From an uncultured Candidatus Saccharibacteria bacterium (lineage in GTDB: Bacteria > Patescibacteriota > Minisyncoccia > Minisyncoccales > JANBVM01): a stretch of DNA of 64,000 nucleotides. The stretch lies in assembly GCA_964450805.1 (NCBI GenBank), contig CAYVDD010000001.1, positions 521,288 through 585,287 of the forward strand, read 5' to 3'. The notes below the pieces were generated by a model, which was given only the letters and a program-made list of their open reading frames with translations, made no database searches and had not been told where the DNA came from. The position numbers and the translations under genes were made by a program. Below, piece by piece: positions 1 through 64,000 of this stretch (position 1 is its first letter; each line of letters opens with the position of its first letter).

Positions 1-363
1 GAAAAGAGAAAAAAATTAGAATCAACGCAACCCAGAGGGGCGCCATCTATAAAAGAATTAACAGAACAACTTAGATTGGCGCGGTTTCGTTCCGAACTTA
101 AAGAAGAAGAGGATAAACTTCAAAAGACAAAAGAAATCCTCAAATGGGAAAAACGTTTAAGACAAGCGTCCGATGTTTACGAAATTTTCTTAGTGATAGA
201 AAAGGCCCCAGAAGAGGTCAAAGAAGAAGCTTGGGAAGATTTTTTAAAACAAGGCCCTGACAAGAATGATTTAAACCTGATAATTTCTTTTTGTTCGGAA
301 AAGTACAGAAAAAAAGCTCAAGCTTTTTTGAATGAACTTTTAGAAGAAAAAAACAATATATAA
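1..363 (+). CDS. hypothetical Lys/Glu-rich protein (5' end outside window)
   Basis: The frame of track ORF 76..363 stays open back to base 1 (EKRKKLESTQPRGAPSIKELTEQLRL...), so the TTG at 76 is probably internal. No motif recognised. Confidence 0.45.
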   Translation, partial: EKRKKLESTQPRGAPSIKELTEQLRLARFRSELKEEEDKLQKTKEILKWEKRLRQASDVYEIFLVIEKAPEEVKEEAWEDFLKQGPDKNDLNLIISFCSEKYRKKAQAFLNELLEEKNNI

Positions 364-371
364 CATTTAAT

Positions 372-398
372 GGATACTCTATAGATATCCAATTTTTT
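372..398 (+). terminator. putative intrinsic terminator
   Basis: Imperfect hairpin ggatactctatagatatcc followed by aattttttat, right after the stop at 363. Confidence 0.4.
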
Positions 399-469
399 AT
401 TTTTAATTGAATTGTAATAATTCTTTTTGAAATTAAGAGTTGTAATACGTCTAATATAATATATGGCTC

Positions 470-497
470 TTGACAAAATTTCCAAAAAGTGTATAGT
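470..497 (+). promoter_or_regulatory. putative sigma70-type promoter
   Basis: TTGACA (470-475), about 16-17 nt spacer, then tgTATAGT, located upstream of the 543 ORF, which has an aaaaggag RBS. Confidence 0.4.
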
Positions 498-542
498 ATG
501 GATAGTAAATTGATAATTTAAAAAATTAAAAGGAGAAAAAAA

Positions 543-905
543 ATGGTAACCGAAAAAGAGATTAAAGAGGTTAAAAAATCAATTGAAGATGTAGATAACA
601 AAATACGAGAAATTGAAAGATCTCTGCAAGAAGAAGAAGAAGGAGATAACATTGAATCAATGATAAAGCGCTTAGCTTTCGCCAGATTGAACGTGAAACA
701 CGAAGAAGCCTTATTAAAACTTAATAGGGTGAAAGCCAAAATTAAGGAGGAGCTCGAAACAGAAGCGCTGAAGGCAGAAATACTGAAGTATCATAGAGCA
801 GGCAATGAAGCGGAAAGGGACGCTAAACTAGCGGAATTGGAAGGGATAAATCAGGGATTGGCTACATCTTTAAGGGATAGACTGGGAATTGCAATTATTC
901 CTTAA
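543..905 (+). CDS. hypothetical coiled-coil protein
   Basis: ATG preceded by aaaggag. Charged heptad-like sequence. Terminator follows. No family recognised. Confidence 0.55.
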   Translation: MVTEKEIKEVKKSIEDVDNKIREIERSLQEEEEGDNIESMIKRLAFARLNVKHEEALLKLNRVKAKIKEELETEALKAEILKYHRAGNEAERDAKLAELEGINQGLATSLRDRLGIAIIP

Positions 906-938
906 AAAATTTTAATTTTTTTTATTTTTATGGGTTAT

Positions 939-975
939 AGCACAGATACAAGATTGTCTGTGCTCGATTTGTTTT
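939..975 (+). terminator. intrinsic terminator
   Basis: agcacaga...tctgtgct 8-bp stem (939-964) followed by cgatttgttttt. Confidence 0.5.
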
Positions 976-1103
976 TAGGGAAGGATTTTTATGATTTTTT
1001 GCCATCTTTTTTAATGTTTTTTTTCCTTTTGCTCCTTGGGTATAGTTTTCCTTAACTTAGCTCCTATATCTTCATTTTTTTAATTTTAAATATCCCTAAG
1101 ACA

Positions 1104-3332
1104 TTATTTTCTCTTTAATCTTTGTAATTCTCGCCAAGCGGTTTTTAGTTTTGGTGGGAAAGCCTTCCACACTCTATTAGTTTCTTCCGCCAGAGATACG
1201 CTTTTTTTACCTTCTTCCATCATTTTTAATAACATTTCTTTGTTTTTGCTATATTCTAATATAAGCCTTCTTTCCTTTTCTGGTAATTTTTGCAGAATAT
1301 TTATTCCTTTCCGCGCATTGCTAACTATTTTCTTTATTTCTTTTCGCTTTAAATCTTCTTCTCCAGGAAGGCTAAGTCCTAGATTCTGCGCGGCATTTCC
1401 ATGAAGCCAAAGAACGAGGTCAGGATTTTTCTCAGCAATTTTTTTAGCCGTCCCTCTGCTTGTAATTTCTCCTTGAATACCATCTATAATATCTCTTCCG
1501 AAATTTTTACCAACCTCAGCCATTTGATTACCATTAAATGTATCAACAAGAACTTCTTTTAATATATCATTTGTAAGAGCCTTTCCGGACATTAATTTTA
1601 CGTCCGAAGGTTTCATTTTAGCAAGTACTTCTGATATCATTTCTTTTTGCACTTCTTTGCCCTCCCATTCTGCTCCTTGCTCTATTAATTCTTGAGTCGC
1701 CTCCCATTTTTCTGGGTTTAATATTTTAGCTGTTTTCGCTGGATCATAAGAGTTAAGAGTTTTTATTCCCATTTTGTTAGCTTCTTCTATATACTTTTCA
1801 ACTCCTTCTTTTCCAAAAAAACCATCCTTGTCAGCTTTTTCTAAATTTCTATCTTTCAGCATAGCTCCCATTACTCCTACTGTTCTAGAATCGTCTTTGC
1901 TTTTTAGAGCAGCTTGTAATTCAGCTCTTTGTATTTGTTCTGTTTGTCCTTCCACCTTCTTTTTCGTTTCCTCTGCGCGTGCTGTCTTAGATTCTTTTCT
2001 TGCCATTGCCGCCATTTCAGGCGTAGTGCCAGCCATCCGATATGCCCAACGTGTTGGTACTGCAATAGCCTTTCTTGCTCCTGCATATCTTCTTCCTACC
2101 CAACCTTTTAATCCTTTTACATCCTTCCATTTTTCTTCTACCTTCTCTTGTGTTATTGCTGCTTGCCTAGCCATCATTCCAGCTTGCCTGCCAATTGGTT
2201 TTACTACTCTTGACACCGCCATTTTTCCAACAGCTTTGCCTTGATCAATTATTGATTGGGCCATGGTTGGCATAGATTTGACACTAATAAAGGAAATAAT
2301 GCCTAAATATACAATTAAGAAAAAATAATAGCTAATATAATCTGCTATATATATCCAGCCCAAAAAAGTGGGAGGATTAGCGCCTACATCAGGAACTATC
2401 CAATTTGATGCCCTCATCCCTATAATTAAAAGGAAAAGTAAAGATATACCTAAAAACATCCATTCAATTAAATGTTTTAGCCATTCAGTCCAATATTTTT
2501 TTGTTTGAGGAAGCACATAGGTTAAAAAGGCTAGCGGAGATATGATTGCCAGTATTTGTATTATGAATACACGAGCGCTAAACAAGAAAGTATACAAGAA
2601 GAAGAGAGAACTAAGGAATAAAGCAGATGCAATTTGAGCTATCCAAGTGAAAACATTAGGTAAAATAGTTATAAGCCCAACCACCAATCCAAACTGTTTA
2701 AAGGGCGCTATGAACGGTACTAAGTACGCTATGGCTAATAGAGTAAGCCATGAAAAAATGGTTGTTACAACACCCCATATTCCAATGCCAAGATTGTTGG
2801 CAATATCAAGAATCATGTATTCATTTCCTATTAAAAGTGTTTTGTAGATAATATTTGAAATATCAACTAATCCTCCGACAAAAACCAAACTAAAGTTCAT
2901 TAAAAGTGCAATCATTATTAGTCTTGGCAGTGCTTTTTTCATTGCATCAGTGTCTCTTTCTAAAATAAAAGACAGAGCAATCCATATAAGAATTAAGATT
3001 ATAAACATATTGGCAATACCAGAAATAAAATTCCAGCCGCTTAATACCATTGGATTTGTATTAATGGAAAGCCACTGAGGCGTTGACGTTATTACTGTTT
3101 GAAAAAAGTAGCCTGAAAGATAAAAAGCAATAAGACTAATCACATAAGCAAATAATATTTGGACTATATTTTTTACTACAGGGCCAGCTACCTCCTCTAT
3201 TCCTCCTAAAGCTGTGTCAAAGTAGTCAAAAATTCCAAAATCACCAACTCCTAATATTGCTTGTGTTGGCGTAGGTAATAATAAAACACCAGCCGCTGCA
3301 ATTATTATGAAATACTTGATTTTGTTTTTCAT
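1104..3332 (-). CDS. large polytopic membrane protein with VirB6/TrbL-like topology and a charged C-terminal domain
   Basis: 742 aa. N-terminal signal-like helix, then about 10 or more hydrophobic segments over the first ~390 aa, then a K/E-rich soluble tail. It sits directly upstream of pilin-like genes. The function call is topology-based only. Confidence 0.6.
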   Translation of the reverse strand: MKNKIKYFIIIAAAGVLLLPTPTQAILGVGDFGIFDYFDTALGGIEEVAGPVVKNIVQILFAYVISLIAFYLSGYFFQTVITSTPQWLSINTNPMVLSGWNFISGIANMFIILILIWIALSFILERDTDAMKKALPRLIMIALLMNFSLVFVGGLVDISNIIYKTLLIGNEYMILDIANNLGIGIWGVVTTIFSWLTLLAIAYLVPFIAPFKQFGLVVGLITILPNVFTWIAQIASALFLSSLFFLYTFLFSARVFIIQILAIISPLAFLTYVLPQTKKYWTEWLKHLIEWMFLGISLLFLLIIGMRASNWIVPDVGANPPTFLGWIYIADYISYYFFLIVYLGIISFISVKSMPTMAQSIIDQGKAVGKMAVSRVVKPIGRQAGMMARQAAITQEKVEEKWKDVKGLKGWVGRRYAGARKAIAVPTRWAYRMAGTTPEMAAMARKESKTARAEETKKKVEGQTEQIQRAELQAALKSKDDSRTVGVMGAMLKDRNLEKADKDGFFGKEGVEKYIEEANKMGIKTLNSYDPAKTAKILNPEKWEATQELIEQGAEWEGKEVQKEMISEVLAKMKPSDVKLMSGKALTNDILKEVLVDTFNGNQMAEVGKNFGRDIIDGIQGEITSRGTAKKIAEKNPDLVLWLHGNAAQNLGLSLPGEEDLKRKEIKKIVSNARKGINILQKLPEKERRLILEYSKNKEMLLKMMEEGKKSVSLAEETNRVWKAFPPKLKTAWRELQRLKRK

Positions 3333-3358
3333 ATTTATTAAAAACTAGACAATATTAT

Positions 3359-4204
3359 CTATGGAAGAATAAGAGACACACATTGCACATCTTTTTTAAC
3401 TGTATTAGTAAAATCAGATTCAGTAGCAATAACATATCCTAATCTTTCTCCGCAGCCCCATATACCCGCAAATACATTCCCTTCAGCTAATTCGAGTGTG
3501 CATCCTCCTCCTGTTGGCCCAGATTCACACTCTGTTACGCCTTTCTCACAAGTTATGATTCCAATACAATCATCACCTATATCCATGCCGTAATTACAAT
3601 GTCTTTCACTTGAGGGTTTTGTATAAAAAGCTTTCGCGGATTTAGGTTTAACGCCAATCCCAAAATCGTGACTTTCGTAGCCAGCCTGTAAAATTAAACT
3701 TTCCACTCCTCCTATATCGAGTATATTACCTTTCCAATTAATCTCTTCATAAAATTTAACATATTCGCAAGGCGGCGCGTCAGTAAACTCCCCACCAATT
3801 ACGGGCGGCAAGTTAGATATGCTAAAAGAAACGGGTTGAAAGGTTGTGAGTTCGGGATTGATTGTATTTAGGATAAGCCATGACGATAAAAGCAAAACTA
3901 ACCCCACAATAGCTGAACCTATTTTTTTTCTAGCATTAGTCATTTTCCCCACGTCTCCAGCTGAACCTAAATACTCAAATCCAGCAGAAACTAAAGCAAT
4001 AAATACCGCTAAGCCGCCTAATGCAATTCCCCATTCATAAAGATATTGAATTAGTTGAGGGAGAGTGCTGTTGTTGTTTAAATTAGTACCTCCAGGAGAG
4101 GCTGGCCAGTCAAGTTCTAAGGCAAAACCCGTTGAAATAATCCCAAAGATTCCTAAAAAGATTAATAAAAGCAGAATTTTTTTATTTTTTTTGAAAATTT
4201 CCAT
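3359..4204 (-). CDS. T4SS-pilin-like (TrbC/VirB2-type two-helix) protein with Cys-rich C-terminal domain
   Basis: Signal/TM, then LYEWGIALGGLAVFIALVSAGFEYLGSAGDVGKMTNARKKIGSAIVGLVLLLSSWLILNTI. This matches the helix-GG..S.GD..K...A+-helix pattern of CPR/Gram-positive conjugative-type pilins. The C-terminal 150 aa contain 10 Cys. Confidence 0.6.
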   Translation of the reverse strand: MEIFKKNKKILLLLIFLGIFGIISTGFALELDWPASPGGTNLNNNSTLPQLIQYLYEWGIALGGLAVFIALVSAGFEYLGSAGDVGKMTNARKKIGSAIVGLVLLLSSWLILNTINPELTTFQPVSFSISNLPPVIGGEFTDAPPCEYVKFYEEINWKGNILDIGGVESLILQAGYESHDFGIGVKPKSAKAFYTKPSSERHCNYGMDIGDDCIGIITCEKGVTECESGPTGGGCTLELAEGNVFAGIWGCGERLGYVIATESDFTNTVKKDVQCVSLILP

Positions 4205-4230
4205 ATTTTCTTTTTTAATTATAGCACAAA

Positions 4231-4881
4231 TTATTCAATTAATTGAACAGAGCTAATAATTTTTTCCGCTTCTTGTTCAAGGTCTGGCCAGTCTTTATAA
4301 GAAGCAATAAAAGAAATTAAATAAATTTTTTCATTGATAATTATCTTTTCTTTTGAATAAAACATAACAATATCACCTTGTTTGTATTTTGCTTCAAACA
4401 ATGTTTGGTTGTCTGTACTGGTTGAGTTTATAACTTCCATTTCACCTTTTTTTTCTTCAGTTTCTTTTTTCATCAATTTAATAATCTCTTCCGGATTATT
4501 AATAGAAGTAGTTGTTGATTCTAAATTTAACTCTTGAACAATTAAAGATGCAAAAGAAGATTGCTCTAAATCAAGTTTTTGAGCAGAGAATAAGACAACA
4601 GAGTTTTTAGCGGTTGCTTGTTGTGTAAGCTGTTCTAAACTTTCTTTTGGCAGTTCTATCCAATCTGAAGTGTAAGTCATTTTTAGCTTTCCATCAGCGG
4701 AAATAAATTCTCTTTTTTTTATATTTTCTTGAGGGGTGGAAATATTAAATTCGGGCATTTCAAGTTTAGGAAGATCAAGATCTGAATAAGATTCTTTGAA
4801 ATTTTTAAAATTCCAATAAGCAGCAAAACTAAGAATAAGTATTGAAACAATAGTTAAAACAAATAATCCGCGTTCTTTCAT
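4231..4881 (-). CDS. hypothetical membrane-anchored protein
   Basis: Track ORF 4231..5115 trimmed to the ATG at 4881 (MKERGLFVLTIVSILILSFAAYW...). The longer N-terminus overlaps the 3' end of the 4887..5615 gene. Confidence 0.6.
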   Translation of the reverse strand: MKERGLFVLTIVSILILSFAAYWNFKNFKESYSDLDLPKLEMPEFNISTPQENIKKREFISADGKLKMTYTSDWIELPKESLEQLTQQATAKNSVVLFSAQKLDLEQSSFASLIVQELNLESTTTSINNPEEIIKLMKKETEEKKGEMEVINSTSTDNQTLFEAKYKQGDIVMFYSKEKIIINEKIYLISFIASYKDWPDLEQEAEKIISSVQLIE

Positions 4882-4886
4882 ATTCT

Positions 4887-5615
4887 TTAAAAATTTAATT
4901 CCCACCAGCGGCCAAAAATTGTTGTTTCGTAACCTAAAATTGTGAGAACTGCGTTTACGGCCAGCCAGGCAAGAAGAATGATTAAATATCCAGTTATCGT
5001 TGATTTTAAAATTGATTTTATGCGTACGTTTATATCTGGTGAAGCAACATTGAAATAAATTATTACGCCAGCCGCTAAAATTAATAAGGCTAAAACAAAT
5101 GGTCCTATTCTCCATAAAACAAAATCAAGGACATATTTTACTAAAACAAAAATATCTGTAAATTGGCATGGCTTGCTTTCTATAATATCAGTTTGAGGTT
5201 TATCGTATTTTCTTCCACAAGGAACTAGCCCTTTTAACAGTTTATCAGGAGCTGATTCAATAGTAAAACTTTCAGTACTGCTCCAGGTTCCGCAATCTGT
5301 TCCTTGAGAATTATTGCAGGACGATACAGCCCAGGAATGACTTCCTAAACTCAAATCATAAACCTCTTGAAAAGTGGTATTGATTATCCCTTCCCTAGAC
5401 TCACCAGTCGGCAGATTGATATGATATTTGTAATAATCAGTGCCAGTATTACTCCATTTAAATTCTATTTTTCCAGCCCAAATAGGAGAATCAGAGCTTT
5501 TGGGATAGATTATATTAGGAGCGTTTAAAGAAGCATTGGCAGAAACTAAAGGAATAAAACAAGAAAGAAAAAATAAAAAAGTAAAGATAAATTTCAAAAA
5601 ATTTTTTTCTTTCAT
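4887..5615 (-). CDS. secreted beta-rich domain fused to a T4SS-pilin-like C-terminal two-helix module
   Basis: Signal peptide (FLSCFIPLVSANA) and an Ig/FN3-like region. Then LVPCGRKYD...PCQFTDIFVLVKYVLDFVLWRIGPFVLALLILAAGVIIYF...ITGYLIILLAWLAVNAVL. The LVPCGR motif is shared with ORF 49549..49956. Confidence 0.6.
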   Translation of the reverse strand: MKEKNFLKFIFTFLFFLSCFIPLVSANASLNAPNIIYPKSSDSPIWAGKIEFKWSNTGTDYYKYHINLPTGESREGIINTTFQEVYDLSLGSHSWAVSSCNNSQGTDCGTWSSTESFTIESAPDKLLKGLVPCGRKYDKPQTDIIESKPCQFTDIFVLVKYVLDFVLWRIGPFVLALLILAAGVIIYFNVASPDINVRIKSILKSTITGYLIILLAWLAVNAVLTILGYETTIFGRWWELNF

Positions 5616-6454
5616 CGTTTAATTATATAATTTTCAGCTAATTTTTTCCAATTATTAATACTTAAAGTTTCAGCTCTTTGATTTGGCTGTATTCTATTTT
5701 TTAAAAGCCATTCTTTTATTGTTTCTTTTGATGCGTGTAATTCTTTTGATAAATTGTTGATTAATTGCTTTCTGGGCTGTGAAAAACCAGCTTTTACAAT
5801 TTTAAAAAATTTTTCAGTAAGTTCAGCTGGAATTTCATTTTTTTTAGGAATTATTTTAATAATAGCAGAATCTACTTTTGGCTGGGGCCAGAATGATTTT
5901 TTTGAAACATATGAGATTATTTTTACATCAGCATAAAACTGAACTGAAACAGCTAAAAGACTCATTTTTCCTGGCTTGGCAGATATTCTTTGGCTAACTT
6001 CTTTTTGAACCATTAAAACCATTATTTCTGGAGGCTTTTTAAATTCAAGGAATTTCCTGATTACTGGAGAAGTAATGTAATAAGGTAGATTAGCCACAAT
6101 CTTATAATCATAACCATTTAACAATTTAACCATTAAGCCTTCTTCTATCTTTAATATATCTTCATTAACTAATTTGATATTTTTAATATTTTGTTCTTTT
6201 AATGCTTTTTCCAAGACCTGACACATTTTTCTATCTTTTTCTACTGCAACCACTTTTCCCGTTTTTTCAGCCATCTTTAAAGTTAGATTTCCAATACCTG
6301 GTCCAATTTCTAAGACAGTGTCAGTTTTTGAAAGCTCAGCTGCTCTGAGTATTTTATCAAAAACTTTTTTATTAATTAGAAAATTCTGCCCTAATTTTTT
6401 ATAAGGTCGTATTCCATAGTTTCTCAACAAGTTCTTAACATTTTTTACATTCAT
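5612..6454 (-). CDS. rsmA: 16S rRNA (adenine1518/1519-N6)-dimethyltransferase
   Basis: KKLGQNFLINKKVFDKI, SAM motif VLEIGPGIGNLT, NLPYYITSP. Confidence 0.9.
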   Translation of the reverse strand: MNVKNVKNLLRNYGIRPYKKLGQNFLINKKVFDKILRAAELSKTDTVLEIGPGIGNLTLKMAEKTGKVVAVEKDRKMCQVLEKALKEQNIKNIKLVNEDILKIEEGLMVKLLNGYDYKIVANLPYYITSPVIRKFLEFKKPPEIMVLMVQKEVSQRISAKPGKMSLLAVSVQFYADVKIISYVSKKSFWPQPKVDSAIIKIIPKKNEIPAELTEKFFKIVKAGFSQPRKQLINNLSKELHASKETIKEWLLKNRIQPNQRAETLSINNWKKLAENYIIKR

Positions 6455-6553
6455 AATTTATTCATATTGTAGCATAAAAATCATTGTTTTTATGTTTTCT
6501 AATCAGCTTGACAAGTCTTTTTAATAGTAGAAAATATATAAATAACTAAAAAT

Positions 6554-7630
6554 ATGTCTGATAAGCTGTCAGAAGAGATTTTAAAGTGTTTAAAGTTAGG
6601 TCTTAAAAAATCCTCAAAGCCGCTTGTAGTGGCGGTTGTTTTGATTCTATTAGTTTCTATTACTGCTTCTAAAAAAAGCAAAGATCTTGTTTTTCTGCCA
6701 ACAGACTTGCCAGAAATTGCCAGTGTAAGAGACTCATTTATCAGTGCATCCCAAAAACCTAAGCCAGAACTGCCAGAATTCATAAATATTCAGGAGAATA
6801 GTTTTAGGTCTGTTAGTCCTCCTTATGTAATAACACCTAAAGTATTAGGTGCTTTGGTAGGGGGTCTGAATGTTGATGATGTCCAGAGAACAGAAATTAC
6901 TGAATATATTGTTGAAGACAACGATACTTTATGGGCAGTAGCAAATAAATTTGATGTTTCTTTGGAAACTTTGATGTGGGCTAATGAACTAACCCACACT
7001 GTTTTAATAAGGCCTGGACAGAAATTAATTATTCCTCCTGTAACAGGTGTTATTCATCATGTAAAAGCAGGAGACACAATCACTGAGATTGCATCAACGT
7101 ATAAAACTGAAACAGAAGAAATAGTCTCCTTTAATGGATTATCATCTGAGTCTGATATTCTTATTGGTGATATTTTAATTATTCCTAATGGGAAAATGCC
7201 TGTTACAACTCAATATTCTCGTACCTGGGTGCCTCTTAGTAAAAGCTATTTTATGTGTCCTATCTCTCCTCCCTGCAGAATCACTCAGGGTCTTCATTGG
7301 TACAATGCTATTGATTTCAGTCATGGTAAGTGCGGAGAAGCAATTCGTGCTGCTGCAGGAGGACAGGTTTTAAGAGTAAATTTAACACAATCTACTTCTC
7401 GTTGGGCTTTTTCTGGAGCAGGAAATAATATAACAATTCTTCATCCAAACGGTGTTGTAACAATGTACGGACATATTGCCACTAGTTTGGTCAATCCAGG
7501 AGATACTGTTTATCAGGGCCAGACTATTGCTTTAATGGGTGGTCAACCAGGCACACCAGGAGCTGGCATGTCCACTGGCTGCCATCTTCACTTTAGTGTC
7601 CGAGGCGCCAGCAATCCATTTAGTTTTTAG
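6554..7630 (+). CDS. LysM-domain M23 family metallopeptidase
   Basis: N-terminal TM. Two LysM-like repeats (YIVEDNDTLWAVANKFDVSLETLMWAN; HHVKAGDTITEIASTYKTETEEIVSFN). M23 motifs HWYNAIDF, MYGH, GCHLHFSVRG. Confidence 0.85.
   Translation: MSDKLSEEILKCLKLGLKKSSKPLVVAVVLILLVSITASKKSKDLVFLPTDLPEIASVRDSFISASQKPKPELPEFINIQENSFRSVSPPYVITPKVLGALVGGLNVDDVQRTEITEYIVEDNDTLWAVANKFDVSLETLMWANELTHTVLIRPGQKLIIPPVTGVIHHVKAGDTITEIASTYKTETEEIVSFNGLSSESDILIGDILIIPNGKMPVTTQYSRTWVPLSKSYFMCPISPPCRITQGLHWYNAIDFSHGKCGEAIRAAAGGQVLRVNLTQSTSRWAFSGAGNNITILHPNGVVTMYGHIATSLVNPGDTVYQGQTIALMGGQPGTPGAGMSTGCHLHFSVRGASNPFSF
7593..7623 (+). repeat. copy 1 of duplicated M23 3' end
   Basis: ttagtgtccgaggcgccagcaatccatttag matches 8984-9014 at 27 of 31 positions by hand alignment. 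Confidence 0.75.
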
Positions 7631-7654
7631 GAATAATCATTTTTATATATATTA

Positions 7655-7688
7655 AAACCTCTGCAATACATTTATAGAGGTTTTTTCT
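7655..7688 (+). terminator. intrinsic terminator
   Basis: aacctct...agaggtt stem followed by ttttttc. Confidence 0.55.
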
Positions 7689-7759
7689 AATAAAAAAAAT
7701 CCCAAAAAAAATAATTCTTGGGTAGCATATTCGGGAGTAGAAAAAGAGTTTTTTGAAAT

Positions 7760-8767
7760 TTAAAATGAGAAAAATTTTTTCTTTTTGGTATTTATTTTTT
7801 TTACTTTACCGTTTTCTATTTTTCCTATAATTTCGTTGGCTTCGATTGTTTTGCCAACTTTAATTGTATATCCTGATCCGCACTTGATTTTTTCAGCTAT
7901 AATGATATCACCTGTGTTAATAGAATGACCAACATTAATATTTCCTTTAACAAGTTGAAATGTACCAATGTTTTGTTTTCTATTAATCTTTTGATTTCCT
8001 TCAACGCTTTGGAACTTGGCAACAGTTTGATTTTCAGCAACTTCTTGTTTTCCATCGATTATTTGAGATTCTTCAATGTCTTGACTTCCTAAAATTTTCT
8101 GATTTCCTCTGATCCATTGATTTCCTTTTATCGTTTGAGAGGAAAGGATTTCCTGGGATCCTGAACTTACTATTTGGTCTCCGTAAATCGTTTGTGTTCC
8201 TGTAACTTTTTGAGTTCCAACAATTCTTTGTAATTGATTTATTTCTTGATCTCCTAAGATTTCTTGATAATCATTTATTATTTGATAGTCGTCGATTTTC
8301 TGATTTCCATTGATCCATTGAAAATTTTTAATTTTTTGGTATCCATGGATTTCTTGATTTCCACCGACTAATTGGGGTCCATCGACTATTTGATGCTCAC
8401 CAATTATTTGATCTAATATAACAATCTGACGTTTTCCAATTTTTTGGTGTTTATTAATTTTTTGACTTCCATATACTTTCTGTTTTTTTCCGATTATTTG
8501 ATATCCATGTACTTTCTGATTTCCATTGATTATATCATCTTTGGCAACTATATAGTTTTTTTCGACTATAATGTCGACACCTTTTTCTCCTAATTTTATT
8601 TTTTTTGTTTCCACATTTTTTGCATTTAAAGAGCCAGTGATTATAACTGTAGCTTCGAGGTCGTAAGAATTGTTTATGAAAATCAATTTTCCATCAAAAA
8701 ACATATCTCCCTCTATAAATTTGACTTTGTCAATGTTCACTACTTTCTTTTTCAATTTCATTTTCAC
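7760..8767 (-). CDS. hexapeptide-repeat (beta-helix-type) protein with invariant Gln ladder and bactofilin-like ends
   Basis: 335 aa. Residues 82-274 form 32 tandem hexads x-x-Q-x-[IV]-x. Own RBS (aaagaggtg) and TTGACA-17-TATAAC promoter upstream on the minus strand. Confidence 0.75.
   Translation of the reverse strand: MKMKLKKKVVNIDKVKFIEGDMFFDGKLIFINNSYDLEATVIITGSLNAKNVETKKIKLGEKGVDIIVEKNYIVAKDDIINGNQKVHGYQIIGKKQKVYGSQKINKHQKIGKRQIVILDQIIGEHQIVDGPQLVGGNQEIHGYQKIKNFQWINGNQKIDDYQIINDYQEILGDQEINQLQRIVGTQKVTGTQTIYGDQIVSSGSQEILSSQTIKGNQWIRGNQKILGSQDIEESQIIDGKQEVAENQTVAKFQSVEGNQKINRKQNIGTFQLVKGNINVGHSINTGDIIIAEKIKCGSGYTIKVGKTIEANEIIGKIENGKVKKINTKKKKFFSF
7946..8524 (-). repeat. 32 tandem coding hexapeptide repeats (xxQx[IV]x)
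   Basis: GNQKVH GYQIIG KKQKVY GSQKIN KHQKIG KRQIVI LDQIIG EHQIVD GPQLVG GNQEIH ... TFQLVK. There is a single 1-residue insertion after hexad 20. Confidence 0.85.
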
Positions 8768-8833
8768 CTCTTTAATTTTTATGTACTTGCCTAGTTAATT
8801 TCTAGAGATTAATATAGGCTTGTTTATACTGTT

Positions 8834-8866
8834 GATGTTATAATATTTTATCAAAAAATTGTCAAA
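8834..8866 (-). promoter_or_regulatory. putative promoter of the hexapeptide-repeat gene
   Basis: The minus strand reads TTGACA attttttgataaaatat TATAAC. Confidence 0.45.
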
Positions 8867-8983
8867 TAAAATTAAAGACCCCAATTTTAAAAAGCCCATC
8901 ACTGTGCAGTTTTAGTTTATGAATTTTTAATGAAAACTGGAAGGCGAAATAGAAAAAGAAGAGAAGTCAAAGTTAACATTTTA

Positions 8984-9028
8984 TTAGTGTCCGAGGCGTC
9001 AGTAATCCGTTTGGATGGTCTGTAAATT
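8984..9028 (+). pseudogene. orphan 3' fragment of an M23 peptidase gene (copy 2 of the duplication)
   Basis: agt gtc cga ggc gtc agt aat ccg ttt gga tgg tct gta aat taa translates to SVRGVSNPFGWSVN*. The live gene ends HFSVRGASNPFSF*. Confidence 0.65.
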
Positions 9029-9035
9029 AAGATTT

Positions 9036-9075
9036 AAAAACTGCTTCTAGAAAGAGCAGTAAAGAGCAGTTTTTA
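9036..9075. terminator. bidirectional intrinsic terminator
   Basis: aaaaactgct ... agcagttttt with an A-run and a T-run on the flanks. Includes a tandem 10-nt duplication aaagagcagt x2 (9051-9070). Confidence 0.5.
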
Positions 9076-9104
9076 AATATCAAATCTAAATAATATTGTT
9101 AAGA

Positions 9105-9467
9105 TTAGGTTTTTAATCGGCAATCCATACAAATTCTTGCCTCTGGATAAATATTTAGTCTTTCATCAGGGATTTGTTTTTTGCATTTTTCACAAATACC
9201 GTAATCACCCTTTTCTATTTTTTTCAGTGCATTATTAATATTTTTAAGCCTGAGCTCCAAATTATGTTCAATCGGTAAAAGACTATTATATTCTTCTACT
9301 TCATCAGCAGCAGTTTCTAAATCTGAGCTGCCTAAACTGGGGAACTTGGTGTCCCAGTCTCCCTTTACTTTTTCGTCTTTAGTAGCAAAAGTTTTAAGTT
9401 GTTTTTCAATTTGTTGTTTTTCTTTTTCTAATCTTTCTTTTAAATGTTCAATCGTTTTTTTATCCAT
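9105..9467 (-). CDS. DksA/TraR-family C4 zinc-finger protein
   Basis: Coiled-coil N-terminus and CEKCKKQIPDERLNIYPEARICMDC. Confidence 0.8.
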   Translation of the reverse strand: MDKKTIEHLKERLEKEKQQIEKQLKTFATKDEKVKGDWDTKFPSLGSSDLETAADEVEEYNSLLPIEHNLELRLKNINNALKKIEKGDYGICEKCKKQIPDERLNIYPEARICMDCRLKT

Positions 9468-9481
9468 AATTTCAATGTTTC

Positions 9482-11800
9482 TTATTCTAAGCCTTGTTTA
9501 AGCTGATTTATTCTTGAAAAAGCGCTGTTTATAATTTGTTCAGAAATTTGTTTTTGCTCTATTGCTTTAAAAAACTCATCAAACGCTTGTTCAACAGAAG
9601 AACGCCAGCCAGAGAAAATCAAAATATCATTTCCAGATAAAACAGGCTTGGTTATTATTTCATTTAAGGTGAAATTATTAAGCAGGGAATTTTGACTCAA
9701 ATCATCAGAAATAATTAAAATTTCAGAGCCTAAACTGCTTTTCAAAAACTCAATACCTGCTGATGAAAAGCTGAACGGCAAAACTGGATCAATATCCTGA
9801 TAAATAACATTTGCTGTCATAATTATTTCAGGATCTGCCTCAAGTGCTTTTTGAAAATGTGATGTCTCAGGCAGATCAGTTGTTGCTAGTTTGTCTTCTG
9901 GATTAAAGTCAATATTAACATAGCCAGGGAAGTGTTTAACAGCAGTTAAAATACCAGCGTCTTTCTGTCCTTTAATAAGAGATTTGGCTAATTCACCTGA
10001 CAATTCAGTTGATTTTTGAAATGAACGTTTAAAAAGAAAATCATTATTCTGAGCATTATCCAAGACAGGAGAAAGATTAAGATTAATTCCTAGAGACTTT
10101 AATTCTTCACCTCTCTTTAATCCAACTGCATAAGCATAATTTTGAGTTGGGATTTCAGATTGAGCAGTTTTCTCTTTTAAAAATTCAATCCTTGAAACAG
10201 AGCCTCCTTCCTGGTCAACAGCAATCAAAAGAGGCAGTCCAGTTTCTTTTTTTGAAAGAGTTTGAAGTTCATCTGTTAAAGTTTTTAGCTGTTCTTCATT
10301 TTCAATATTTTCAGAAAGAAGCAGAACTCCTCCTGGCTTGTATTTTTTAAAGAATTGTTCAACTTCAGCAGTAACAGCCTTGCCTTCAAAACCAACAATA
10401 AATAACTGACCAGCTTTGTTTTTTAACTCACTAATTACAGCTTGTTCTTTTAATGCTTTTATTGTTTCTTCTATACTTTTAAAGGAAGTGCTGAGAGCAA
10501 AGTAGTTATCAAATACAACATAACAAATGCCCAAATCATTGATTGAAATTGTTAAAAAGCGAAAAGCAACGTTTTCAAAAGCATAATCTTTAAATTTAGT
10601 AGAAGCAGTCGTAATTTTATTTCCAGCAATTAATAATCCGTTTGTAATTATATCATTCTCCCAGCTGGTTAAAGCTGTGTTTAATTTTTCTTTATCTTTA
10701 ATTTCAGCAATAATCACACCTCTTTTGCCGTGTTCTTGAGGGTAAACCAATAAATTTGAAGTATCAATATCTAAACTTTCTAAAACTTCTGTTGGTATTG
10801 TTATTTGAAATACTTGAGCAATATCATTTAAACTGAACAAGTATTTTTCCTCTTCGTTTTTAATGATAATACGTATAAATTCGTTTTCTGTTAATTCTTG
10901 GGCTATTATCTGGCTGTAAATATTTCTTATATTCTCGCTACTTGTAGCATTAAAAGTAAGAGTATTTTTAACAGCAATTAAAGATTTAGGAATAGAGATT
11001 GCCGGTTCTTCTACTTCTTTAATAATTTCTTCTTCTTGAGGAGTTTCTTGGTCAACAGTTAATTGTTGTTTTTGAGAAAAAAACCAACAACCAAAACTTA
11101 TAATAAAAACAACAAACATAAAAATACCAACTCTTACAAAAACCTTTTTTAAAGGAGAAGGTCTTTTTGGAGGCTTTGGAATAAGAATTTCTTCTGGTAA
11201 AGGTTTTTTGACTGGTTCTGGTCTGGTTTTTTGTTCAGTTTTCGGTTTTTCTGGTTCAGCTTGAAGCCCAACAATTCTCTCTCTTTCTTTTTTAGCCTCA
11301 GATTCTCTTAGGCTTTTAATGTCTTTTTTCATTGTTTTTATCTCTTCTCTTCTCAGGAGTTTTAATTTTTCACTTTCTTCTCGTAAGGGAGCTGTTTTTG
11401 GTTTTTCAAAAGAAGGCCTTATTTCTTCTTTAATTTCAGGCTCAGGTTTTTGAGGTTCTACTGCCTGCTTTTGGGTTGGTTTTTGTTCCAGGGCTTGCTC
11501 TAATTCTTGTTTTGCTTGCTCTTCTGACACTCTAGGTGCTGGCGCAGGAGAAGGTGTTGGTTGAGGAGTTTCTATTTTTTCTGAAGGTTCAGAAACAGCT
11601 GGCTCTGGTATAGTCGGCATTTTAACTGGAGATGGTTGTTCTTGAGGAATCTGTGGTTTAGCATCTGTTTCGGTAGCTTCACCTAAAGGAGCTCTTCTTA
11701 ATTTTTCTCGAGCTCTTTCTAAAGGAGTTTTAGTTTTAGTCTTAAGAAGTTTTAATTCTTTTTTTTCTAATTGGTTATTTTCTTGTTCTATGTTTGGCAT
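9482..11800 (-). CDS. membrane-anchored glycoside hydrolase family 3 (NagZ-like beta-N-acetylhexosaminidase) with long Pro/Glu/Lys-rich N-terminal region
   Basis: About 220 aa low-complexity PEK-rich region, one TM (VGIFMFVVFIISFGCWFF), a middle domain, then GH3 motifs LLIAVDQEGGSVSRI and KHFPGYVNID. Confidence 0.75.
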   Translation of the reverse strand: MPNIEQENNQLEKKELKLLKTKTKTPLERAREKLRRAPLGEATETDAKPQIPQEQPSPVKMPTIPEPAVSEPSEKIETPQPTPSPAPAPRVSEEQAKQELEQALEQKPTQKQAVEPQKPEPEIKEEIRPSFEKPKTAPLREESEKLKLLRREEIKTMKKDIKSLRESEAKKERERIVGLQAEPEKPKTEQKTRPEPVKKPLPEEILIPKPPKRPSPLKKVFVRVGIFMFVVFIISFGCWFFSQKQQLTVDQETPQEEEIIKEVEEPAISIPKSLIAVKNTLTFNATSSENIRNIYSQIIAQELTENEFIRIIIKNEEEKYLFSLNDIAQVFQITIPTEVLESLDIDTSNLLVYPQEHGKRGVIIAEIKDKEKLNTALTSWENDIITNGLLIAGNKITTASTKFKDYAFENVAFRFLTISINDLGICYVVFDNYFALSTSFKSIEETIKALKEQAVISELKNKAGQLFIVGFEGKAVTAEVEQFFKKYKPGGVLLLSENIENEEQLKTLTDELQTLSKKETGLPLLIAVDQEGGSVSRIEFLKEKTAQSEIPTQNYAYAVGLKRGEELKSLGINLNLSPVLDNAQNNDFLFKRSFQKSTELSGELAKSLIKGQKDAGILTAVKHFPGYVNIDFNPEDKLATTDLPETSHFQKALEADPEIIMTANVIYQDIDPVLPFSFSSAGIEFLKSSLGSEILIISDDLSQNSLLNNFTLNEIITKPVLSGNDILIFSGWRSSVEQAFDEFFKAIEQKQISEQIINSAFSRINQLKQGLE

Positions 11801-13910
11801 GCTCTTTTTTGTTTAAAGATAAATTAATTCTTCCTTGCTCATCAATGGAAATTATTTTAACTTCCACCATATCTCCTATTTTAACAATATCTGTAACTTT
11901 TTTCACCCTATAAGGGGCTAATTTAGAAATGTGAATCATGCCATCCTGGCCAGGTAAGATTTCAACAAAGGCTCCAAAGTCTAAAATCTTTATTACTTTC
12001 CCCTGAAAAACCTGTCCAACTTTTACCTCTTTTGTAATATTTTTCACCCATTCAGCAGCTTTTTTGACAGCTTCTTCTTCCTCAGCAGTAATAAAAACTT
12101 TTCCTGTTTCTTCAATGTCAATAGAAACATTGCATTCTTCAATAATTTCGTTTATTATTTTTCCTCCTGGTCCAATAACCTTGCCGATTTTTTCTGGATT
12201 AATATTAATAACCAATATCCTGGGAGCATAAGGAGAAAGTTTTGCTCTTGGTTTTTCCAAAGTTTTTTTCATTTCATCCAAGATTTCAATCCGTGATTTT
12301 TTAGCTTTTTCTAAAGATTCTTTAAACATCTTTGCTGTAATCCCAGCAACTTTTACATCCATCTGAATAGCTGTTGCTCCTTTTCTGCTGCCTGCTAATT
12401 TGAAATCCATGTCGCCGTTATGGTCTTCAGGGCCCTGAATATCAGTTAAAAGCTTATAATTAGTTTTACTGGTTGGAAACTTTATCCCATGTTCAACTAC
12501 TAGACCTATAGAAATTCCAGCTACAGGCGATTTTAATGGAACTCCGGCATCAAATAGAGCCAAAGAAGAGCTGCAGACTGAAGCCATACTGGTTGAGCCG
12601 TTTGAAGATAAAATCTCAGAAACAACTCTTATTGTATAAGGAAAATCATCAGAACAAGGAACTAGGGGCGCAAGAGATTTTTCAGCCAATACACCGTGAC
12701 CAATTTCTCTTCTGCCTGGTCCTCTAATTGGTCTTACTTCTCCTACTGAATAAGGGGGAAAATTATAATGATGCATAAATCTTTTTTTTCCCACAATTTC
12801 CATGCCTTCAATTAATTGAACATCACCAGGAGCTCCTAAAGTAAGAATTGATAAAGATTTCGTTTGTCCCCTTAAAAAAACTCCAGAACCATGAGTTCTT
12901 GGTACAAGGCCTACCTGGCAGTCAATCTTCCTTATTTCGTTTAATTTTCTTCCATCAATTCTTTTTTCTTTTTCCAGTATATTGGTTCGGACAATGTTTT
13001 TGATTTCTTCTTCAAAAACCTCAACAGCATAGCTTATTTTCTCTGGATAATTGTCCTGGACAAAAGCAATCACTTCTTCTTTCAATTGGTTAACTTCATA
13101 TTTCCTTAATCTTTTATCTTTTTGATAGAGTGCTTTTTCTAATTTGTCTTTTGTTATTTTGTTTATTTCATTTTCCAGCTCTGTTTCTTTTACGGTTTCT
13201 GGTATAATAATTTTCTCTTTCCTTTTTTCTTTTATAATCTTATTTTCAAAATCAATTATCTTTTTAAGATAAGGTTTTGCAAAATTATAGGCATCTAAAA
13301 TCAAGTTTTCATTCACTTCATTAAAATCGCCTTCTATCATATTAATTAAAACATCTTCTTCTTTTTGCACAGCAGTAAAAACAATATTCATATCGCTTTC
13401 TTCTTTTTGTTCATAGGTTGGATTTAAAATAAATTTATTTTCAATTCTTCCAACTCTAATTGCTGTTATTGGTCCCTGCCAGGGGATATCAGATATTGAA
13501 AGAGCTAAAGATGATGCCAAAAGAGCTACAGTATCAGGATCATTCTGGCCGTCCCATGAAAGAACTGTAGCCACAACCTGTATTTCTCTCTTCATTTTTT
13601 TATCAAAAAGCGGCCTGATGGCTCTATCAATTAATCTTGAATTGCAAATTGCCTCATCTGTAGGTCTGCCTTCTCTTTTTATGTATCTAGGGCCTTTAAT
13701 CTTGCCAGCTGCATAAAACTTTTCTTCGTAGTTTACACTAAGAGGAAAAAAATTAAGACCTTTTTTTTCTCCTCCAGACATTACTGCTGTAGCTAAAACC
13801 TGGGTGTCTCCATAACGAACAAAAACAGAACCATTACTTTGTTCTGCTAAATTTGAAGTTTCAACTATTAGATTTCTTTTAGCGATTTCTATTTTAAATT
13901 TTTCAGCCAC
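11775..13910 (-). CDS. pnp: polyribonucleotide nucleotidyltransferase (PNPase)
   Basis: Two RNase PH domains, KH (GKVIGPGGKIINEI) and S1 (GQVFQGKVIKILDFGAFVEI), 711 aa. Confidence 0.95.
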   Translation of the reverse strand: MAEKFKIEIAKRNLIVETSNLAEQSNGSVFVRYGDTQVLATAVMSGGEKKGLNFFPLSVNYEEKFYAAGKIKGPRYIKREGRPTDEAICNSRLIDRAIRPLFDKKMKREIQVVATVLSWDGQNDPDTVALLASSLALSISDIPWQGPITAIRVGRIENKFILNPTYEQKEESDMNIVFTAVQKEEDVLINMIEGDFNEVNENLILDAYNFAKPYLKKIIDFENKIIKEKRKEKIIIPETVKETELENEINKITKDKLEKALYQKDKRLRKYEVNQLKEEVIAFVQDNYPEKISYAVEVFEEEIKNIVRTNILEKEKRIDGRKLNEIRKIDCQVGLVPRTHGSGVFLRGQTKSLSILTLGAPGDVQLIEGMEIVGKKRFMHHYNFPPYSVGEVRPIRGPGRREIGHGVLAEKSLAPLVPCSDDFPYTIRVVSEILSSNGSTSMASVCSSSLALFDAGVPLKSPVAGISIGLVVEHGIKFPTSKTNYKLLTDIQGPEDHNGDMDFKLAGSRKGATAIQMDVKVAGITAKMFKESLEKAKKSRIEILDEMKKTLEKPRAKLSPYAPRILVININPEKIGKVIGPGGKIINEIIEECNVSIDIEETGKVFITAEEEEAVKKAAEWVKNITKEVKVGQVFQGKVIKILDFGAFVEILPGQDGMIHISKLAPYRVKKVTDIVKIGDMVEVKIISIDEQGRINLSLNKKEHAKHRTRK

Positions 13911-13924
13911 AATAATATTTTTAA

Positions 13925-14428
13925 TTACTTTTTTAACAAATATTTTCTTGGATTTTTATCGATATCAATGAATTCATCAGCTTCTTTTTTAAGCATTAAA
14001 GAAGCTGACCTTCCAAAAGCAATAACCTCAACTCTTTTTCCTCGGTTTTTTAAATATTCAATCAATTGAAGAAAATCTCCATCTCCTGAAGCTAAAACAA
14101 TTGTATCAACAGTAGGAGATATTCTAATGGCGTCAACAGTAATGCCTACATCCCAATCAGCTTTTTTATGACCTCCATAAAATTCCTGTAAATCCCGTAC
14201 CTTTGTTTCTATTCCCAAACCTGTTAAAGCCTCAAAAAAAGGTTTTTCTTCACCAGTTTTTGTTCTAACCACATAACCAAAAGCTCTTATCAGGCTTCTT
14301 TTACTGACTGCTATTTTAAGAATTTCCTTGAAATTTACTCTGGCATTATAAAGATTTTTAGCAGAATGATAAAGATTTTGTACATCTATTAAAAGCGCTA
14401 CTCTTTGACTGGTATGCTTTATTGTCAT
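13925..14428 (-). CDS. NYN-domain (LabA/DUF88-like) putative RNase
   Basis: VALLIDVQNLYHSAK..., ...IVLASGDGDFLQLIEYLKNRGKRVEVIAF. The ATGA start/stop overlaps rpsO. Confidence 0.7.
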   Translation of the reverse strand: MTIKHTSQRVALLIDVQNLYHSAKNLYNARVNFKEILKIAVSKRSLIRAFGYVVRTKTGEEKPFFEALTGLGIETKVRDLQEFYGGHKKADWDVGITVDAIRISPTVDTIVLASGDGDFLQLIEYLKNRGKRVEVIAFGRSASLMLKKEADEFIDIDKNPRKYLLKK

Positions 14429-14697
14429 AATGATTTTTTAAGCCCTACTTTTTTCATGATTGCATTATATCTTCTTGTGCTTTCATTTTCCAGGAATTTC
14501 AAAAGCTTTCTTCTTTTTGAAACCATTTTCAAAAGCCCCTTTTTTGAATGAAGGTCTTTAGGATGTTTTTTTAAATGAGACAAAAGCTCTTTAATTTGTT
14601 CGGAAAGCAAACCAATCTGGACTTCAGGAGAGCCAGTATCTGCTCCATGCTTTTTATGCTCTTTTATAATTTTTTCTTTTTTCTTTGAAATTAACAT
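14425..14697 (-). CDS. rpsO: 30S ribosomal protein S15
   Basis: GADTGSPEVQIGLLSEQIKELLSHLKKHPKDLHSKKGLLKMVSKRRKLLKFL. Confidence 0.95.
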   Translation of the reverse strand: MLISKKKEKIIKEHKKHGADTGSPEVQIGLLSEQIKELLSHLKKHPKDLHSKKGLLKMVSKRRKLLKFLENESTRRYNAIMKKVGLKKSL

Positions 14698-14732
14698 ATT
14701 TTTAAATCATTTAACTTATATTAAGGAGGTTG

Positions 14733-14804
14733 TGTCCCCGGAGGGAATCGAACCCCCATATCCGGCTTAGAAGGCCGGTGTTCTATCCGTTGAACTACGG
14801 GGAC
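14733..14804 (-). tRNA. tRNA-Arg(TCT)
   Basis: Hand-folded cloverleaf. Acceptor GTCCCCG/CGGGGAC, anticodon arm ccggc-CTTCTAA-gccgg, T-loop GGTTCGATT. No encoded CCA. Confidence 0.85.
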
Positions 14805-14861
14805 TTTAGGATAAAATGATATCATTATTTTAGCTGAAAATCAAAAAAAATCAAACCTTTT

Positions 14862-15164
14862 TTATCTTATAAAAAAGTTAAAGTATTGTTTGTCATCGGT
14901 TTTTTCAAATTGTTCTTCATTATTTTGCCAGGCTTGGAGAATTTTCTGATATGTTTCTGATTTAAATTTTAATTCTACTTTTACATCCTCTACAGCTTCT
15001 GATTGAGGCATGACGCTGTATCTGTAAAATATGAAACTGCCAAATATTAAAGAAAGTGCAAAAAGCCCTAAAAAAGTAAGAAATGCTTTTTTCGCCAGTT
15101 TTTTAGATAGTTTTTTAATAAAAATCTTTATTTTCTTTAATTTTATGATTTTTTGTTTTGTCAT
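14862..15164 (-). CDS. hypothetical single-pass membrane protein (last gene of the pilus cluster)
   Basis: One TM (AFLTFLGLFALSLIFGSFIFY). Same strand as pilO and directly downstream of it. Confidence 0.5.
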   Translation of the reverse strand: MTKQKIIKLKKIKIFIKKLSKKLAKKAFLTFLGLFALSLIFGSFIFYRYSVMPQSEAVEDVKVELKFKSETYQKILQAWQNNEEQFEKTDDKQYFNFFIR

Positions 15165-15175
15165 AATTCAGAGAT

Positions 15176-15736
15176 TTAATTAGCAAAAGATTTTATTGAA
15201 AAGCTGGCCCTGGTATCGCCAACAGAATATCCTGCAAACTCTTTTGATCTCACATCATTTACAGTCAAACGTATAATGTCCAGTGTTTCAATCTGGGTTA
15301 AATAAGGTCCTGACTCTAATTTTTCAATGAATTTTAAAATATCAGGGAATCTGCCGCTAGCATTGATCTGAAACATAATTGAATACCAGAAATCATCCAT
15401 TTTTATAACTGCTGCAGAAGGAGAAATTTTAATAGACACATCAGAGTTTTCTGAGATTTTTTCCAAGAAGCCAATGAAATTTACAGGTGCTTCTGATTTA
15501 ATAAATAAACTTTCGCCTTTTTCAAGATTTGCCTTTATTTCTTTATAGTTTTTTTTGAATTCTTCAATATTACTCAACTTATTATCTATATAGAGTGAAT
15601 CCTGTTTTTTTAAAGATAATTCTATAGCATTGTCTTTTATGTTTTTATAAATAGGATAAACCAAAAAAATGAGTATAAAAATACTTAAAGCAAGAAAAAC
15701 AATTAATGATAGTTTGATTTTGTCCTTTAGAATCAT
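15176..15736 (-). CDS. pilO: PilO-like type IV pilus assembly protein
   Basis: N-terminal TM plus coiled coil, positioned after pilM-pilN. Start overlaps the pilN stop. Assigned by position and topology. Confidence 0.55.
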   Translation of the reverse strand: MILKDKIKLSLIVFLALSIFILIFLVYPIYKNIKDNAIELSLKKQDSLYIDNKLSNIEEFKKNYKEIKANLEKGESLFIKSEAPVNFIGFLEKISENSDVSIKISPSAAVIKMDDFWYSIMFQINASGRFPDILKFIEKLESGPYLTQIETLDIIRLTVNDVRSKEFAGYSVGDTRASFSIKSFAN

Positions 15737-16287
15737 TGAGTTTCTTTGTTAAATCTGAATCTAATATTAAAATCAATGTTTTCTGGTTCCACCCAGCTTT
15801 CAGGAGAAAAATAAATATCAGAAAAACTCTGTTCTTTTTTAAGATTTTCCTGAAGAATTAAAAGTGTTTCTCTGTCAGGACTAAAGCCGCTAATTGATAC
15901 GCGCGGATTCTCTTTGCCTTTTATTCTTGGAAGCGCAAAGTTAAAACTGGTCAAATAAACCTCAGAAGTAAGAGTTGCGTCAATGCTTTCTAAAAGCTGA
16001 GTTATACTTGTGCTCTCCTGATAAAAAGAATCCAGTTCAGAAAGAAAAGTATTTGCTTCTTTTATTTCTTTCTCTAATTCCTCATTCAAAGAAAGAGTTT
16101 TCTGTTTTTCCTGAAGCAGTATTTTTTCAGCTTCCAAGTCCCATAAGGTATAATTTTTAATTAAAAAAAGAATCAAAGATAAACAAATCAAGAAACACAA
16201 AAAAAGAGTTCCTAAAATTAAAGACAGTCTAAAGAGTTCCTCTTCTAAAAGCCTTTGTTTCTGTTTTATTGGCAATAGATTAATCAT
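15733..16287 (-). CDS. pilN: PilN-like fimbrial assembly protein
   Basis: MINLLPIKQKQ... N-terminus, TM and coiled coil. Confidence 0.7.
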   Translation of the reverse strand: MINLLPIKQKQRLLEEELFRLSLILGTLFLCFLICLSLILFLIKNYTLWDLEAEKILLQEKQKTLSLNEELEKEIKEANTFLSELDSFYQESTSITQLLESIDATLTSEVYLTSFNFALPRIKGKENPRVSISGFSPDRETLLILQENLKKEQSFSDIYFSPESWVEPENIDFNIRFRFNKETQ

Positions 16288-17419
16288 ATGTCAGTGAAAA
16301 TTTGTTATTTCCTTTTACTGCTCTAATAGCCAATCCCAGCGCAGTGCTGTATCCTAAAAATTGTTCACTTTTCTGCTGTTTTAATTCAGTTTTGCCAGGA
16401 GAAACGTTTATCCAAGGGTTTCCGATTTCAACCGGTAGTTTTAATTCCATTGAAAGCAATTCAGGAAAACCTTTTAAATTAGAGCCTCCTCCACAAAGCA
16501 TAATCTTTGAAACTTTTTTATATTTAAGAGAAAGATGTTCATTGCTGGAATGAGTTTGATAATATTCCAGATATTTTCTGATTTGCTGAGTTAAATCAAC
16601 TAAAGCTGGGATTAGAGCTTCAAAAATCTTTTTCTCTTCTTTTTTGTTTGTTTTTTCCTGGTTATTTATTTTTCCTGTTAAGCCGTATTTAATTTTTAAA
16701 CCTTCAGCTTTTTCTAGACTTACACCTATGGCTTTAGCGATAATTTCAGTAAAGTGATTTGAAGAAACTGAAATAGAGGAAGTAAACCTTAAGCTATGGC
16801 CGGAAAATATGATAAAACTGGTTCTTGTTGCCCCAAAATCAATTAAAAGAACTGGTGAAATTGCTGTTTCATCTTTTATTAAAGCTCTAATAATAGCCAA
16901 GGATTCAATCTCCAGAGCAAAGGGTTCTAATCCTGCCAGCTTTAATGAAGAAACATAGGGGTCAACGGTTTGTTTAGGCAAAGCAGCAATTAAAATATCA
17001 TAATGGTCTAAATGATTCTGTATTGGTTTGACAATCTGAAAATCTAAATAAACTTTTTCTAAAGGTGTGGGTATATAGTTTTCAGCCTCGTAAATTACAG
17101 CTGAGTCTAAATCTTCTTCTGGCACTTTTGGCATTTGTATTACCTGCAGGAATGCTTTTTCTTCTGGCAAAGAAGTGATTACGTATTTTGTTTTTATTTT
17201 TTCTCCTTTTACCTGCCTGATAGCTGTTTCAATTGTTCGTGCTAGCTTGTTGTCATCTATAATCTCCCCAGCTTTAATTATGCCTGGCTTCATTTTCGTT
17301 TCTCCAAAAGAAACAAGTTTTAATTTTCCTTCTTTCTTTTTAATCTGGGCAATTTTCAACGACAAGTCTGATATGTCCAGTCCAAATATTTCCCGTTTTA
17401 TACTAAAATATTCCAACAT
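16280..17419 (-). CDS. pilM: type IV pilus assembly protein PilM (actin-like ATPase fold)
   Basis: FGLDISDLSLKIAQ, LIDFGATRTSF, MLCGGGSNLKGF. Confidence 0.85.
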   Translation of the reverse strand: MLEYFSIKREIFGLDISDLSLKIAQIKKKEGKLKLVSFGETKMKPGIIKAGEIIDDNKLARTIETAIRQVKGEKIKTKYVITSLPEEKAFLQVIQMPKVPEEDLDSAVIYEAENYIPTPLEKVYLDFQIVKPIQNHLDHYDILIAALPKQTVDPYVSSLKLAGLEPFALEIESLAIIRALIKDETAISPVLLIDFGATRTSFIIFSGHSLRFTSSISVSSNHFTEIIAKAIGVSLEKAEGLKIKYGLTGKINNQEKTNKKEEKKIFEALIPALVDLTQQIRKYLEYYQTHSSNEHLSLKYKKVSKIMLCGGGSNLKGFPELLSMELKLPVEIGNPWINVSPGKTELKQQKSEQFLGYSTALGLAIRAVKGNNKFSLTYD

Positions 17420-17499
17420 TTTTATTCTTAATTCTATATTTTTTAAAAATCAAAACTCTTCAGTAGAATTAGAATTTCTTATTTTAATATTTTACATTT

Positions 17500-18771
17500 T
17501 TATTCTATCTCTTGCCAGCTTATTAGTTGCCAAGAAGCTCCTGGTCCAGAGGAAAACAGTGTATTTTCCAGACCTGATTCATAATCAATCTCAGCATTGT
17601 TATCAAGATATATCTTGTAGCCTGTCAGTTCCTTGACTGAAACACCGTTGCGAAGTCTGACTAACCCATTGCTGGCATAAAATATTCCATCTCCAATGCT
17701 GACATTGCCAACATCAATAGCAGGGTCAGATTCCTGCAGGGAATCATTGGTGGATAAAAGCATGATATAGCTTCCTTCAGTTCCAGATCCTCTGAGCCAA
17801 GTCCCATTTCCCACAACAATCTGTCCATCAATAACTATGAGACCGCTTTTGTTGCCATAGCTTGAGTCCAGCCGAATCATGGAAAGGTTTTTTAAAGTGA
17901 GGTCTCCTGTAACCCAGACAGTTCCAGTCAAATTGAGCAGAGACAGATTTTGTATGAGCACATTGCCATTAACTTTTGCAGGGCCCAGAGAATCTGAGCT
18001 TAGAAATTCCAATGTGTAGTTTCCTTCAATTACTTCACCTGCTTGGGCTTCCTGCTTCCAGTTATTGATTTTTTCTTGAGTAATAGGCAGGTCTTGAGAT
18101 TGTATTTCTTCAGACTGCTCGGTGACAAAACCATCAATATCGCAGTTATCAAGAGTTCCTCCAGTTACATAAGTGAAATCACCTCCAATTTCACAATCTA
18201 TGCAGCTGTAAGCCTTGGCATTGTCGCCAATTTCCAGTTCTTCAATCTTATTTCCATTCCCAGCAACAATAATTGAATTATCTATTTCTGCTCCAAACCC
18301 TCCAGTAACACTAGCATTGGAAAAAATACTGCCTTTTACAAAAGAATTGTTGTGCATTTCCATGCCTCCGTCTCCAACCTGAGCTCCGTAATAAAAGGAA
18401 ACTTGGGTGGTAGATAATTCGTAGACCACGCTCACTTTTCTGGTTTTATCTGTTTTTTCCCCTTGTCCAGTAATGATTTTAGCTCCACTCATATCATCAG
18501 TAACTATTGTATTTGTCACAGAAGCACTGCCTGCATTAAAGGAATAAGGGCTGGACCAGTTCATGTCATTTTTGATCCTTAAAAGAGCATCTTCCACTCC
18601 AGCTTCAGCAGCATAATATGCTTGGGTTGAGTTAACAATGTCTTTAAATGATTTCTGCTGAGTATAGGTTAAAAAAGAAATGCTCATAGATGCAGCAATG
18701 ATTACTGACAAAACCAGCATTGCAACATAGAATAATGCAAATCCCTTTTGATTGTTGAAAATATTGTTCAT
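17500..18771 (-). CDS. large pilus-associated protein with PilX-like N-terminal helix
   Basis: QKGFALFYVAMLVLSVIIAASMS N-terminus followed by a Gly/Asn-rich, beta-helix-like region. Located in the minor-pilin operon. Confidence 0.6.
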   Translation of the reverse strand: MNNIFNNQKGFALFYVAMLVLSVIIAASMSISFLTYTQQKSFKDIVNSTQAYYAAEAGVEDALLRIKNDMNWSSPYSFNAGSASVTNTIVTDDMSGAKIITGQGEKTDKTRKVSVVYELSTTQVSFYYGAQVGDGGMEMHNNSFVKGSIFSNASVTGGFGAEIDNSIIVAGNGNKIEELEIGDNAKAYSCIDCEIGGDFTYVTGGTLDNCDIDGFVTEQSEEIQSQDLPITQEKINNWKQEAQAGEVIEGNYTLEFLSSDSLGPAKVNGNVLIQNLSLLNLTGTVWVTGDLTLKNLSMIRLDSSYGNKSGLIVIDGQIVVGNGTWLRGSGTEGSYIMLLSTNDSLQESDPAIDVGNVSIGDGIFYASNGLVRLRNGVSVKELTGYKIYLDNNAEIDYESGLENTLFSSGPGASWQLISWQEIE

Positions 18772-19295
18772 TGTCTTACTGAAAAAGTTGAAGTTGTGTT
18801 GATTGATGCCTGGTGTTCCTGTTTTTCAGAAGGAGTGACATAGCTTAATTCCAAACTGACCTGCACAGAATCTGTGGTTGTGGTGTTGTTCACCTGATAA
18901 AACCTTATCTTATCAATCTTCACATTGTCAGAACTCATAATCACTGGATTCTGGCCTTCTTTTTTCAAACACAATTTGTTTTCACAGATAAAAAAATCAA
19001 TGTATCCTACAGATTCATTGGCTTGTTTGTAATTGGTTGTTTCCAGGGATAATTGTCCTGTATCACTTGAAAAATCTGATGTGGGGGAGTATATACTTCG
19101 AGCATGCTTTAATTCATAGCCAATTGTTTCCATGATTCTCTGGCTTTCAGCCAATACCTCTCGTATAGCCTTGGCTTTGGCATGGGATTTATTTGACCAT
19201 AGGAAAAAGGCAGACACAGCTGAAATGATAAGCGAGGAAACAGCAATGTATACTAGGACTTCTATTAAGGTGAATCCTTTTTTTGTCATTTCCAA
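18768..19295 (-). CDS. prepilin-type N-terminal cleavage/methylation domain protein (minor pilin)
   Basis: KKGFTLIEVLVYIAVSSLII. Confidence 0.8.
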   Translation of the reverse strand: MEMTKKGFTLIEVLVYIAVSSLIISAVSAFFLWSNKSHAKAKAIREVLAESQRIMETIGYELKHARSIYSPTSDFSSDTGQLSLETTNYKQANESVGYIDFFICENKLCLKKEGQNPVIMSSDNVKIDKIRFYQVNNTTTTDSVQVSLELSYVTPSEKQEHQASINTTSTFSVRQ

Positions 19296-19777
19296 TTGGT
19301 TAGATAAGTAATTATTTGAACTTCATGGCTTTTATCTCTTTCCTGCCAACTGACAAGAGCAGTGATTTTTTTTGTATCTGGGTCCACTGTTCCCCCAGTT
19401 TCAACAATATCATCATTGCTGTCTCTTCTTCCATCTGCAATAACCATGCTTCTGGTAAAGCCGTCAATGAATTCAGTGCCTTCTAGTATTTGCCAGGTAA
19501 AAGGTGTTCCTGATTTTTCAATGTGAAAATCAATTCCTGTTGCCGCTGAACCCAGGCCATCAGTATCCCAGTCAGTTGCATCTCTAAAGCTTCTGAGCTG
19601 CTCTATCATTTCCTGGGCAAGATTATTAGCTTTGAAAGTTTGCTTAGTCAAGCTGGCAGCATTCAGAGAAAAAGAAGTTAATCCCAAAAGGCCAGTTAAG
19701 GCAAAACCAATGATTGAGATTACAATTAATATTTCTATTAAGGTTATTCCTTTATTGCCAGACAGGTTCTGATACAT
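19286..19777 (-). CDS. prepilin-type N-terminal cleavage/methylation domain protein (minor pilin)
   Basis: NKGITLIEILIVISIIGFAL. Confidence 0.8.
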   Translation of the reverse strand: MYQNLSGNKGITLIEILIVISIIGFALTGLLGLTSFSLNAASLTKQTFKANNLAQEMIEQLRSFRDATDWDTDGLGSAATGIDFHIEKSGTPFTWQILEGTEFIDGFTRSMVIADGRRDSNDDIVETGGTVDPDTKKITALVSWQERDKSHEVQIITYLTNWK

Positions 19778-20648
19778 AAATAGAAGTTCCTTTGATGGTT
19801 AGTCCATTTTCATCATAATTAATCAAGTCACCAGTGGCATCAGCATCCAATTCAATTTTCAGAGCTTTGTTGTTGTATCTTTGGTCTCTGTGGATACAGA
19901 ATTGGGTGTAAAGCACTGGATCATTTAAGGCATGAGTGTAGATTTTTACATTCTGATTCTCTCCGTTAACCTCAACCTGTCCTTCCCAGAATATTTGTCC
20001 AGCCTGCATATTGTCAGCAATAGCAATGTTTTCAATCACACTAGAGCTGTCATAAGTAAAGGTGAGCACTAAAGTTTCAGTTTCAGTGTCAATAGTTCGG
20101 TCATAATTAAAATGAATATGGCGTGAGTCTTTGATTCTGTTTTCATCGCTTGCTGTAAGTTGCTGATAAAATATTTGTCCAGAGGATTCAATAATAATAT
20201 CCTGTGTTTTGGAATGATTAGATGCAATCCTTAAAGAGATTGTCCCAGGAAAATCAGTGGTTCCGGTCAAGCGATTGAAAATCACATCTGAACTGGTTCC
20301 AAGGTCAATATTGTGAACTTCAATAGTGTTGGGAACAATGATTTTTTGGTCAAACGAGGTTTCCCTGCTTGAATAGTTAGAGCCTTTAAATAGAGTGTAT
20401 TCATAATCAGTACCAGGGTTTGGGAAATGGACTCCCCATTGGTCACTGTGCTCTGAAGACAAGGTTTTGCTGCGTGCTAATCTCAAAATATTTAAAATTT
20501 CTTCAGAGCTGTCTGTTAAAGCGGATATGTTTTGAAAACGTTTGTAAGCTGCAACAGCTGTTCCAATAATAACTAGCAGTATTCCAATAATTGTGAGCAG
20601 TTCAACAAGCGTAAATCCTGATTCTTTTTTTTGCCTGACTCCAATCAT
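19752..20648 (-). CDS. prepilin-type protein, GspH/FimT-like minor pilin
   Basis: ESGFTLVELLTIIGILLVIIGTAV and ...ILRLARSKTLS. Confidence 0.75.
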   Translation of the reverse strand: MIGVRQKKESGFTLVELLTIIGILLVIIGTAVAAYKRFQNISALTDSSEEILNILRLARSKTLSSEHSDQWGVHFPNPGTDYEYTLFKGSNYSSRETSFDQKIIVPNTIEVHNIDLGTSSDVIFNRLTGTTDFPGTISLRIASNHSKTQDIIIESSGQIFYQQLTASDENRIKDSRHIHFNYDRTIDTETETLVLTFTYDSSSVIENIAIADNMQAGQIFWEGQVEVNGENQNVKIYTHALNDPVLYTQFCIHRDQRYNNKALKIELDADATGDLINYDENGLTIKGTSIYVSEPVWQ

Positions 20649-21862
20649 AGATTCCCAAGCATACTATACATTGGCTGAACCATTGAAACTGCAAAAAAGC
20701 CAATTGTAATTCCAATGATAATCATCAAAATAGGTTCAATAACAGCAGTTAAGTTTTTTGTAACATTAGCCACTTCTTCTTCAAAAAAATCCGCTAATTC
20801 TCCTAAAACTCTTGAGGTTTCACCAGTCTCTTCTCCCACAGCCATCATTTGAATAACAATTGAAGGATAAACATTTTCATAATCTGCCAAAACTTCAGAA
20901 AGCTTGCTTCCTTTCCTTACTTTTTCTGCTGCTTCTTTCATTGCTGATTTAAAATAGTAATTTCCCAGAGTGCCGGAAGTTATCTCTAAAGATTTTGGCA
21001 AGGAAATTCCTGCGCCAATCAAGGAACTTAAATTCCTTGTTGCATATGCTGAGTTAGTTATTTTAATAATTGAATCAATAACAGGAATTTTTAAAAGAAC
21101 CCTGTCAACTATTTTTTTAACTGCCTCTATTTTTAAAATTCGTGCAAAAACAATAGCAAACAGTATTAAAAACAGAAAAACTAAATGCCAGTTACCTGCC
21201 ATAAAAGTGCCAAAACCAATTACAGCTTTAGTACTGGCCGGAAGTTCAAGCTTTAAATCTTCAAACGTTTCCGCAAGTTTTGGAACGACCATAATAAGCA
21301 TTAAGGTTCCAACAGCTATCATAGCGCAGATAATAATAGCTGGATAAATCATTGCGCTTGTTACTTTTGATTTTAAAAGATGTTGTTTTTCCATCTGCGT
21401 GCCTAATGTTTCTAAAACCTTTTCCAAAGTTCCTGATTCTTCACCCACCTTTATCATGTTTACAAAAAGTTCAGGGAAAATAGCTGGATAATAAACCAAT
21501 GATTCAGAAAGGCTTTTTCCTTCCACTATTTTGTCTTCAATTTCTGACAAAGCTTTTCTGAACTCAGGATTCTTTACTTGTTTTGATAAACTCTTTATTG
21601 CGCGGGGCAAGGGCAGGCCAGCAGTAATCATTACCTGTAAATTTCTGATAAAAAACATTTTTTCAGTTAAAGACACCCCGCCAAAAGTAGGAAGAACAAT
21701 ATTAAATCTATCTTTTTTTAATTGTTCTTCTAATCGGGCATTAATTAAAGTAAAGCCCTGACTGTGCAGTTCTCGAGATAGTTGATGAATGTCTTTTGTT
21801 TCTATGAATCCTGATTTTTCCTCTCCTTTAATAGATTTGGCTTTGTAAAAATACCTTGGCAT
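20645..21862 (-). CDS. pilC: type IV pilus platform protein PilC (GspF family)
   Basis: Two GspF repeats with 3 or more TM segments, 405 aa. Confidence 0.9.
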   Translation of the reverse strand: MPRYFYKAKSIKGEEKSGFIETKDIHQLSRELHSQGFTLINARLEEQLKKDRFNIVLPTFGGVSLTEKMFFIRNLQVMITAGLPLPRAIKSLSKQVKNPEFRKALSEIEDKIVEGKSLSESLVYYPAIFPELFVNMIKVGEESGTLEKVLETLGTQMEKQHLLKSKVTSAMIYPAIIICAMIAVGTLMLIMVVPKLAETFEDLKLELPASTKAVIGFGTFMAGNWHLVFLFLILFAIVFARILKIEAVKKIVDRVLLKIPVIDSIIKITNSAYATRNLSSLIGAGISLPKSLEITSGTLGNYYFKSAMKEAAEKVRKGSKLSEVLADYENVYPSIVIQMMAVGEETGETSRVLGELADFFEEEVANVTKNLTAVIEPILMIIIGITIGFFAVSMVQPMYSMLGNL

Positions 21863-21910
21863 TCTTATTAGGGTTTAGTTATTTAGAGGCTAAAAACCTA
21901 AATTCTAAAC

Positions 21911-23656
21911 TTATTCAGCTGTTGCTCTTAATACTTCCTCAATAGAAGTTATTCCCTGAGCTGCCTTGATAAATCCGTCTTCAATCATTGTTCTCATTCC
22001 TTCACTTTTAGCCTGCTCATGGATTCGGCTTGAGGTTGCCTTATTAATAATCAATTCTTTTATTGTTTCTGTAACTGGTAAAACCTCAAAAATTCCAATC
22101 CTTCCTTTGTAACCGTCAGGACATTCTTTGCTAGGTTTGGGTCTGTAAAAAGGAATGTTTTTCCAGGTTGCGCGGGGTTTAACAATTTTTTCTTGTTTTA
22201 AAATTGTCAAAATTGCTTCTAAATTACAATATTTTGCTGTTTCTTTTATTTCAGAATCTTTCAACGTATATTTTTCTTTTTCGCCGTAGAGTCTTCTTAC
22301 TAATCGTTGGGCCAGAATAGAATTTAGAGTTGATGCAATTAAAAACGGTTCGCATTTCATATCCATTAATCTGGGCAGAGAGCCAGCAGCAGAGTTAGTA
22401 TGAAGTGTTGATAAAACTAAATGACCTGTCAAAGAAGCATTAACACAAAGCATGGCAGTTTCATTATCTCTTATTTCTCCAACCATAATTACATCAGGGT
22501 CTTGTCTTAACAGTGACCTTAGACCATTTGCAAATGTAAGCCCGATTTTCGCATTAACCTGAGTTTGGTTGATTCTTGGCATTCGGTATTCAATAGGATC
22601 TTCAACAGTAGAAATGTTAATTCCTGGATTATTTAATATTTCCATCATTGAATAAAGTGTAGTTGTTTTTCCAGAACCAGTGGGGCCTGTTATTAAGATC
22701 ATTCCTATTGGTTTACGCAAAGAATTCTGGATTTTTTCCAGATTTTCATCTCTTAAACCCAATTGTTCTAAAGTGAGAGACTTGGTAGTTTCCGGCAAAA
22801 GTCTCATTACAACCTTTTCGCCATCAAAAACCGGCAATATTGAGACTCTGACTGAGTATTTGTAGTCTTCAGTCTCTATTTTAAAACGGCCGTCTTGTGG
22901 CAGACGATGTTCGTCTAATTTCAAATTAGAAAGCACCTTTATTCGTGCTACAATGCCTGAAGATGCTAATTTCGGCAAAGTCATGGTATCTCTTAAAATT
23001 CCATCAATTCTGTATCTGACTAAAATTTCTTTTTCAGTTGGTTCAATGTGAATATCTGAACCGCGCTGCAGAATTGCATGCTTCATTAAAGTATCAACAA
23101 TCCTAATAACAGGCAGTTCTTCTGCTATTTTTTTCAGTTCAGATTTTTTCTTGATTTTTTCTTCTTCAACTGGCTTAATTACTCCAACTTCTTTTTTAAT
23201 AATTTCTCCGAATTCAGCCTGTAAAGTTTTTTGATACTGGCGCAAAACGCTTTTTATTGATTTTGGGTTGGTAAGACGTGGTAGAATCTTCAGGTTGGTT
23301 GTTTTTTTAATGAACTCAATAGTTCTCAGGTCTTTTGGGTCAAGCATTGCTACTTCCAGATTGTTTCCTGATTTTCTAAAAGCAACAATATTATGAGAGC
23401 GGGCAATTGGCTCTGGAACAATTTTCAGAATCTTAGGGTCAATAGCTTCTTTTTCCAAATCAACAAATGGAATGCCTAAAATATAGGCTTCAAGCTTGAT
23501 TAACTGCTCCTGATTGATCAGTTTTTCTGAAACCAAAACCTCGTTGATTTCTTGCTTGTTTTTTTTAGCTTTTTTATAAGCTTGGTCAAACTGTTTTCCT
23601 GTAATTAAACCAGCATCAACTAAAAAGGCTTTTAATTGTTGGGGTTCTACTTTCAT
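21911..23656 (-). CDS. pilB: type IV pilus assembly ATPase PilB (GspE family)
   Basis: Walker A GPTGSGKTTT, Asp box, Walker B DPDVIMVGEIRD, His box. N-terminal MshEN/GSPII-like domain. Confidence 0.92.
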   Translation of the reverse strand: MKVEPQQLKAFLVDAGLITGKQFDQAYKKAKKNKQEINEVLVSEKLINQEQLIKLEAYILGIPFVDLEKEAIDPKILKIVPEPIARSHNIVAFRKSGNNLEVAMLDPKDLRTIEFIKKTTNLKILPRLTNPKSIKSVLRQYQKTLQAEFGEIIKKEVGVIKPVEEEKIKKKSELKKIAEELPVIRIVDTLMKHAILQRGSDIHIEPTEKEILVRYRIDGILRDTMTLPKLASSGIVARIKVLSNLKLDEHRLPQDGRFKIETEDYKYSVRVSILPVFDGEKVVMRLLPETTKSLTLEQLGLRDENLEKIQNSLRKPIGMILITGPTGSGKTTTLYSMMEILNNPGINISTVEDPIEYRMPRINQTQVNAKIGLTFANGLRSLLRQDPDVIMVGEIRDNETAMLCVNASLTGHLVLSTLHTNSAAGSLPRLMDMKCEPFLIASTLNSILAQRLVRRLYGEKEKYTLKDSEIKETAKYCNLEAILTILKQEKIVKPRATWKNIPFYRPKPSKECPDGYKGRIGIFEVLPVTETIKELIINKATSSRIHEQAKSEGMRTMIEDGFIKAAQGITSIEEVLRATAE

Positions 23657-23679
23657 TTTTATATATTAATGGCTGATAT

Positions 23680-24051
23680 TTAGCTACCAGCCAAGGTTTT
23701 TTTAATTTTTTCTACAACTTCTTTTAGGTCGTATTGAGCCTTTACTAAATAAGTTGTAGCTCCTAATTCAATTGCTTTATCTATGTCTTTAACTCCTTCA
23801 AGGTTAGTTAAAATAATTACAGGAATGTTTTTTGTTTCAACATTTTCTTTGAGCTTCTTTAAAACATCAAAACCATGCATTTTTGGCAGAACTAAATCAA
23901 GGATTATCAGGTCAGGTTTTTCTTTCTGAGCTAATTTTAGTCCTATTTCTCCATCAATTGCGGAGATTATCTCATAGTTTTCTTGTTCCAAACTTTCACC
24001 AATTATTTTCTGAAGGGCAGACTCGTCTTCAATAAATAATATTTTTTTCAT
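23680..24051 (-). CDS. response regulator, receiver domain only
   Basis: KILFIEDE..., DLIILDLVLPKMHG, and K in ATTYLVKAQ. Confidence 0.85.
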   Translation of the reverse strand: MKKILFIEDESALQKIIGESLEQENYEIISAIDGEIGLKLAQKEKPDLIILDLVLPKMHGFDVLKKLKENVETKNIPVIILTNLEGVKDIDKAIELGATTYLVKAQYDLKEVVEKIKKTLAGS

Positions 24052-24065
24052 ACTGCTGATAATTT

Positions 24066-24120
24066 CACGAATTAATGTTGCAAATATTTCTTAATACTTA
24101 TTTGCAGCAGTTTGTTCGTG
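24066..24120 (-). promoter_or_regulatory. intercistronic stem-loop between the kinase and regulator genes
   Basis: Nested inverted repeats cacgaa(24066-71)/ttcgtg(24115-20) and tgcaaata(24079-86)/tatttgca(24099-106). Confidence 0.3.
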
Positions 24121-24134
24121 ATAATTAATAAAAA

Positions 24135-25091
24135 TCAACCTTTTTTTAATGGAAGGGTGAACCAAAATGTCGACCCCTGGTTTTCTGCTGACTGAAAACC
24201 TATTTTTCCTTTCGCTTTTTTAATAATTGATCTGGAGATATATAATCCTAATCCTGAACCTTTTGTCTGGTACTTTAAAGCGTTTTCAGAACGGAAAAAC
24301 TTCTGAAAAATGTATTTTTGGTCTTTTTTTGGGATTCCCACTCCACTGTCTTTTATTGAAAACCTAATATTGTCATTTTCTTTAAAAAGCTCTATTTTGA
24401 TTTTCCCTCTTTTTTTTGTATATCTGATAGCATTATCTAATAGATTTTCTATAACTAGTTTAATGCGCGAAGGGTCAGAAAAAACATGCGGCAAATCATT
24501 GTTTTCGTTAAAAACTACTTCTACATTATAAGCAGCAATAAGCGGTTTATATTCATTAATCAAATTTTTGACAAGTTCCTGTATTGAGAACTCTTGTTCC
24601 TGAAAAAGAAGTTTAGCACTTTCAATTCTTGAAACAGTTAAAAGATCAGACACCAGCTCATGCATTCTATAAGTGTTTTCTTTTATAATCTTAAAATACT
24701 CTGTTTGCTGTTCTTCAATTCTGCCTAACTTGCCAGACATAAGCAGCTCAATAGTCCATTTTAAGTTAGAAAGAGGGGATCGAAGCTGATGAGAAACAAT
24801 AGAAATAAACTCTGATTTTAAACGGTTTGCTTCTGCTAATCTTTCAAAACTGCGCGTAATAATGACATCAATAACTAATAAAAGTATTGCTAAAAATTGT
24901 ATAATTAATGCAACAACTAAAGGGTCTTCGATATAGCGAGTGCCAAAAGCATATGCAAATAGACTGGAGATTATAATAATTAGTCCCATAACCAAAAAAA
25001 GAAATTGGGGACACTGCCATAAAGAAAGATTGTATTTTTTACACTGAGCAAAGACATTCAAGTCTGAAACAATTCTTTTAAATAAATTCAT
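24135..25091 (-). CDS. sensor histidine kinase
   Basis: Trimmed to the ATG at 25091 (MNLFKRIV...) because the longer ORF runs into tRNA-Pro. Two TMs, HisKA box SHQLRSPLS, HATPase motifs DNAIRYT and GSGLGL. Confidence 0.85.
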   Translation of the reverse strand: MNLFKRIVSDLNVFAQCKKYNLSLWQCPQFLFLVMGLIIIISSLFAYAFGTRYIEDPLVVALIIQFLAILLLVIDVIITRSFERLAEANRLKSEFISIVSHQLRSPLSNLKWTIELLMSGKLGRIEEQQTEYFKIIKENTYRMHELVSDLLTVSRIESAKLLFQEQEFSIQELVKNLINEYKPLIAAYNVEVVFNENNDLPHVFSDPSRIKLVIENLLDNAIRYTKKRGKIKIELFKENDNIRFSIKDSGVGIPKKDQKYIFQKFFRSENALKYQTKGSGLGLYISRSIIKKAKGKIGFQSAENQGSTFWFTLPLKKG

Positions 25092-25175
25092 AGTATTTAT
25101 TTTACCACAGTAATTGACCAAACAGAAACAAACTGTTAAAATTTTAAAGCGAAAATGATTATCTTTTGAATTCAC

Positions 25176-25246
25176 CGGGATATGGTGTAATGGCAGCACG
25201 AGTCCTTTGGGAGGATTTAGTCCGAGTTCGAGTCTCGGTATCCCGA
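25176..25246 (+). tRNA. tRNA-Pro(TGG)
   Basis: CGGGATA/TATCCCG acceptor, agtcc-TTTGGGA-ggatt, T-arm ccgag-TTCGAGT-ctcgg. Confidence 0.85.
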
Positions 25247-25256
25247 CTAAACAAAA

Positions 25257-25328
25257 GCGGGTGTAGTATAACGGCTATTATGCGACCCTTCCAAGGTCGA
25301 GACGAGGGTTCGATTCCCTTCACCCGCT
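25257..25328 (+). tRNA. tRNA-Gly(TCC)
   Basis: GCGGGTG/CACCCGC acceptor, cgacc-CTTCCAA-ggtcg, T-arm gaggg-TTCGATT-ccctt. Confidence 0.85.
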
Positions 25329-25337
25329 CAAAAAAAA

Positions 25338-25368
25338 CAAAAACAGCGGAATTTTTCGCTGTTTTTTG
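25338..25368. terminator. bidirectional intrinsic terminator
   Basis: aacagcg gaattttt cgctgtt flanked by an A-run and a T-run, between the tRNAs (+) and rny (-). Confidence 0.6.
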
Positions 25369-25382
25369 TTTTGAGAATTATT

Positions 25383-26912
25383 TTACTTTGCGTATTCTAT
25401 CACTCTTGTTTCTCTTATCACATTGACTTTAATTTCTCCTGGATATCTTAGTTCTTTCTGAATTTTTCTAGCAATTTCTCTTGCCAAAACCTTTGCTTTA
25501 AAATCATCTATTTCTTCTGGTTTAACAAAAATCCTGATTTCTCTTCCTGCCTGAAGAGCCCAGGCTTTTTCTACTCCATCAAAAGCAAGAGCTATATTTT
25601 CTAAATTTGATAATCTTTTAAGATAATTTTCAAGTGTATCTTTTCTTGCTCCTGGTCTTGTGCCTGAAATCTGGTCTCCAACCTGAACTAAAACTGATTC
25701 AATACTTGTACTCGGATATTCTTCATGGTGAGATTTCATTGCATCAATAACCTCTTTTTCTATTTTGAATTTTTCCAGTATCTTTATTCCAATATCAACA
25801 TGAGATCCTTCAATCTGATGGTCAACTGCTTTTCCAATATCATGAAATAAACCTGCTTTTTTACAAATTAAAGAATTAGCCCCGATTTCATCAGCTAAAA
25901 ATGAAGATAGATAAGCTACTTCAATTGAGTGAAGCAGGACATTTTGGCCGTAACTTGTTCTAAACTTAAGTCTGCCAAGTAGCTGCATTAGTTTAGGGTC
26001 CAGTCCAACAAAACCAAATTCATAAGCTGCTATTTCTCCAGCTTTTTTAATTTGTATATCTATTTCTTGTTTTGCCTCTTTTACTTTTTCTTCAATTCTA
26101 GCTGGCTGAATTCTTCCATCTAATATGAGTTTATCCAGAGCAAGCTTAGCTATTCTTCTCCTTACTGGGTCAAAGCCGGAAATCATAACTGTTTCTGGTG
26201 TTTCATCAACTATTATTTCTACTCCTGTTAATTTTTCAAGAGTTTTAATATTTCTTCCTTCCTTGCCGATTATTCTTCCTTTAATATCTTCGTTGGGCAG
26301 GCTAATAGTAGTAGTAGTTATTTCCTGGGCCTGAGAAAGAGCGTATTTTTGAATTGCAGTAGCTAAAATCTCTTTAGCTTTTTTTTCATATCTTTCGTGA
26401 CCTTCAGTTTCTAATTTTCTCAGTTTTTCCAAAATGTCCAGTTGATGTTTGTCTTCTAAAGCTTTGAAAAGCTCTTCTTTGGCTTGTTTTTTACTTATGC
26501 CTGAAACATTTTCTAGTTTTTTGGAGATTTGATCTTTTAAGTCCTCTAAAGATAGTTTGATTTTTTTTACTCCTTCTAATTTTTCTTCAAAGTCTTTTTG
26601 TTTCAAATCAAAATCAGATATTTTTTCATTAAAAATACTCTCTCTTTTTAGAAGCAACTGTTCGCTTCTATTTAGCCTTTTTCTTGTAATATATACTTCT
26701 TTTTTTGCGTCTTCTAAGATTAAAGAAGCTTTGTTTTTCGCCTGAGAAATAGTGTTATTAGCTTCTTTGTTGGTTTTTTCAATCCTTTTTTTGATTTTTC
26801 CTTCAATTGTTTTCCAGTCTCTTCGCGCTATTGATTGACGGGCATAATAACCTAAAATTGTTCCTATTGAAAGGGATATAATCCCTACGATTAATAAAGT
26901 TAATTGAGTCAT
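25383..26912 (-). CDS. rny: ribonuclease Y
   Basis: N-terminal TM, coiled coil, KH (GRIIGKEGRNIKTLE) and HD domain (LFHDIGKAVDH). Confidence 0.92.
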   Translation of the reverse strand: MTQLTLLIVGIISLSIGTILGYYARQSIARRDWKTIEGKIKKRIEKTNKEANNTISQAKNKASLILEDAKKEVYITRKRLNRSEQLLLKRESIFNEKISDFDLKQKDFEEKLEGVKKIKLSLEDLKDQISKKLENVSGISKKQAKEELFKALEDKHQLDILEKLRKLETEGHERYEKKAKEILATAIQKYALSQAQEITTTTISLPNEDIKGRIIGKEGRNIKTLEKLTGVEIIVDETPETVMISGFDPVRRRIAKLALDKLILDGRIQPARIEEKVKEAKQEIDIQIKKAGEIAAYEFGFVGLDPKLMQLLGRLKFRTSYGQNVLLHSIEVAYLSSFLADEIGANSLICKKAGLFHDIGKAVDHQIEGSHVDIGIKILEKFKIEKEVIDAMKSHHEEYPSTSIESVLVQVGDQISGTRPGARKDTLENYLKRLSNLENIALAFDGVEKAWALQAGREIRIFVKPEEIDDFKAKVLAREIARKIQKELRYPGEIKVNVIRETRVIEYAK

Positions 26913-27057
26913 GTTCCAAAACAGGAAATTGGCTATTTAGCACAATTTCAGCTAATTCTGAAGTTGTTTTTTTTAATACTGACATTGTTTTAATAGTTCC
27001 AAATTCCAAATTATTTTTACATTTTAATTATATCAAACATTCCTCAAAAGTCAAACT

Positions 27058-27130
27058 CTGTAGTAGAATTTTAACTGTTTTGCCGAAAACAAAACAAGTA
27101 AAGCAAAGCTCTGTTAAAATCTCACTACAG
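27058..27130 (-). terminator. long stem-loop downstream of the pilin-like/PKD gene pair (possible terminator)
   Basis: ctgtagt..aattttaac (27058-27075) pairs with gttaaaat..actacag (27113-27130). That is 7+8 bp with a 3-nt internal mismatch and a loop of about 33 nt. Confidence 0.4.
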
Positions 27131-27132
27131 AA

Positions 27133-27804
27133 TTAACTGATAAATGCACCTTTAATAATTGACGGTAATATTTTGGCAGACAAGATGACTGCCAAAGCTA
27201 CAAGAGTCCAAGTGATGATTGATTTCGCCTTGTTTATTTTTACTGCGTCTCCACCCGCAAAAATCATTAAAAGAGCAGCATAGATTATAAGGATTGGAGC
27301 AATGGCAAAACTAGTTATAACAAGAAAGTCAATTACTGCATTTATTGCATCCCAAAGACTGTCCTGATCTAAAGGATTTTTTAGTTTTATAGGGCCCATA
27401 TATCCACTATCGTCAGGCGGAGGAACTGAGGATTGTTTTGTTATAAAGTTTTCACCATCAACAAAATTACTGTCATTTGCCGGATTTTGTGCTTCAGCTT
27501 TAACTCTCCATTCATATTCAGTGTTTCCATTTAAGCCCATTAAAATATAGTTTGTAATGCCAGCAACTCCTATGGGATATTTTGCTGTCCAATAAGTTGA
27601 TTCTGTAGTTTTATATAAAACTTTGAATTGTTTAAGAGTGCCGCCATTTTTATTCCATTCCCATTGAAGAAGGACACTGCCTTCACCAATATCCAGTACT
27701 AAAGGGTCTTTTGGATTTTTTAGTTTTGCCAAGCAAAAATCAGCATTGAAAAATATTAATCCAAGAATAACAGTTAAGAAAATAATAAAAAGTTTTTTCT
27801 TCAT
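27133..27804 (-). CDS. FN3-like ectodomain fused to a T4SS-pilin-like two-helix module
   Basis: Signal peptide, FN3-like LVLDIGEGSVLLQWEW...YEWRVKA. C-terminus AINAVIDFLVITSFAIAPILIIYAALLMIFAGGDAVKINKAKSIITWTLVALAVILSA. Confidence 0.6.
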   Translation of the reverse strand: MKKKLFIIFLTVILGLIFFNADFCLAKLKNPKDPLVLDIGEGSVLLQWEWNKNGGTLKQFKVLYKTTESTYWTAKYPIGVAGITNYILMGLNGNTEYEWRVKAEAQNPANDSNFVDGENFITKQSSVPPPDDSGYMGPIKLKNPLDQDSLWDAINAVIDFLVITSFAIAPILIIYAALLMIFAGGDAVKINKAKSIITWTLVALAVILSAKILPSIIKGAFIS

Positions 27805-27828
27805 AATACTTTATTATATTAACATGTT

Positions 27829-28896
27829 TTAATTTTTTGAAACACTAACCCAGGCAGTCAAGCAAGAATCACTAACTCCTTGATTATCAGAAACAGTAAT
27901 TTTCGGTTTATATGTACCTGGATTTTTATAATAATGAACTGCATTTTTTGAATCAGAAAATTCTCCATCATCAAAATCCCAATAAAAAGAAAGAGGGTCA
28001 TTGTCTGGATTTAATACTTCAACAAAGAAACTAAATTCAGTGTTCAGATTGCCTAAAGCTGGATTAACTCTACATGATATGATCTCTGGAGCTAAATTTG
28101 TTTTTGCCTCAATAGTTTCACTTTTTGAAATATTCCCCGCAGCGTCTTTGCAGGCAGCAAAAACTTGATAAGAACCAGCTTGTTCTGGAGTAAATTCTTT
28201 TCTGAATAAACATTCTTTATTACAGCCAGGATTTAAAACTGTCATTATTCCCTGATCTTGATTGTTAATATAAAGATTGCATCCTATAATTTTTAAATTA
28301 TCAGATACATTTGTTTTGAAATTGTACAGCTTTTTTTCCTCTATATTAACAGGATAAATCTGTTCCTGTTGAATGTCAGTAGTAAAAACTTTACCAATAA
28401 CAGGCTTGTTCCAGTCAATATTAAGATAAACAACAGATTTATCTTCTAAACTAGGATTATGCTGATTATTATCCTTATCTTTTGAGCGGACATATATCCA
28501 GCAGGCATTTATTCCTTCAAAACCGCACATTTTTCCTTCTCCAACTGAAACACTGAAACTGGAATTGCATTTTCTTTTCAGCCAGTCAGTAGAATATTCT
28601 TTATTATTGTCATAAGTTAAAATTTTATATTCACAGGAATTATAGTTAATGCCTGATTCTAAATCCTCGTCTAAAACATCAATGACAAAGTTTTTGCTGT
28701 GCCATGAATTAGCAATAGGAGATTTTATTTGGGAAGCAGGCTGGTTTTTATCTTTTTTTTCCTCAACTCCTCCATTTGAGGGAATGTGGTTAAAGTCAAT
28801 TATGTCTTGGTTTAGAAAGATGAAATAAATTAAAAGCCCTATTACAACAAGGGCTAGTATAGTTAACCAAAACTTTTTGGATTTCAAAAGTTTCAT
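27829..28896 (-). CDS. membrane-anchored PKD-domain protein
   Basis: N-terminal TM. C-terminal PKD signature FYWDFDDGEFSDSKNAVHYYKNPGTYKPKITVSDNQG. Confidence 0.75.
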   Translation of the reverse strand: MKLLKSKKFWLTILALVVIGLLIYFIFLNQDIIDFNHIPSNGGVEEKKDKNQPASQIKSPIANSWHSKNFVIDVLDEDLESGINYNSCEYKILTYDNNKEYSTDWLKRKCNSSFSVSVGEGKMCGFEGINACWIYVRSKDKDNNQHNPSLEDKSVVYLNIDWNKPVIGKVFTTDIQQEQIYPVNIEEKKLYNFKTNVSDNLKIIGCNLYINNQDQGIMTVLNPGCNKECLFRKEFTPEQAGSYQVFAACKDAAGNISKSETIEAKTNLAPEIISCRVNPALGNLNTEFSFFVEVLNPDNDPLSFYWDFDDGEFSDSKNAVHYYKNPGTYKPKITVSDNQGVSDSCLTAWVSVSKN

Positions 28897-28903
28897 TTCA
28901 AAG

Positions 28904-29512
28904 TTATTTTTTTGTTTTAATTACTTGGTCAATAAGTCCGTAATTCTTAGCGTCTTCGCCAGAAAGATAAAAATCACGGTCAGTATCTTTTTCAATTTTT
29001 TCTAATTTCTGGCCAGTATGTTTTGCTAAAATTTTATTCACCTGCTGTTTTAATTTAACAATTTGTTTGGCAGCAATTTCAACTTCAACTGCCTGACCGC
29101 TGATACCGCTTACAGCTACCTGATGAAGTAAAATCTGGGAGTTAGGCAAAGCAAATCTTTTTCCTTTTGCTCCTGCGCCTAATAAAACTGCAGCTCCTGA
29201 AGCAGCAGAGCCAACACAGACTGTTGAAACAGGACACTTTACATACTGCATAGTATCATAAATGGCTAAAGCTGAAGTTAGAACTCCACCTGGTGAATTA
29301 ATGTAAAACTGGATGTCTTTTTTAGAGTTTTGAGAGGCTAAAAAAAGCATTTGAGCAATAATTGAGTTTGCAACTGTATCAACAATAGGTGCGCCCAAAA
29401 AAACAATTCTTTCTTTTAAAAGACGTGAATAAATATCATAAGCTCTTTCTCCGCGTTGTGTTTTTTCAATAACAGTAGGAATTAAATTCATATTTTTAAT
29501 TATTTTTTTCAC
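28904..29512 (-). CDS. clpP: ATP-dependent Clp protease proteolytic subunit
   Basis: [19 protein letters not shown], catalytic Ser context [16 protein letters not shown]. Confidence 0.95.
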
Positions 29513-30722
29513 TTTTTTTTATTTTTTTAGATTCTTTTTTCTTTTTTGTTGTTTTCGGTTTTTTAATTTTTTCTTTCTTTTTTTCTTTTACCTCTTCTTG
29601 TTCTTTTTGTAAAGAACTTCTTATATCAATTTTCCAGCCGGTTAATTTTGCAGCCAGTCTGACGTTTTGTCCGTCTTTACCAATAGCTAAAGATAATTGG
29701 TCATAAGGGACAATGGCTAAAGCTGTGTTTTTTGGCATAACTTTAACTTCTTCAACTTTAGCTGGACTTAAAGAGTTAGATATAAATTCTTTAGGGTCGT
29801 CAGAATATTCAATAATGTCAATTTTCTCTCCTCCTAGCTCATTGATTACTACTTGAATTCTTGTTCCTCTTTGTCCTACAACTGCTCCAATTGGGTCAAT
29901 CCCTTCTTCTAAAGAACTTACAGCAACCTTTGTTCTTGAACCGGATTCTCTGGCTATTGATTTTATTATTACTGTGCCAGCAGAAATTTCTGGAACTTCC
30001 AATTCAAAGAGCTTTGAAACCAGCTTAGGATAGGCGCGGGATAAAAAGATTTTAGGGCCTTTTGAAGTTATTTCAACTTTTAAAACATAAAGTTTTAATC
30101 TTTGTCCAGCCCTGTAAAATTCTCCAGGAACTTGTTCTTCCTTTGCCAGAACCCCTAAAGTTTTTCCAATATCAAAAAATACATTTCTACCTTCTATTCT
30201 TTGGACAATACCTGAAACAATGCCGCCTTCTTTTGATTTATATTCATTAAAGATGCTTTCTTTTTCTGCTTCTCTTATTCTTTGTATTATGACCTGTTTT
30301 GCTGTTTGAGCAGCAATCCTGCCATAATCTTTTTTAGCTTCCAAAGGAATAACTATTTCTTCTTCCAGTTTTATTTTAGGATTTATTTTTTTGGCTTCTT
30401 CAATCAGAATATGTTTTTCAGCATTAAAGCGGATTTTCCCTTTGCTATCAGTATCTTTAGGGGATTGCTGTTTTTCTGTTAATTTTTTCAGCTCTTCTTC
30501 TGAATAAATCATTTTTTCATCTACCACTGTTTTTACCTGCCAAAATTTAACATGGCCTGACTTTTCATCAAGCTTAGCTTTTATAATTTGTCCTTTTTTT
30601 CCGTAATCTTTTTTATAAGCTGCAGCCAGAGCCTGTTCAATAGTTTCTAAGACTTTTTCTGAAGAAATTCCTTTTTCTTCAGCAATTTGGGCAATAGCTG
30701 AAGCAAAATTTTTCATGTCCAT
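29496..30722 (-). CDS. nusA: transcription termination/antitermination factor NusA with Lys-rich tail
   Basis: NusA N-terminal domain, S1 and two KH domains ([21 protein letters not shown]; [20 protein letters not shown]). Confidence 0.92.
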
Positions 30723-30753
30723 AACTTAAATTATATGTATTGTTAATAAAAAT

Positions 30754-30775
30754 GTCCGCATTTTGACGGACTAAT
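30754..30775 (-). terminator. intrinsic terminator at the end of the lipid operon
   Basis: The minus strand reads gtccgtcaaaatgcggac followed by attttta. Confidence 0.5.
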
Positions 30776-30820
30776 CTTTATTTTGCCAAATAAACATTAA
30801 TCTGTCAACCCCATTTCAGT

Positions 30821-31504
30821 TTACCACCATCCTGATTTTTTTATTATTCTTTTAATCCTTAGACCAGATGCTTCGTCATTATCAAAAACAAGCCGGTTTT
30901 TGAATAAAAGAACCTTGTTTTCTGCTGACTTTATTTCTTCTATAGGACTTAATCTTTTAATAAATATTGGTATTAAAGAAGCTGATATTAAAACTCCTAC
31001 TGTTTCAATCTGGTTAAATTTTACTGCTAAATATAATGAAAGTATTAAAAAAACAATTGTGCCAATTGCTGCATTCCAGATTACTGCCAAAATAATTAAA
31101 CCAGCTACTGGAAGCCAGAGAAGTTCAGGATATAAGGAAAAAAAAGCACCAGCTAGAGTTCCTATTCCTCTTCCGCCAGAAAATTTCAAAAAACAAGACC
31201 AGTTATGACCAACAACTGCTGCTGCTCCTGATAAAGCTTGAAATTGAGGAGCCAGTCCAAAAGATTGAGCAAAATAAACTGCTAAATATCCTTTTCCAAT
31301 ATCTAAAACTCCTGTTATTATTCCCTGCCAGAGTCCAATATTTTTAAAGACATTTGAGCCAGATGTTTTTCTCCAGCCGATTTTTAAAATATTTTTTCCT
31401 GTAGAAATTTTTGTGAGTAAATAACCAGAAGGAAAAGAACCTATGATATACGAGGTAATTATCCATAAAAAGCTAAAATAATTATTTGTTAGCGCGCAGT
31501 TCAT
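30821..31504 (-). CDS. plsY: acyl-phosphate:glycerol-3-phosphate acyltransferase
   Basis: Polytopic membrane protein. SGSNVFKNIG and VVGHNWSCFLKFSGGRGIGT match PlsY motifs. Confidence 0.75.
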   Translation of the reverse strand: MNCALTNNYFSFLWIITSYIIGSFPSGYLLTKISTGKNILKIGWRKTSGSNVFKNIGLWQGIITGVLDIGKGYLAVYFAQSFGLAPQFQALSGAAAVVGHNWSCFLKFSGGRGIGTLAGAFFSLYPELLWLPVAGLIILAVIWNAAIGTIVFLILSLYLAVKFNQIETVGVLISASLIPIFIKRLSPIEEIKSAENKVLLFKNRLVFDNDEASGLRIKRIIKKSGWW

Positions 31505-33042
31505 AAAGGAATATTTCCATGTTTTCTTGGTATTTTACTCTCTCTTTTATTGAACAAGGATTTTAAGCACTTAATTAGAGTTATTCTTGTGTCTTTTGGA
31601 TGAATTATCATATCAACTTGCCCAAGCTTAGCTGCTTGATATGGGTCTAAAAATAACTGCTTTAATTCTTCTATCTTTTCTTTTTCCAGTTTTTTAGGGT
31701 CTTTTGCCTTTGCTAAATCTTTTTTAAATATTATTTTAACTGCTTGTTTAGGTCCCATAACCGCAATCTGGGCTGATGGCCAGGCAATAACTTTATCATA
31801 ACCAAGTTTTCTTGAACAAAGAGCTATATATGCTCCACCATATGCTTTTCTGAGAATTAAACTTATTTTTGGAACAGTTGCTTCAGCAAAAGCATAAAGC
31901 ACTTTTGCTCCGTGGCGTATTATTCCTTTTGTTTCCTGCCCTGCGCCAGGAAGATAACCAGGCGTATCAACTAAATTAATTAAAGGAATATTAAAAGCAT
32001 CGGCAAACCTGACGAAACGAGCAATTTTATCAGAAGAATCAACGTCCAGAGTGCCGGCCATATGTTTTGTTTGGTTTGCTATTAGAGCAACAACAAAACC
32101 TGCCAGTTTACTGAAGCCCACAATTGAATTGGTTGCGAAATTCGGCTGCACTTCAAAAAATGTTCCTCTATCAAAAATTTCTTCGATCACTTGTTTTATA
32201 TCATAGCTTTTCTCCTCTTTTTCAGGAACAATTTCTGCAAGTTTAAGGCTTTCCTCTTTTTCAAAAAAATCAGCCAAAAAACTTCTTTCTTGAGGCGGAT
32301 TTTCCAGGTTGTTTTGCGGTAAATAAGAGAGAAGTTTCTTTACTGCCAGAAAACAATCTTTTTCATTTTCATATACAAAATGAGCGCAGCCGCTTTTTGA
32401 AGAGTGGACTGATGCGCCTCCTAAATCTTCAAAAGAAATAGTTTCTCCTGTTACTTTTTTAACTACCTTAGGGCCTGTGATATACATTTGAGAGATTCCA
32501 GAAACCATGAAAATAAAGTCCGATAGTCCAGGAGCATAACAGGCTCCTCCTGCAGAAGGCCCTGCAATCACAGAAATTTGGGGAATAAGACCAGAAGCTT
32601 TAGTCATTGATTTGAAAATTTCCGCATAGCCATCAAGGCTTGATATGCCTTCCTGAATTCTTGCTCCTCCAGAATCAATTATTCCGATTACAGGGCAGCC
32701 TGTTTTTGCAGCCAAATCAATAATTTTAACGATTTTTTTACCATGCATTTCTCCTAAAGAACCGCCGATTTTAGAGAAATCCTGGCTAAAAACATAAACC
32801 TGACGGTTATTAATTGTTCCAAAACCAGTAATAACAGCATCTCCTGGAAATTTCTTTTTATTCATTTCCAGAGCATTAAAACGGCTTTCAACAAAAGCAT
32901 CTAGTTCTACAAAACTGTTTGGGTCTAAAAGCAAATCAATTCTTTCTTTAGCGCTTAGTTTTCCTTTTTGGTGTTGTTTTTCAATTAGTGTTTTATTCTC
33001 GTTCTTTAATTTCCTGTTAAATTTTTTAATGTTTTTTTTCAT
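31501..33042 (-). CDS. acyl-CoA carboxylase carboxyltransferase subunit (fused alpha/beta, PccB/AccD5-like)
   Basis: 513 aa. KGKLSAKERIDLLLDPNSFVELD, GGARIQEG, and a second CT half GGAYIAL. Confidence 0.88.
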   Translation of the reverse strand: MKKNIKKFNRKLKNENKTLIEKQHQKGKLSAKERIDLLLDPNSFVELDAFVESRFNALEMNKKKFPGDAVITGFGTINNRQVYVFSQDFSKIGGSLGEMHGKKIVKIIDLAAKTGCPVIGIIDSGGARIQEGISSLDGYAEIFKSMTKASGLIPQISVIAGPSAGGACYAPGLSDFIFMVSGISQMYITGPKVVKKVTGETISFEDLGGASVHSSKSGCAHFVYENEKDCFLAVKKLLSYLPQNNLENPPQERSFLADFFEKEESLKLAEIVPEKEEKSYDIKQVIEEIFDRGTFFEVQPNFATNSIVGFSKLAGFVVALIANQTKHMAGTLDVDSSDKIARFVRFADAFNIPLINLVDTPGYLPGAGQETKGIIRHGAKVLYAFAEATVPKISLILRKAYGGAYIALCSRKLGYDKVIAWPSAQIAVMGPKQAVKIIFKKDLAKAKDPKKLEKEKIEELKQLFLDPYQAAKLGQVDMIIHPKDTRITLIKCLKSLFNKRESKIPRKHGNIPL

Positions 33043-33046
33043 AAAT

Positions 33047-33565
33047 TTATTCGCTAATAGTTTTTAGTTGTTTTTTTATGCCGTTAACAATTTGGGTCAT
33101 GATCTTTTTGTTGTCAATTTTTTTGTTCAATTCTATTTTAAGTGATGTGGCGGTATTTTCCAAATCTTCTGGAAATTTGTCAATATTTGTATTTAAACCA
33201 ATTCCCATTACAGAAAACTTCACGTCATTTGCTAAGACATTTTCAGTTAAAATACCGGCAACTTTTTTTTGTTTAACATAAACATCATTCGGCAGTTTAA
33301 TAAAGCTCTCCAGATTAAAATTTTCCTTTATTGTTTTTGCCACAACAAAAGCAGCTAAAATAGTTAAGGTTTGTAAATCATCAATATTTGATTTAGGCAG
33401 AATGATAGAAAAGTAAAGCCCTCCTTTTGGAGAAAACCAATAATCTTTTTTTCTTCCATAGCCAGCGCTTTGCTCTTCTGCCCAAACAACCAGCCAATCC
33501 TCAGGCTTTATTTTTTTTGCCAAAGCATTGGTTGAATCAATAATTTTTTCTTTTCTTATTTTCAT
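33047..33565 (-). CDS. birA: biotin-[acetyl-CoA-carboxylase] ligase, short catalytic-domain form
   Basis: GYGRKKDYWFSPKGGLYFS matches the GRGRxGRxWxSPxGxLYxS motif. Only 172 aa, with no HTH or C-terminal domain evident. Confidence 0.7.
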   Translation of the reverse strand: MKIRKEKIIDSTNALAKKIKPEDWLVVWAEEQSAGYGRKKDYWFSPKGGLYFSIILPKSNIDDLQTLTILAAFVVAKTIKENFNLESFIKLPNDVYVKQKKVAGILTENVLANDVKFSVMGIGLNTNIDKFPEDLENTATSLKIELNKKIDNKKIMTQIVNGIKKQLKTISE

Positions 33566-33580
33566 TTATTAAGATAAGTT

Positions 33581-33970
33581 TTATTCTAAAATAACTAATG
33601 TTTCATTACTGCTTACCTTTTTGTTTTTAGTCACTAGAATTTTTTTAACTTTTCCCTCAAAGCTTGAAATTATTTCGTTTTCCATTTTCATTGCAGAAAG
33701 AAGAATAACTTTTTGATTTTTTTTAATAAGGTCGCCAACCTTTACAAATATTTCTGAGACTTCACCAGTGATCGGTGTTTTGATTTCTTTTTTTGAGAAA
33801 TCTTTTTTTGGAATTGAACTTTTAGCAACTGAAATTTGTTTTTTCTCTTGTTCTTGTTTCTCAAAAACAAAGTCTTTATCATCTACTTTTATTTTGATTT
33901 TATTTGCATTCTCTTTTAGAATTTCAACCTCATAGTCTTTGTTATTAATTTTCAGTTTTAGTTTTTTCAT
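33581..33970 (-). CDS. accB: biotin carboxyl carrier protein
   Basis: Biotinyl-Lys motif LSAMKMENEI in a lipoyl-like C-terminal domain. Confidence 0.85.
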   Translation of the reverse strand: MKKLKLKINNKDYEVEILKENANKIKIKVDDKDFVFEKQEQEKKQISVAKSSIPKKDFSKKEIKTPITGEVSEIFVKVGDLIKKNQKVILLSAMKMENEIISSFEGKVKKILVTKNKKVSSNETLVILE

Positions 33971-33987
33971 ACTTAAGAAATGAACAT

Positions 33988-35517
33988 CTACTCAAACATT
34001 TTTAATCTTTCAGCCATCAGCCAGTTTGATGCAGAAGCTTCTTTTTCCGAAATATCTGGTTTTTCCATGGCTTCATAAATCTTAAATACAAGTTCAGCAA
34101 TGTCTTTTTCCTCTATTTTTCTGCTTATAACTGGTTTGCAGGATGGTTGCGGCAGTAATCTATCTAAAATTCTTGTTTTCTCAATGAAATTAGTATTAAA
34201 GTTGCCCTTTAAGAATTCACTGTCATTTAAAAGCAGCTTGAAAAATGGGATTGTTGTTGGAATTCCTTCAATGGCAATTTCATCTAAAGCATTTTTAAGT
34301 CTTTTAATTGCACCTTCTCTTGTTTTATTGTGAGCAATCAGTTTTGCCAGAAGAGAATCAAAATAAGGATAAATTTCTTGACCTTCATGGATGAAAGTGT
34401 GGACAAATATTCCACGACCTCCAGGAGCAAGGTATTTCTGAATTGTTCCTGGGCTAGGCCTGAAATTATTTTTAGGATTTTCAGCATTAATTCTTGCTTC
34501 CATAGCCCAGCCGTTAAAAGAAATGTCCTCTTGAAAGAAGGGAAGCTGCTGTCCCTGGCTAATTTTTATCTGCTGTTCTACTATATCAACACCAGTTATT
34601 GCCTCTGTGATAGGATGTTCTACTTGGATTCTTGGGTTAACTTCTAAAAAGTAGAAGTTTTTATCTTCATCCACTAGAAATTCAACAGTTCCTGCTCCTT
34701 GATATTTTAATTGTTTTGTTAGTTTAACTGATAAGTTAGCCATTTCTTCTCTTGTTTTTTTGTCCAGAAACGGAGAAGGTGCCTCTTCAAGTAATTTTTG
34801 AAATCTTCTTTGGATTGTGCATTCTCTTTCTCCAAGATGAATAATATTTTTTCCATCTCCTAAAATCTGAAATTCAATGTGTCTGGCATCTCTTAATTGT
34901 TTTTCAAGGAAGAAATCAGTGTCAGAAAAAGATTTTGCCATTTGTCTTTGAAGTCCAGCAGAAATTGAGAAAATATCTCCAAAATCAATATTAGAACCAA
35001 TAACCCTGATACCAATACCTCCGCCTCCTTTTCTGGCTTTTAAAATAAATGGAGGTTTGATTTTCAAAACCCATTTTACCAAATCACTCTTGGTTTTAAT
35101 GGAGCCTCTGCTTGCTGGTAGTGTTGGGATTCCTACTTTTCTGGCAACTTTTTTTGCTTCAATCTTGTCTTCCAGTTTTTTTAAGGTTTTAAAATGAGGG
35201 CCAATAAACTCCATTTTGTTTTTCCGAACTAATCTGGCAAATTTCCAGCTTTCAGACAAAAACCCATAACCAGGATGAATGGCATCAACCTTAGCTTTTT
35301 TAGCGATTTCAATTATTTTTTTTTGGTCCAGATAGCCAGAAGAACCTTCTTTTTCTAAAAAATAATACTCGTCAGCCAGCCTGGTTTCAAGGAAATTTGA
35401 TTCCTGTCCCTTTAAAGGACAAAGAGCCACGGTTTTAATTCCCATGTCCTGACAAGTTCTTATTATTCTTAAGGCTATTTCGCCTCTATTAGCAATTAGG
35501 ATTTTTTTAATTTCCAT
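33988..35517 (-). CDS. accC: biotin carboxylase
   Basis: KILIANRGEIALRIIRT, ATP-grasp, EVNPRIQVEHPITE. About 50 aa C-terminal extension. Confidence 0.92.
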   Translation of the reverse strand: MEIKKILIANRGEIALRIIRTCQDMGIKTVALCPLKGQESNFLETRLADEYYFLEKEGSSGYLDQKKIIEIAKKAKVDAIHPGYGFLSESWKFARLVRKNKMEFIGPHFKTLKKLEDKIEAKKVARKVGIPTLPASRGSIKTKSDLVKWVLKIKPPFILKARKGGGGIGIRVIGSNIDFGDIFSISAGLQRQMAKSFSDTDFFLEKQLRDARHIEFQILGDGKNIIHLGERECTIQRRFQKLLEEAPSPFLDKKTREEMANLSVKLTKQLKYQGAGTVEFLVDEDKNFYFLEVNPRIQVEHPITEAITGVDIVEQQIKISQGQQLPFFQEDISFNGWAMEARINAENPKNNFRPSPGTIQKYLAPGGRGIFVHTFIHEGQEIYPYFDSLLAKLIAHNKTREGAIKRLKNALDEIAIEGIPTTIPFFKLLLNDSEFLKGNFNTNFIEKTRILDRLLPQPSCKPVISRKIEEKDIAELVFKIYEAMEKPDISEKEASASNWLMAERLKMFE

Positions 35518-36151
35518 ATTGATAGGGTTTTTGAGATAATTTAGAAATTTCCTGCATTATTTTATCTGTCACTTTTCTTAAAAGCACCTTATATTTATCT
35601 TTATTTTTTTTAATAACTTTTATATCTTCTCTTTCTTTCAAGAAATACAAGGGTTTTCCTATTTTAATAATCCTTTTAAAAGAATTAGCAACTACTTGTA
35701 TTCCTACTGGAATTACAGGAACTCCTGTTCTGAGAGTTAATTCTGCTATACCTGTTTTACCCTTTAAAAGGTTTTTTTTATTATTACTATCTCCTTCAGG
35801 ATAAATAACAATAATTTTATTTTCCCTTATATTTCTAGCCAGTATGTTTATGAAATTTTTCCTATCAACGTTTTTTCTGTTCAGCTTGATTGTATTTGTA
35901 AAATAATAAAGTCCTCCTGATATAAATAAAGTTTTCAAGCTGTCCATAGCACCGACAAAACGAACATTTTTCAATCTTTCTTTTAATAGAGAAATAATAA
36001 ACCAGTGGTCTTTGCCGTCAAGGTGGTTTGGGGCAAGAATAAAATTACTCTGTTCAGGAATATTCTCCTTTCCTTCTACTTTTTTCAAAAAAAATTTTTC
36101 AATAAAAGGAGAAGATATATATCTACAGAAATAAATAAAAGATGTTTTCAT
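35507..36151 (-). CDS. plsC: 1-acyl-sn-glycerol-3-phosphate acyltransferase family protein
   Basis: HX4D motif NHLDGKD and IYPEGDSN. Confidence 0.8.
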   Translation of the reverse strand: MKTSFIYFCRYISSPFIEKFFLKKVEGKENIPEQSNFILAPNHLDGKDHWFIISLLKERLKNVRFVGAMDSLKTLFISGGLYYFTNTIKLNRKNVDRKNFINILARNIRENKIIVIYPEGDSNNKKNLLKGKTGIAELTLRTGVPVIPVGIQVVANSFKRIIKIGKPLYFLKEREDIKVIKKNKDKYKVLLRKVTDKIMQEISKLSQKPYQYGN

Positions 36152-36819
36152 GCTTTTAAATCCAGTCTTGATTTCAAATAGATTATCTCTTCCATTATTT
36201 TATCAGTAATTTCCTGAAGTAGTAACCTGTAATCATCTGATTCCTTGTCTATATTCTTACCTTTTTCGTATTCTTCGTGAAAATATAGGGGTTTGCCAAT
36301 GTTAATTTCAACAATTCTTTTTATTTTAAGATTACCTTCTGGAGGCAGAATATCAAATGTGCCCTTGATTGCTACAGGAAGAATCGGTTTCCCTGTTTCT
36401 AAAAAGATATTAGCTGCACCATACTTGCCTTTTCCTATTTCTCCAGTCCTGGTTCTTGTTCCTTCAGGATAAATTATCAAGCAATCTCCTTTCTTGACTG
36501 ATTCTATGGCTTCTTTCATCATATTTTTCTTTGAAGCCTTACTTTTTCTATTTAAACGAATGACCCCAGCCAGGAAATATATAATATAAAGAGACAATTT
36601 CGTCAATCCTGTGTATTGGTCTGTTTGGCCAATAAAATGAAATCTTCTTGGGACACAAATATAGCCAGTAGCTACCTGGTCTAAGTGGCTTTGATGATTT
36701 GATGCCAGGATAAAGTTTTCTTTAGGTATGTTATCAAGTCCTGTAATTTTTTTAATGAAAAGTATTCTGGCAATAGGAGCAATAAAAATTTTACAAAACC
36801 AAGAAATTAGTCTATTCAT
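36148..36819 (-). CDS. plsC: 1-acyl-sn-glycerol-3-phosphate acyltransferase family protein (paralog)
   Basis: HX4D motif NHQSHLD and IYPEGTRT. Confidence 0.8.
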   Translation of the reverse strand: MNRLISWFCKIFIAPIARILFIKKITGLDNIPKENFILASNHQSHLDQVATGYICVPRRFHFIGQTDQYTGLTKLSLYIIYFLAGVIRLNRKSKASKKNMMKEAIESVKKGDCLIIYPEGTRTRTGEIGKGKYGAANIFLETGKPILPVAIKGTFDILPPEGNLKIKRIVEINIGKPLYFHEEYEKGKNIDKESDDYRLLLQEITDKIMEEIIYLKSRLDLKA

Positions 36820-36824
36820 TTAAT

Positions 36825-37760
36825 TTAATTTAAGCTTCTTTTTTTAAGAATCTTTTGTGCGTCTTTCATAGTTTGTTCAATAATTTCTTTACATGTTTTA
36901 ATCTCTGAAATATCTCCAGCACAAAGGCCACAAAGAAGCGGAGCTTTTTCAACGTCAGCGTTTAATAATTTTGAAGATGAGTATGCGTCAGCTCTGACTT
37001 CTTCAGGAAAAGGATTTTTTTCTTCTAATTTTTTCACTCTTTCAACTAATTCATTTTTTATTAATCTTACTGGATGGCCAGTGAATTCTGCTACAGTTAC
37101 CACATTTTCATCGGTAGCATTTAAGATTGCTTTCTTATAATCTTCATTAATATCACATTCTTTGCTTGCTAAAAATCTAGTTCCCATTTGAACTCCATCT
37201 GCACCTAAAACAAACATTGCTGCTGTGGTTTTTCCATTATAGATACCGCCAGCTGCAACTAAAGGAATATTCCTGAGCACTTTTTTTGCTTGAGGCACTA
37301 AACTCAGTGTTGTTTTTTGGCCGATATGACCTCCTGACTCCATTCCTTCTACTACAATAATGTCAGCGCCATTTTCCTCCATTTTTTTAGCCAATCTTGT
37401 AATAGCAACAACAGTAATAATTTTAATTCCAGCTCTTTTTAAATGAGGGAGTAAAGGAAGGGGATTGCCTCCTCCGGTTGAAACAATAGACACTTTTTTC
37501 TTAATTATTACTTTTACTAAATCAGGAATGTTTGGGTTTTGGAGCATTAAATTTACTGCAAACGGTTTATCAGTTAATTTTTTAGTTTTATCAATCTCCT
37601 GTTTCAGCCATTTAGTAGGTAAAAAACCAGAACCAATTGTTCCTAATCCTCCGGCATTTGAAACAGCTGAAACTAAAATAGAATCTGAAATTCCAGCCAT
37701 TGCTCCCTGGATAATAGGATATTTAATATTTAAGACTTCTGTTAATTTTTCACCAAGCAT
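36825..37760 (-). CDS. fabK: enoyl-[acyl-carrier-protein] reductase II / nitronate monooxygenase family
   Basis: YPIIQGAMAGISD...NAGGLGTIG, GADIIVVEGMESGGH, AAGGI. Confidence 0.8.
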   Translation of the reverse strand: MLGEKLTEVLNIKYPIIQGAMAGISDSILVSAVSNAGGLGTIGSGFLPTKWLKQEIDKTKKLTDKPFAVNLMLQNPNIPDLVKVIIKKKVSIVSTGGGNPLPLLPHLKRAGIKIITVVAITRLAKKMEENGADIIVVEGMESGGHIGQKTTLSLVPQAKKVLRNIPLVAAGGIYNGKTTAAMFVLGADGVQMGTRFLASKECDINEDYKKAILNATDENVVTVAEFTGHPVRLIKNELVERVKKLEEKNPFPEEVRADAYSSSKLLNADVEKAPLLCGLCAGDISEIKTCKEIIEQTMKDAQKILKKRSLN

Positions 37761-37784
37761 AATTTTTTATACAAGGCTGGATTT

Positions 37785-39275
37785 TTAAGCAGTTATTATT
37801 AAAGGTTGTTTTTTTAAAATTTGATTTGCTTCTGTTGTTAATTCATGAATTAGTTCTTTTACAGAAATTATTTTATCAATTCGCCAGACATTTGAACCAG
37901 CAAAAAATAGTCCTTTTTCAAAATCACCTTTTCGGGCTTTTTCTAAAGCCTCTAAAATACAATAGCTTTTATCGCAGGTCATACCTATACATCCCTTGCA
38001 TTTCAGAGGGTCTGGTTTTGGAGCTTTACCTTCTAGAATTTTTTCAACTAAAGGAGTTTTGATTGCTCTGCCAGGCAGTCCAACAGGGGAATGGATAATT
38101 ACAACATCTTCTTTTTTAGCTTTCAAATGAGCTTCCTTAAATCTTTGATGGACATCGCATTCTTTTGTTGATACAAATCTTGTTGCCATTTGAACTCCTT
38201 TTGCTCCTGCTCTTAGCATTTCTACAATGTCTTTTCCATTAAATACGCCGCCAGCAGCAATTATCGGAGTTTTTACAGCCTTTACAACATCTTTGACAAT
38301 ATCAATAGTTTTTCTAAATTCATGACCTTTTGGGAATCCAAGATGTCCTCCTGCATCCATTCCTTCAACAACTATGGCTGCTGCACCCATTTCTTCACCT
38401 TTTTTAGCAACCTTAACAGATGAGGCCATTGAAAATATGGGAACATTATATTTTCTTCCCGTTTCAAAAATATCTTTTCTAAACCCTGCTCCTTGAATTA
38501 TTAAATCAACCTTTTCTTCCATAGCTGCTTTAACTAATTCAGTAAAGTGATTTATTACTCCCATAATATTTATTCCTATTAATCCTTTGGGTCCAGCAAT
38601 TTCTCTGGCTTTTCTAATTTCTGATTTAATTTCTTCTGGATCAGTCATTCCTGAAGCAGCAATAATACCTATTCCTCCATGTTTTGCTACATTTCCAGCT
38701 AAATTATGTAAAGAGACTCTGACTGCCATACCGCCTTGAATAATAGGGATTTTAGCAAAAAGACTGCCAATTTTTAAAGGTGGTAATGTAGTCTGGGCTT
38801 GGGGATTGTCCTCTTTTTTTTCAATGCTTTTTTGAAACTCGTCTTTATCTATAATAGCAACACTAAATCTTGCTTCACCTTTCATTCTATTATTTACAAA
38901 AACCTCTCCTTTCATATTAGCAATTTTATTGCCATAAAACCCAATAAGCTTTACTTTGTATTGCATTCTATCTCCAGGAAAAATTGGCTCATAAAAAAAA
39001 GCACTTCTGATTTGATAGGCTAGCAGGTGCTTGCTTTTATGAGAAGAGCCCAATTTTTTCCTTAAAAGGATTGTTCCTGTTTGAGCAATGCCTTCAAGAA
39101 CCAAAACTCCAGGCATTATTGGATAGCCGACAAAATGACCTTTAAAATAAGGGTCGTCTTTTGATGTTTTTTTATAACTAACAATATTATGAGTTGAAAT
39201 ACTTTCTACTTCATCAACCCATAAAAAAGGCTCGTCATAAGGAATTATTTTTTTAATTTGGTTTTTAGTTAACAT
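37785..39275 (-). CDS. fusion protein: FabZ/FabA-type hotdog dehydratase (N-term) plus FabK/NMO-like FMN oxidoreductase (C-term)
   Basis: aa 1-150: PYDEPFLWVDEV...DPYFKGHFVGYPIMPGVLVLEGIAQTG (catalytic His/Glu context). aa 170-496: PIIQGGMAVRVS, VVEGMDAGGHLG, AAGGV, and a C-terminal Cys cluster CKGCIGMTCDKSYC. Confidence 0.8.
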   Translation of the reverse strand: MLTKNQIKKIIPYDEPFLWVDEVESISTHNIVSYKKTSKDDPYFKGHFVGYPIMPGVLVLEGIAQTGTILLRKKLGSSHKSKHLLAYQIRSAFFYEPIFPGDRMQYKVKLIGFYGNKIANMKGEVFVNNRMKGEARFSVAIIDKDEFQKSIEKKEDNPQAQTTLPPLKIGSLFAKIPIIQGGMAVRVSLHNLAGNVAKHGGIGIIAASGMTDPEEIKSEIRKAREIAGPKGLIGINIMGVINHFTELVKAAMEEKVDLIIQGAGFRKDIFETGRKYNVPIFSMASSVKVAKKGEEMGAAAIVVEGMDAGGHLGFPKGHEFRKTIDIVKDVVKAVKTPIIAAGGVFNGKDIVEMLRAGAKGVQMATRFVSTKECDVHQRFKEAHLKAKKEDVVIIHSPVGLPGRAIKTPLVEKILEGKAPKPDPLKCKGCIGMTCDKSYCILEALEKARKGDFEKGLFFAGSNVWRIDKIISVKELIHELTTEANQILKKQPLIITA

Positions 39276-40012
39276 TAAAGAGATAATCCTCCATCAATAT
39301 TAATTATTGTTCCAGTAATGAAGCTAGCTTTATCTGAAGCTAAGAATGCGACTAAATCTGCCACTTCTTCTGGTTTTCCAAATCTGCCCAGTGAAGTGAG
39401 TTTTTTAATCATTAATTTTAATTGTAAAGGTATGTTATTAGTTAATTTTGTTTCAATGAAACCAGGAGCAATAGCATTAACAAGAACACCATGTTTCCCA
39501 ACTTCTTTGCTTAAAGCTTTTGTGAAACCAATTATTCCAGCTTTGGCTGCTGCATAATTTGTTTGACCAAAACTTCCTCGCTGTCCTACTACTGAAGAAA
39601 CATTAATTATTTTTCCTTTACTTGAAATGATTAAAGGAAGACAGGAATTGGTTACATTAAAGACTCCTGTTAAATCAATATCAATTACTTTTTGCCATTC
39701 TTCTTTTGTCATTTTTGCCAGAGTTCTGTCTTTACATATTCCTGCATTGTTTATTAAAGCATTTAATCGTCCAAACTCCTGCTTTATTTCTTCAGTCATT
39801 TCCTGGCACTGAGTTAAATTTGAGACATCAGCTAAAAAATATTGGGCTTTAACTCCAATTTCTTCAATTTCAGATTTTAATTTTTTTAAATTTTCTTCTT
39901 GATAAGGGATGTCGTTTAGAGCAATGTTCATGCCTGAGGAGGCAAGTTTTAGAGCAATTGCTTTTCCAATCCCTTGAGATGAACCTGTTATTAAAGCTGC
40001 TTTTCCTTTCAT
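39275..40012 (-). CDS. fabG: 3-oxoacyl-[ACP] reductase (SDR)
   Basis: TGSSQGIGKAIALKLA, NNAG, S...YAAAKAG. Confidence 0.9.
   Translation of the reverse strand: MKGKAALITGSSQGIGKAIALKLASSGMNIALNDIPYQEENLKKLKSEIEEIGVKAQYFLADVSNLTQCQEMTEEIKQEFGRLNALINNAGICKDRTLAKMTKEEWQKVIDIDLTGVFNVTNSCLPLIISSKGKIINVSSVVGQRGSFGQTNYAAAKAGIIGFTKALSKEVGKHGVLVNAIAPGFIETKLTNNIPLQLKLMIKKLTSLGRFGKPEEVADLVAFLASDKASFITGTIINIDGGLSL
39956..40012 (-). repeat. 57-bp fabG 5' coding segment (copy 1)
   Basis: 53 of 57 positions identical to 40538-40594 by hand alignment. Encodes MKGKAALITGSSQGIGKAI. Confidence 0.85.
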
Positions 40013-40027
40013 GAATTAGTTTTTAAA

Positions 40028-40594
40028 TTATTTAATTTTTTTTGAATTTAGAGACAGAATCAGTACAACTAGAGATATTTTTAATATGTCTCCTATGATA
40101 AAAGGATATAGACCGACTGTTAAGATTTTTGAAAATCCAACAAATCTTGTCAACCACAAAAGTCCAGGAATATAGATAGAAAAGTTGGCAATTAATATTG
40201 CTAAGGTAGATTTTTTGATGCTTTTATTCCAGCTTTTTTCAAGCAATAAACCCGCTAAGTAAGCTGCTATCACAAAACCTAAGATATAGCCAAAAGTAGG
40301 GCTCATAATATATATTATTCCTCCGCCTCGAGAAAACCACGGCAAACCAATCAACCCTGCCAGCAGATAAGTGATTTGAGATACAGCTCCTTTTTGGGCT
40401 CCCAGTAAAACTCCACTCAGTAAAACAATTAATGTTTGCATAGTTACTGGGACAGGACCTATTTCGATTTTAAATCCAGCACTTATTCCAGTTAAAACTG
40501 CGAAGCCTAAAACTTGAACAATATTTTTAGTCAAAATAATTGCTTTCCCAATCCCCTGAGACGAACCTGTTATTAAAGCTGTTTTTCCTTTCAT
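40028..40594 (-). CDS. bioY: biotin transporter BioY carrying a duplicated FabG N-terminus
   Basis: From residue ~20: VLGFAVLTGISAGFKIEIGPVPVTMQTLIVLLSGVLLGAQKG...GLPWFSRGGG (BioY pattern). Residues 1-19 MKGKTALITGSSQGIGKAI copy FabG. An internal TTG about 21 codons in could be the ancestral start. Confidence 0.75.
   Translation of the reverse strand: MKGKTALITGSSQGIGKAIILTKNIVQVLGFAVLTGISAGFKIEIGPVPVTMQTLIVLLSGVLLGAQKGAVSQITYLLAGLIGLPWFSRGGGIIYIMSPTFGYILGFVIAAYLAGLLLEKSWNKSIKKSTLAILIANFSIYIPGLLWLTRFVGFSKILTVGLYPFIIGDILKISLVVLILSLNSKKIK
40538..40594 (-). repeat. 57-bp fabG 5' coding segment (copy 2, fused to bioY)
   Basis: See 39956-40012. The flanks outside the 57 bp are unrelated. Confidence 0.85.
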
Positions 40595-40598
40595 AACT

Positions 40599-41657
40599 TT
40601 AGTAAAGTTTTTCTACATTATATTGTACTTCATCTGGATGTCTTCCTGCTGTTGGAATATGTTCAATTTTAATATCTTTTAAATGTTCTGGCAAATTTTC
40701 AATAATTGCAATTTCAGCAAAGATTCTATCCAAATTTAAAGAATTAAAGCTGGCAAAAGCCAGTCCTAAAGACACCACAACTTTATCACTTCTTTGAATT
40801 GATATTCCTTCAGCCAAAGTCAAATATTCTGGCAGAGTTTCGTTTATCTTCTTAAGTAGTCTTTCATAATTTTCGTCTTTTAAAGAAAGAAAAGATTTTT
40901 TACTAAGCATCGTTAAAATATTATTAGTTGCGCCTTTAATTATTGCTTTAGGTCCAAGTTTTAATTTTGGCAGATTGATTATTAAATCATTTTCAAATGC
41001 TTGTTCTGAAATTTGAACAGTTAAGCCATTTATTTCTTTTTTTCTAAATCTGGTTTTTGCTAGATCTAAAACAGCTATTTTGTATTTTAAGGCAATATCT
41101 AAGAGCTGGGATTTCTGAGCAGAAGCTTTAATCGGCAGATCATCAAAACTCTGACCAGCTATTTTGATGTTTTTTAAATCAGCCCCGCATTGAACCAAGA
41201 ACTTGATTGCAGCCTCCATAAATTCTGGAGTTGTATTATCAGCCAGATAAGGATGCTTAGCAGATATTAATGTAGGCAAAATCAGGATTTTGGAATTTTT
41301 GTCTATTTTCAGTCCTCCAATCAGTTCAATGGTTTTTTCAATTGCCTCTAAAATATCATACTTTACTTTCCATAAAGATACAGTTTTTTTGTCTTGAGAA
41401 CATTTCAGGTCAAAATCATCGTTAATCTTGTATTCTTTAAAAGATTTCTGTGTCCAGCGGTTTCCCTGTTCATCTTCTAAAACCAAAACAAAGTAAGGTG
41501 TTTTAAGATGTAAAAGAGTTGGGATTTTTACCTTGCTAATACCAATCACTTTAGCCTTCTTGCTTTTTAATCTTTTGACACCTGAAAAACAATCAGGACA
41601 TTTGCCGATGTTGTGCTGCCACTTATTTTCACATTTGGGACATTGAAAAAATGCCAT
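40599..41657 (-). CDS. DUF35-like (Zn-ribbon + OB fold) N-terminal module fused to a DUF362-like domain
   Basis: CPKCENKWQHNIGKCPDC, then an OB-like VIGISKVKIPT...YFVLVLEDEQGNRW. The C-terminal ~250 aa (KILILPTLISAKHPYLADNTTPEFMEAAIKFLVQCGA) resemble DUF362. Confidence 0.55.
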   Translation of the reverse strand: MAFFQCPKCENKWQHNIGKCPDCFSGVKRLKSKKAKVIGISKVKIPTLLHLKTPYFVLVLEDEQGNRWTQKSFKEYKINDDFDLKCSQDKKTVSLWKVKYDILEAIEKTIELIGGLKIDKNSKILILPTLISAKHPYLADNTTPEFMEAAIKFLVQCGADLKNIKIAGQSFDDLPIKASAQKSQLLDIALKYKIAVLDLAKTRFRKKEINGLTVQISEQAFENDLIINLPKLKLGPKAIIKGATNNILTMLSKKSFLSLKDENYERLLKKINETLPEYLTLAEGISIQRSDKVVVSLGLAFASFNSLNLDRIFAEIAIIENLPEHLKDIKIEHIPTAGRHPDEVQYNVEKLY

Positions 41658-41680
41658 AGATGAATTATATATAATAGTAT

Positions 41681-42187
41681 ATGAATGTAAATGATATTAC
41701 AAAAACATATTATTTGCCTGAAAAGCTCAGGCCGGAATTAAAAAAGATTTGGGGAACAGCTATTTTGGGCAAAAATAATGAAGTTTTTAAGAAGTGTCAG
41801 AAATTTATTAAAGAAAGGGGATTTAAAAAAATAATTACAGTAGGTGATTATTGTTCTTTGTCTCTTTATTCTAATGTTAAGATCTTTGACGGCAAGATAA
41901 AAAGAGAACAGGTTAAAAATACTTTACCTTTTTCTCTGGAATGTACTAATCCTGCTGGTGTCATTAATGTGGGGGTTTGGCCGATTATTGACCAGGCAAT
42001 TAAAGAAGAAAAAAACCTTTTTGTTAAAGGAGAGGAGGATCTGTTGGTTATTCCTGCTGTTTTGCTTTCTGAAAAAGGAACTGCAATAATTTATGGCCTG
42101 CCAGACAAGGGGATTGGTATAATTGAATCTTCAGAAGAAATCAAAAAGAATTTAAAAGAACTTCTTGAAAAATTTGAAACTAGGTAA
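41681..42187 (+). CDS. DUF359/COG1909 family, archaeal-type GTP-dependent dephospho-CoA kinase homolog
   Basis: LRPELKKIWG, ITVGDYCS, FDGKIKRE, NPAGVI, VKGEEDLLVIPAVL, IIYGLPDKG. These are the motifs I associate with the Thermococcus TK1697 family. Confidence 0.6.
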   Translation: MNVNDITKTYYLPEKLRPELKKIWGTAILGKNNEVFKKCQKFIKERGFKKIITVGDYCSLSLYSNVKIFDGKIKREQVKNTLPFSLECTNPAGVINVGVWPIIDQAIKEEKNLFVKGEEDLLVIPAVLLSEKGTAIIYGLPDKGIGIIESSEEIKKNLKELLEKFETR

Positions 42188-43304
42188 GTCTTTTAAAAAT
42201 ATGAACAGTAACACTTCCTCCTGCTCCACCTACGTTATGACAGAGTCCGATTTCAGGGGTTGGATTTACCTGTCTTTTATCGCATTTACCTCTTAATTGA
42301 TTTACGATTTCATATATCTGGGCCAATCCTGTTACTGATATGGGATGGCCTTTTGCCTTTAATCCTCCTGAAGGATTAACTGGCATTTCACCATTTAAGT
42401 TTATTTTACCTGACCTTATCAGTTCTTTTCCTTTACCAATTGGCGCAAATCCTAAATCCTCATAAGAAAATAATTCTACAGAAGTAAAGGCATCATGGAT
42501 TTCAGCTACATCAATGTCGTTTGGCTTTAACTTCGCTTCTTTAAACGCTTGTTTTGCTGCTAATCTTGTTGCTTTAAAATGAGTAATGTCATCACGCAGG
42601 AAAGTTAAAAGATAATCAGTGGCAAAACCAGAACCAATAATTTCAATATCAGTTTTTTCAGAAGAAACAATAACAGCAGCGCCTCCATTAATTGATAAAG
42701 AACAATCAAGCAGCCTTAAAGGCGAGGCTACAACTGGTGAGTTTTTAATTTTTTCCAATGAAACGGGTCGTTTGTAAAAATAGGCTTTGGGATTTAATAC
42801 AGCATTTTGATGATTTTTAAAAGCAATTAAAGCCAGATCATCCATTGTAGCGCCGTATTTTTCCATATACTGCTGCCAGACCAATGCATTTTGAACAGGG
42901 AAAAGCATGCCTTCTGGCTGTTCAATTACTTTTTCAGCTGCTGACATTATATTGTCTGTTGTTATTTCGCTGATGTTGTAGACTATTCTTTCACCACTTA
43001 AAACCAGAACATTTTTAAGGCCTAATCTAGCGCCTGTCCAGGTTGCCACACCTCCACCAGAGCAGACTGAAGGAGTTTCAATAATTGGTACATTGGTTTT
43101 AAATAAATCAGAAATAAGAGATATTTTATGGGTTTGATGCTCTCCAGCAGCAGCGCTTGACATTCCTGTAAGAACAATTCCATTAATTTGAGAGATTTTC
43201 ATTTTAGAGTCCTCAAGCGCTTCTATTGCTGCTTCATAGGCCTGTTTCCACCAGGGTTTTTGAGAATAATCAAATTTTGTCATTCCTACGCCTTTAATAT
43301 ACAT
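42180..43304 (-). CDS. thiolase-fold protein (SCP-x / archaeal acetoacetyl-CoA thiolase type)
   Basis: Nucleophile context ETPSVCSGGG, AEIHDAFTSVEL, NPSGGLKAKGHPISVTG, CHNVGGAG. Confidence 0.8.
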   Translation of the reverse strand: MYIKGVGMTKFDYSQKPWWKQAYEAAIEALEDSKMKISQINGIVLTGMSSAAAGEHQTHKISLISDLFKTNVPIIETPSVCSGGGVATWTGARLGLKNVLVLSGERIVYNISEITTDNIMSAAEKVIEQPEGMLFPVQNALVWQQYMEKYGATMDDLALIAFKNHQNAVLNPKAYFYKRPVSLEKIKNSPVVASPLRLLDCSLSINGGAAVIVSSEKTDIEIIGSGFATDYLLTFLRDDITHFKATRLAAKQAFKEAKLKPNDIDVAEIHDAFTSVELFSYEDLGFAPIGKGKELIRSGKINLNGEMPVNPSGGLKAKGHPISVTGLAQIYEIVNQLRGKCDKRQVNPTPEIGLCHNVGGAGGSVTVHIFKRLT

Positions 43305-43332
43305 GTTGTTGAAATTTATCTTGTATTTATTA

Positions 43333-45042
43333 TTATTTTTTTTGAATTCCTGTCCAGCTCGCAGTTATAGATTGGCTCCCTATCACCTTACTAACAGATA
43401 AAGGTATTAAATTCGTGAAAGAGATATCAGCTTTAGTTTTTAATTTTAAACTATCCTTTACTTTTTTGATAGCTTCAATGCTTTTAGAATATCCTAATAT
43501 TACTCTGATTTTTTTAAATTTTTTAGAATCTTTTAAGATCTTTTTTGTTAAAGCTTCAGTACTATTCTGGGCTAAAACAATCCCTGTTTTTAGAACCTTG
43601 CCGTTTTTAAGCTTCAGTACTGGATAGAGCTTTATTTTATCAGTTCTAGTCGTTTGTTTGAAGTTTTCAGAAATTACATAGTGGTGTATTTTAGAAACAA
43701 AACTTTTAAGCTCTTTTAAAATATCATCTACACTTCTTTGTTCTTGTATCAGCTCAATGGATTTTAAAACAACTAATGCCTGGCCAGTTCCTGTGTTTAA
43801 TGAATCAAAAACAAATATTTTTTTGGGTTTGGAGCTTGCTAGTTTTGCTTTTACTGCTAAATCATAGCAATTGTACAGGTTTGATGAGTTTACAATACAT
43901 AAAACACTGTTGAATTTTTTAAGCTGTTTTTCAAAAGCACTTAAATAATTATTATAAGTCAAACCAGAAACTTTTACCTTTCTTTTTTTAAGCTTTTGAA
44001 AGATATTTTGATTTAATATTTTCTCTTCTGATAACTTTTTCTCACAATCAATTAATTCTATCTGGTATCTTTCAATAATCTTAGACAAAAGCATTGATGA
44101 AGTTTCAGTAACAAGCCCTACTGACACAGCTTTTATTGATTCTTCACCAACTATTTCTTTTGTTACATCTTCAATCCTCAAACTTTTTATTTCTCCTACT
44201 TCTTTTAAAACAGATCTTACTTCGTCAGGATAGTCGGTGTGAATATGAATTTTTACCCTGTTTTTAACCTGAACAATATCAATAGAATTTCCTAATTTCT
44301 TTAATTTTTCTTTTATTTCTTTTTTTTCTAAAACAGGACTCGCAATTAAAGCAACAACTTCATAGCGATTGGAAATAATCTGAATAAATCTTTTAACTTT
44401 TTCTGAAGGCTTGTCTTGTTTCTTTGCTTCTTTACTCCTGCCTTTTAAAGCTTCTAAATGGCTTTCTAAAATAATTAAAAAGGCCATCCCACCCGCATCA
44501 ACCACATTTGCTTTTTTCAAAATCTCCATTTTCTCTCTGGTCTCAAGCAGTGCTTTGTCTGCATTTTTGACTGCTTTTTCAAATACAGAAATAATATTTT
44601 TTTCTTTACCAGATGCTTTTTTAAACACTGAAGCTGCAGCATCAATAACATCTAAAATTGTGCCTTGTTGTGGATTTTGAATGCTTTCTTTGGCTCTTTT
44701 AGCACCTTTATCAAAAGCCAATGCTAAATTATTAATATCAATTATTTCAGTTAGCTTTGGTAAAAAACCAGCTAAAAAACCGGTAAAAATAACACCGGCA
44801 TTTCCCTGAGCATTGGTTAAGGCTCCGTCTAAAATTGCTTCTGATAGATCGCTAAAGGTTTTAAAGTCTTTATTTTCAATTGCTTCTTTTATTCCAAGCA
44901 ATGTTTTTGCAACATTATTTCCAGTATCCTGATCTGGAACTGGGAAAACATTAATTTTGTTTATTTCTTCCTTTTCTTTCTCAATTCTTTCATAAGAAAG
45001 AAGCATCATCTTTTTAAAATCATTTTGAGTGAGATTTTGCAT
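43333..45042 (-). CDS. DAK2-domain/DegV-like fusion protein (YloV / FakA-like fatty-acid kinase subunit)
   Basis: N-terminus INVFPVPDQDTGNNV (Dak2/DhaL), and a C-terminal DegV-like alpha/beta region, 569 aa. Confidence 0.7.
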   Translation of the reverse strand: MQNLTQNDFKKMMLLSYERIEKEKEEINKINVFPVPDQDTGNNVAKTLLGIKEAIENKDFKTFSDLSEAILDGALTNAQGNAGVIFTGFLAGFLPKLTEIIDINNLALAFDKGAKRAKESIQNPQQGTILDVIDAAASVFKKASGKEKNIISVFEKAVKNADKALLETREKMEILKKANVVDAGGMAFLIILESHLEALKGRSKEAKKQDKPSEKVKRFIQIISNRYEVVALIASPVLEKKEIKEKLKKLGNSIDIVQVKNRVKIHIHTDYPDEVRSVLKEVGEIKSLRIEDVTKEIVGEESIKAVSVGLVTETSSMLLSKIIERYQIELIDCEKKLSEEKILNQNIFQKLKKRKVKVSGLTYNNYLSAFEKQLKKFNSVLCIVNSSNLYNCYDLAVKAKLASSKPKKIFVFDSLNTGTGQALVVLKSIELIQEQRSVDDILKELKSFVSKIHHYVISENFKQTTRTDKIKLYPVLKLKNGKVLKTGIVLAQNSTEALTKKILKDSKKFKKIRVILGYSKSIEAIKKVKDSLKLKTKADISFTNLIPLSVSKVIGSQSITASWTGIQKK

Positions 45043-45049
45043 GGTTCTT

Positions 45050-45105
45050 AATTCAAAGAATCATTCTTCTTTGAATAGTTCTTTGGATAGGCTGGGCCTA
45101 TCCAA
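45050..45105. promoter_or_regulatory. two adjacent perfect 10-bp-arm palindromes in the 5' region of the FakA-like gene
   Basis: ATTCAAAGAA-N6-TTCTTTGAAT (45050-45075) and TTTGGATAGG-N5-CCTATCCAAA (45081-45105). Neither is followed by a T-run on either strand. Confidence 0.5.
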
Positions 45106-45136
45106 ACTTCAGTAAGGTTTTGACAAGGTCAGTTTC

Positions 45137-45790
45137 TTATTTAAATTTTTCTTCCAGTTCTTTAAGGATTCTGGCAGCCAGGTCTTTTCCTCCTAATCCA
45201 AATGCAATTCCAACAGAAATAGAAACAGCAGCTACCATGCCAATAAAAACAACCAAAATTAAAGAAGGGGTAATCTGAAGCTGGTATAAAACAGCCAGCA
45301 GCGCAAAAAACCAGATTCCCCAATGGATTAATCTTCCCAGAAATTTAGAATAAACTATTCTTTCTTTTTCTAATGTTCCAATAACAATCTTTCTGGAAAA
45401 GTCAGCAATAAAGGTTGCCGCAACAAATATCAGAAAAGCAATGAAAATATTTGGAAAATACTCAATCACTCTTTCAAGGAATTGACTGAATTGGGTCAGC
45501 CCCATTATCTCTGAAGATGCCATTAAAAATACAAAAATGAAAAACCATTTAACTAGGTCTCCAAAAAAATTAGTTGCATTAAAACGGACATCTATTTTTG
45601 ATAAGGTATTATCAAGACCCAATCTTTTTAAAACCTGGTTTAACCTGATTCTTTTAAGAAAAGCAACTGCCAGCTTCTTTAAAGAACCAGCAATAATGAA
45701 TCCAAATAAAAGAAACAGGATTCCTCCGAAAATAGCAGGAAAAATTTCAGCTATATTTTCCCAAACTAAATTAATTATTTCTTGAATCAT
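45137..45790 (-). CDS. hypothetical multi-pass membrane protein
   Basis: Four or more hydrophobic helices. No catalytic motif recognised. Confidence 0.6.
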   Translation of the reverse strand: MIQEIINLVWENIAEIFPAIFGGILFLLFGFIIAGSLKKLAVAFLKRIRLNQVLKRLGLDNTLSKIDVRFNATNFFGDLVKWFFIFVFLMASSEIMGLTQFSQFLERVIEYFPNIFIAFLIFVAATFIADFSRKIVIGTLEKERIVYSKFLGRLIHWGIWFFALLAVLYQLQITPSLILVVFIGMVAAVSISVGIAFGLGGKDLAARILKELEEKFK

Positions 45791-45821
45791 ATTGTTTTAG
45801 TGTTTATTTTAATCTTTAATC

Positions 45822-46397
45822 TTACCATTTTGCCTTATGTAATCTCAAGTGATAACCGAATCGATTCACTATAATATGAAGGAAAAATGTTAATATTAAA
45901 AGGGTTATCCAGACTAAATTATCAATTTTAAAGCCTGACGTCAAGGAGAAAAAAACATAAGCTCCTATAACATAATTTATTTGGTCAAATGGAATAAATT
46001 TTGCACCTGGTTTCAGATCTAATCTTCTTTTAATAAATGCGAAAAATAAGTCACCAAAAACAGCGCCAGAAGATAATAAAAGACCTAAAATCAAGATGTT
46101 AATTTTTTCATAATCAAAAAAAGAAATTCCCTTAATCCAGGAAAACTGATAAAGCCGTTTTTGAGTATAAGCTACTAAAACACCAATTATTATTCCTGTT
46201 ATTGCTCCCCGCCAGGTTTTGTGAGTTCCTAATATAGGCTTGTTTTTAAATGTTTTATTGAAATCAATAGGTTTGTCTAAAAAATCAAAAACATTAGCTT
46301 TTTTAGCCAGAGGAGGAATCATATTGGTAAAATAAGCAGGAAGAAAAAAGTATAAGCAGGAAAGAATAAATCTAAACATATTTAATACATTATACAA
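45822..46397 (-). CDS. CarS-family (DUF46) CDP-archaeol synthase-like cytidylyltransferase
   Basis: FFLPAYFTNMIPP, PIDFNKTF...ILGTHKTWRG, FGDLFFAFIKRRL, FIPFDQ, and a C-terminal ...LHKAKW. These match the archaeal CarS pattern as I recall it. Confidence 0.65.
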   Translation of the reverse strand: MYNVLNMFRFILSCLYFFLPAYFTNMIPPLAKKANVFDFLDKPIDFNKTFKNKPILGTHKTWRGAITGIIIGVLVAYTQKRLYQFSWIKGISFFDYEKINILILGLLLSSGAVFGDLFFAFIKRRLDLKPGAKFIPFDQINYVIGAYVFFSLTSGFKIDNLVWITLLILTFFLHIIVNRFGYHLRLHKAKW

Positions 46398-46455
46398 TCA
46401 AAATAATGGTAAATAAAATCATTGAAACCTTTTTGCATTGTGTTAAGATTATCAA

Positions 46456-47115
46456 ATGAAATGCGACCTGCACGTGCATACCTATTATTCCTATGACAGT
46501 AATGCTTCAGTTGAAGCTATGGTTGATGCTGCAATTAAAAAAAACATTGATTGCTTGGCTATTACTGATCATAATGAAATAAAGGGAGTGTTTGAAGCTC
46601 AACAGTATGCGCAAGGTAAGCCAATTCTAATTATGCCAGGAATTGAAGTAAAAAGCAGGGAAGGTGATATTTTAGCATTAAACGTTAAAGAATTGATTCC
46701 AAAAGATTTATCAGCAGAAGAAACTATTGAGAAAATCAAAGAACAAGGCGGACTGGCTATTATTGCCCATCCTTTTGGCGACTGGCATCCTTTTAAAAAA
46801 GATTTGAAAGATTTTGTTGATAAAGCTGATGGAGTTGAAGCATTAAACGCCTCTATTTTTACTGGCAATAAAAAAATTCAAGCGTTTGTTAAAAAATACA
46901 ACATAGCCTTTACTGCTGGTTCTGATGCTCATTATCCAAGATTTGTTGGCAGGGCTTATCTGGAAATTCCAGGCAAGAATTTATCAGTTGAACAAATCTT
47001 AGAAGCAATAAAGAATAAAAAATGTAAAGCTTGCGGTAAGGAACTTTTTTTGATTGAAAAAATAACAGAACGAATTAATAGAGGGTTAATTAGGTTTTCA
47101 AAAATCTTTAAATAA
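46456..47115 (+). CDS. PHP-domain metal-dependent phosphoesterase
   Basis: MKCDLHVHTYYSYDS, ITDHN, IAHPF, GSDAH. Confidence 0.8.
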   Translation: MKCDLHVHTYYSYDSNASVEAMVDAAIKKNIDCLAITDHNEIKGVFEAQQYAQGKPILIMPGIEVKSREGDILALNVKELIPKDLSAEETIEKIKEQGGLAIIAHPFGDWHPFKKDLKDFVDKADGVEALNASIFTGNKKIQAFVKKYNIAFTAGSDAHYPRFVGRAYLEIPGKNLSVEQILEAIKNKKCKACGKELFLIEKITERINRGLIRFSKIFK

Positions 47116-47118
47116 TTT

Positions 47119-47718
47119 ATGTTAAATGAGATAAGAAATAAATTTAAATTCCTTGATGGTATACTTGGAAAAATATTTTCTAAAACTGGATTAACAGCTA
47201 ACCAGTTTACTTTAATCTCTATTGTTTTTGCTTTTATTTCTTTTTATTTTTTAATTAATCTTAATTTTATTTTAGCTTTTGCTTTATTTATCCTGGCAGG
47301 CATTTTGGATCTTATTGACGGCGCTGTAGCAAGGAAAACAGGGGAGACGTCAAATAAAGGAGCATATTTAGACACAATTTGTGATAGATATGTTGAGGGA
47401 ATTGTTTTACTTGGATTTTTGTTTTTACCTTTAACCTATTTTCTTTTGCCTCCAGAAATCTGGATTGGTTTATCGTTTTTAGGAGGTTTGATGACAACTT
47501 ACGCAAAAGCAGCAGCTAAAGAAAAAGAACTAATAATGAAAAAGCCAGCCCCAGCTTTTTTTGGCAGAACAGAAAGAATAATTTCAATAGCTCTTGCAAT
47601 ATTCTTAGGGATTTTTAATATTTCTTTAGTAATTTATCCAATAATAATTTTAGCTATTTTTTCAAACCTTTCTGCTTTACAAAGAGTGTTTTTAAGCTTT
47701 AATTCAGATAAAACTTGA
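47119..47718 (+). CDS. CDP-alcohol phosphatidyltransferase
   Basis: DLIDGAVARKTGETSNKGAYLDTICDR fits DGxxAR..G...D...D. Polytopic. Confidence 0.85.
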   Translation: MLNEIRNKFKFLDGILGKIFSKTGLTANQFTLISIVFAFISFYFLINLNFILAFALFILAGILDLIDGAVARKTGETSNKGAYLDTICDRYVEGIVLLGFLFLPLTYFLLPPEIWIGLSFLGGLMTTYAKAAAKEKELIMKKPAPAFFGRTERIISIALAIFLGIFNISLVIYPIIILAIFSNLSALQRVFLSFNSDKT

Positions 47719-47733
47719 GCTTTTTAGAAATAG

Positions 47734-47804
47734 TGGACCTAATGAGAATCGAACTCATATTTCTACAATGCGAATGTAGCGCTCTACCACTAAGCTATAG
47801 GCCC
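47734..47804 (-). tRNA. tRNA-Ala(CGC)
   Basis: GGGCCTA acceptor with G3:U70, ctaca-TTCGCAT-tgtag, T-arm atgag-TTCGATT-ctcat. Confidence 0.8.
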
Positions 47805-47805
47805 T

Positions 47806-47876
47806 TCGGGGTACCGAGACTTGAACTCGGACTAAATCCTCCCGATGGACTCGTGCTGCCATTACACTATACCCCG
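47806..47876 (-). tRNA. tRNA-Pro(CGG)
   Basis: CGGGGTA/TACCCCG, agtcc-ATCGGGA-ggatt. Near-copy of tRNA-Pro(TGG) at 25176. Confidence 0.85.
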
Positions 47877-47878
47877 GA

Positions 47879-49342
47879 TTATGTTACCCAATATTTCTTT
47901 TTTGTCATCTCATCTCTTTTCATTTCAATTTTTTGTCTTTCTTTTCTTGATTTTTGAGCTAAACTTAATAATTCTTTTTCGTTTAGTTTTCCTAATTTTT
48001 TGACTTCTTTTCTTAAGAATTCTTTTTTATTTTTTTCAGGTTTTTCTAAAATATGTCCAAGTAAAATATCCAGTATTTGTCCTACTTTTGGCCCTGGTTT
48101 TATTTTTAAAATTTCCATTATGTCATTTCCGCTAATTTTAAGCATTTTAGATGAAATAGGATCCTGGCTAACTTTTTCTATTACATATTTTAAATGACGT
48201 AGCTTGTAAGGTTCAGCTTTTGGAACGCCAGAGCCAATTCTATCAGACATTCTTACTTGTAATAATTCTTCCATATTTTCTGGTCCTGCCTGACGAACTA
48301 ATCTTCTTACTGAACTTTCACCAACCTCATCAGTGTTGTAGTAAAAAAGATGATATCTAACCAACTTGGTAATTTTTTCAATATCTTTTTTAGGAAACTT
48401 CAAACGATTTAAGATTTGAGCAGTTATTTTTGCTCCAACTGTTTCATGTGAATAAAAAGTAGCATCCTTTCCTTTGCCTTGTTTTACACGAGGCTTGCCT
48501 ATATCATGAAGCAAGGCTGCTATTCTAACATATTTGTTAAAACCTTTTTTGGCTGCGTAATCTAAAGAACGGATATAATGTTCATAACAATCGTAAATAT
48601 GATGTTTGTTTTGAGGAACCTTATATCCTTCTTCTAGTTCCGGAATAATATATTTTAAAAGTCCTAACTTTCTTAAAGTTTCAATACCATCAGCCGCGTT
48701 TTTACTCATAATCATTTTCATTAATTCATCTCTTATTCTTTCTTTTGAGATTGCCTGAAGCCAGACAGCATTTTTTTTAATTGCCCGAGCAGTTTTTGAT
48801 TCAATCTTCCATTCTTTATTTAGACTTACACTAAATCTTACTGCTCTCATCATTCTTAAAGCATCTTCTGAAAAACGTTGTTCTGGATTTCCTGCTGCTT
48901 TTATAATTTTATTCTTTAAGTCTTTTTGGCCATTAAAAGGGTCAATAATGTTGTATTTTGAATCTTTGACTTCTAATGCCATTGCATTAACAGTAAAATC
49001 CCTTCTGGCTAAGTCTTGTTTGATTGTTTTAGCAAATTTAATCTGTTCTGGGTGACGCTTGTCAGTGTATTTTGTTTCCAGACGATAAGTAGTAATCTCA
49101 ATTTCTTTTAGCTCCTTTTCCTTGCTTTTAGTTTGAACAGTAACAGTAAAAAATTTGTTTTTATAAAAACTATTTGGAAATAATTTTTGAATTTCCTTTG
49201 GTTTAGCGCTGGTTGCAATATCCCAGTCATTAGGTTTGACGCCTCTTAAAAAATCTCTGGCGCAACCTCCAACAATATGCGCTTTAAATTTGTTTTTCTC
49301 TAATTTTTCTATAATAGCTTTTACTTCTTTTGGAATATTCAT
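47879..49342 (-). CDS. cca: CCA-adding tRNA nucleotidyltransferase with HD domain
   Basis: VGGCARDFLRG, DWDIAT, RDFTVNAMA, HD motif LLHDIGKP. Confidence 0.88.
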   Translation of the reverse strand: MNIPKEVKAIIEKLEKNKFKAHIVGGCARDFLRGVKPNDWDIATSAKPKEIQKLFPNSFYKNKFFTVTVQTKSKEKELKEIEITTYRLETKYTDKRHPEQIKFAKTIKQDLARRDFTVNAMALEVKDSKYNIIDPFNGQKDLKNKIIKAAGNPEQRFSEDALRMMRAVRFSVSLNKEWKIESKTARAIKKNAVWLQAISKERIRDELMKMIMSKNAADGIETLRKLGLLKYIIPELEEGYKVPQNKHHIYDCYEHYIRSLDYAAKKGFNKYVRIAALLHDIGKPRVKQGKGKDATFYSHETVGAKITAQILNRLKFPKKDIEKITKLVRYHLFYYNTDEVGESSVRRLVRQAGPENMEELLQVRMSDRIGSGVPKAEPYKLRHLKYVIEKVSQDPISSKMLKISGNDIMEILKIKPGPKVGQILDILLGHILEKPEKNKKEFLRKEVKKLGKLNEKELLSLAQKSRKERQKIEMKRDEMTKKKYWVT

Positions 49343-49390
49343 ATTTAAAGATTTTATCTTAAAAATCTGTTTTTTTCAATTTATTTAAAG

Positions 49391-49419
49391 TTGCTGAAAA
49401 GACCTTTTTCTGGTATAAT
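49391..49419 (+). promoter_or_regulatory. strong extended -10 promoter placed to start transcription at or next to tRNA +1
   Basis: TTGCTG (49391-96), 17 nt spacer, TGgTATAAT (49411-19). The tRNA 5' end is at 49426, 6 nt after the -10. Confidence 0.55.
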
Positions 49420-49425
49420 TTTTTT

Positions 49426-49497
49426 GCCCCTGTAGCTTAATGGATAGAGTGCTGCGCTTCGGACGCAGTGGTGAGGGTTCGAGTCCTTCCAGGGGCA
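49426..49497 (+). tRNA. tRNA-Arg(TCG)
   Basis: GCCCCTG/CAGGGGC, ctgcg-CTTCGGA-cgcag, T-loop TTCGAGT. Confidence 0.85.
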
Positions 49498-49548
49498 CCC
49501 GTATCAATCGGGTGAAGTTTGTTGATAATCTTTAATTAGAACATTATA

Positions 49549-49956
49549 ATGAAATTAATGAATAAAAAAATTTTAACAATTCTATTATTTTTTTTGTTAG
49601 TCCCTGGTCAGATTTTTGCAATTTGCGAAGGTAATTTGGTTCCTTGTGGTCGCGAGGGAACACCTCCATGTAATCTTTGTCATCTCTTTGAGCTTATTAA
49701 CAATATTCTTTCATTTGTTCTAACTTGTTTGGTTCCTATTGTAGGAGCTATAATGTTGGTCTGGGGAGGATTTACTTTTCTTTCAGCTGGTTCATCTCCA
49801 GGGCAAGTTGAACAGGCTAGAAATATCATTACTGCTGTGGTTATAGGTATTGTTATTATATTTATTGCCTGGGTATTTTTAAATACCTTTTTGAGCAGTA
49901 TTGGTGTGGCTGAATGGACTGGGTTGGAGAGTTGGTGGAAGATTCAGTGTCAATAA
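49549..49956 (+). CDS. small T4SS-pilin-like protein
   Basis: Signal peptide, LVPCGREGTPPCNLCHLFELINNILSFVLTCLVPIVGAIMLVWGGFTFLSAGSSPGQVEQARNIITAVVIGIVIIFIAWVFLNTF. Confidence 0.7.
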   Translation: MKLMNKKILTILLFFLLVPGQIFAICEGNLVPCGREGTPPCNLCHLFELINNILSFVLTCLVPIVGAIMLVWGGFTFLSAGSSPGQVEQARNIITAVVIGIVIIFIAWVFLNTFLSSIGVAEWTGLESWWKIQCQ

Positions 49957-49961
49957 AATAA

Positions 49962-50034
49962 GCCCCTATAGCTCAATTGGCAGAGCAGTTGCCTCTTAAG
50001 CAATTGGTTTCAGGTTCGAATCCTGGTAGGGGCA
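49962..50034 (+). tRNA. tRNA-Lys(CTT)
   Basis: GCCCCTA/TAGGGGC, gttgc-CTCTTAA-gcaat, T-arm tcagg-TTCGAAT-cctgg. Starts 5 nt after the pilin stop. Confidence 0.88.
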
Positions 50035-50075
50035 CTTGTTTCTATTTAGTATTTAATATATTGTAATTTGTATAT

Positions 50076-50150
50076 GGTGGGCGTAGCTCAATTGGTTAGA
50101 GCTTCGGGTTGTGGACCCGAAGGTTGCGGGTTCGAGTCCCGTCGCTCACC
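50076..50150 (+). tRNA. tRNA-His(GTG) with encoded G-1
   Basis: G-1 + GTGGGCG/CGCTCAC + C73, tcggg-TTGTGGA-cccga, T-loop TTCGAGT. Confidence 0.85.
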
Positions 50151-50180
50151 CATCCTTCGCCAAGGCTTCGGATGACAAAG

Positions 50181-50220
50181 CCTGGCAGCCCGAGATTGTT
50201 TCTCGGGTTTTTGGTTGACA
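50181..50220 (+). repeat. junction J0 (right half only)
   Basis: cctggcag + hairpin cccgagattgtttctcggg (50189-50207) + ttttt gg TTGACA. Confidence 0.8.
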
Positions 50221-50282
50221 AATTTAATTTATATGATATAGTTTATATAATAAAAATGCAGTTTAAAAATTTAACGTGAAAA

Positions 50283-50798
50283 ATGAAAGAGAAAGAAAAA
50301 ATTAAGTCTGATAAAAAGCCCGTTGCTCATATGATTCATGGGTTCGTCGGTGCTGGTAAAACTACATTTGCTAAAAAGCTTGAAAAGGAAATAGGTGCTT
50401 TGCGATTTACAAACGATGAGTGGATGATTTCTCTCTACGGGACTAATCCACCCGCTGAAAAGTTTGCCGAGTATTATGAAAGAACTACTAAACTTTTGTT
50501 AGATACCGCTTTTAAATGTCTGAAAGCTGGTGTTGATATTATCCTGGACGCTGGTTTTTGGAGTAGGTCTCAACGAGATGAAATAAGAGCTCGCATCACA
50601 AAAGCAGGGGCAAATTTTCAGCTCTATTACATTAAATGCTCCGATGAAATGATGAAGCAACGAACTTTAAAACGTAGCGATGATTCACCAAAAGATGCTT
50701 TTTATATAAACGAGGCAGCAATTAAAACTTTCAAAAAACGTTTTGAGCCACTATACGATGACGAGGAACATATAGTAATTGAGAACTGTGGAGAATAA
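50283..50798 (+). CDS. P-loop NTPase/kinase (AAA_33 / zeta-toxin-like fold)
   Basis: Walker A HGFVGAGKTTFAKKL, 171 aa. Followed by hairpin aaccacct/aggtggtt + ttttt (50872-50897). Confidence 0.7.
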   Translation: MKEKEKIKSDKKPVAHMIHGFVGAGKTTFAKKLEKEIGALRFTNDEWMISLYGTNPPAEKFAEYYERTTKLLLDTAFKCLKAGVDIILDAGFWSRSQRDEIRARITKAGANFQLYYIKCSDEMMKQRTLKRSDDSPKDAFYINEAAIKTFKKRFEPLYDDEEHIVIENCGE

Positions 50799-50903
50799 CC
50801 TTTTTTATAGTTCCTTGACAATCTTTTATTTTTTCAAACCCATAATAAGCTTATGAACTTGAAAAAGCCCGAAACCACCTAAAACAGGTGGTTTTTGGTT
50901 GGT

Positions 50904-51056
50904 TTAAGTTATAAAACAGCTTCTAAAATCGTCCAATCGGGGGCTACGATTAAATTCCATTATTAACCTAAATTTCTGCCTCAAGCCTTCCATATACTCA
51001 TAATCCTCCAGAACTTTCATGATATTAGTTATAATAATCTCTCGTTCCTGACCTGG
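50904..51056 (-). pseudogene. remnant A of an unknown gene family (C-terminal ~50 codons)
   Basis: The minus strand reads PGQEREIIITNIMKVLEDYEYMEGLRQKFRLIMEFNRSPRLDDFRSCFIT*. It is in the same frame as ORF 51105..51416, separated by its TAG. Confidence 0.55.
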
Positions 51057-51092
51057 TAGGCCCGAGATTATTTCTCGGGTTTTATGGTATAA
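50915..51092 (+). repeat. junction J1 (long form)
   Basis: Core aacagcttctaaaatcgtccaa (50915-36), coding remnant A, cctggtagg, hairpin cccgagattatttctcggg (51061-79), ttttatggtataa. Confidence 0.8.
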
Positions 51093-51104
51093 AAAAAAAG
51101 AGTT

Positions 51105-51416
51105 CTAAGGACTCTCAAACTTTCTTATTAAGATTATTTTATCAATTTTAATTTCCTTATCGTGATATTTTAGTTTGATTGAGTTATCTTTAACTTTTTG
51201 AAGGATTCCTTTTTTTCCCCATTTCATATGCCCAACTGTTCTATTTTTGTAACTTGTAACTACTATCCCTATTTTACTTCCTATTAAACTTAATAGAATT
51301 TTAGTTTTTCTCTTCATTAATTCAGATTCAATTTTAAAAATTTCTTTATTAGATGTTACGATTTCTTTCTCTTTCTCAAAATTCCAGACCTTCGTTACTA
51401 CTTCTTCTTCTTTCAT
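51105..51416 (-). CDS. hypothetical protein (only minus-strand ORF in the array)
   Basis: 103 aa ending at TAG. The frame continues without stops for 66 codons through hairpin J1 into remnant A. Confidence 0.5.
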   Translation of the reverse strand: MKEEEVVTKVWNFEKEKEIVTSNKEIFKIESELMKRKTKILLSLIGSKIGIVVTSYKNRTVGHMKWGKKGILQKVKDNSIKLKYHDKEIKIDKIILIRKFESP

Positions 51417-51475
51417 TAAATCACTTTATTTTAATTTTCTGCATTTACTTCTAATCTATCTTTAATTTTTTGTCA

Positions 51476-51540
51476 AACAGATTCTAATATCGTCCAGTTG
51501 GGAATCCATTTTGAGGCCCGAGCCAAAAGCTCGGGTTTTT
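51476..51540 (+). repeat. junction J2 (short form, variant hairpin)
   Basis: Core aacagattctaatatcgtccag. Hairpin cccgagc caaaa gctcggg (51517-35) has a compensatory A-T to C-G change. Followed by ttttt. Confidence 0.75.
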
Positions 51541-51656
51541 CTGATTTTATCCAATATTATTGATTTTTTATTTTGTTTTATTAAACTTAAAGGAGATTAA
51601 TTAAAAATAAAGAGGTGTAAATTATCGTAAAAACAAAACTCCCAGATTTAGATTAT

Positions 51657-52118
51657 TTGCTTACACGAGAAGAAAAAGACAAATTCGAAGAATATGTAGA
51701 GTCACTAAGCTCAAAGTCAAAAGAAATTCCACCGAGAAAAAAGAAAGATTGGATAGAACAACAGAAAATAGTTTACTTGCAAAATATCGCTCGTCAGAAA
51801 AAGATGATTGTTGATGATTGGAAGTGGTATAGATGTCAGAATTGTGGAACTCTGATTGTACAGGCCGTATTAGTAAGAGATGAAGAATATTTTGAATATG
51901 TACAAAAGGATGAAGATGATTGGGTTTCTCGAGATGTTCTAGTACAGGGCAAAAGAAGAACTTGCTATTGTAGAATTTGTGGTGACATCATAGGGCATGA
52001 TCCTAAACTTCTTCCGTATGAGATATATAGAGAAAAATTACATGCCGAACTTGATAAAAAATACCCAGGATGGAGATTAACCTCCGGAGCCTTGCATAAC
52101 GCAATAAAAGGGCTGTAA
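51657..52118 (+). CDS. hypothetical zinc-ribbon protein
   Basis: CQNCG...CYCRICG Cys pairs. The start is uncertain: TTG at 51657, while the frame opens at 51621 just after an agaggtg RBS. Confidence 0.55.
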   Translation: MLTREEKDKFEEYVESLSSKSKEIPPRKKKDWIEQQKIVYLQNIARQKKMIVDDWKWYRCQNCGTLIVQAVLVRDEEYFEYVQKDEDDWVSRDVLVQGKRRTCYCRICGDIIGHDPKLLPYEIYREKLHAELDKKYPGWRLTSGALHNAIKGL

Positions 52119-52172
52119 TTAAATATACTTTAAAGGGTTAATAACCTTTTTTTTATTAGAAAGTGCACCAAA

Positions 52173-52289
52173 AACAGGTTCTAATAAAGTTCCGTAGATC
52201 ACCCTGGCAAAATTCCTTTTAGGCGATTTTTAGATATTAGTAATGAGTTTTTGGTGTTGAGAGTTTTCTCTCTAGGTTTTTGCTTGACA
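52173..52289 (+). repeat. junction J3 (type-2 middle, variant hairpin)
   Basis: aacaggttctaataaagttccgtagatcaccctggcaa..., hairpin gagag tttt ctctc (52259-72), tttttg c TTGACA. Confidence 0.7.
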
Positions 52290-52353
52290 AAACTATTCAG
52301 ACTTTATAACGTAACAACGAAACTTATTTTTAAAACTAAAGAGGAATGAAAAA

Positions 52354-52746
52354 ATGAAATTGATAGTAATTAAAGAGGAAAAATTTATAGAGGAAGGAAA
52401 CAGCCTTACCATCGAAGATTTAAATGTGGAACTCACCAAAGAAGATGGAATTAAAGAAACGAAGGGTATAGATTTAGAAAACCTAAGTTTACATATAGAA
52501 AATAATCCTGAATTGGGACGTCTCACCTTGGATTTTTTCAGAGAAAAGTATTCAATTTTTAAAATCATAATTTCAAGTGGTGAAATATTCTTTAGCCGGC
52601 TTGTCCAGAGACCAAACCATGACCATGATGACACTCAAGAGGTATATATTGATAAAGAAACAGAATTGAAATGGCTTACTCGTGATTATGAGGGAAAGCG
52701 AAAAAAAGTAAAAATCCCTTTTGGTGATATTATTAAGGAATATTAG
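52354..52746 (+). CDS. hypothetical protein
   Basis: RBS aagagga. 130 aa, no motif recognised. Terminator agacta/tagtct + T-run follows. Confidence 0.6.
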   Translation: MKLIVIKEEKFIEEGNSLTIEDLNVELTKEDGIKETKGIDLENLSLHIENNPELGRLTLDFFREKYSIFKIIISSGEIFFSRLVQRPNHDHDDTQEVYIDKETELKWLTRDYEGKRKKVKIPFGDIIKEY

Positions 52747-52804
52747 ATAATTTTTAAATTCAGAGACTATATTTTTAGTCTTTTTTTTTATCCCAAAGAC
52801 ACTA

Positions 52805-52980
52805 AACAGGCCCTAACATCGTCCAACTGGAGAGGCATTATGATTAAATTCGTTTATTAGGTTAAATTTACGTTTTAACTCCTCTATATACTCATAATCC
52901 TTCAGAACCTTCAAAAGGCTGGTTATAATAATCTCTCGTTCTTGACCACTCGAAAAACCCGAGATTGTTTCTCGGGTTTT
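52805..52980 (+). repeat. junction J4 (long form)
   Basis: Core aacaggccctaacatcgtccaa, remnant B, hairpin cccgagattgtttctcggg (52958-76), tttt. Confidence 0.8.
52813..52950 (-). pseudogene. remnant B of the same gene family
   Basis: SGQEREIIITSLLKVLKDYEYIEELKRKFNLINEFNHNASPVGRC*. Confidence 0.55.
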
Positions 52981-53051
52981 GACTTTTTAAAAAGATTATT
53001 TTACTTTTAAATAATCAAAGCATATTTCAAAAACAAAAAAGGGATGATTGG

Positions 53052-53435
53052 ATGTTAAACGTCAATGAATTTTTGAAAGAATTCTTAAAACCAAATGAAT
53101 ATTATACCTTGTATTTTCATCATTATTTAAAAGACAAATGGGAAGATGAAAATACAAGGGCAGCAGGTTTAAAAATAGGCACGAAGGTTGAAGGAATTTT
53201 TAAAAGGGAGATGCTTGAAAAAATAGCAAAGAAGTATAATGTTTCTTTGGAAGAGTGGAATATAAGCAAAAGGGGTAGTGATCCTCCACTCAACTGTTAT
53301 TTTTTTTGTCTTCCTTTATCGGAAGAGGAGGCTGAAGCTAAAGCAGAAAAATCAATAGAAGAAAAAGCGAAGGAACTCATGAAAAATCTCATTGAGTGCA
53401 TGAGAGAATGTCGTGAATTGGACTGTAGAGAATAG
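53052..53435 (+). CDS. hypothetical protein
   Basis: RBS aaaggga. 127 aa, acidic C-terminus. Terminator agcc gaaa ggct + T-run follows. Confidence 0.6.
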   Translation: MLNVNEFLKEFLKPNEYYTLYFHHYLKDKWEDENTRAAGLKIGTKVEGIFKREMLEKIAKKYNVSLEEWNISKRGSDPPLNCYFFCLPLSEEEAEAKAEKSIEEKAKELMKNLIECMRECRELDCRE

Positions 53436-53496
53436 ATATTAGCAATATAGTTATTAAAAAAGCCGAAAGGCTCTTTTTTTTATCCCAAAATTCAAA

Positions 53497-53607
53497 TCAA
53501 ATAACTCCTAACAATAAGTTAAATTTTTGTGTCAAACCCTCCATGTATTCATAATCCTCCAGAACCTTCAGAATATCAGTTATAATAATTTCTCGTCGTT
53601 GACCCTG
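53497..53607 (-). pseudogene. remnant C of the same gene family
   Basis: QGQRREIIITDILKVLEDYEYMEGLTQKFNLLLGVI*. Confidence 0.5.
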
Positions 53608-53612
53608 TATAA
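53497..53612 (+). repeat. junction J5 (degenerate: remnant only, no consensus hairpin)
   Basis: Aligns to J1/J4/J6 across ...ccatgtattcataatcctccagaaccttcagaatatcagttataataatttctcgtcgttgaccctg. Confidence 0.6.
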
Positions 53613-53765
53613 TTTTATTATAAATTGTATTAGCCTCTTAGCTTAGACAAAAATCACTTCTTGGGGAGATAGTTTTTGGTTGGATTGACAAGAAAGATAA
53701 AAATGTGGAATATAGAAATGGTTTCATTAACATTTTATTTAAAATATTCAAAAGGAGTGAAAAAA

Positions 53766-54224
53766 ATGTCCGAATCTAAATGTTTAGAAAGATTTTTCGC
53801 CGTAACAAAAAATTCACTTTACAAGGTAGTTGTTTTTGGCGAAGAAGATGTTCCGTATGCAGAAAAGGTAGCCGGTGAGGGCACTATCAAGATAGGAGAT
53901 AAAATAAAGGGCTCAATGCTCGCTGTAGCCAAATGGCTACAGTTTTATGTGCCAGAAAAGTACGGTATGGCTTCTCCATTAGTGGGCACAGAACGTAGGT
54001 TGGAATATGTGAACACGAGGTTTTGGCAAGGCAAAACATCGTTAATTGTGGCCTTATTTATGAGTGAAGAAGAGGCTATGTTTTGTTTTGGGCAAAAACA
54101 ATTAGAAGCATGTGACAAGCGGTGGATTGAACAAACCAAGGAAGTTATTGGTAAGGTTCATGAGAATCACCCGAACCTTACGGTTTGCAAGTGGCACGAG
54201 CTGAGTTTAATTCCTGTTTCATGA
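53766..54224 (+). CDS. hypothetical protein
   Basis: Track ORF 53676 trimmed to the ATG at 53766, which follows the aaaggag RBS (MSESKCLERFF...). No motif recognised. Confidence 0.6.
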   Translation: MSESKCLERFFAVTKNSLYKVVVFGEEDVPYAEKVAGEGTIKIGDKIKGSMLAVAKWLQFYVPEKYGMASPLVGTERRLEYVNTRFWQGKTSLIVALFMSEEEAMFCFGQKQLEACDKRWIEQTKEVIGKVHENHPNLTVCKWHELSLIPVS

Positions 54225-54326
54225 CCTTTTCTGTGTTTTTGATCAAGCCCTTTTTGATTGAATTGACAAAAGAAAAGTACGAGGTAGATCCTACTATTTT
54301 GGAAACGACCTCTTTTTTTTGTAAAA

Positions 54327-54502
54327 AATGTTCTAACCTCGTTCAACTGGGGCATTATAATTAAATTCGTTTATCAACTTAAATTTTTGCCTTAATCCTT
54401 CCGTATACTCATAATCCTCCAGAACATTCATAATATCAGTTATGATGATCTCTGGTCGCTGACCCTGGAAGAATAGCTTAACAAGCGGTTTTTTGGTATA
54501 AT
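54327..54502 (+). repeat. junction J6 (long form, weak hairpin)
   Basis: Core aatgttctaacctcgttcaa, remnant D, gaccctgg, gctt aac aagc, ttttttGGTATAAT (-10 at 54497-502). Confidence 0.75.
54333..54473 (-). pseudogene. remnant D of the same gene family
   Basis: FFQGQRPEIIITDIMNVLEDYEYTEGLRQKFKLINEFNYNAPVERG*. This is the only conserved part of track ORF 54333..54791. Confidence 0.55.
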
Positions 54503-54510
54503 AGAATAAT

Positions 54511-54984
54511 ATGGAAACCGAGATACCAATTTTCCCAGCGAAGATAAAAAAAGTAATTTCTTGGATGAAAATAATAGGAGTTATTTTTATTCTAATTGGG
54601 ATAATGCCTATAACACCTATAACAGAGGATATCCTGATAACAGAGGAGATCCTGGGAGCTTTTACTTTTCCCGAAATAAATAATAAGGATCCCGATGAAC
54701 CAGTATTATTTTTAACGATTGGATTATTATTTATTTTTTCTTCTGTATTTTTATTAAAAAAGAAAAGATGGGCGTTTGGATTCTCAATCATTTTACTTAT
54801 TACATCTTTTCTTTTCGTATTAATTAACGCTTTTATTAGCCTTGTCGGTGCTTTTTGGATGAGATTTTGGTCGGGTGAATTTTATCTTATAACTGTTCCA
54901 TTATTTACTTTTGCAATAATTATTTTTATTCCTTTTATTCTATTACTTAGTGACTGCAAGAACTTCTTTAAAATTGCTGAATAA
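54511..54984 (+). CDS. hypothetical multi-pass membrane protein (paralog of 55705..56505)
   Basis: The ATG lies 8 nt after TATAAT with no SD. Four or more TMs. The C-terminus ...KKKRWAFGFSI...CKNFFKIAE* is shared with 55705..56505. Confidence 0.65.
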   Translation: METEIPIFPAKIKKVISWMKIIGVIFILIGIMPITPITEDILITEEILGAFTFPEINNKDPDEPVLFLTIGLLFIFSSVFLLKKKRWAFGFSIILLITSFLFVLINAFISLVGAFWMRFWSGEFYLITVPLFTFAIIIFIPFILLLSDCKNFFKIAE

Positions 54985-55097
54985 AACAGGTTCGAACAAA
55001 GTTCCATAGACCACCTTGGCAATTGACATTCTATTGATTCTTCATTGATTAATACTTTACATTATCCCGAGATTGTTTCTCGGGTTTTTGATATAAT
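54985..55097 (+). repeat. junction J7 (type-2 middle)
   Basis: aacaggttcgaacaaagttccatagaccaccttggcaa..., hairpin cccgagattgtttctcggg (55066-84), tttttgaTATAAT (55092-97). Confidence 0.8.
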
Positions 55098-55105
55098 ATG
55101 AGAAT

Positions 55106-55534
55106 ATGGAAGAAGAAAAAGAAAATAATCTTTTGGTTAAAAAAATTACCAATTGGTTCTTAATTGCATTAATTTTGCTTGGCGTTAGTTTTAATATTTA
55201 TTTTTTATTTAATTGGAGTAAAGGAGCTTTGGCTAATTTATTTTGGTTTGGACTACCTTCGGTTCTTTATCCAGTGGTTATGTATCTTATTGTTAAGTTT
55301 TTTTATTCCTCAAAGATAGAAAAACTTCTTATTAAAGTAGCTGTAGTAATAGCAGTAGTTGGACTGGTACTTTTATTTAAAGGTTTTAAACTTGGGGATT
55401 ACGGCGGAGCTGGCGCTTTTCTTATTTCTTTACCTATTCTTTTGCTTTCAGGCTCCTTAGTTTTTCTTGGAATAATCATTTTTTTAATTAGAAAATTTAT
55501 AACTCTGTTCGTAAAGAAAAAAAATAATTATTAA
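55106..55534 (+). CDS. hypothetical multi-pass membrane protein
   Basis: The ATG lies 8 nt after TATAAT. Four TMs, 142 aa. Confidence 0.65.
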   Translation: MEEEKENNLLVKKITNWFLIALILLGVSFNIYFLFNWSKGALANLFWFGLPSVLYPVVMYLIVKFFYSSKIEKLLIKVAVVIAVVGLVLLFKGFKLGDYGGAGAFLISLPILLLSGSLVFLGIIIFLIRKFITLFVKKKNNY

Positions 55535-55629
55535 AAAGACTTTTTATGTATTGGTGATTTTGCAAATATTTCCTTGCCAATTCTTGGATTAATTTCGGTA
55601 TTTATTATTTATTTGATTTATTCCCAACA

Positions 55630-55696
55630 AACAGGTTCTAAAATCGTCCAAGACCCTGGGATAGCCCGAGATTGTTTCTCGGGTTTTTGGTATAAT
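55630..55696 (+). repeat. junction J8 (minimal form, 67 nt)
   Basis: aacaggttctaaaatcgtccaa gac cctgg gata g cccgagattgtttctcggg tttttgg TATAAT. Confidence 0.85.
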
Positions 55697-55704
55697 GGGG
55701 CAAT

Positions 55705-56505
55705 ATGAATTGGAAACAATTTTTAAAACCAGATATCAAAAAGATAATCGTAACAATTATTCTTATATTGGCGACAAGACCTTTTGCCGAGAGTTATATT
55801 ACAACAATGAGCGTTTATAATCCTTTTATTGTAATTCTGATGTACATTTTATCTTGTTTGGTAATTTCTGTAGGTAATAATCTTAGGAGAATAGGAATGC
55901 TATTATTCATAATTTCCATTATATCAGTATATTATTTGGCTAAAGATAGTATGTTTGGAGGTTGGAGCATTTTTTTCTTTTCAATGCCTCTTTTTGGTAT
56001 TTCCTTGTTAATATTGTTATTGTCCTTTATTTCACAAAAGATTTCAGTTCCCCAAAAGACTTCATTAGAAAAAAAAGAGTTTAACCACCAATATCCTGTA
56101 CTGACAAAAATTGCAGCTTGGTGGTTAATTTTAGTTCCTATATATATTCTGATTCTAAAACCTTTTAAGGCTTTAGAATATATGTTTGTTGCTTTTGGAG
56201 ACTGTATGATTGCACATGAGAATTCAAGTTGCTATATTTTAACTCTCTTAGCTTCTTCTAGTTTCTTTAGCTTCTATTTTATTAATTTTTCTTTAGGAGT
56301 TTTTCTTTTGAAAAGAAGAAAACGAGCTTGGTGGATGAGTATAACTATATTAACCCTTGCACTACTTTCTGATAAGATAATATTCCTAGAAGATCTTTTT
56401 TTTCTATTTTTTCTTTTTCTCTCAGATGTACCTATTTTATTTTTTATAGTGCCTGTATTTCTTCTTTTAGTTGATCGCAAGAACTTCTTTAAAATTGCTG
56501 AATAA
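55705..56505 (+). CDS. hypothetical multi-pass membrane protein (paralog of 54511..54984)
   Basis: The ATG lies 8 nt after TATAAT. About 8 TMs. C-terminus ...LKRRKRAWWMSI...RKNFFKIAE*. Confidence 0.65.
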   Translation: MNWKQFLKPDIKKIIVTIILILATRPFAESYITTMSVYNPFIVILMYILSCLVISVGNNLRRIGMLLFIISIISVYYLAKDSMFGGWSIFFFSMPLFGISLLILLLSFISQKISVPQKTSLEKKEFNHQYPVLTKIAAWWLILVPIYILILKPFKALEYMFVAFGDCMIAHENSSCYILTLLASSSFFSFYFINFSLGVFLLKRRKRAWWMSITILTLALLSDKIIFLEDLFFLFFLFLSDVPILFFIVPVFLLLVDRKNFFKIAE

Positions 56506-56612
56506 AACAGGTTCTAATCCTAGTAGTTGAGTAAAGCTCACTACAGGACTACGTATCGTTCAATTGGAGGCCCTGGCATAACCGAGATTGTCTCTCGGGT
56601 TTTTGGTATAAT
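56506..56612 (+). repeat. junction J9 (core split by an extra ~37-nt hairpin insert)
   Basis: aacaggttctaa | tcctagtagttgagtaaagctcactacaggactacgt | atcgttcaattggaggccctggcata + accgagattgtctctcggg + tttttggTATAAT (56607-12). Confidence 0.75.
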
Positions 56613-56620
56613 AGAATAGC

Positions 56621-57085
56621 ATGCTTAAGAAATTCAACAGAGGAATATATACTCCACTACTAATTGGGATTATTTTAGTTTTAGTTATTTCGGTGAGAGG
56701 TTTTATTTTATGGCAGTATCAAGAGTTGAAAACTTTAGATGAGAAGAAAGAAAAGGCTAAGCTTGTAAGTTTTGAAATTATTCCTTCTTGCGAAAGAGGA
56801 GATTTATGGATTATTTATCCAAAAGGAGCAAAAGCAATAGCTAAGGGAGAAAATTTAAGTAAAGTAGAGTTTTGGATATCTCCTACTGGAACCGGGATGG
56901 AGGATTATTTATTCGAAAAAAACGAATTAATAAGAAAGGGTAATCAATGGGAAATGTTACTTCCAGATATGATGTTTGCAGCTGACTTTTATGCGACTGG
57001 TTATGATTCTGAAGGGAAAGAAGTAGGCAAAATTTCTCTTGGTACTGTGTCTGGTTCCATAGGATACCCTGAAGACTGCGAATAG
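56621..57085 (+). CDS. hypothetical membrane-anchored protein (possibly the N-terminal part of a decayed longer gene)
   Basis: The ATG lies 8 nt after TATAAT. One TM. Ends at TAG 57083-85. Confidence 0.55.
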   Translation: MLKKFNRGIYTPLLIGIILVLVISVRGFILWQYQELKTLDEKKEKAKLVSFEIIPSCERGDLWIIYPKGAKAIAKGENLSKVEFWISPTGTGMEDYLFEKNELIRKGNQWEMLLPDMMFAADFYATGYDSEGKEVGKISLGTVSGSIGYPEDCE

Positions 57086-57536
57086 AACGACTTTGTAGGC
57101 TGGAAGATTTATAAAAACGAGGAGTATGGTTATGAATTTAAGTATCCAACAGGTTTTAACCAGAAATATATAAAAGAACATAACTGGCCCCCAAAAATAA
57201 CAGTCAGACATTTTGATCCTATTTTTTTTTGCGAAGAGCTCGAAAGGGTTAGAACCTCCAATCGGTTACGGTACTCAAAAAGAGATAGTGTTAAATGGTT
57301 CTAAGTACTGCGTCCTTATTGTAAGCGAGGGTGCGGCTGGAACTTCTTATGTAACTTACAATTATGTAACCAAAAAAGATGATAAACATTTAACTCTTGA
57401 GTTTATATTAAGATTTCCTGGCTGTGGTGCACTATCTGGAATTGACAAGATGGAAGAATGTGAAGAAGAGCGTGATAATTTTGATCCAATTAATATAGTT
57501 GACAAAATACTTTCTACTTTTAAGTTTTTAGATTAA
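57086..57536 (+). pseudogene. start-less, frameshifted domain continuing in frame after the TAG at 57083
   Basis: NDFVGWKIYKNEEYGYEFKYP... reads on in the frame of 56621..57085. It then switches frame at or near the T9 run (57225-57233) to ...EGAAGTSYVTYNY...ILSTFKFLD*. No RBS or ATG for either piece. Confidence 0.45.
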
Positions 57537-57612
57537 AATAAGTTCTAAAGTCGTTTGGAATATTGTTTGGCCTGTATTTTGGATTGTTTTTGGTTTAAAG
57601 ATAATAATGAAA
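57537..57612 (+). repeat. junction J10 (decayed terminal copy)
   Basis: aataagttctaaagtcgtttgg ... ggattgtttttggtttaaagataat aligns to the consensus with the hairpin 3' arm deleted. Confidence 0.55.
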
Positions 57613-57672
57613 TACAAAAAGTATGGATATCATTGCTGCGGAGAAAAAAACAAAAAGACTTTCAAATAAAAA

Positions 57673-57695
57673 ACCGCCTCAAAGGCAGTTTTTTA
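57673..57695. terminator. putative terminator downstream of htrA
   Basis: aaaaaaccgcctcaaaggcagtttttt (imperfect stem ccgcct/aggcag, with an A-run and a T-run). Confidence 0.4.
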
Positions 57696-57705
57696 ATAAA
57701 ACAGA

Positions 57706-58731
57706 CTATTTTCTTTCTCCCAGCTTTATCCTAATATCTATTTTTTTCCCTTCTCTTAAAATTTTTAAAACTATTTCATCTCCAATGTTTTGTTTCTGCA
57801 GTAAGTCAGCCAAAGGAGCTTCTTCATTAATTTTTTCACCATTACATTCCAAGACAATATCATATTCCTTTAAGCCTGCCTTGTCAGCTGGAGAGCCTTT
57901 AACAATTGCGCTTTCTCCCAGATTTTCCCTGACAATTAAAGCTCCATAGTCAACAGGAAGTTTATTGGCTTCAGCTGCCTGTTTGTTTAGAATAAAATAT
58001 CTTACGCCTAAAAATGGTTTTTTTATTTTTCCAAACTTCATTACCTCTTCTAAATCTTTTCTGGCGTAATTAATTGGAATAGCAAAGCCAATATTTTGAG
58101 CGCCCATAACCATTGCTGTATTGACCCCAATTGCTTTTCCTTCCATATCCACCAAAGGTCCTCCGCTGTTCCCTGGATTAATTGCAGCATCTGTCTGAAT
58201 TAATCCTCTTAAGCTTGTTGTTTTATGATCTGGTCCTGCATAAGCCTTTATTCTTCTGCTTAATCCGGAAATAATTCCTGCTGAGATTGTATCTTCAAAT
58301 TCTCCTAAAGGATTTCCTACTGCTATTACTGTTTCTCCTAAATCAATTTTCGATGAATCACCCATTTCTATGTAGGGCAAGCTATGGTCTTTTATTTTTA
58401 AAATAGCAACATCAATTAACGGATTTTTTGCCAGAACTTTAGCTGGATATTTCTTTGTTGGTTCTACAATTACAGTATAATCAGCTGTTGGATCTCTGAC
58501 TACGTGGTTACAAGTTAAAACATAGCCGTCTTTTGATACAATAAATCCTGAACCTCCTCCGATTTTTGTTTTTTGTTTTTTATTTTTTTCAATCTGGGGA
58601 ACAATGAATTGGCGTCCTCCAAAAGGAAGAAAATAAAAACCTTCAACTTTAGGCAAGTCTTTTGAAACAATAATAGTGATAACAGCTGGATTAACTTTTT
58701 TTGCAATTTCAACGATTGGTGATTTTTCCAT
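57706..58731 (-). CDS. htrA: HtrA/DegP-family serine protease with PDZ domain
   Basis: GSGFIVSKDGYVLTCNHVV, D in DVAILKI, GNSGGPLVD, C-terminal PDZ. Confidence 0.9.
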   Translation of the reverse strand: MEKSPIVEIAKKVNPAVITIIVSKDLPKVEGFYFLPFGGRQFIVPQIEKNKKQKTKIGGGSGFIVSKDGYVLTCNHVVRDPTADYTVIVEPTKKYPAKVLAKNPLIDVAILKIKDHSLPYIEMGDSSKIDLGETVIAVGNPLGEFEDTISAGIISGLSRRIKAYAGPDHKTTSLRGLIQTDAAINPGNSGGPLVDMEGKAIGVNTAMVMGAQNIGFAIPINYARKDLEEVMKFGKIKKPFLGVRYFILNKQAAEANKLPVDYGALIVRENLGESAIVKGSPADKAGLKEYDIVLECNGEKINEEAPLADLLQKQNIGDEIVLKILREGKKIDIRIKLGERK

Positions 58732-58783
58732 TTTTTTAATTATTTTATATTGATTATATTTTTTATTTTATCATTAACCTACA

Positions 58784-58812
58784 TTGTCAACAAGAGGAAA
58801 AGCTGATAAAAT
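58784..58812 (+). promoter_or_regulatory. putative promoter of the four-tRNA operon
   Basis: TTGTCA, 17 nt spacer, TAAAAT. Confidence 0.45.
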
Positions 58813-58842
58813 GTTATTTGTCCCTGTGAATGAATAGTATCT

Positions 58843-58914
58843 GTCCCTGTAGTTCAATGGATAGAACGGTGGCCTCCTAAGCCATAAATAGAGGTTCAAC
58901 TCCTCTCGGGGACA
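58843..58914 (+). tRNA. tRNA-Arg(CCT)
   Basis: GTCCCTG/CGGGGAC, gtggc-CTCCTAA-gccat, T-arm agagg-TTCAACT-cctct. Confidence 0.8.
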
Positions 58915-58950
58915 CAACTTTAAACTTGTATTAGTATTTAGTTAATAATG

Positions 58951-59024
58951 GGGCCCATAGCTCATTTGGCTAGAGCGCATGCATGGCATGTATGAGGTGG
59001 TGGGTTCGAATCCCACTGGGTCCA
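58951..59024 (+). tRNA. tRNA-Ala(GGC)
   Basis: GGGCCCA with G3:U70, catgc-ATGGCAT-gtatg, T-arm gtggg-TTCGAAT-cccac. Confidence 0.8.
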
Positions 59025-59032
59025 CTAAATAA

Positions 59033-59104
59033 GCCGCGGTAGCTCATTGGTAGAGCATTTCTCTGAAAAAGAAAGGGTAGGTGGTTCGATTCCACTCCGC
59101 GGCA
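59033..59104 (+). tRNA. tRNA-Phe(GAA)
   Basis: GCCGCGG/CCGCGGC, tttct-CTGAAAA-agaaa. Confidence 0.85.
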
Positions 59105-59107
59105 CAT

Positions 59108-59179
59108 GCGGGCGTAGTATAGTGGCTATTATATCGGCTTGCCAAGTCGAGGACGGCGGTTCAATTCCGCTCGCCCGCT
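59108..59179 (+). tRNA. tRNA-Gly(GCC)
   Basis: GCGGGCG/CGCCCGC, tcggc-TTGCCAA-gtcga. Confidence 0.85.
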
Positions 59180-59238
59180 CTAGAAAAAACTTATTCACAG
59201 CCATTAAAAATTGCTTTTTGAAGCGTTTTTTTCGACTC

Positions 59239-59267
59239 TTGACATCTGTTTTTGAGCAAGCTAATAT
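59239..59267 (+). promoter_or_regulatory. putative promoter of the 3D-domain gene
   Basis: TTGACA (59239-44), 17 nt spacer, TAATAT (59262-67). Confidence 0.5.
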
Positions 59268-59297
59268 GCTAAAACTCTTAATTTTAAGGGTTTTAAT

Positions 59298-59810
59298 ATG
59301 AGAAATTCTATTACTAGTAAGTATAACAAGCGTCTTTTTATTGAGGCGCTGAAAATCATCATACTTTTAGCTTTATTTGGAGTCTTGTCCCAGCTGTATT
59401 CTCAGATAGGACAAGGAAAGGATATTTCACTTGATACAATATCCAGTTTTGCATTTGTCCAGGGAAACGCTTTAAACTCTTTATCTAATCCAAACAATCC
59501 TCCTCCAAAAGTTGTAAAAAAATTGCCAGTAGTTATTACTGCTTATTCAAGTACAGAATCTCAAACAGATGATACTCCATTTATTACTGCTTCTGGCTCT
59601 TATGTTAGGGATGGAATTGTAGCAAACAATCTGTTGCCTTTTGGAACAAGAATCAGAATTCCTGATGTTTATGGAGATAAAATCTTTGTTGTTGAAGATA
59701 GAATGAACAGAAAAAAGGGATATTATCATATTGATGTCTGGTGTTCTGACTATTGGCAGGCAAAGAGTTTTGGAGCAAAAAGAACTACAATTGAAATATT
59801 GGAAAGCTAA
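59298..59810 (+). CDS. 3D-domain (MltA/RlpA-like double-psi beta-barrel) cell-wall protein
   Basis: N-terminal TM. ITAYSSTESQTDDTPFITASGSYVRDGIVANNLLPFGTRIRIP...FVVEDRMN...IDVW. Confidence 0.8.
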   Translation: MRNSITSKYNKRLFIEALKIIILLALFGVLSQLYSQIGQGKDISLDTISSFAFVQGNALNSLSNPNNPPPKVVKKLPVVITAYSSTESQTDDTPFITASGSYVRDGIVANNLLPFGTRIRIPDVYGDKIFVVEDRMNRKKGYYHIDVWCSDYWQAKSFGAKRTTIEILES

Positions 59811-59829
59811 TAAGATTAAAAACTATTCA

Positions 59830-59860
59830 AAAGCCGCTGCATTTAGTGCAGCGGTTTTTG
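59830..59860 (+). terminator. intrinsic terminator
   Basis: ccgctgca tttag tgcagcgg followed by ttttt. Confidence 0.65.
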
Positions 59861-59864
59861 TTTG

Positions 59865-59947
59865 TGCCGCGGGTGGGACTCGAACCCACACGGGATTTCT
59901 CCCACTTGATTTTAAGTCAAGCACGTAAGCCATTCCGTCACCGCGGC
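59865..59947 (-). tRNA. tRNA-Leu(TAA)
   Basis: GCCGCGG/CCGCGGC, cttga-CTTAAAA-tcaag, long variable arm, 83 nt. Confidence 0.85.
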
Positions 59948-59953
59948 TTGCTT

Positions 59954-60025
59954 AGGCCTGGATGGGAATCGAACCCATGTTATTGGTTTTGCAGACCAAT
60001 GCCTCAGCCACTTGGCTACCAGGCC
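59954..60025 (-). tRNA. tRNA-Cys(GCA)
   Basis: GGCCTGG/CCAGGCC, ttggt-CTGCAAA-accaa. Confidence 0.85.
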
Positions 60026-60031
60026 ATAACC

Positions 60032-60400
60032 TTATTCTTTAGTTTGAATATTATCTGTTTTTCCCTTATTTTTCAACTCATCCAACAGTTTTTCAATCCT
60101 GTCAGCTTCAGCTGTTTTTGTTTCTACTTTGAATATAATGTTAGGAACACGCTTCATTACCAGCTTTTTATTTATTTTCTGCTGTAAATGATAGATGTTT
60201 CTATTTAAAGAACGAAGAACTAATTCAATTTTTTCTTCTGGCATCACGCTAATAAAAACACTGGCTTTACTTAAATCAGAAGCAGTTTCTACTCTGGTCA
60301 GTGTAATTAAAACATCTTTTTCAAAATCCAGCTCTTTTAAAAGAAGCTTGGAGAGAGTTTTTTTGATTAATTGATTAACCCTGTCTATGCGTTTAGACAT
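60032..60400 (-). CDS. rbfA: ribosome-binding factor A
   Basis: RIDRVNQLIKKTLSKLLLKE...ITLTRVETASDLSKASVFISV. Located downstream of infB. Confidence 0.88.
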   Translation of the reverse strand: MSKRIDRVNQLIKKTLSKLLLKELDFEKDVLITLTRVETASDLSKASVFISVMPEEKIELVLRSLNRNIYHLQQKINKKLVMKRVPNIIFKVETKTAEADRIEKLLDELKNKGKTDNIQTKE

Positions 60401-60401
60401 T

Positions 60402-61892
60402 TCACAATTTTCCTTTTTTTCTTTCTTTTATAAATATTATTAACTCATCACCTTTTTCAATCTTTTTTTCTCCTTCATAGAGTATTCCCACTTCATCTCC
60501 TTTGGATGCTTTTTCAATATCTTTTTTATTCTTCTGGAGATTTATTAACCTGCCCTGGTCGATTACTTCGCCATCTCTTGTTACTTCAATTAGAACACTT
60601 TTTTTAATTTCTCCTTCAGTCATTCTTCCGCCGACAATCTGGCGTTTTTTATCACTCCAAAAACTGACCAGCACTTTAAGTTTTCCCAAATCAGTTTTTA
60701 CAACTTCAGGCTCTAATATTTTTTCCATGTACTTTCTGATTTCTTCAACCAAATCATAAATTATTTCAAAACTCATTATTTTTATTTTTTCTTTTTCTGC
60801 AAATCTAGCAGCAGTGGAATTTGTTTTAACCCTGAAAGCTAAAACCAGAGCATTAGAGCTTTTAGCCATCTTAATATCATTTTCATTTATTTGACCTACC
60901 CCTGATTTTAAGATCCTTAAAATAACTTTTTCTTGAGGAAGTGAACTTAAAACTTCTTCAATTGCTTCAATTGAACCTAAAACATCGGTTTTTAGAATTA
61001 AATTTAAAACTTTTTGTTCTGACTTGACTTCAAAGATTTGCTCTGCTTTCTTTTTTCCAAGAGGTTTGATATAAGCTTTTGCTGTTTCTAAATCATTAAA
61101 CACTTTAAATGTTTCTCCAACTCTTGGCGCTTGTTCTAATCCTAAAACAACTACTGGATCAGAGGCCATTGCTTTATTAATTCGTTTTCCCTGCCAGTTT
61201 TCCAATCCTTTTATTTTTCCAAAAGTTGAGGGTGTAGCAATAATATCACCTGACTTTAAGACTCCTTCGTTTAAAAGAAGGGTTCCTATTGGTCCTCTTT
61301 GGCTGTCTAAATATGATTCAATAACAACACCTTCAGCTGTTTTTGAAGTATCAGCTGAAAACTTTTCCATATCAGCTATTAAAAGTATTAATTCTAAGAG
61401 TTCTTCAATGCCTTGCCCTGTTTTTGCTGAAACATTAACTGAAGGAATTTTTCCACCCAAAGACTCAACTAAAATATCTTCTTTTTTTAACTGGCCTTTA
61501 GCTTTTTCCGGGTCAGATTCTGGCCTGTCTATTTTATTGAAAGCAATTATTGGCAAAACCTTGGCTTTTTTAATGTGGTTAATAGCCTCTTTTGTTTGAA
61601 TTTGCACTCCTTTTGCACTGTCTATTACTAAAACAGCAATATCAGCTATTTTTGCTCCCCGCGACCTCATTTGAGAAAAAGCCTCATGACCAGGAGTATC
61701 AATAAAAGTAATCTTTTTATCATCCTTTTTAACCTGGTAAGCTCCAATGTGCTGGGTGATTCCGCCAGATTCTTTTTCAGCAACCCTTGTCTTTCTTATT
61801 TGGTCAAGTAAGCTGGTTTTCCCGCTGTCAATATGACCTAAAACCACTACAACCGGAGGCCGGTTTGTTAATTTGTTTTTATTTTTTATCAT
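60402..61892 (-). CDS. infB: translation initiation factor IF-2 (short form lacking the N-terminal region)
   Basis: RPPVVVVLGHIDSGKTSLLD, DTPGHEAF, NKID. 496 aa. Confidence 0.93.
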   Translation of the reverse strand: MIKNKNKLTNRPPVVVVLGHIDSGKTSLLDQIRKTRVAEKESGGITQHIGAYQVKKDDKKITFIDTPGHEAFSQMRSRGAKIADIAVLVIDSAKGVQIQTKEAINHIKKAKVLPIIAFNKIDRPESDPEKAKGQLKKEDILVESLGGKIPSVNVSAKTGQGIEELLELILLIADMEKFSADTSKTAEGVVIESYLDSQRGPIGTLLLNEGVLKSGDIIATPSTFGKIKGLENWQGKRINKAMASDPVVVLGLEQAPRVGETFKVFNDLETAKAYIKPLGKKKAEQIFEVKSEQKVLNLILKTDVLGSIEAIEEVLSSLPQEKVILRILKSGVGQINENDIKMAKSSNALVLAFRVKTNSTAARFAEKEKIKIMSFEIIYDLVEEIRKYMEKILEPEVVKTDLGKLKVLVSFWSDKKRQIVGGRMTEGEIKKSVLIEVTRDGEVIDQGRLINLQKNKKDIEKASKGDEVGILYEGEKKIEKGDELIIFIKERKKGKL

Positions 61893-62285
61893 TTAAATTT
61901 CTTTTCTTTTAATCCTGGTTTTTTTAGCAGATTCTATTGCTTTTTTTTCTTCTTCAGACAAAACGTGTGAAGAATGTCCTTTTCTAATTGGTTTTCCAAA
62001 TATTCTGTTTCCATCTCTGCTGTAGAAACTGGTAATTACTATTCCGTCATTATTACCGTCAAGCAATGCAACCGAAAAACTTTGATTGCCACCCAGATTT
62101 TTAAAAGGATTAAATCTTATGACACCAACTTTTTGAACAGAAAATTTAGATTCTTTTTTTAAATTCTCCAGTTCCTTGGAAATTTTTCTGAAGTTCTGTT
62201 TTAGACCTTTTAACTGACAAAGCAGTTCCTCTAAGTTTTTCGGCTCTATTTCTTCATCTTTTTTAAATAATTCAAATATTGACAT
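61893..62285 (-). CDS. DUF4446-family protein
   Basis: VGVIRFNPFKNLGGNQSFSVALLDGNNDGIVITSFYSRDGNRIFGKPI. Confidence 0.65.
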   Translation of the reverse strand: MSIFELFKKDEEIEPKNLEELLCQLKGLKQNFRKISKELENLKKESKFSVQKVGVIRFNPFKNLGGNQSFSVALLDGNNDGIVITSFYSRDGNRIFGKPIRKGHSSHVLSEEEKKAIESAKKTRIKRKEI

Positions 62286-62342
62286 AGGTTTATTTTTTTA
62301 ATTTATATATAATTATTCGCTTATGTTTGAAGCGAAGTAGGG

Positions 62343-62431
62343 CGGAGAGGGTGGGATTCGAACCCACGTGCCGTTTAAACGACCATCGGTTTTCGAAACC
62401 GTGCCGGTATGACCAACTTCGGTACCTCTCC
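62343..62431 (-). tRNA. tRNA-Ser(CGA)
   Basis: GGAGAGG/CCTCTCC + G73, anticodon loop TTCGAAA, long variable arm, 89 nt. One A.A mismatch at the top of the anticodon stem. Confidence 0.75.
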
Positions 62432-62513
62432 TCTGCCGATATTTATAAACTATCATTTTTTAAGCTTAAAATCAATTTTGTAAGGATCGTAAAAATGATA
62501 TACTTTATTAAAT

Positions 62514-63515
62514 ATGAACAAGATTAAGATAGCAATAATTGGAGCAGGAGGAAGAACAGGAACCATGTTTGCTTATGAATTAAGGGGTTTTGCTAATGTT
62601 TTAGGCGTGACAAAAGAAGAACAGATGGAATCAATAGCTCAAAAAAGACTTTATATTCAAAGAAAAAAGCAAAGTTTTCAATTATTTGATTGTAAAGTTA
62701 TAAGAGACAGTGATTTTAAAGCAGACTTATCTCCAGATATTATTTTTATAACAACAAAAAATCCAATTTATAATATTGTTAAGTATTATTTTGAAAAATT
62801 TAAAAATGAAGATATACCTGCTCTTTTTATTTCTCAAAACGGCATCAATGCTTTATCTGAAGCTAAGCAGGCCTTAAAAGAAGTTTTTGGAGAAAAATCA
62901 GAAAATATTCAAATAATCAGATGTGTTTTATTTAATCCGATAGACAGCGAACATAAAAAAAACAAAGCATATATAAAATATTCTTTGCCAGTAAGAATTG
63001 CTGTTTCCAAAGCCCAGGGTTATGGAGACATTAAAAAACTTATTAAAACTTTTAAATCTGCTGGTTTTGAAGTGAGCGAATTTTCTGAAAAAAATGCGGA
63101 GAATTTAGAATTTTCAAAACTATTTTTGAACTTAATTGGCATGGCCTCAGCTTCACATGGATTTTCAATAAGAGATGGTTTTGAAAATAAAGAAATATTT
63201 AAAGAAGAAGTACAATCTTTAAAAGAATATATTAAAGCTGTTAAAAAATCTCACGGAAAATTCCTCAATTTTTCTCATTATCCAGTAAAATTTTTATCTG
63301 TTTTCATTGAATTAATTCCAATATTTTTTTTAGTATCAATCCGTAATGTTTTAGCTAGATTCATCAGTAAAGAGAGGGGAGGAAAATTAAAGGATTTAGA
63401 CGAGATTGATTATTATAATGGAGGGGTAGTTAAACTTGGAAAAAAAATAGGAGTTGAAACTCCTGTTAATGAGAGAGTTTATAAAAGAGTACTGGGGAAA
63501 TTAAACAGAGCTTAG
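62514..63515 (+). CDS. NAD(P)-binding oxidoreductase, ketopantoate reductase (PanE/ApbA)-like
   Basis: KIAIIGAGGRTG Rossmann motif, IFITTK, ISQNGI. Family-level guess only. Confidence 0.5.
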   Translation: MNKIKIAIIGAGGRTGTMFAYELRGFANVLGVTKEEQMESIAQKRLYIQRKKQSFQLFDCKVIRDSDFKADLSPDIIFITTKNPIYNIVKYYFEKFKNEDIPALFISQNGINALSEAKQALKEVFGEKSENIQIIRCVLFNPIDSEHKKNKAYIKYSLPVRIAVSKAQGYGDIKKLIKTFKSAGFEVSEFSEKNAENLEFSKLFLNLIGMASASHGFSIRDGFENKEIFKEEVQSLKEYIKAVKKSHGKFLNFSHYPVKFLSVFIELIPIFFLVSIRNVLARFISKERGGKLKDLDEIDYYNGGVVKLGKKIGVETPVNERVYKRVLGKLNRA

Positions 63516-63572
63516 ACTTAATTCGTAGAATATTCTTCTTTGGACAGGTTGAGCCTGTTCAAATTTGTTATG

Positions 63573-63646
63573 TGGGCACTGAGGGAGTTGAACCCCCGAC
63601 CTCCGCGATGTAAGCGCGACGCGCTAGCCAACTGCGCCAAGTGCCC
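63573..63646 (-). tRNA. tRNA-Val(TAC)
   Basis: GGGCACT/AGTGCCC, tcgcg-CTTACAT-cgcgg. Confidence 0.85.
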
Positions 63647-63652
63647 AAATTG

Positions 63653-63736
63653 TGCCCAGAGTGGGACTCGAACCCACAAGGAGTTGCCCCCACTACCACC
63701 TCAAGGTAGCATGTTTACCGGTTTCATCATCTGGGC
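63653..63736 (-). tRNA. tRNA-Leu(GAG)
   Basis: GCCCAGA/TCTGGGC, ctacc-TTGAGGT-ggtag, long variable arm, 84 nt. Confidence 0.85.
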
Positions 63737-63754
63737 ATGAGTTTAATTAAGTAG

Positions 63755-64000
63755 CTATTTTTCTTCTGACTTTACTCCAATCTCTTTTTTTTCTGAAACT
63801 TCGGTCTTTTCTTTTATTTTCACCTCCTTTTTTGGTTCTTCTGCTATTGCTTCAATGAAATCTTTTTTCTTTAATCTTGCTCTTTTACCTTTAGCTGTTC
63901 TTAAATAATAAAGTTTAGCTCTTCTTGTTTTACTTCTTCTTAAAACTTCTATTTTTTCAATCGACGGCAAATGAATGGGAAAAATTCTTTCAACACCAAC
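63755..64000 (-). CDS. rplS: 50S ribosomal protein L19 (5' end outside window) with Lys/Glu-rich C-terminal extension
   Basis: The frame is open to the window edge: [34 protein letters not shown], then about a 40-aa K/E tail. Confidence 0.85.

Follow-up and report, generated by a model that had tools for sequence, protein, structure and literature searches.

The window, a 64,000-nt stretch of a Ca. Nealsonbacteria (Patescibacteria) chromosome, contains a hypervariable 7.4 kb island (about 50189-57560) between tRNA-Lys/tRNA-His and htrA (Table 1). The island is built of single-gene cassettes, and a short element, here called X, lies inside the repeats that separate them. The locus is conserved and its content hypervariable: in four genome versions the flanks are syntenic, with IF-2, RbfA and htrA on one side and tRNA-His/Lys, a T4SS pilin and the CCA enzyme on the other, while the island content is wholly different between versions (12, 4 and 7 genes). 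In one relative, L016, the order reads X-gene-X-gene-X-gene-tRNA-His.

Table 1 Features of the cassette island and its borders.
Feature	Position	Strand	Remarks
tRNA-Lys(CTT)	49962-50035	+	intact; 3' part resembled by junction repeats
tRNA-His(GTG)	50077-50151	+	intact; 3' part resembled by junction repeats; island begins directly after
Hairpin block, first copy	50189..50231	+	CCCGAGATTGTTTCTCGGG, T-run, then promoter; tRNA-His terminator
Hairpin, further copies	51061-51079, 51517-51535 (variant loop), 52958-52976, 55066-55084, 55665-55683, 56581-56599		
X copy A	50904..51053	-	49-codon open frame GQEREIIITNIMKVLEDYEYMEGLRQKFRLIMEFNRSPRLDDFRSCFIT; stop TAA 50904-50906
Family-I junction core	50914..50936	+	AAACAG.TTCTAA.ATCGTCCAA; tRNA T-arm-like; reverse complement of X tail
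Family-I core, further copies	51475-51497, 52804-52826, 54324-54346, 55629-55651; terminal copy 57536-57560		
Cassette ORF	51105..51416	-	103 aa; weak OB-fold hint; outside X
Family-II junction, X-less	52171..52210	+	T-arm-like core, then GTTCCGTAGATCACCC; tRNA-His 3' end match 14/17
Family-II junction, second copy	54983-55022		
X copy B	52813..52947	-	44 codons; stop TAG 52813-52815
X copy C	53497..53604	-	35 codons
X copy D	54333..54464	-	43 codons; stop TAG 54333-54335
Short junction	55629..55683	+	core + GACCCTGG + hairpin; X-type with X body deleted
Composite junction	56505..56599	+	CAGGTTCTAATCCTAGTAG, then X-deleted remnant (ATCGTTCAATTGGAGGCCCTGG), then hairpin
htrA-like S1C protease (Trypsin_2 + PDZ)	57706..58731	-	distal island border

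A repeat search recovered one family of four 122-nt copies (50932-51053, 52826-52947, 53483-53604 and 54343-54464), 70-80% identical to the reference copy. On the minus strand all four translate in frame 0 as GQxxEIIIT..VLEDYEY..EFN, exactly reproducing the translations quoted in the initial annotation, and the remaining two minus-strand frames are stop-rich. X is a self-contained candidate mini-ORF of 35-49 codons, present in the window as four diverged minus-strand copies. The C-terminal end of copy C has decayed (..NLLLGVI and a stop) and is without tail and core. Elsewhere the tail, TTGGACGAT.TTAGAA, is kept at the DNA level whichever frame it is in, and it falls on the junction core AAACAGGTTCTAA.ATCGTCCAA, as had already been recognised.

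The X copies carry the substitution signature of a protein-coding sequence under purifying selection. Nei-Gojobori dN/dS in the X frame was 0.09-0.24 for all six pairs of window copies, compared to 0.7-5 in two control frames, and the variable columns at codon positions 1/2/3 numbered 7/8/19 over 31 codons (binomial p=0.006); the earlier observation of mostly synonymous differences among the four blocks is thereby confirmed, in the X frame only. When the sample was widened to 20 distinct copies, taken from the window and from loci elsewhere (at least 12 contexts), parsimony on an NJ tree assigned 125 of 249 changes to third positions (p=3e-8); 103 changes were synonymous and 146 non-synonymous, where a ratio of about 1:4 would be neutral (p=4e-15). 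Over the first 30 codons, five synonymous changes and one non-synonymous change set apart L008 and L014, a close pair, and replacements in X are conservative (I/L/M/V/F, K/R, D/E/N). AlphaFold models the peptide as a single helix (residues 3-36, pLDDT 87), predicted to be long and amphipathic; its confidence on an isolated helix is no proof of a real protein.

Judged by sequence similarity, the junctions are shown to be degenerate 3' fragments of tRNA-His and tRNA-Lys combined with a terminator hairpin and a promoter. In the direction of the tRNA, a repeat runs from the T-arm-like core through an optional X (in reverse complement) to the last bases of tRNA-His (C/GACC), followed by CTGG plus 5-9 nt, the tRNA-His terminator hairpin and the TGGTATAAT promoter, such that the X body of ~95 nt splits the tRNA-derived repeat. 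Family-II junctions match the tRNA-His 3' end at 14/17, 14/16 and 12/14 positions, matches that were equalled in 0-3 of 500 shuffles, and the tRNA-Lys 3' end finds its best match (score 28) in CAGGTTCTAATCCTAGTAG at the 56505 junction. The head of X is itself tRNA-like: its first three to four codons, GGT CAG CGA CC., run antisense to the acceptor end of tRNA-His, with 6-10 of 10 positions matching the reverse complement of tRNA-His (GGTGAGCGAC) and, in L012, 12 of 12 with the preceding TG included. In L016 and L008 the 3' flank of the true tRNA-His, hairpin included, is identical in kind to the block preceding X. The proposal that short junctions are internal deletions keeping the tail and hairpin also holds, as both look like deletion derivatives: junction 55629-55683 retains only CCAGGGTC and the tail, junction 56505-56599 retains ~7 nt more of the X 3' end, and the short X-type junction aligns with Family II over its full length.

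This order of tRNA-derived parts suggests that the repeats are attachment-site repeats of successive insertions at a tRNA 3' end, and the array is best read as the product of insertions that recurred at an attachment site beside tRNA-His/tRNA-Lys. The attachment site proposed in the initial annotation thus stands, but its target, a protein-coding gene, has to be replaced because the junctions are tRNA 3' fragments. When elements integrate at tRNA genes, displaced pieces of the tRNA are left behind and mark both island ends and tandem arrays (PMC4383910; bioRxiv 10.1101/2020.12.28.424599). As a scan of ~40 window ORFs and of the island itself turned up neither an integrase nor a recombinase of another kind, and neither an excised form nor an empty/occupied pair was seen, the recombination step is one that we infer.

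We give about an even chance to the explanation that X is a mini-gene embedded in the attachment site, within tRNA-derived cassette repeats, whose window copies are silent and cassette-linked. Cassettes would enter by means of a recombinase encoded elsewhere, each bringing or leaving an att repeat with or without X, and X would be translatable only where the flank puts ATG or TTG directly before its GGT. In relatives such positions would be found immediately behind the htrA terminator or, where an island consists of one cassette, at its outer end, and the four window copies would be silent, retaining constraint from earlier translatable positions. None of the four window copies has a usable start codon: copy A has no in-frame ATG, GTG or TTG from the upstream stop to the GGT head, an in-frame upstream start was looked for in copies B and C and is absent, and copy D has a single in-frame ATG, 109 codons further upstream, in a stretch that is antisense to the membrane-protein gene 54511-54984. 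The 152-aa ORF running from this distant ATG is spurious. Among relatives, the codon immediately before GGT is ATG in L011, L012/13 and L014, and TTG in L008/9 and L017; in L011, L012/13 and L015 X comes directly behind the htrA terminator, on the same strand as htrA. The ATG is possibly the antisense of the tRNA 3' flank (..CACCCAT), and since it is found as well beside the true tRNA-His, both in the window and in L014, it argues only weakly for translation. In favour of this explanation, X relationships follow no vertical pattern: the copies closest to those of the window belong to other metagenomes, L002 being 89% identical to copy D, and the copy in L019, a closer relative, is only 78-82% identical. 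We infer that X is a real mini-gene, its window copies most likely being silent and cassette-linked. In the textbook model of tRNA integration no insert is expected in either att copy, and the placement of X inside a tRNA-derived repeat, together with its multiplication, is unaccounted for by that model, which is a point against the explanation we prefer.

It is rather unlikely that every X copy, the window's four included, is instead a functional, expressed mini-protein gene with an unconventional start, making X a standard part of each cassette junction and not a silent copy. Initiation would then, for instance, use near-cognate AUU/AUA within the invariant Ile-Ile-Ile codons (ATT ATT ATA, the most conserved stretch of X) or be linked to the 5' hairpin. 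The 35-codon block is open in 19 of 20 copies, and the terminal branches leading to the start-less window copies carry 17 synonymous and 15 non-synonymous changes (p=3e-5 versus neutrality), an excess with which silent copies are compatible only if they are recent arrivals. Furthermore, most window copies lack a T-run on the X strand of the hairpin, which antisense transcription could therefore traverse. However, a canonical start is absent and neither a Shine-Dalgarno sequence nor a promoter is evident before any X copy, a stop stands immediately before GGT in L005_2453 and within the head in L006, and decay is visible in copy C as well as in L006. The twelfth codon reads ATG in just eight of the 20 copies, many of the rest having TTA or CTA, and on the cassette strand X is enclosed by two terminators.

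A scheme that dispenses with a site-specific recombinase we consider unlikely. Here, after DNA uptake, the conserved junction blocks (core, X, and hairpin with promoter) would serve as substrates of homologous recombination and tandem duplication, by which the array would grow and turn over, with X hitch-hiking as the longest homology and gene conversion from a functional master copy keeping its coding-like conservation. Otherwise unrelated arrays do have only junction elements in common, the cassettes 54511-54984 and 55705-56505 are paralogs down to the 3' junction (family D5), the window carries type IV pilus and T4SS-pilin genes, and the lack of a nearby integrase fits as well. Four copies of the hairpin block agree at 19/19 positions whereas the adjacent X copies differ by 15-30%, which suggests homogenisation. 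Against this, recognisable tRNA 3' fragments abutting an intact tRNA are the signature of integrase-mediated insertion, the window holds no start-bearing master copy, and the X copies of one array are not homogenised, being 70-85% identical and interleaving with those of other genomes.

The initial annotation had taken the blocks for C-terminal remnants of a larger protein-coding target gene that diverged before being truncated; in such a model the attachment site would lie ~40 codons before the stop, and incoming elements would carry a replacement 3' end. Both features of the copies, one sharp boundary and synonymous-biased divergence, would indeed be expected if crossover always took place at one point within a functional gene, but we now regard this origin as improbable and the model as largely refuted. 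In 20 of 20 copies, across at least 12 contexts, similarity begins at the identical GGT codon with unrelated DNA upstream, which argues that X is self-contained, that the short form is ancestral and that the synonymous-biased divergence arose in it; what precedes X is always a terminator hairpin, a promoter or unrelated flank, and its head is tRNA-derived. An exhaustive profile search of 1.84e9 representative proteins, together with metagenome and genome scans, matched the motif in ORFs of 40-77 aa only, which share the same 35-40 C-terminal residues behind unrelated N-terminal junk. No protein of >77 aa with the motif was present there or in a 5.8e9-sequence word search, no larger homolog emerged when GTDB species genomes, viral contigs, phages and plasmids were scanned, and the complete syntenic genomes L019/L020 have no larger X-bearing gene at the locus. 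A near-full-length family member of ~170 codons had been proposed from copy A and ORF 51105-51416. The two do share a frame through the TAG, with 17 stop-free codons between them and not 19 as claimed, but a terminator hairpin separates them, the ORF has no homolog at any related locus and no related ORF lies upstream of or beside other X copies, so that the frame agreement looks coincidental.

Very improbable, and essentially refuted by the codon statistics, is a non-coding DNA or RNA element whose conservation mimics codon periodicity (recombinase arm sites, an integron attC-like folded site, a structured 3'-UTR or an antisense RNA): X always lies in intergenic junctions, from cassette terminator to hairpin and antisense to its neighbours, most copies miss a start codon, and head and tail are kept as DNA, but Rfam holds no match at E<=1 to support the structured RNA raised earlier as an alternative, single-strand folds of three long junctions gave z-scores of -0.44 to +0.69 on both strands, RNAalifold predicted 0 pairs for 17 copies, and third-position and synonymous excess, conservative replacements and one stop-free frame are hard to obtain without translation.

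Among known systems, tDNA islands of tyrosine integrases (Islander, PMC4383910) resemble this island in adjoining intact tRNA genes (here tRNA-His/tRNA-Lys), in the degenerate, directly oriented tRNA 3' fragments at junctions and distal end, and in hypervariable content between conserved flanks. Unlike in them, no integrase was found in the island or in the scanned window ORFs, its units are single genes of 0.4-1.9 kb, its repeat reaches beyond the tRNA end to take in terminator hairpin and promoter, and many repeats are interrupted by the coding-like X. In the Prochlorococcus Tycheposon islands each further integration at the one tRNA displaces earlier elements inward, only partial tRNA copies separate elements, and degenerate remnants without integrase are scattered through (bioRxiv 10.1101/2020.12.28.424599). 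Successive integration, partial tRNA separators and integrase-less remnants are points of likeness, whereas here the host is a CPR bacterium, no full recombinase-bearing element was seen, each cassette has one gene and a standardised terminator/promoter block, and the att-embedded mini-ORF has no counterpart there.

Chromosomal integron arrays (attC, e.g. VCRs) share mostly unknown, nearly all co-oriented single-gene cassettes, family-like separating repeats of 60-190 nt and the occasional inverted cassette. The integron attC core consensus is RYYYAAC/GTTRRRY; by inspection such cores are absent here, as are an attC-type imperfect palindrome or fold, intI was not found, each cassette has its own promoter and the repeats are tRNA-derived. 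Islands such as SCC at rlmH/orfX and the dusA-specific ones (PMC4482086), which offer an analogy for the larger-gene model, likewise show repeated diverged coding fragments at element junctions. Here, in contrast, there is no intact target gene, the target being a tRNA 3' end, and the repeated coding unit is a whole 35-49 codon frame. In SSV-type archaeal integrases attP, a tRNA-like segment, lies within the int reading frame. X differs in having no integrase homology, only ~40 codons and no N-terminal partner fragment anywhere, but in both cases a tRNA-derived att segment forms part of an ORF, whose state is therefore set by what recombination puts next to it.

A repeat search of the window returned one family of four 122-nt members (n=4; 70-80% identity to the reference copy), which coincide with copies A to D of X, the 35-49 codon open frame that lies inside the cassette-junction repeats. 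Frame 0 of the minus strand reads GQEREIIITNIMKVLEDYEYMEGLRQKFRLIMEFN.. in the four copies and the other two minus-strand frames abound in stops, so that repeats and translation agree on the four blocks and the frame quoted for them in the initial annotation. The differences between copies had been described there as mostly synonymous, and this holds on closer analysis: codon positions 1, 2 and 3 carry 7, 8 and 19 variable columns, respectively (binomial p=0.006), and Nei-Gojobori dN/dS is 0.09-0.24 in the X frame for 6/6 pairs of window copies, compared with 0.7-5 in the control frames. In a wider sample of 20 distinct X copies, placed on an NJ tree with changes counted by parsimony, third positions take 125 of 249 changes, and synonymous and non-synonymous changes stand at 103:146 against a neutral expectation of about 1:4 (p=4e-15). 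The coding signature is robust: X, which at 35-49 codons forms a self-contained frame, evolves under purifying selection, as expected of a small protein gene. AlphaFold, run on a 13-sequence alignment, predicts the peptide to be one helix spanning residues 3-36 (mean pLDDT 87). Searching the whole window with the four peptides (tblastn) recovered the four copies and a short tail at 55625-55651 and no fifth or full-length copy; Pfam, PHROGs and PADLOC gave no meaningful match to the X peptides.

Similarity among the 20 distinct copies begins at one shared GGT codon, and inspection revealed neither a Shine-Dalgarno sequence nor a suitably spaced -10 box before any copy, such that the start codon with ribosome-binding or leaderless context expected of a small protein gene was not found. 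Copies A, B and C contain no in-frame ATG, GTG or TTG between the upstream stop and GGT. The sole in-frame ATG of copy D is found 109 codons further upstream, on the strand opposite a membrane-protein gene (54511-54984), and this apparent start codon exists only because of a 152-aa minus-strand ORF (54333-54791) that runs antisense through that gene, ends in copy D and is almost certainly an artefact of AT-rich sequence. Among copies at other loci and contigs (given L-numbers here), the codon preceding GGT is ATG in L011, L012/13 and L014 and TTG in L008/9 and L017; it is CAG in seven copies. As the antisense of the true tRNA-His reads ..ATGGGTGA.. in the window and in L014, the ATG before X may be inherited from the tRNA flank. 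We consider it unlikely that all X copies are translated via an unconventional start. Such a reading would take in the start-less window copies, whose terminal branches still look constrained (17 synonymous vs 15 non-synonymous changes). Leaderless initiation at codon 12 (ATG), downstream of the TATAAC within X, was rejected, since many copies have TTA or CTA at this codon.

The four copies are held by an array of small cassettes bordered by tRNA genes and an htrA-like gene. Read on the plus strand, its junctions run from a T-arm-like core through an optional X in reverse complement, (C/G)ACC-CTGG and a few bases to a hairpin (CCCGAGATTGTTTCTCGGG with a T-run) and a promoter (TGGTATAAT or TTGACA..TATAAT) immediately 5' of the next ORF. 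The core occurs at nine sites (50914-57548), on the plus strand throughout. The tail of X, TTGGACGAT.TTAGAA, is the reverse complement of the core AAACAGGTTCTAA.ATCGTCCAA and is kept as DNA, in line with the initial observation that its conservation at the DNA level coincides with the junction core.

Coordinates of the features discussed in the text (window positions)
Feature	Position	Strand	Remark
T4SS_pilin (PF18895) gene	3359-4204		
T4SS_pilin (PF18895) gene	27133-27804		
T4SS_pilin (PF18895) gene	49549-49956		
tRNA-Lys	49962-50035		island border
tRNA-His	50077-50151		intact; island border
Cassette array	50189-57560		~12 small cassettes; holds four X copies
Hairpin/promoter block	50189-50231		
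X copy A	50904-51053	minus	122-nt repeat 50932-51053
Hairpin/promoter block	51058-51103		
X copy B	52813-52947	minus	122-nt repeat 52826-52947
Hairpin/promoter block	52955-53000		
X copy C	53497-53604	minus	122-nt repeat 53483-53604
X copy D	54333-54464	minus	122-nt repeat 54343-54464
Hairpin/promoter block	55063-55108		
Hairpin/promoter block	55662-55707		
Hairpin/promoter block	56578-56623		
htrA-like protease	57706-58731	minus	other island border

Hairpin (CCCGAG-N7-CTCGGG), T-run and TGGTATAAT promoter recur together as a single block. Hairpin identity is 19/19 in four copies vs 70-85% for the adjacent X, and this conservation hints at a role beyond termination, possibly as a recombination site. 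The ATG of the next ORF lies just ~10 nt past the -10 box, a spacing that suggests leaderless or near-leaderless mRNAs. Two of the cassette ORFs, 54511-54984 and 55705-56505, encode paralogous multi-pass membrane proteins that both end in ..KNFFKIAE; the shared C-terminus and the core that follows it (54917-54996 vs 56438-56517) are 76% identical over 80 nt, which indicates that the cassette was duplicated together with its junction.

The junctions resemble the 3' ends of the neighbouring tRNA genes. Those without X at 52171-52210 and 54983-55022, as well as junctions of L019 and L002, carry GTTCCGTAGATCACCC-like strings that match the tRNA-His 3' end (GTCCCGTCGCTCACCC) at 14/17, 14/16 and 12/14 positions, a level equalled by 0-3 of 500 shuffles, and the best match of the junction at 56505 is the tRNA-Lys 3' end. 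An alignment of the junction at 54983 with the short X-type one at 55629 spans the whole of the latter (1 of 1000 shuffles as good). Downstream of the true tRNA-His of L016 come CACCC, TGGTATTTTTAG and the CCCGAG hairpin, the same block that adjoins X in the arrays, and in L008 the hairpin and its flank are present twice, at the true tRNA-His and before X. The first ten bases of X agree at 6-10 positions with the tRNA-His acceptor end read in reverse complement (GGTGAGCGAC); the L012 head agrees with it at 12/12, preceding TG included. These matches indicate that the X-type junction is a copy of the tRNA-His 3' region, comprising T arm, acceptor end, flank and terminator, in which a body of ~95 nt is inserted between the T-stem part and the acceptor-end part. 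The short junction at 55629-55683 retains CCAGGGTC and the tail alone, the X body being gone, whilst the X 3' end survives slightly further, by a few bases, in the junctions at 56505-56599 and in L022; short junctions had been seen from the outset as deletion derivatives, correctly so. The associated idea of an attachment site was right in outline, except that the target is a tRNA gene and not the 3' end of a protein gene, given the matches to tRNA-His and tRNA-Lys. An origin of X as an antisense copy of the tRNA-Lys/tRNA-His spacer was rejected, as inspection showed no similarity. At the syntenic position in L022 (15550-15640; likewise in L023-L025), tRNA-His is internally deleted, with the acceptor 5' strand and D arm joined to the acceptor 3' end (GTGGCTATGGTGTAATGGCAGCAC-TAGCGTTAGCCACC); ARAGORN reports no tRNA-His at the L022 site, the island there abuts tRNA-Lys, and the tRNA-His copy at this locus thus seems dispensable in some lineages.

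Homologs of the window HtrA identify the source organism as Ca. Nealsonbacteria / Paceibacterales, and syntenic loci were retrieved via HtrA orthologs. The island flanks are conserved, with IF-2, RbfA and htrA on one side and tRNA-His/Lys, a T4SS pilin, the CCA-adding enzyme and lipid genes on the other. The island consists of four genes and one X in two complete genomes, CP179890.1 and CP179889.1 (HtrA 89% identical), and in four contigs with an HtrA 85% identical of seven genes and no X. Between the same flanks the contents are unrelated (12 genes in the window, 4 in L019/L020, 7 in L022-L025), and blastn between arrays found junction elements alone in common. The chromosomal site is fixed, and the cassette island that occupies it is hypervariable. 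Wherever it occurs, X is on the strand opposite the tRNA and most of the cassette genes; it lies directly behind the htrA terminator, on the same strand, in L011, L012/L013 and L015, and one cassette apart from tRNA-His in L008/L009 and L014. L016, a 2.2-kb contig (1-2242), is the purest form of the arrangement, with three single-gene cassettes, an X after each (one X truncated where the contig stops) and the true tRNA-His at the opposite end, in the order X-gene-X-gene-X-gene-tRNA-His. Contigs with close HtrA orthologs (P0012-P0131) are mostly 1-5 kb long, and the exact match to the window HtrA, the 5.9-kb contig L018 of the same strain, breaks inside the island; this locus, rich in repeats and variable between strains, apparently interrupts metagenome assemblies.

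The junction anatomy is what successive site-specific insertions at the 3' end of a tRNA gene would be expected to leave (PMC4383910), and Prochlorococcus islands include tandem arrays and integrase-less remnants (bioRxiv 10.1101/2020.12.28.424599). With tRNA-targeted integrative islands the window shares an adjacent intact tRNA-His, direct repeats of tRNA 3' ends at the junctions and variable content at a site conserved in relatives. It differs from them in that no recombinase domain, tyrosine or serine, was found in the ~40 window ORFs scanned, every island ORF included. Integrons differ on two counts: attC sites fold as imperfect hairpins (R''-L''/L'-R'), which the long window junctions do not, and intI stands beside the array, whereas none was found among the window ORFs scanned. 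We regard the system as a new form of tRNA-anchored integrative island. It is unusual in that its junctions share a standard terminator/promoter block but no recombinase is encoded locally, and in having an unannotated, att-embedded mini-ORF family in CPR bacteria; no comparable Patescibacteria system was found in the literature searched.

The explanation we favour, with perhaps an even chance of being right, is that a recombinase encoded elsewhere inserts cassettes into the island, each insertion bringing or leaving an att repeat with or without X. On this account X would be a real mini-gene, translated only where the flank provides ATG or TTG, and the four window copies would be silent, having arrived fairly recently. 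It seems rather improbable that the array turns over instead through homologous recombination and duplication, its X copies being converted from a master. The nearest relatives of the window copies come from other metagenomes, the L002 copy being 89% identical to copy D, and the L019 copy, from a closer relative, is only 78-82% identical to the window copies; X similarity thus does not track host relatedness. We give a similarly slim chance to the proposal that X is an integration-state-dependent mini-gene in an att-site arm, whose coding body would travel with the cassettes and become a complete ORF only once joined to a chromosomal tRNA-His 3' flank giving ATG or TTG. The position directly after the htrA terminator would exemplify such a completed ORF, and the predicted ~40-aa amphipathic helix, in a role tied to its position, might regulate subsequent insertion or excision or target the adjacent PDZ protease. 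If true, this would amount to a protein-coding element derived partly from antisense tRNA, in a CPR cassette system without a local integrase.

The analysis documents a cassette-style, tRNA-anchored hypervariable island in the Candidate Phyla Radiation, with a shared terminator/promoter block and no recombinase in view, and makes the interval from tRNA-Lys/His to htrA a concrete locus for gene flux in these tiny genomes. It also exposes an unannotated family of ~40 codons that is under protein-level selection inside attachment-site repeats, mostly without a start codon. Either it is not understood how translation of small proteins begins in these organisms, or recombination switches the coding capacity of the att site, and both readings are testable with existing metagenomes and metatranscriptomes.

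That the X blocks are remnants of a larger gene, as the initial annotation had it, is now very unlikely. ORF 51105-51416 does share the frame of copy A and had been joined with it into a putative ~170-codon survivor; however, a TAG and the terminator hairpin part the two, the ORF has no relatives in related loci, and chance (1 in 3) is the best account of the shared frame. Searches for an intact homolog with the motif at its C-terminus produced no larger protein. A four-sequence profile found no match in a word-indexed protein collection, and a GTDB scan (one genome per species) found no larger homolog, its sole match, a Lujinxingia TPR protein, being rejected as a chance NVLEDYEY word. The motif was not found in viral contigs, phage records or plasmid records, and a JGI metagenome search gave five loci with the short block alone in each. 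An exhaustive hmmsearch of 1.84 billion representative proteins gave five real matches and two chance repeat proteins. Each real match is an ORF of 40-77 aa that has the motif at its C-terminus and unrelated junk as its N-terminal part. A word-index search with the enlarged alignment gave nine ORFs, again of 40-77 aa. What precedes the GGT differs from copy to copy, from a hairpin, a promoter or the htrA terminator to other DNA, unrelated among the 20 copies and non-coding, with a stop codon immediately before GGT in one copy and within the head in another. The shared boundary and the unrelated upstream DNA argue that the short form is ancestral, and thus that the synonymous-biased divergence arose with the present boundaries already in place rather than before a truncation. 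Junction-borne repeated coding fragments therefore need not be remnants of larger genes, and a tempting misreading is corrected. An identity of X as a C-terminal extension of HtrA was likewise rejected, since a terminator and a stop intervene, the frame relation is inconsistent (L011 has X in frame with htrA, L012 and L015 do not) and the X profile returned 0 of >5,000 HtrA homologs.

Least credible of all is a non-coding X: an attC-like or structured-RNA identity, which would have undone the initial coding reading, was rejected because Rfam at E<=1 returned true tRNAs and chance matches only, RNAalifold predicted 0 pairs for 17 X copies and single-strand DNA folds of three long junctions on both strands gave z-scores of -0.44 to +0.69.

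Concerning the cassettes themselves, the first one past tRNA-His (50283-50798) encodes an AAA_33 / zeta-toxin-like P-loop kinase (Pfam 2.7e-26, 4.2e-12), whose weak VakA-like match was the sole PADLOC result on the cassettes. Related islands contain NUDIX, cupin, HD and NYN cassettes, a Schlafen-AlbA/ATPase/Fic-like protein and an Mtase-Mrr fusion, and taken together the cassettes resemble a mixed pool of accessory or defence-like genes. The last two cassette ORFs of the window, 56621-57085 and 57213-57536, match the N- and C-terminal parts of one 203-aa ORF in L002 (2751-3362; tblastx), with the shared end ..ILSTFKF, and represent either a split or expanded gene in the window or a fusion in L002. 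The T4SS_pilin gene immediately 5' of tRNA-Lys at the island border keeps its position in L019 and L022.
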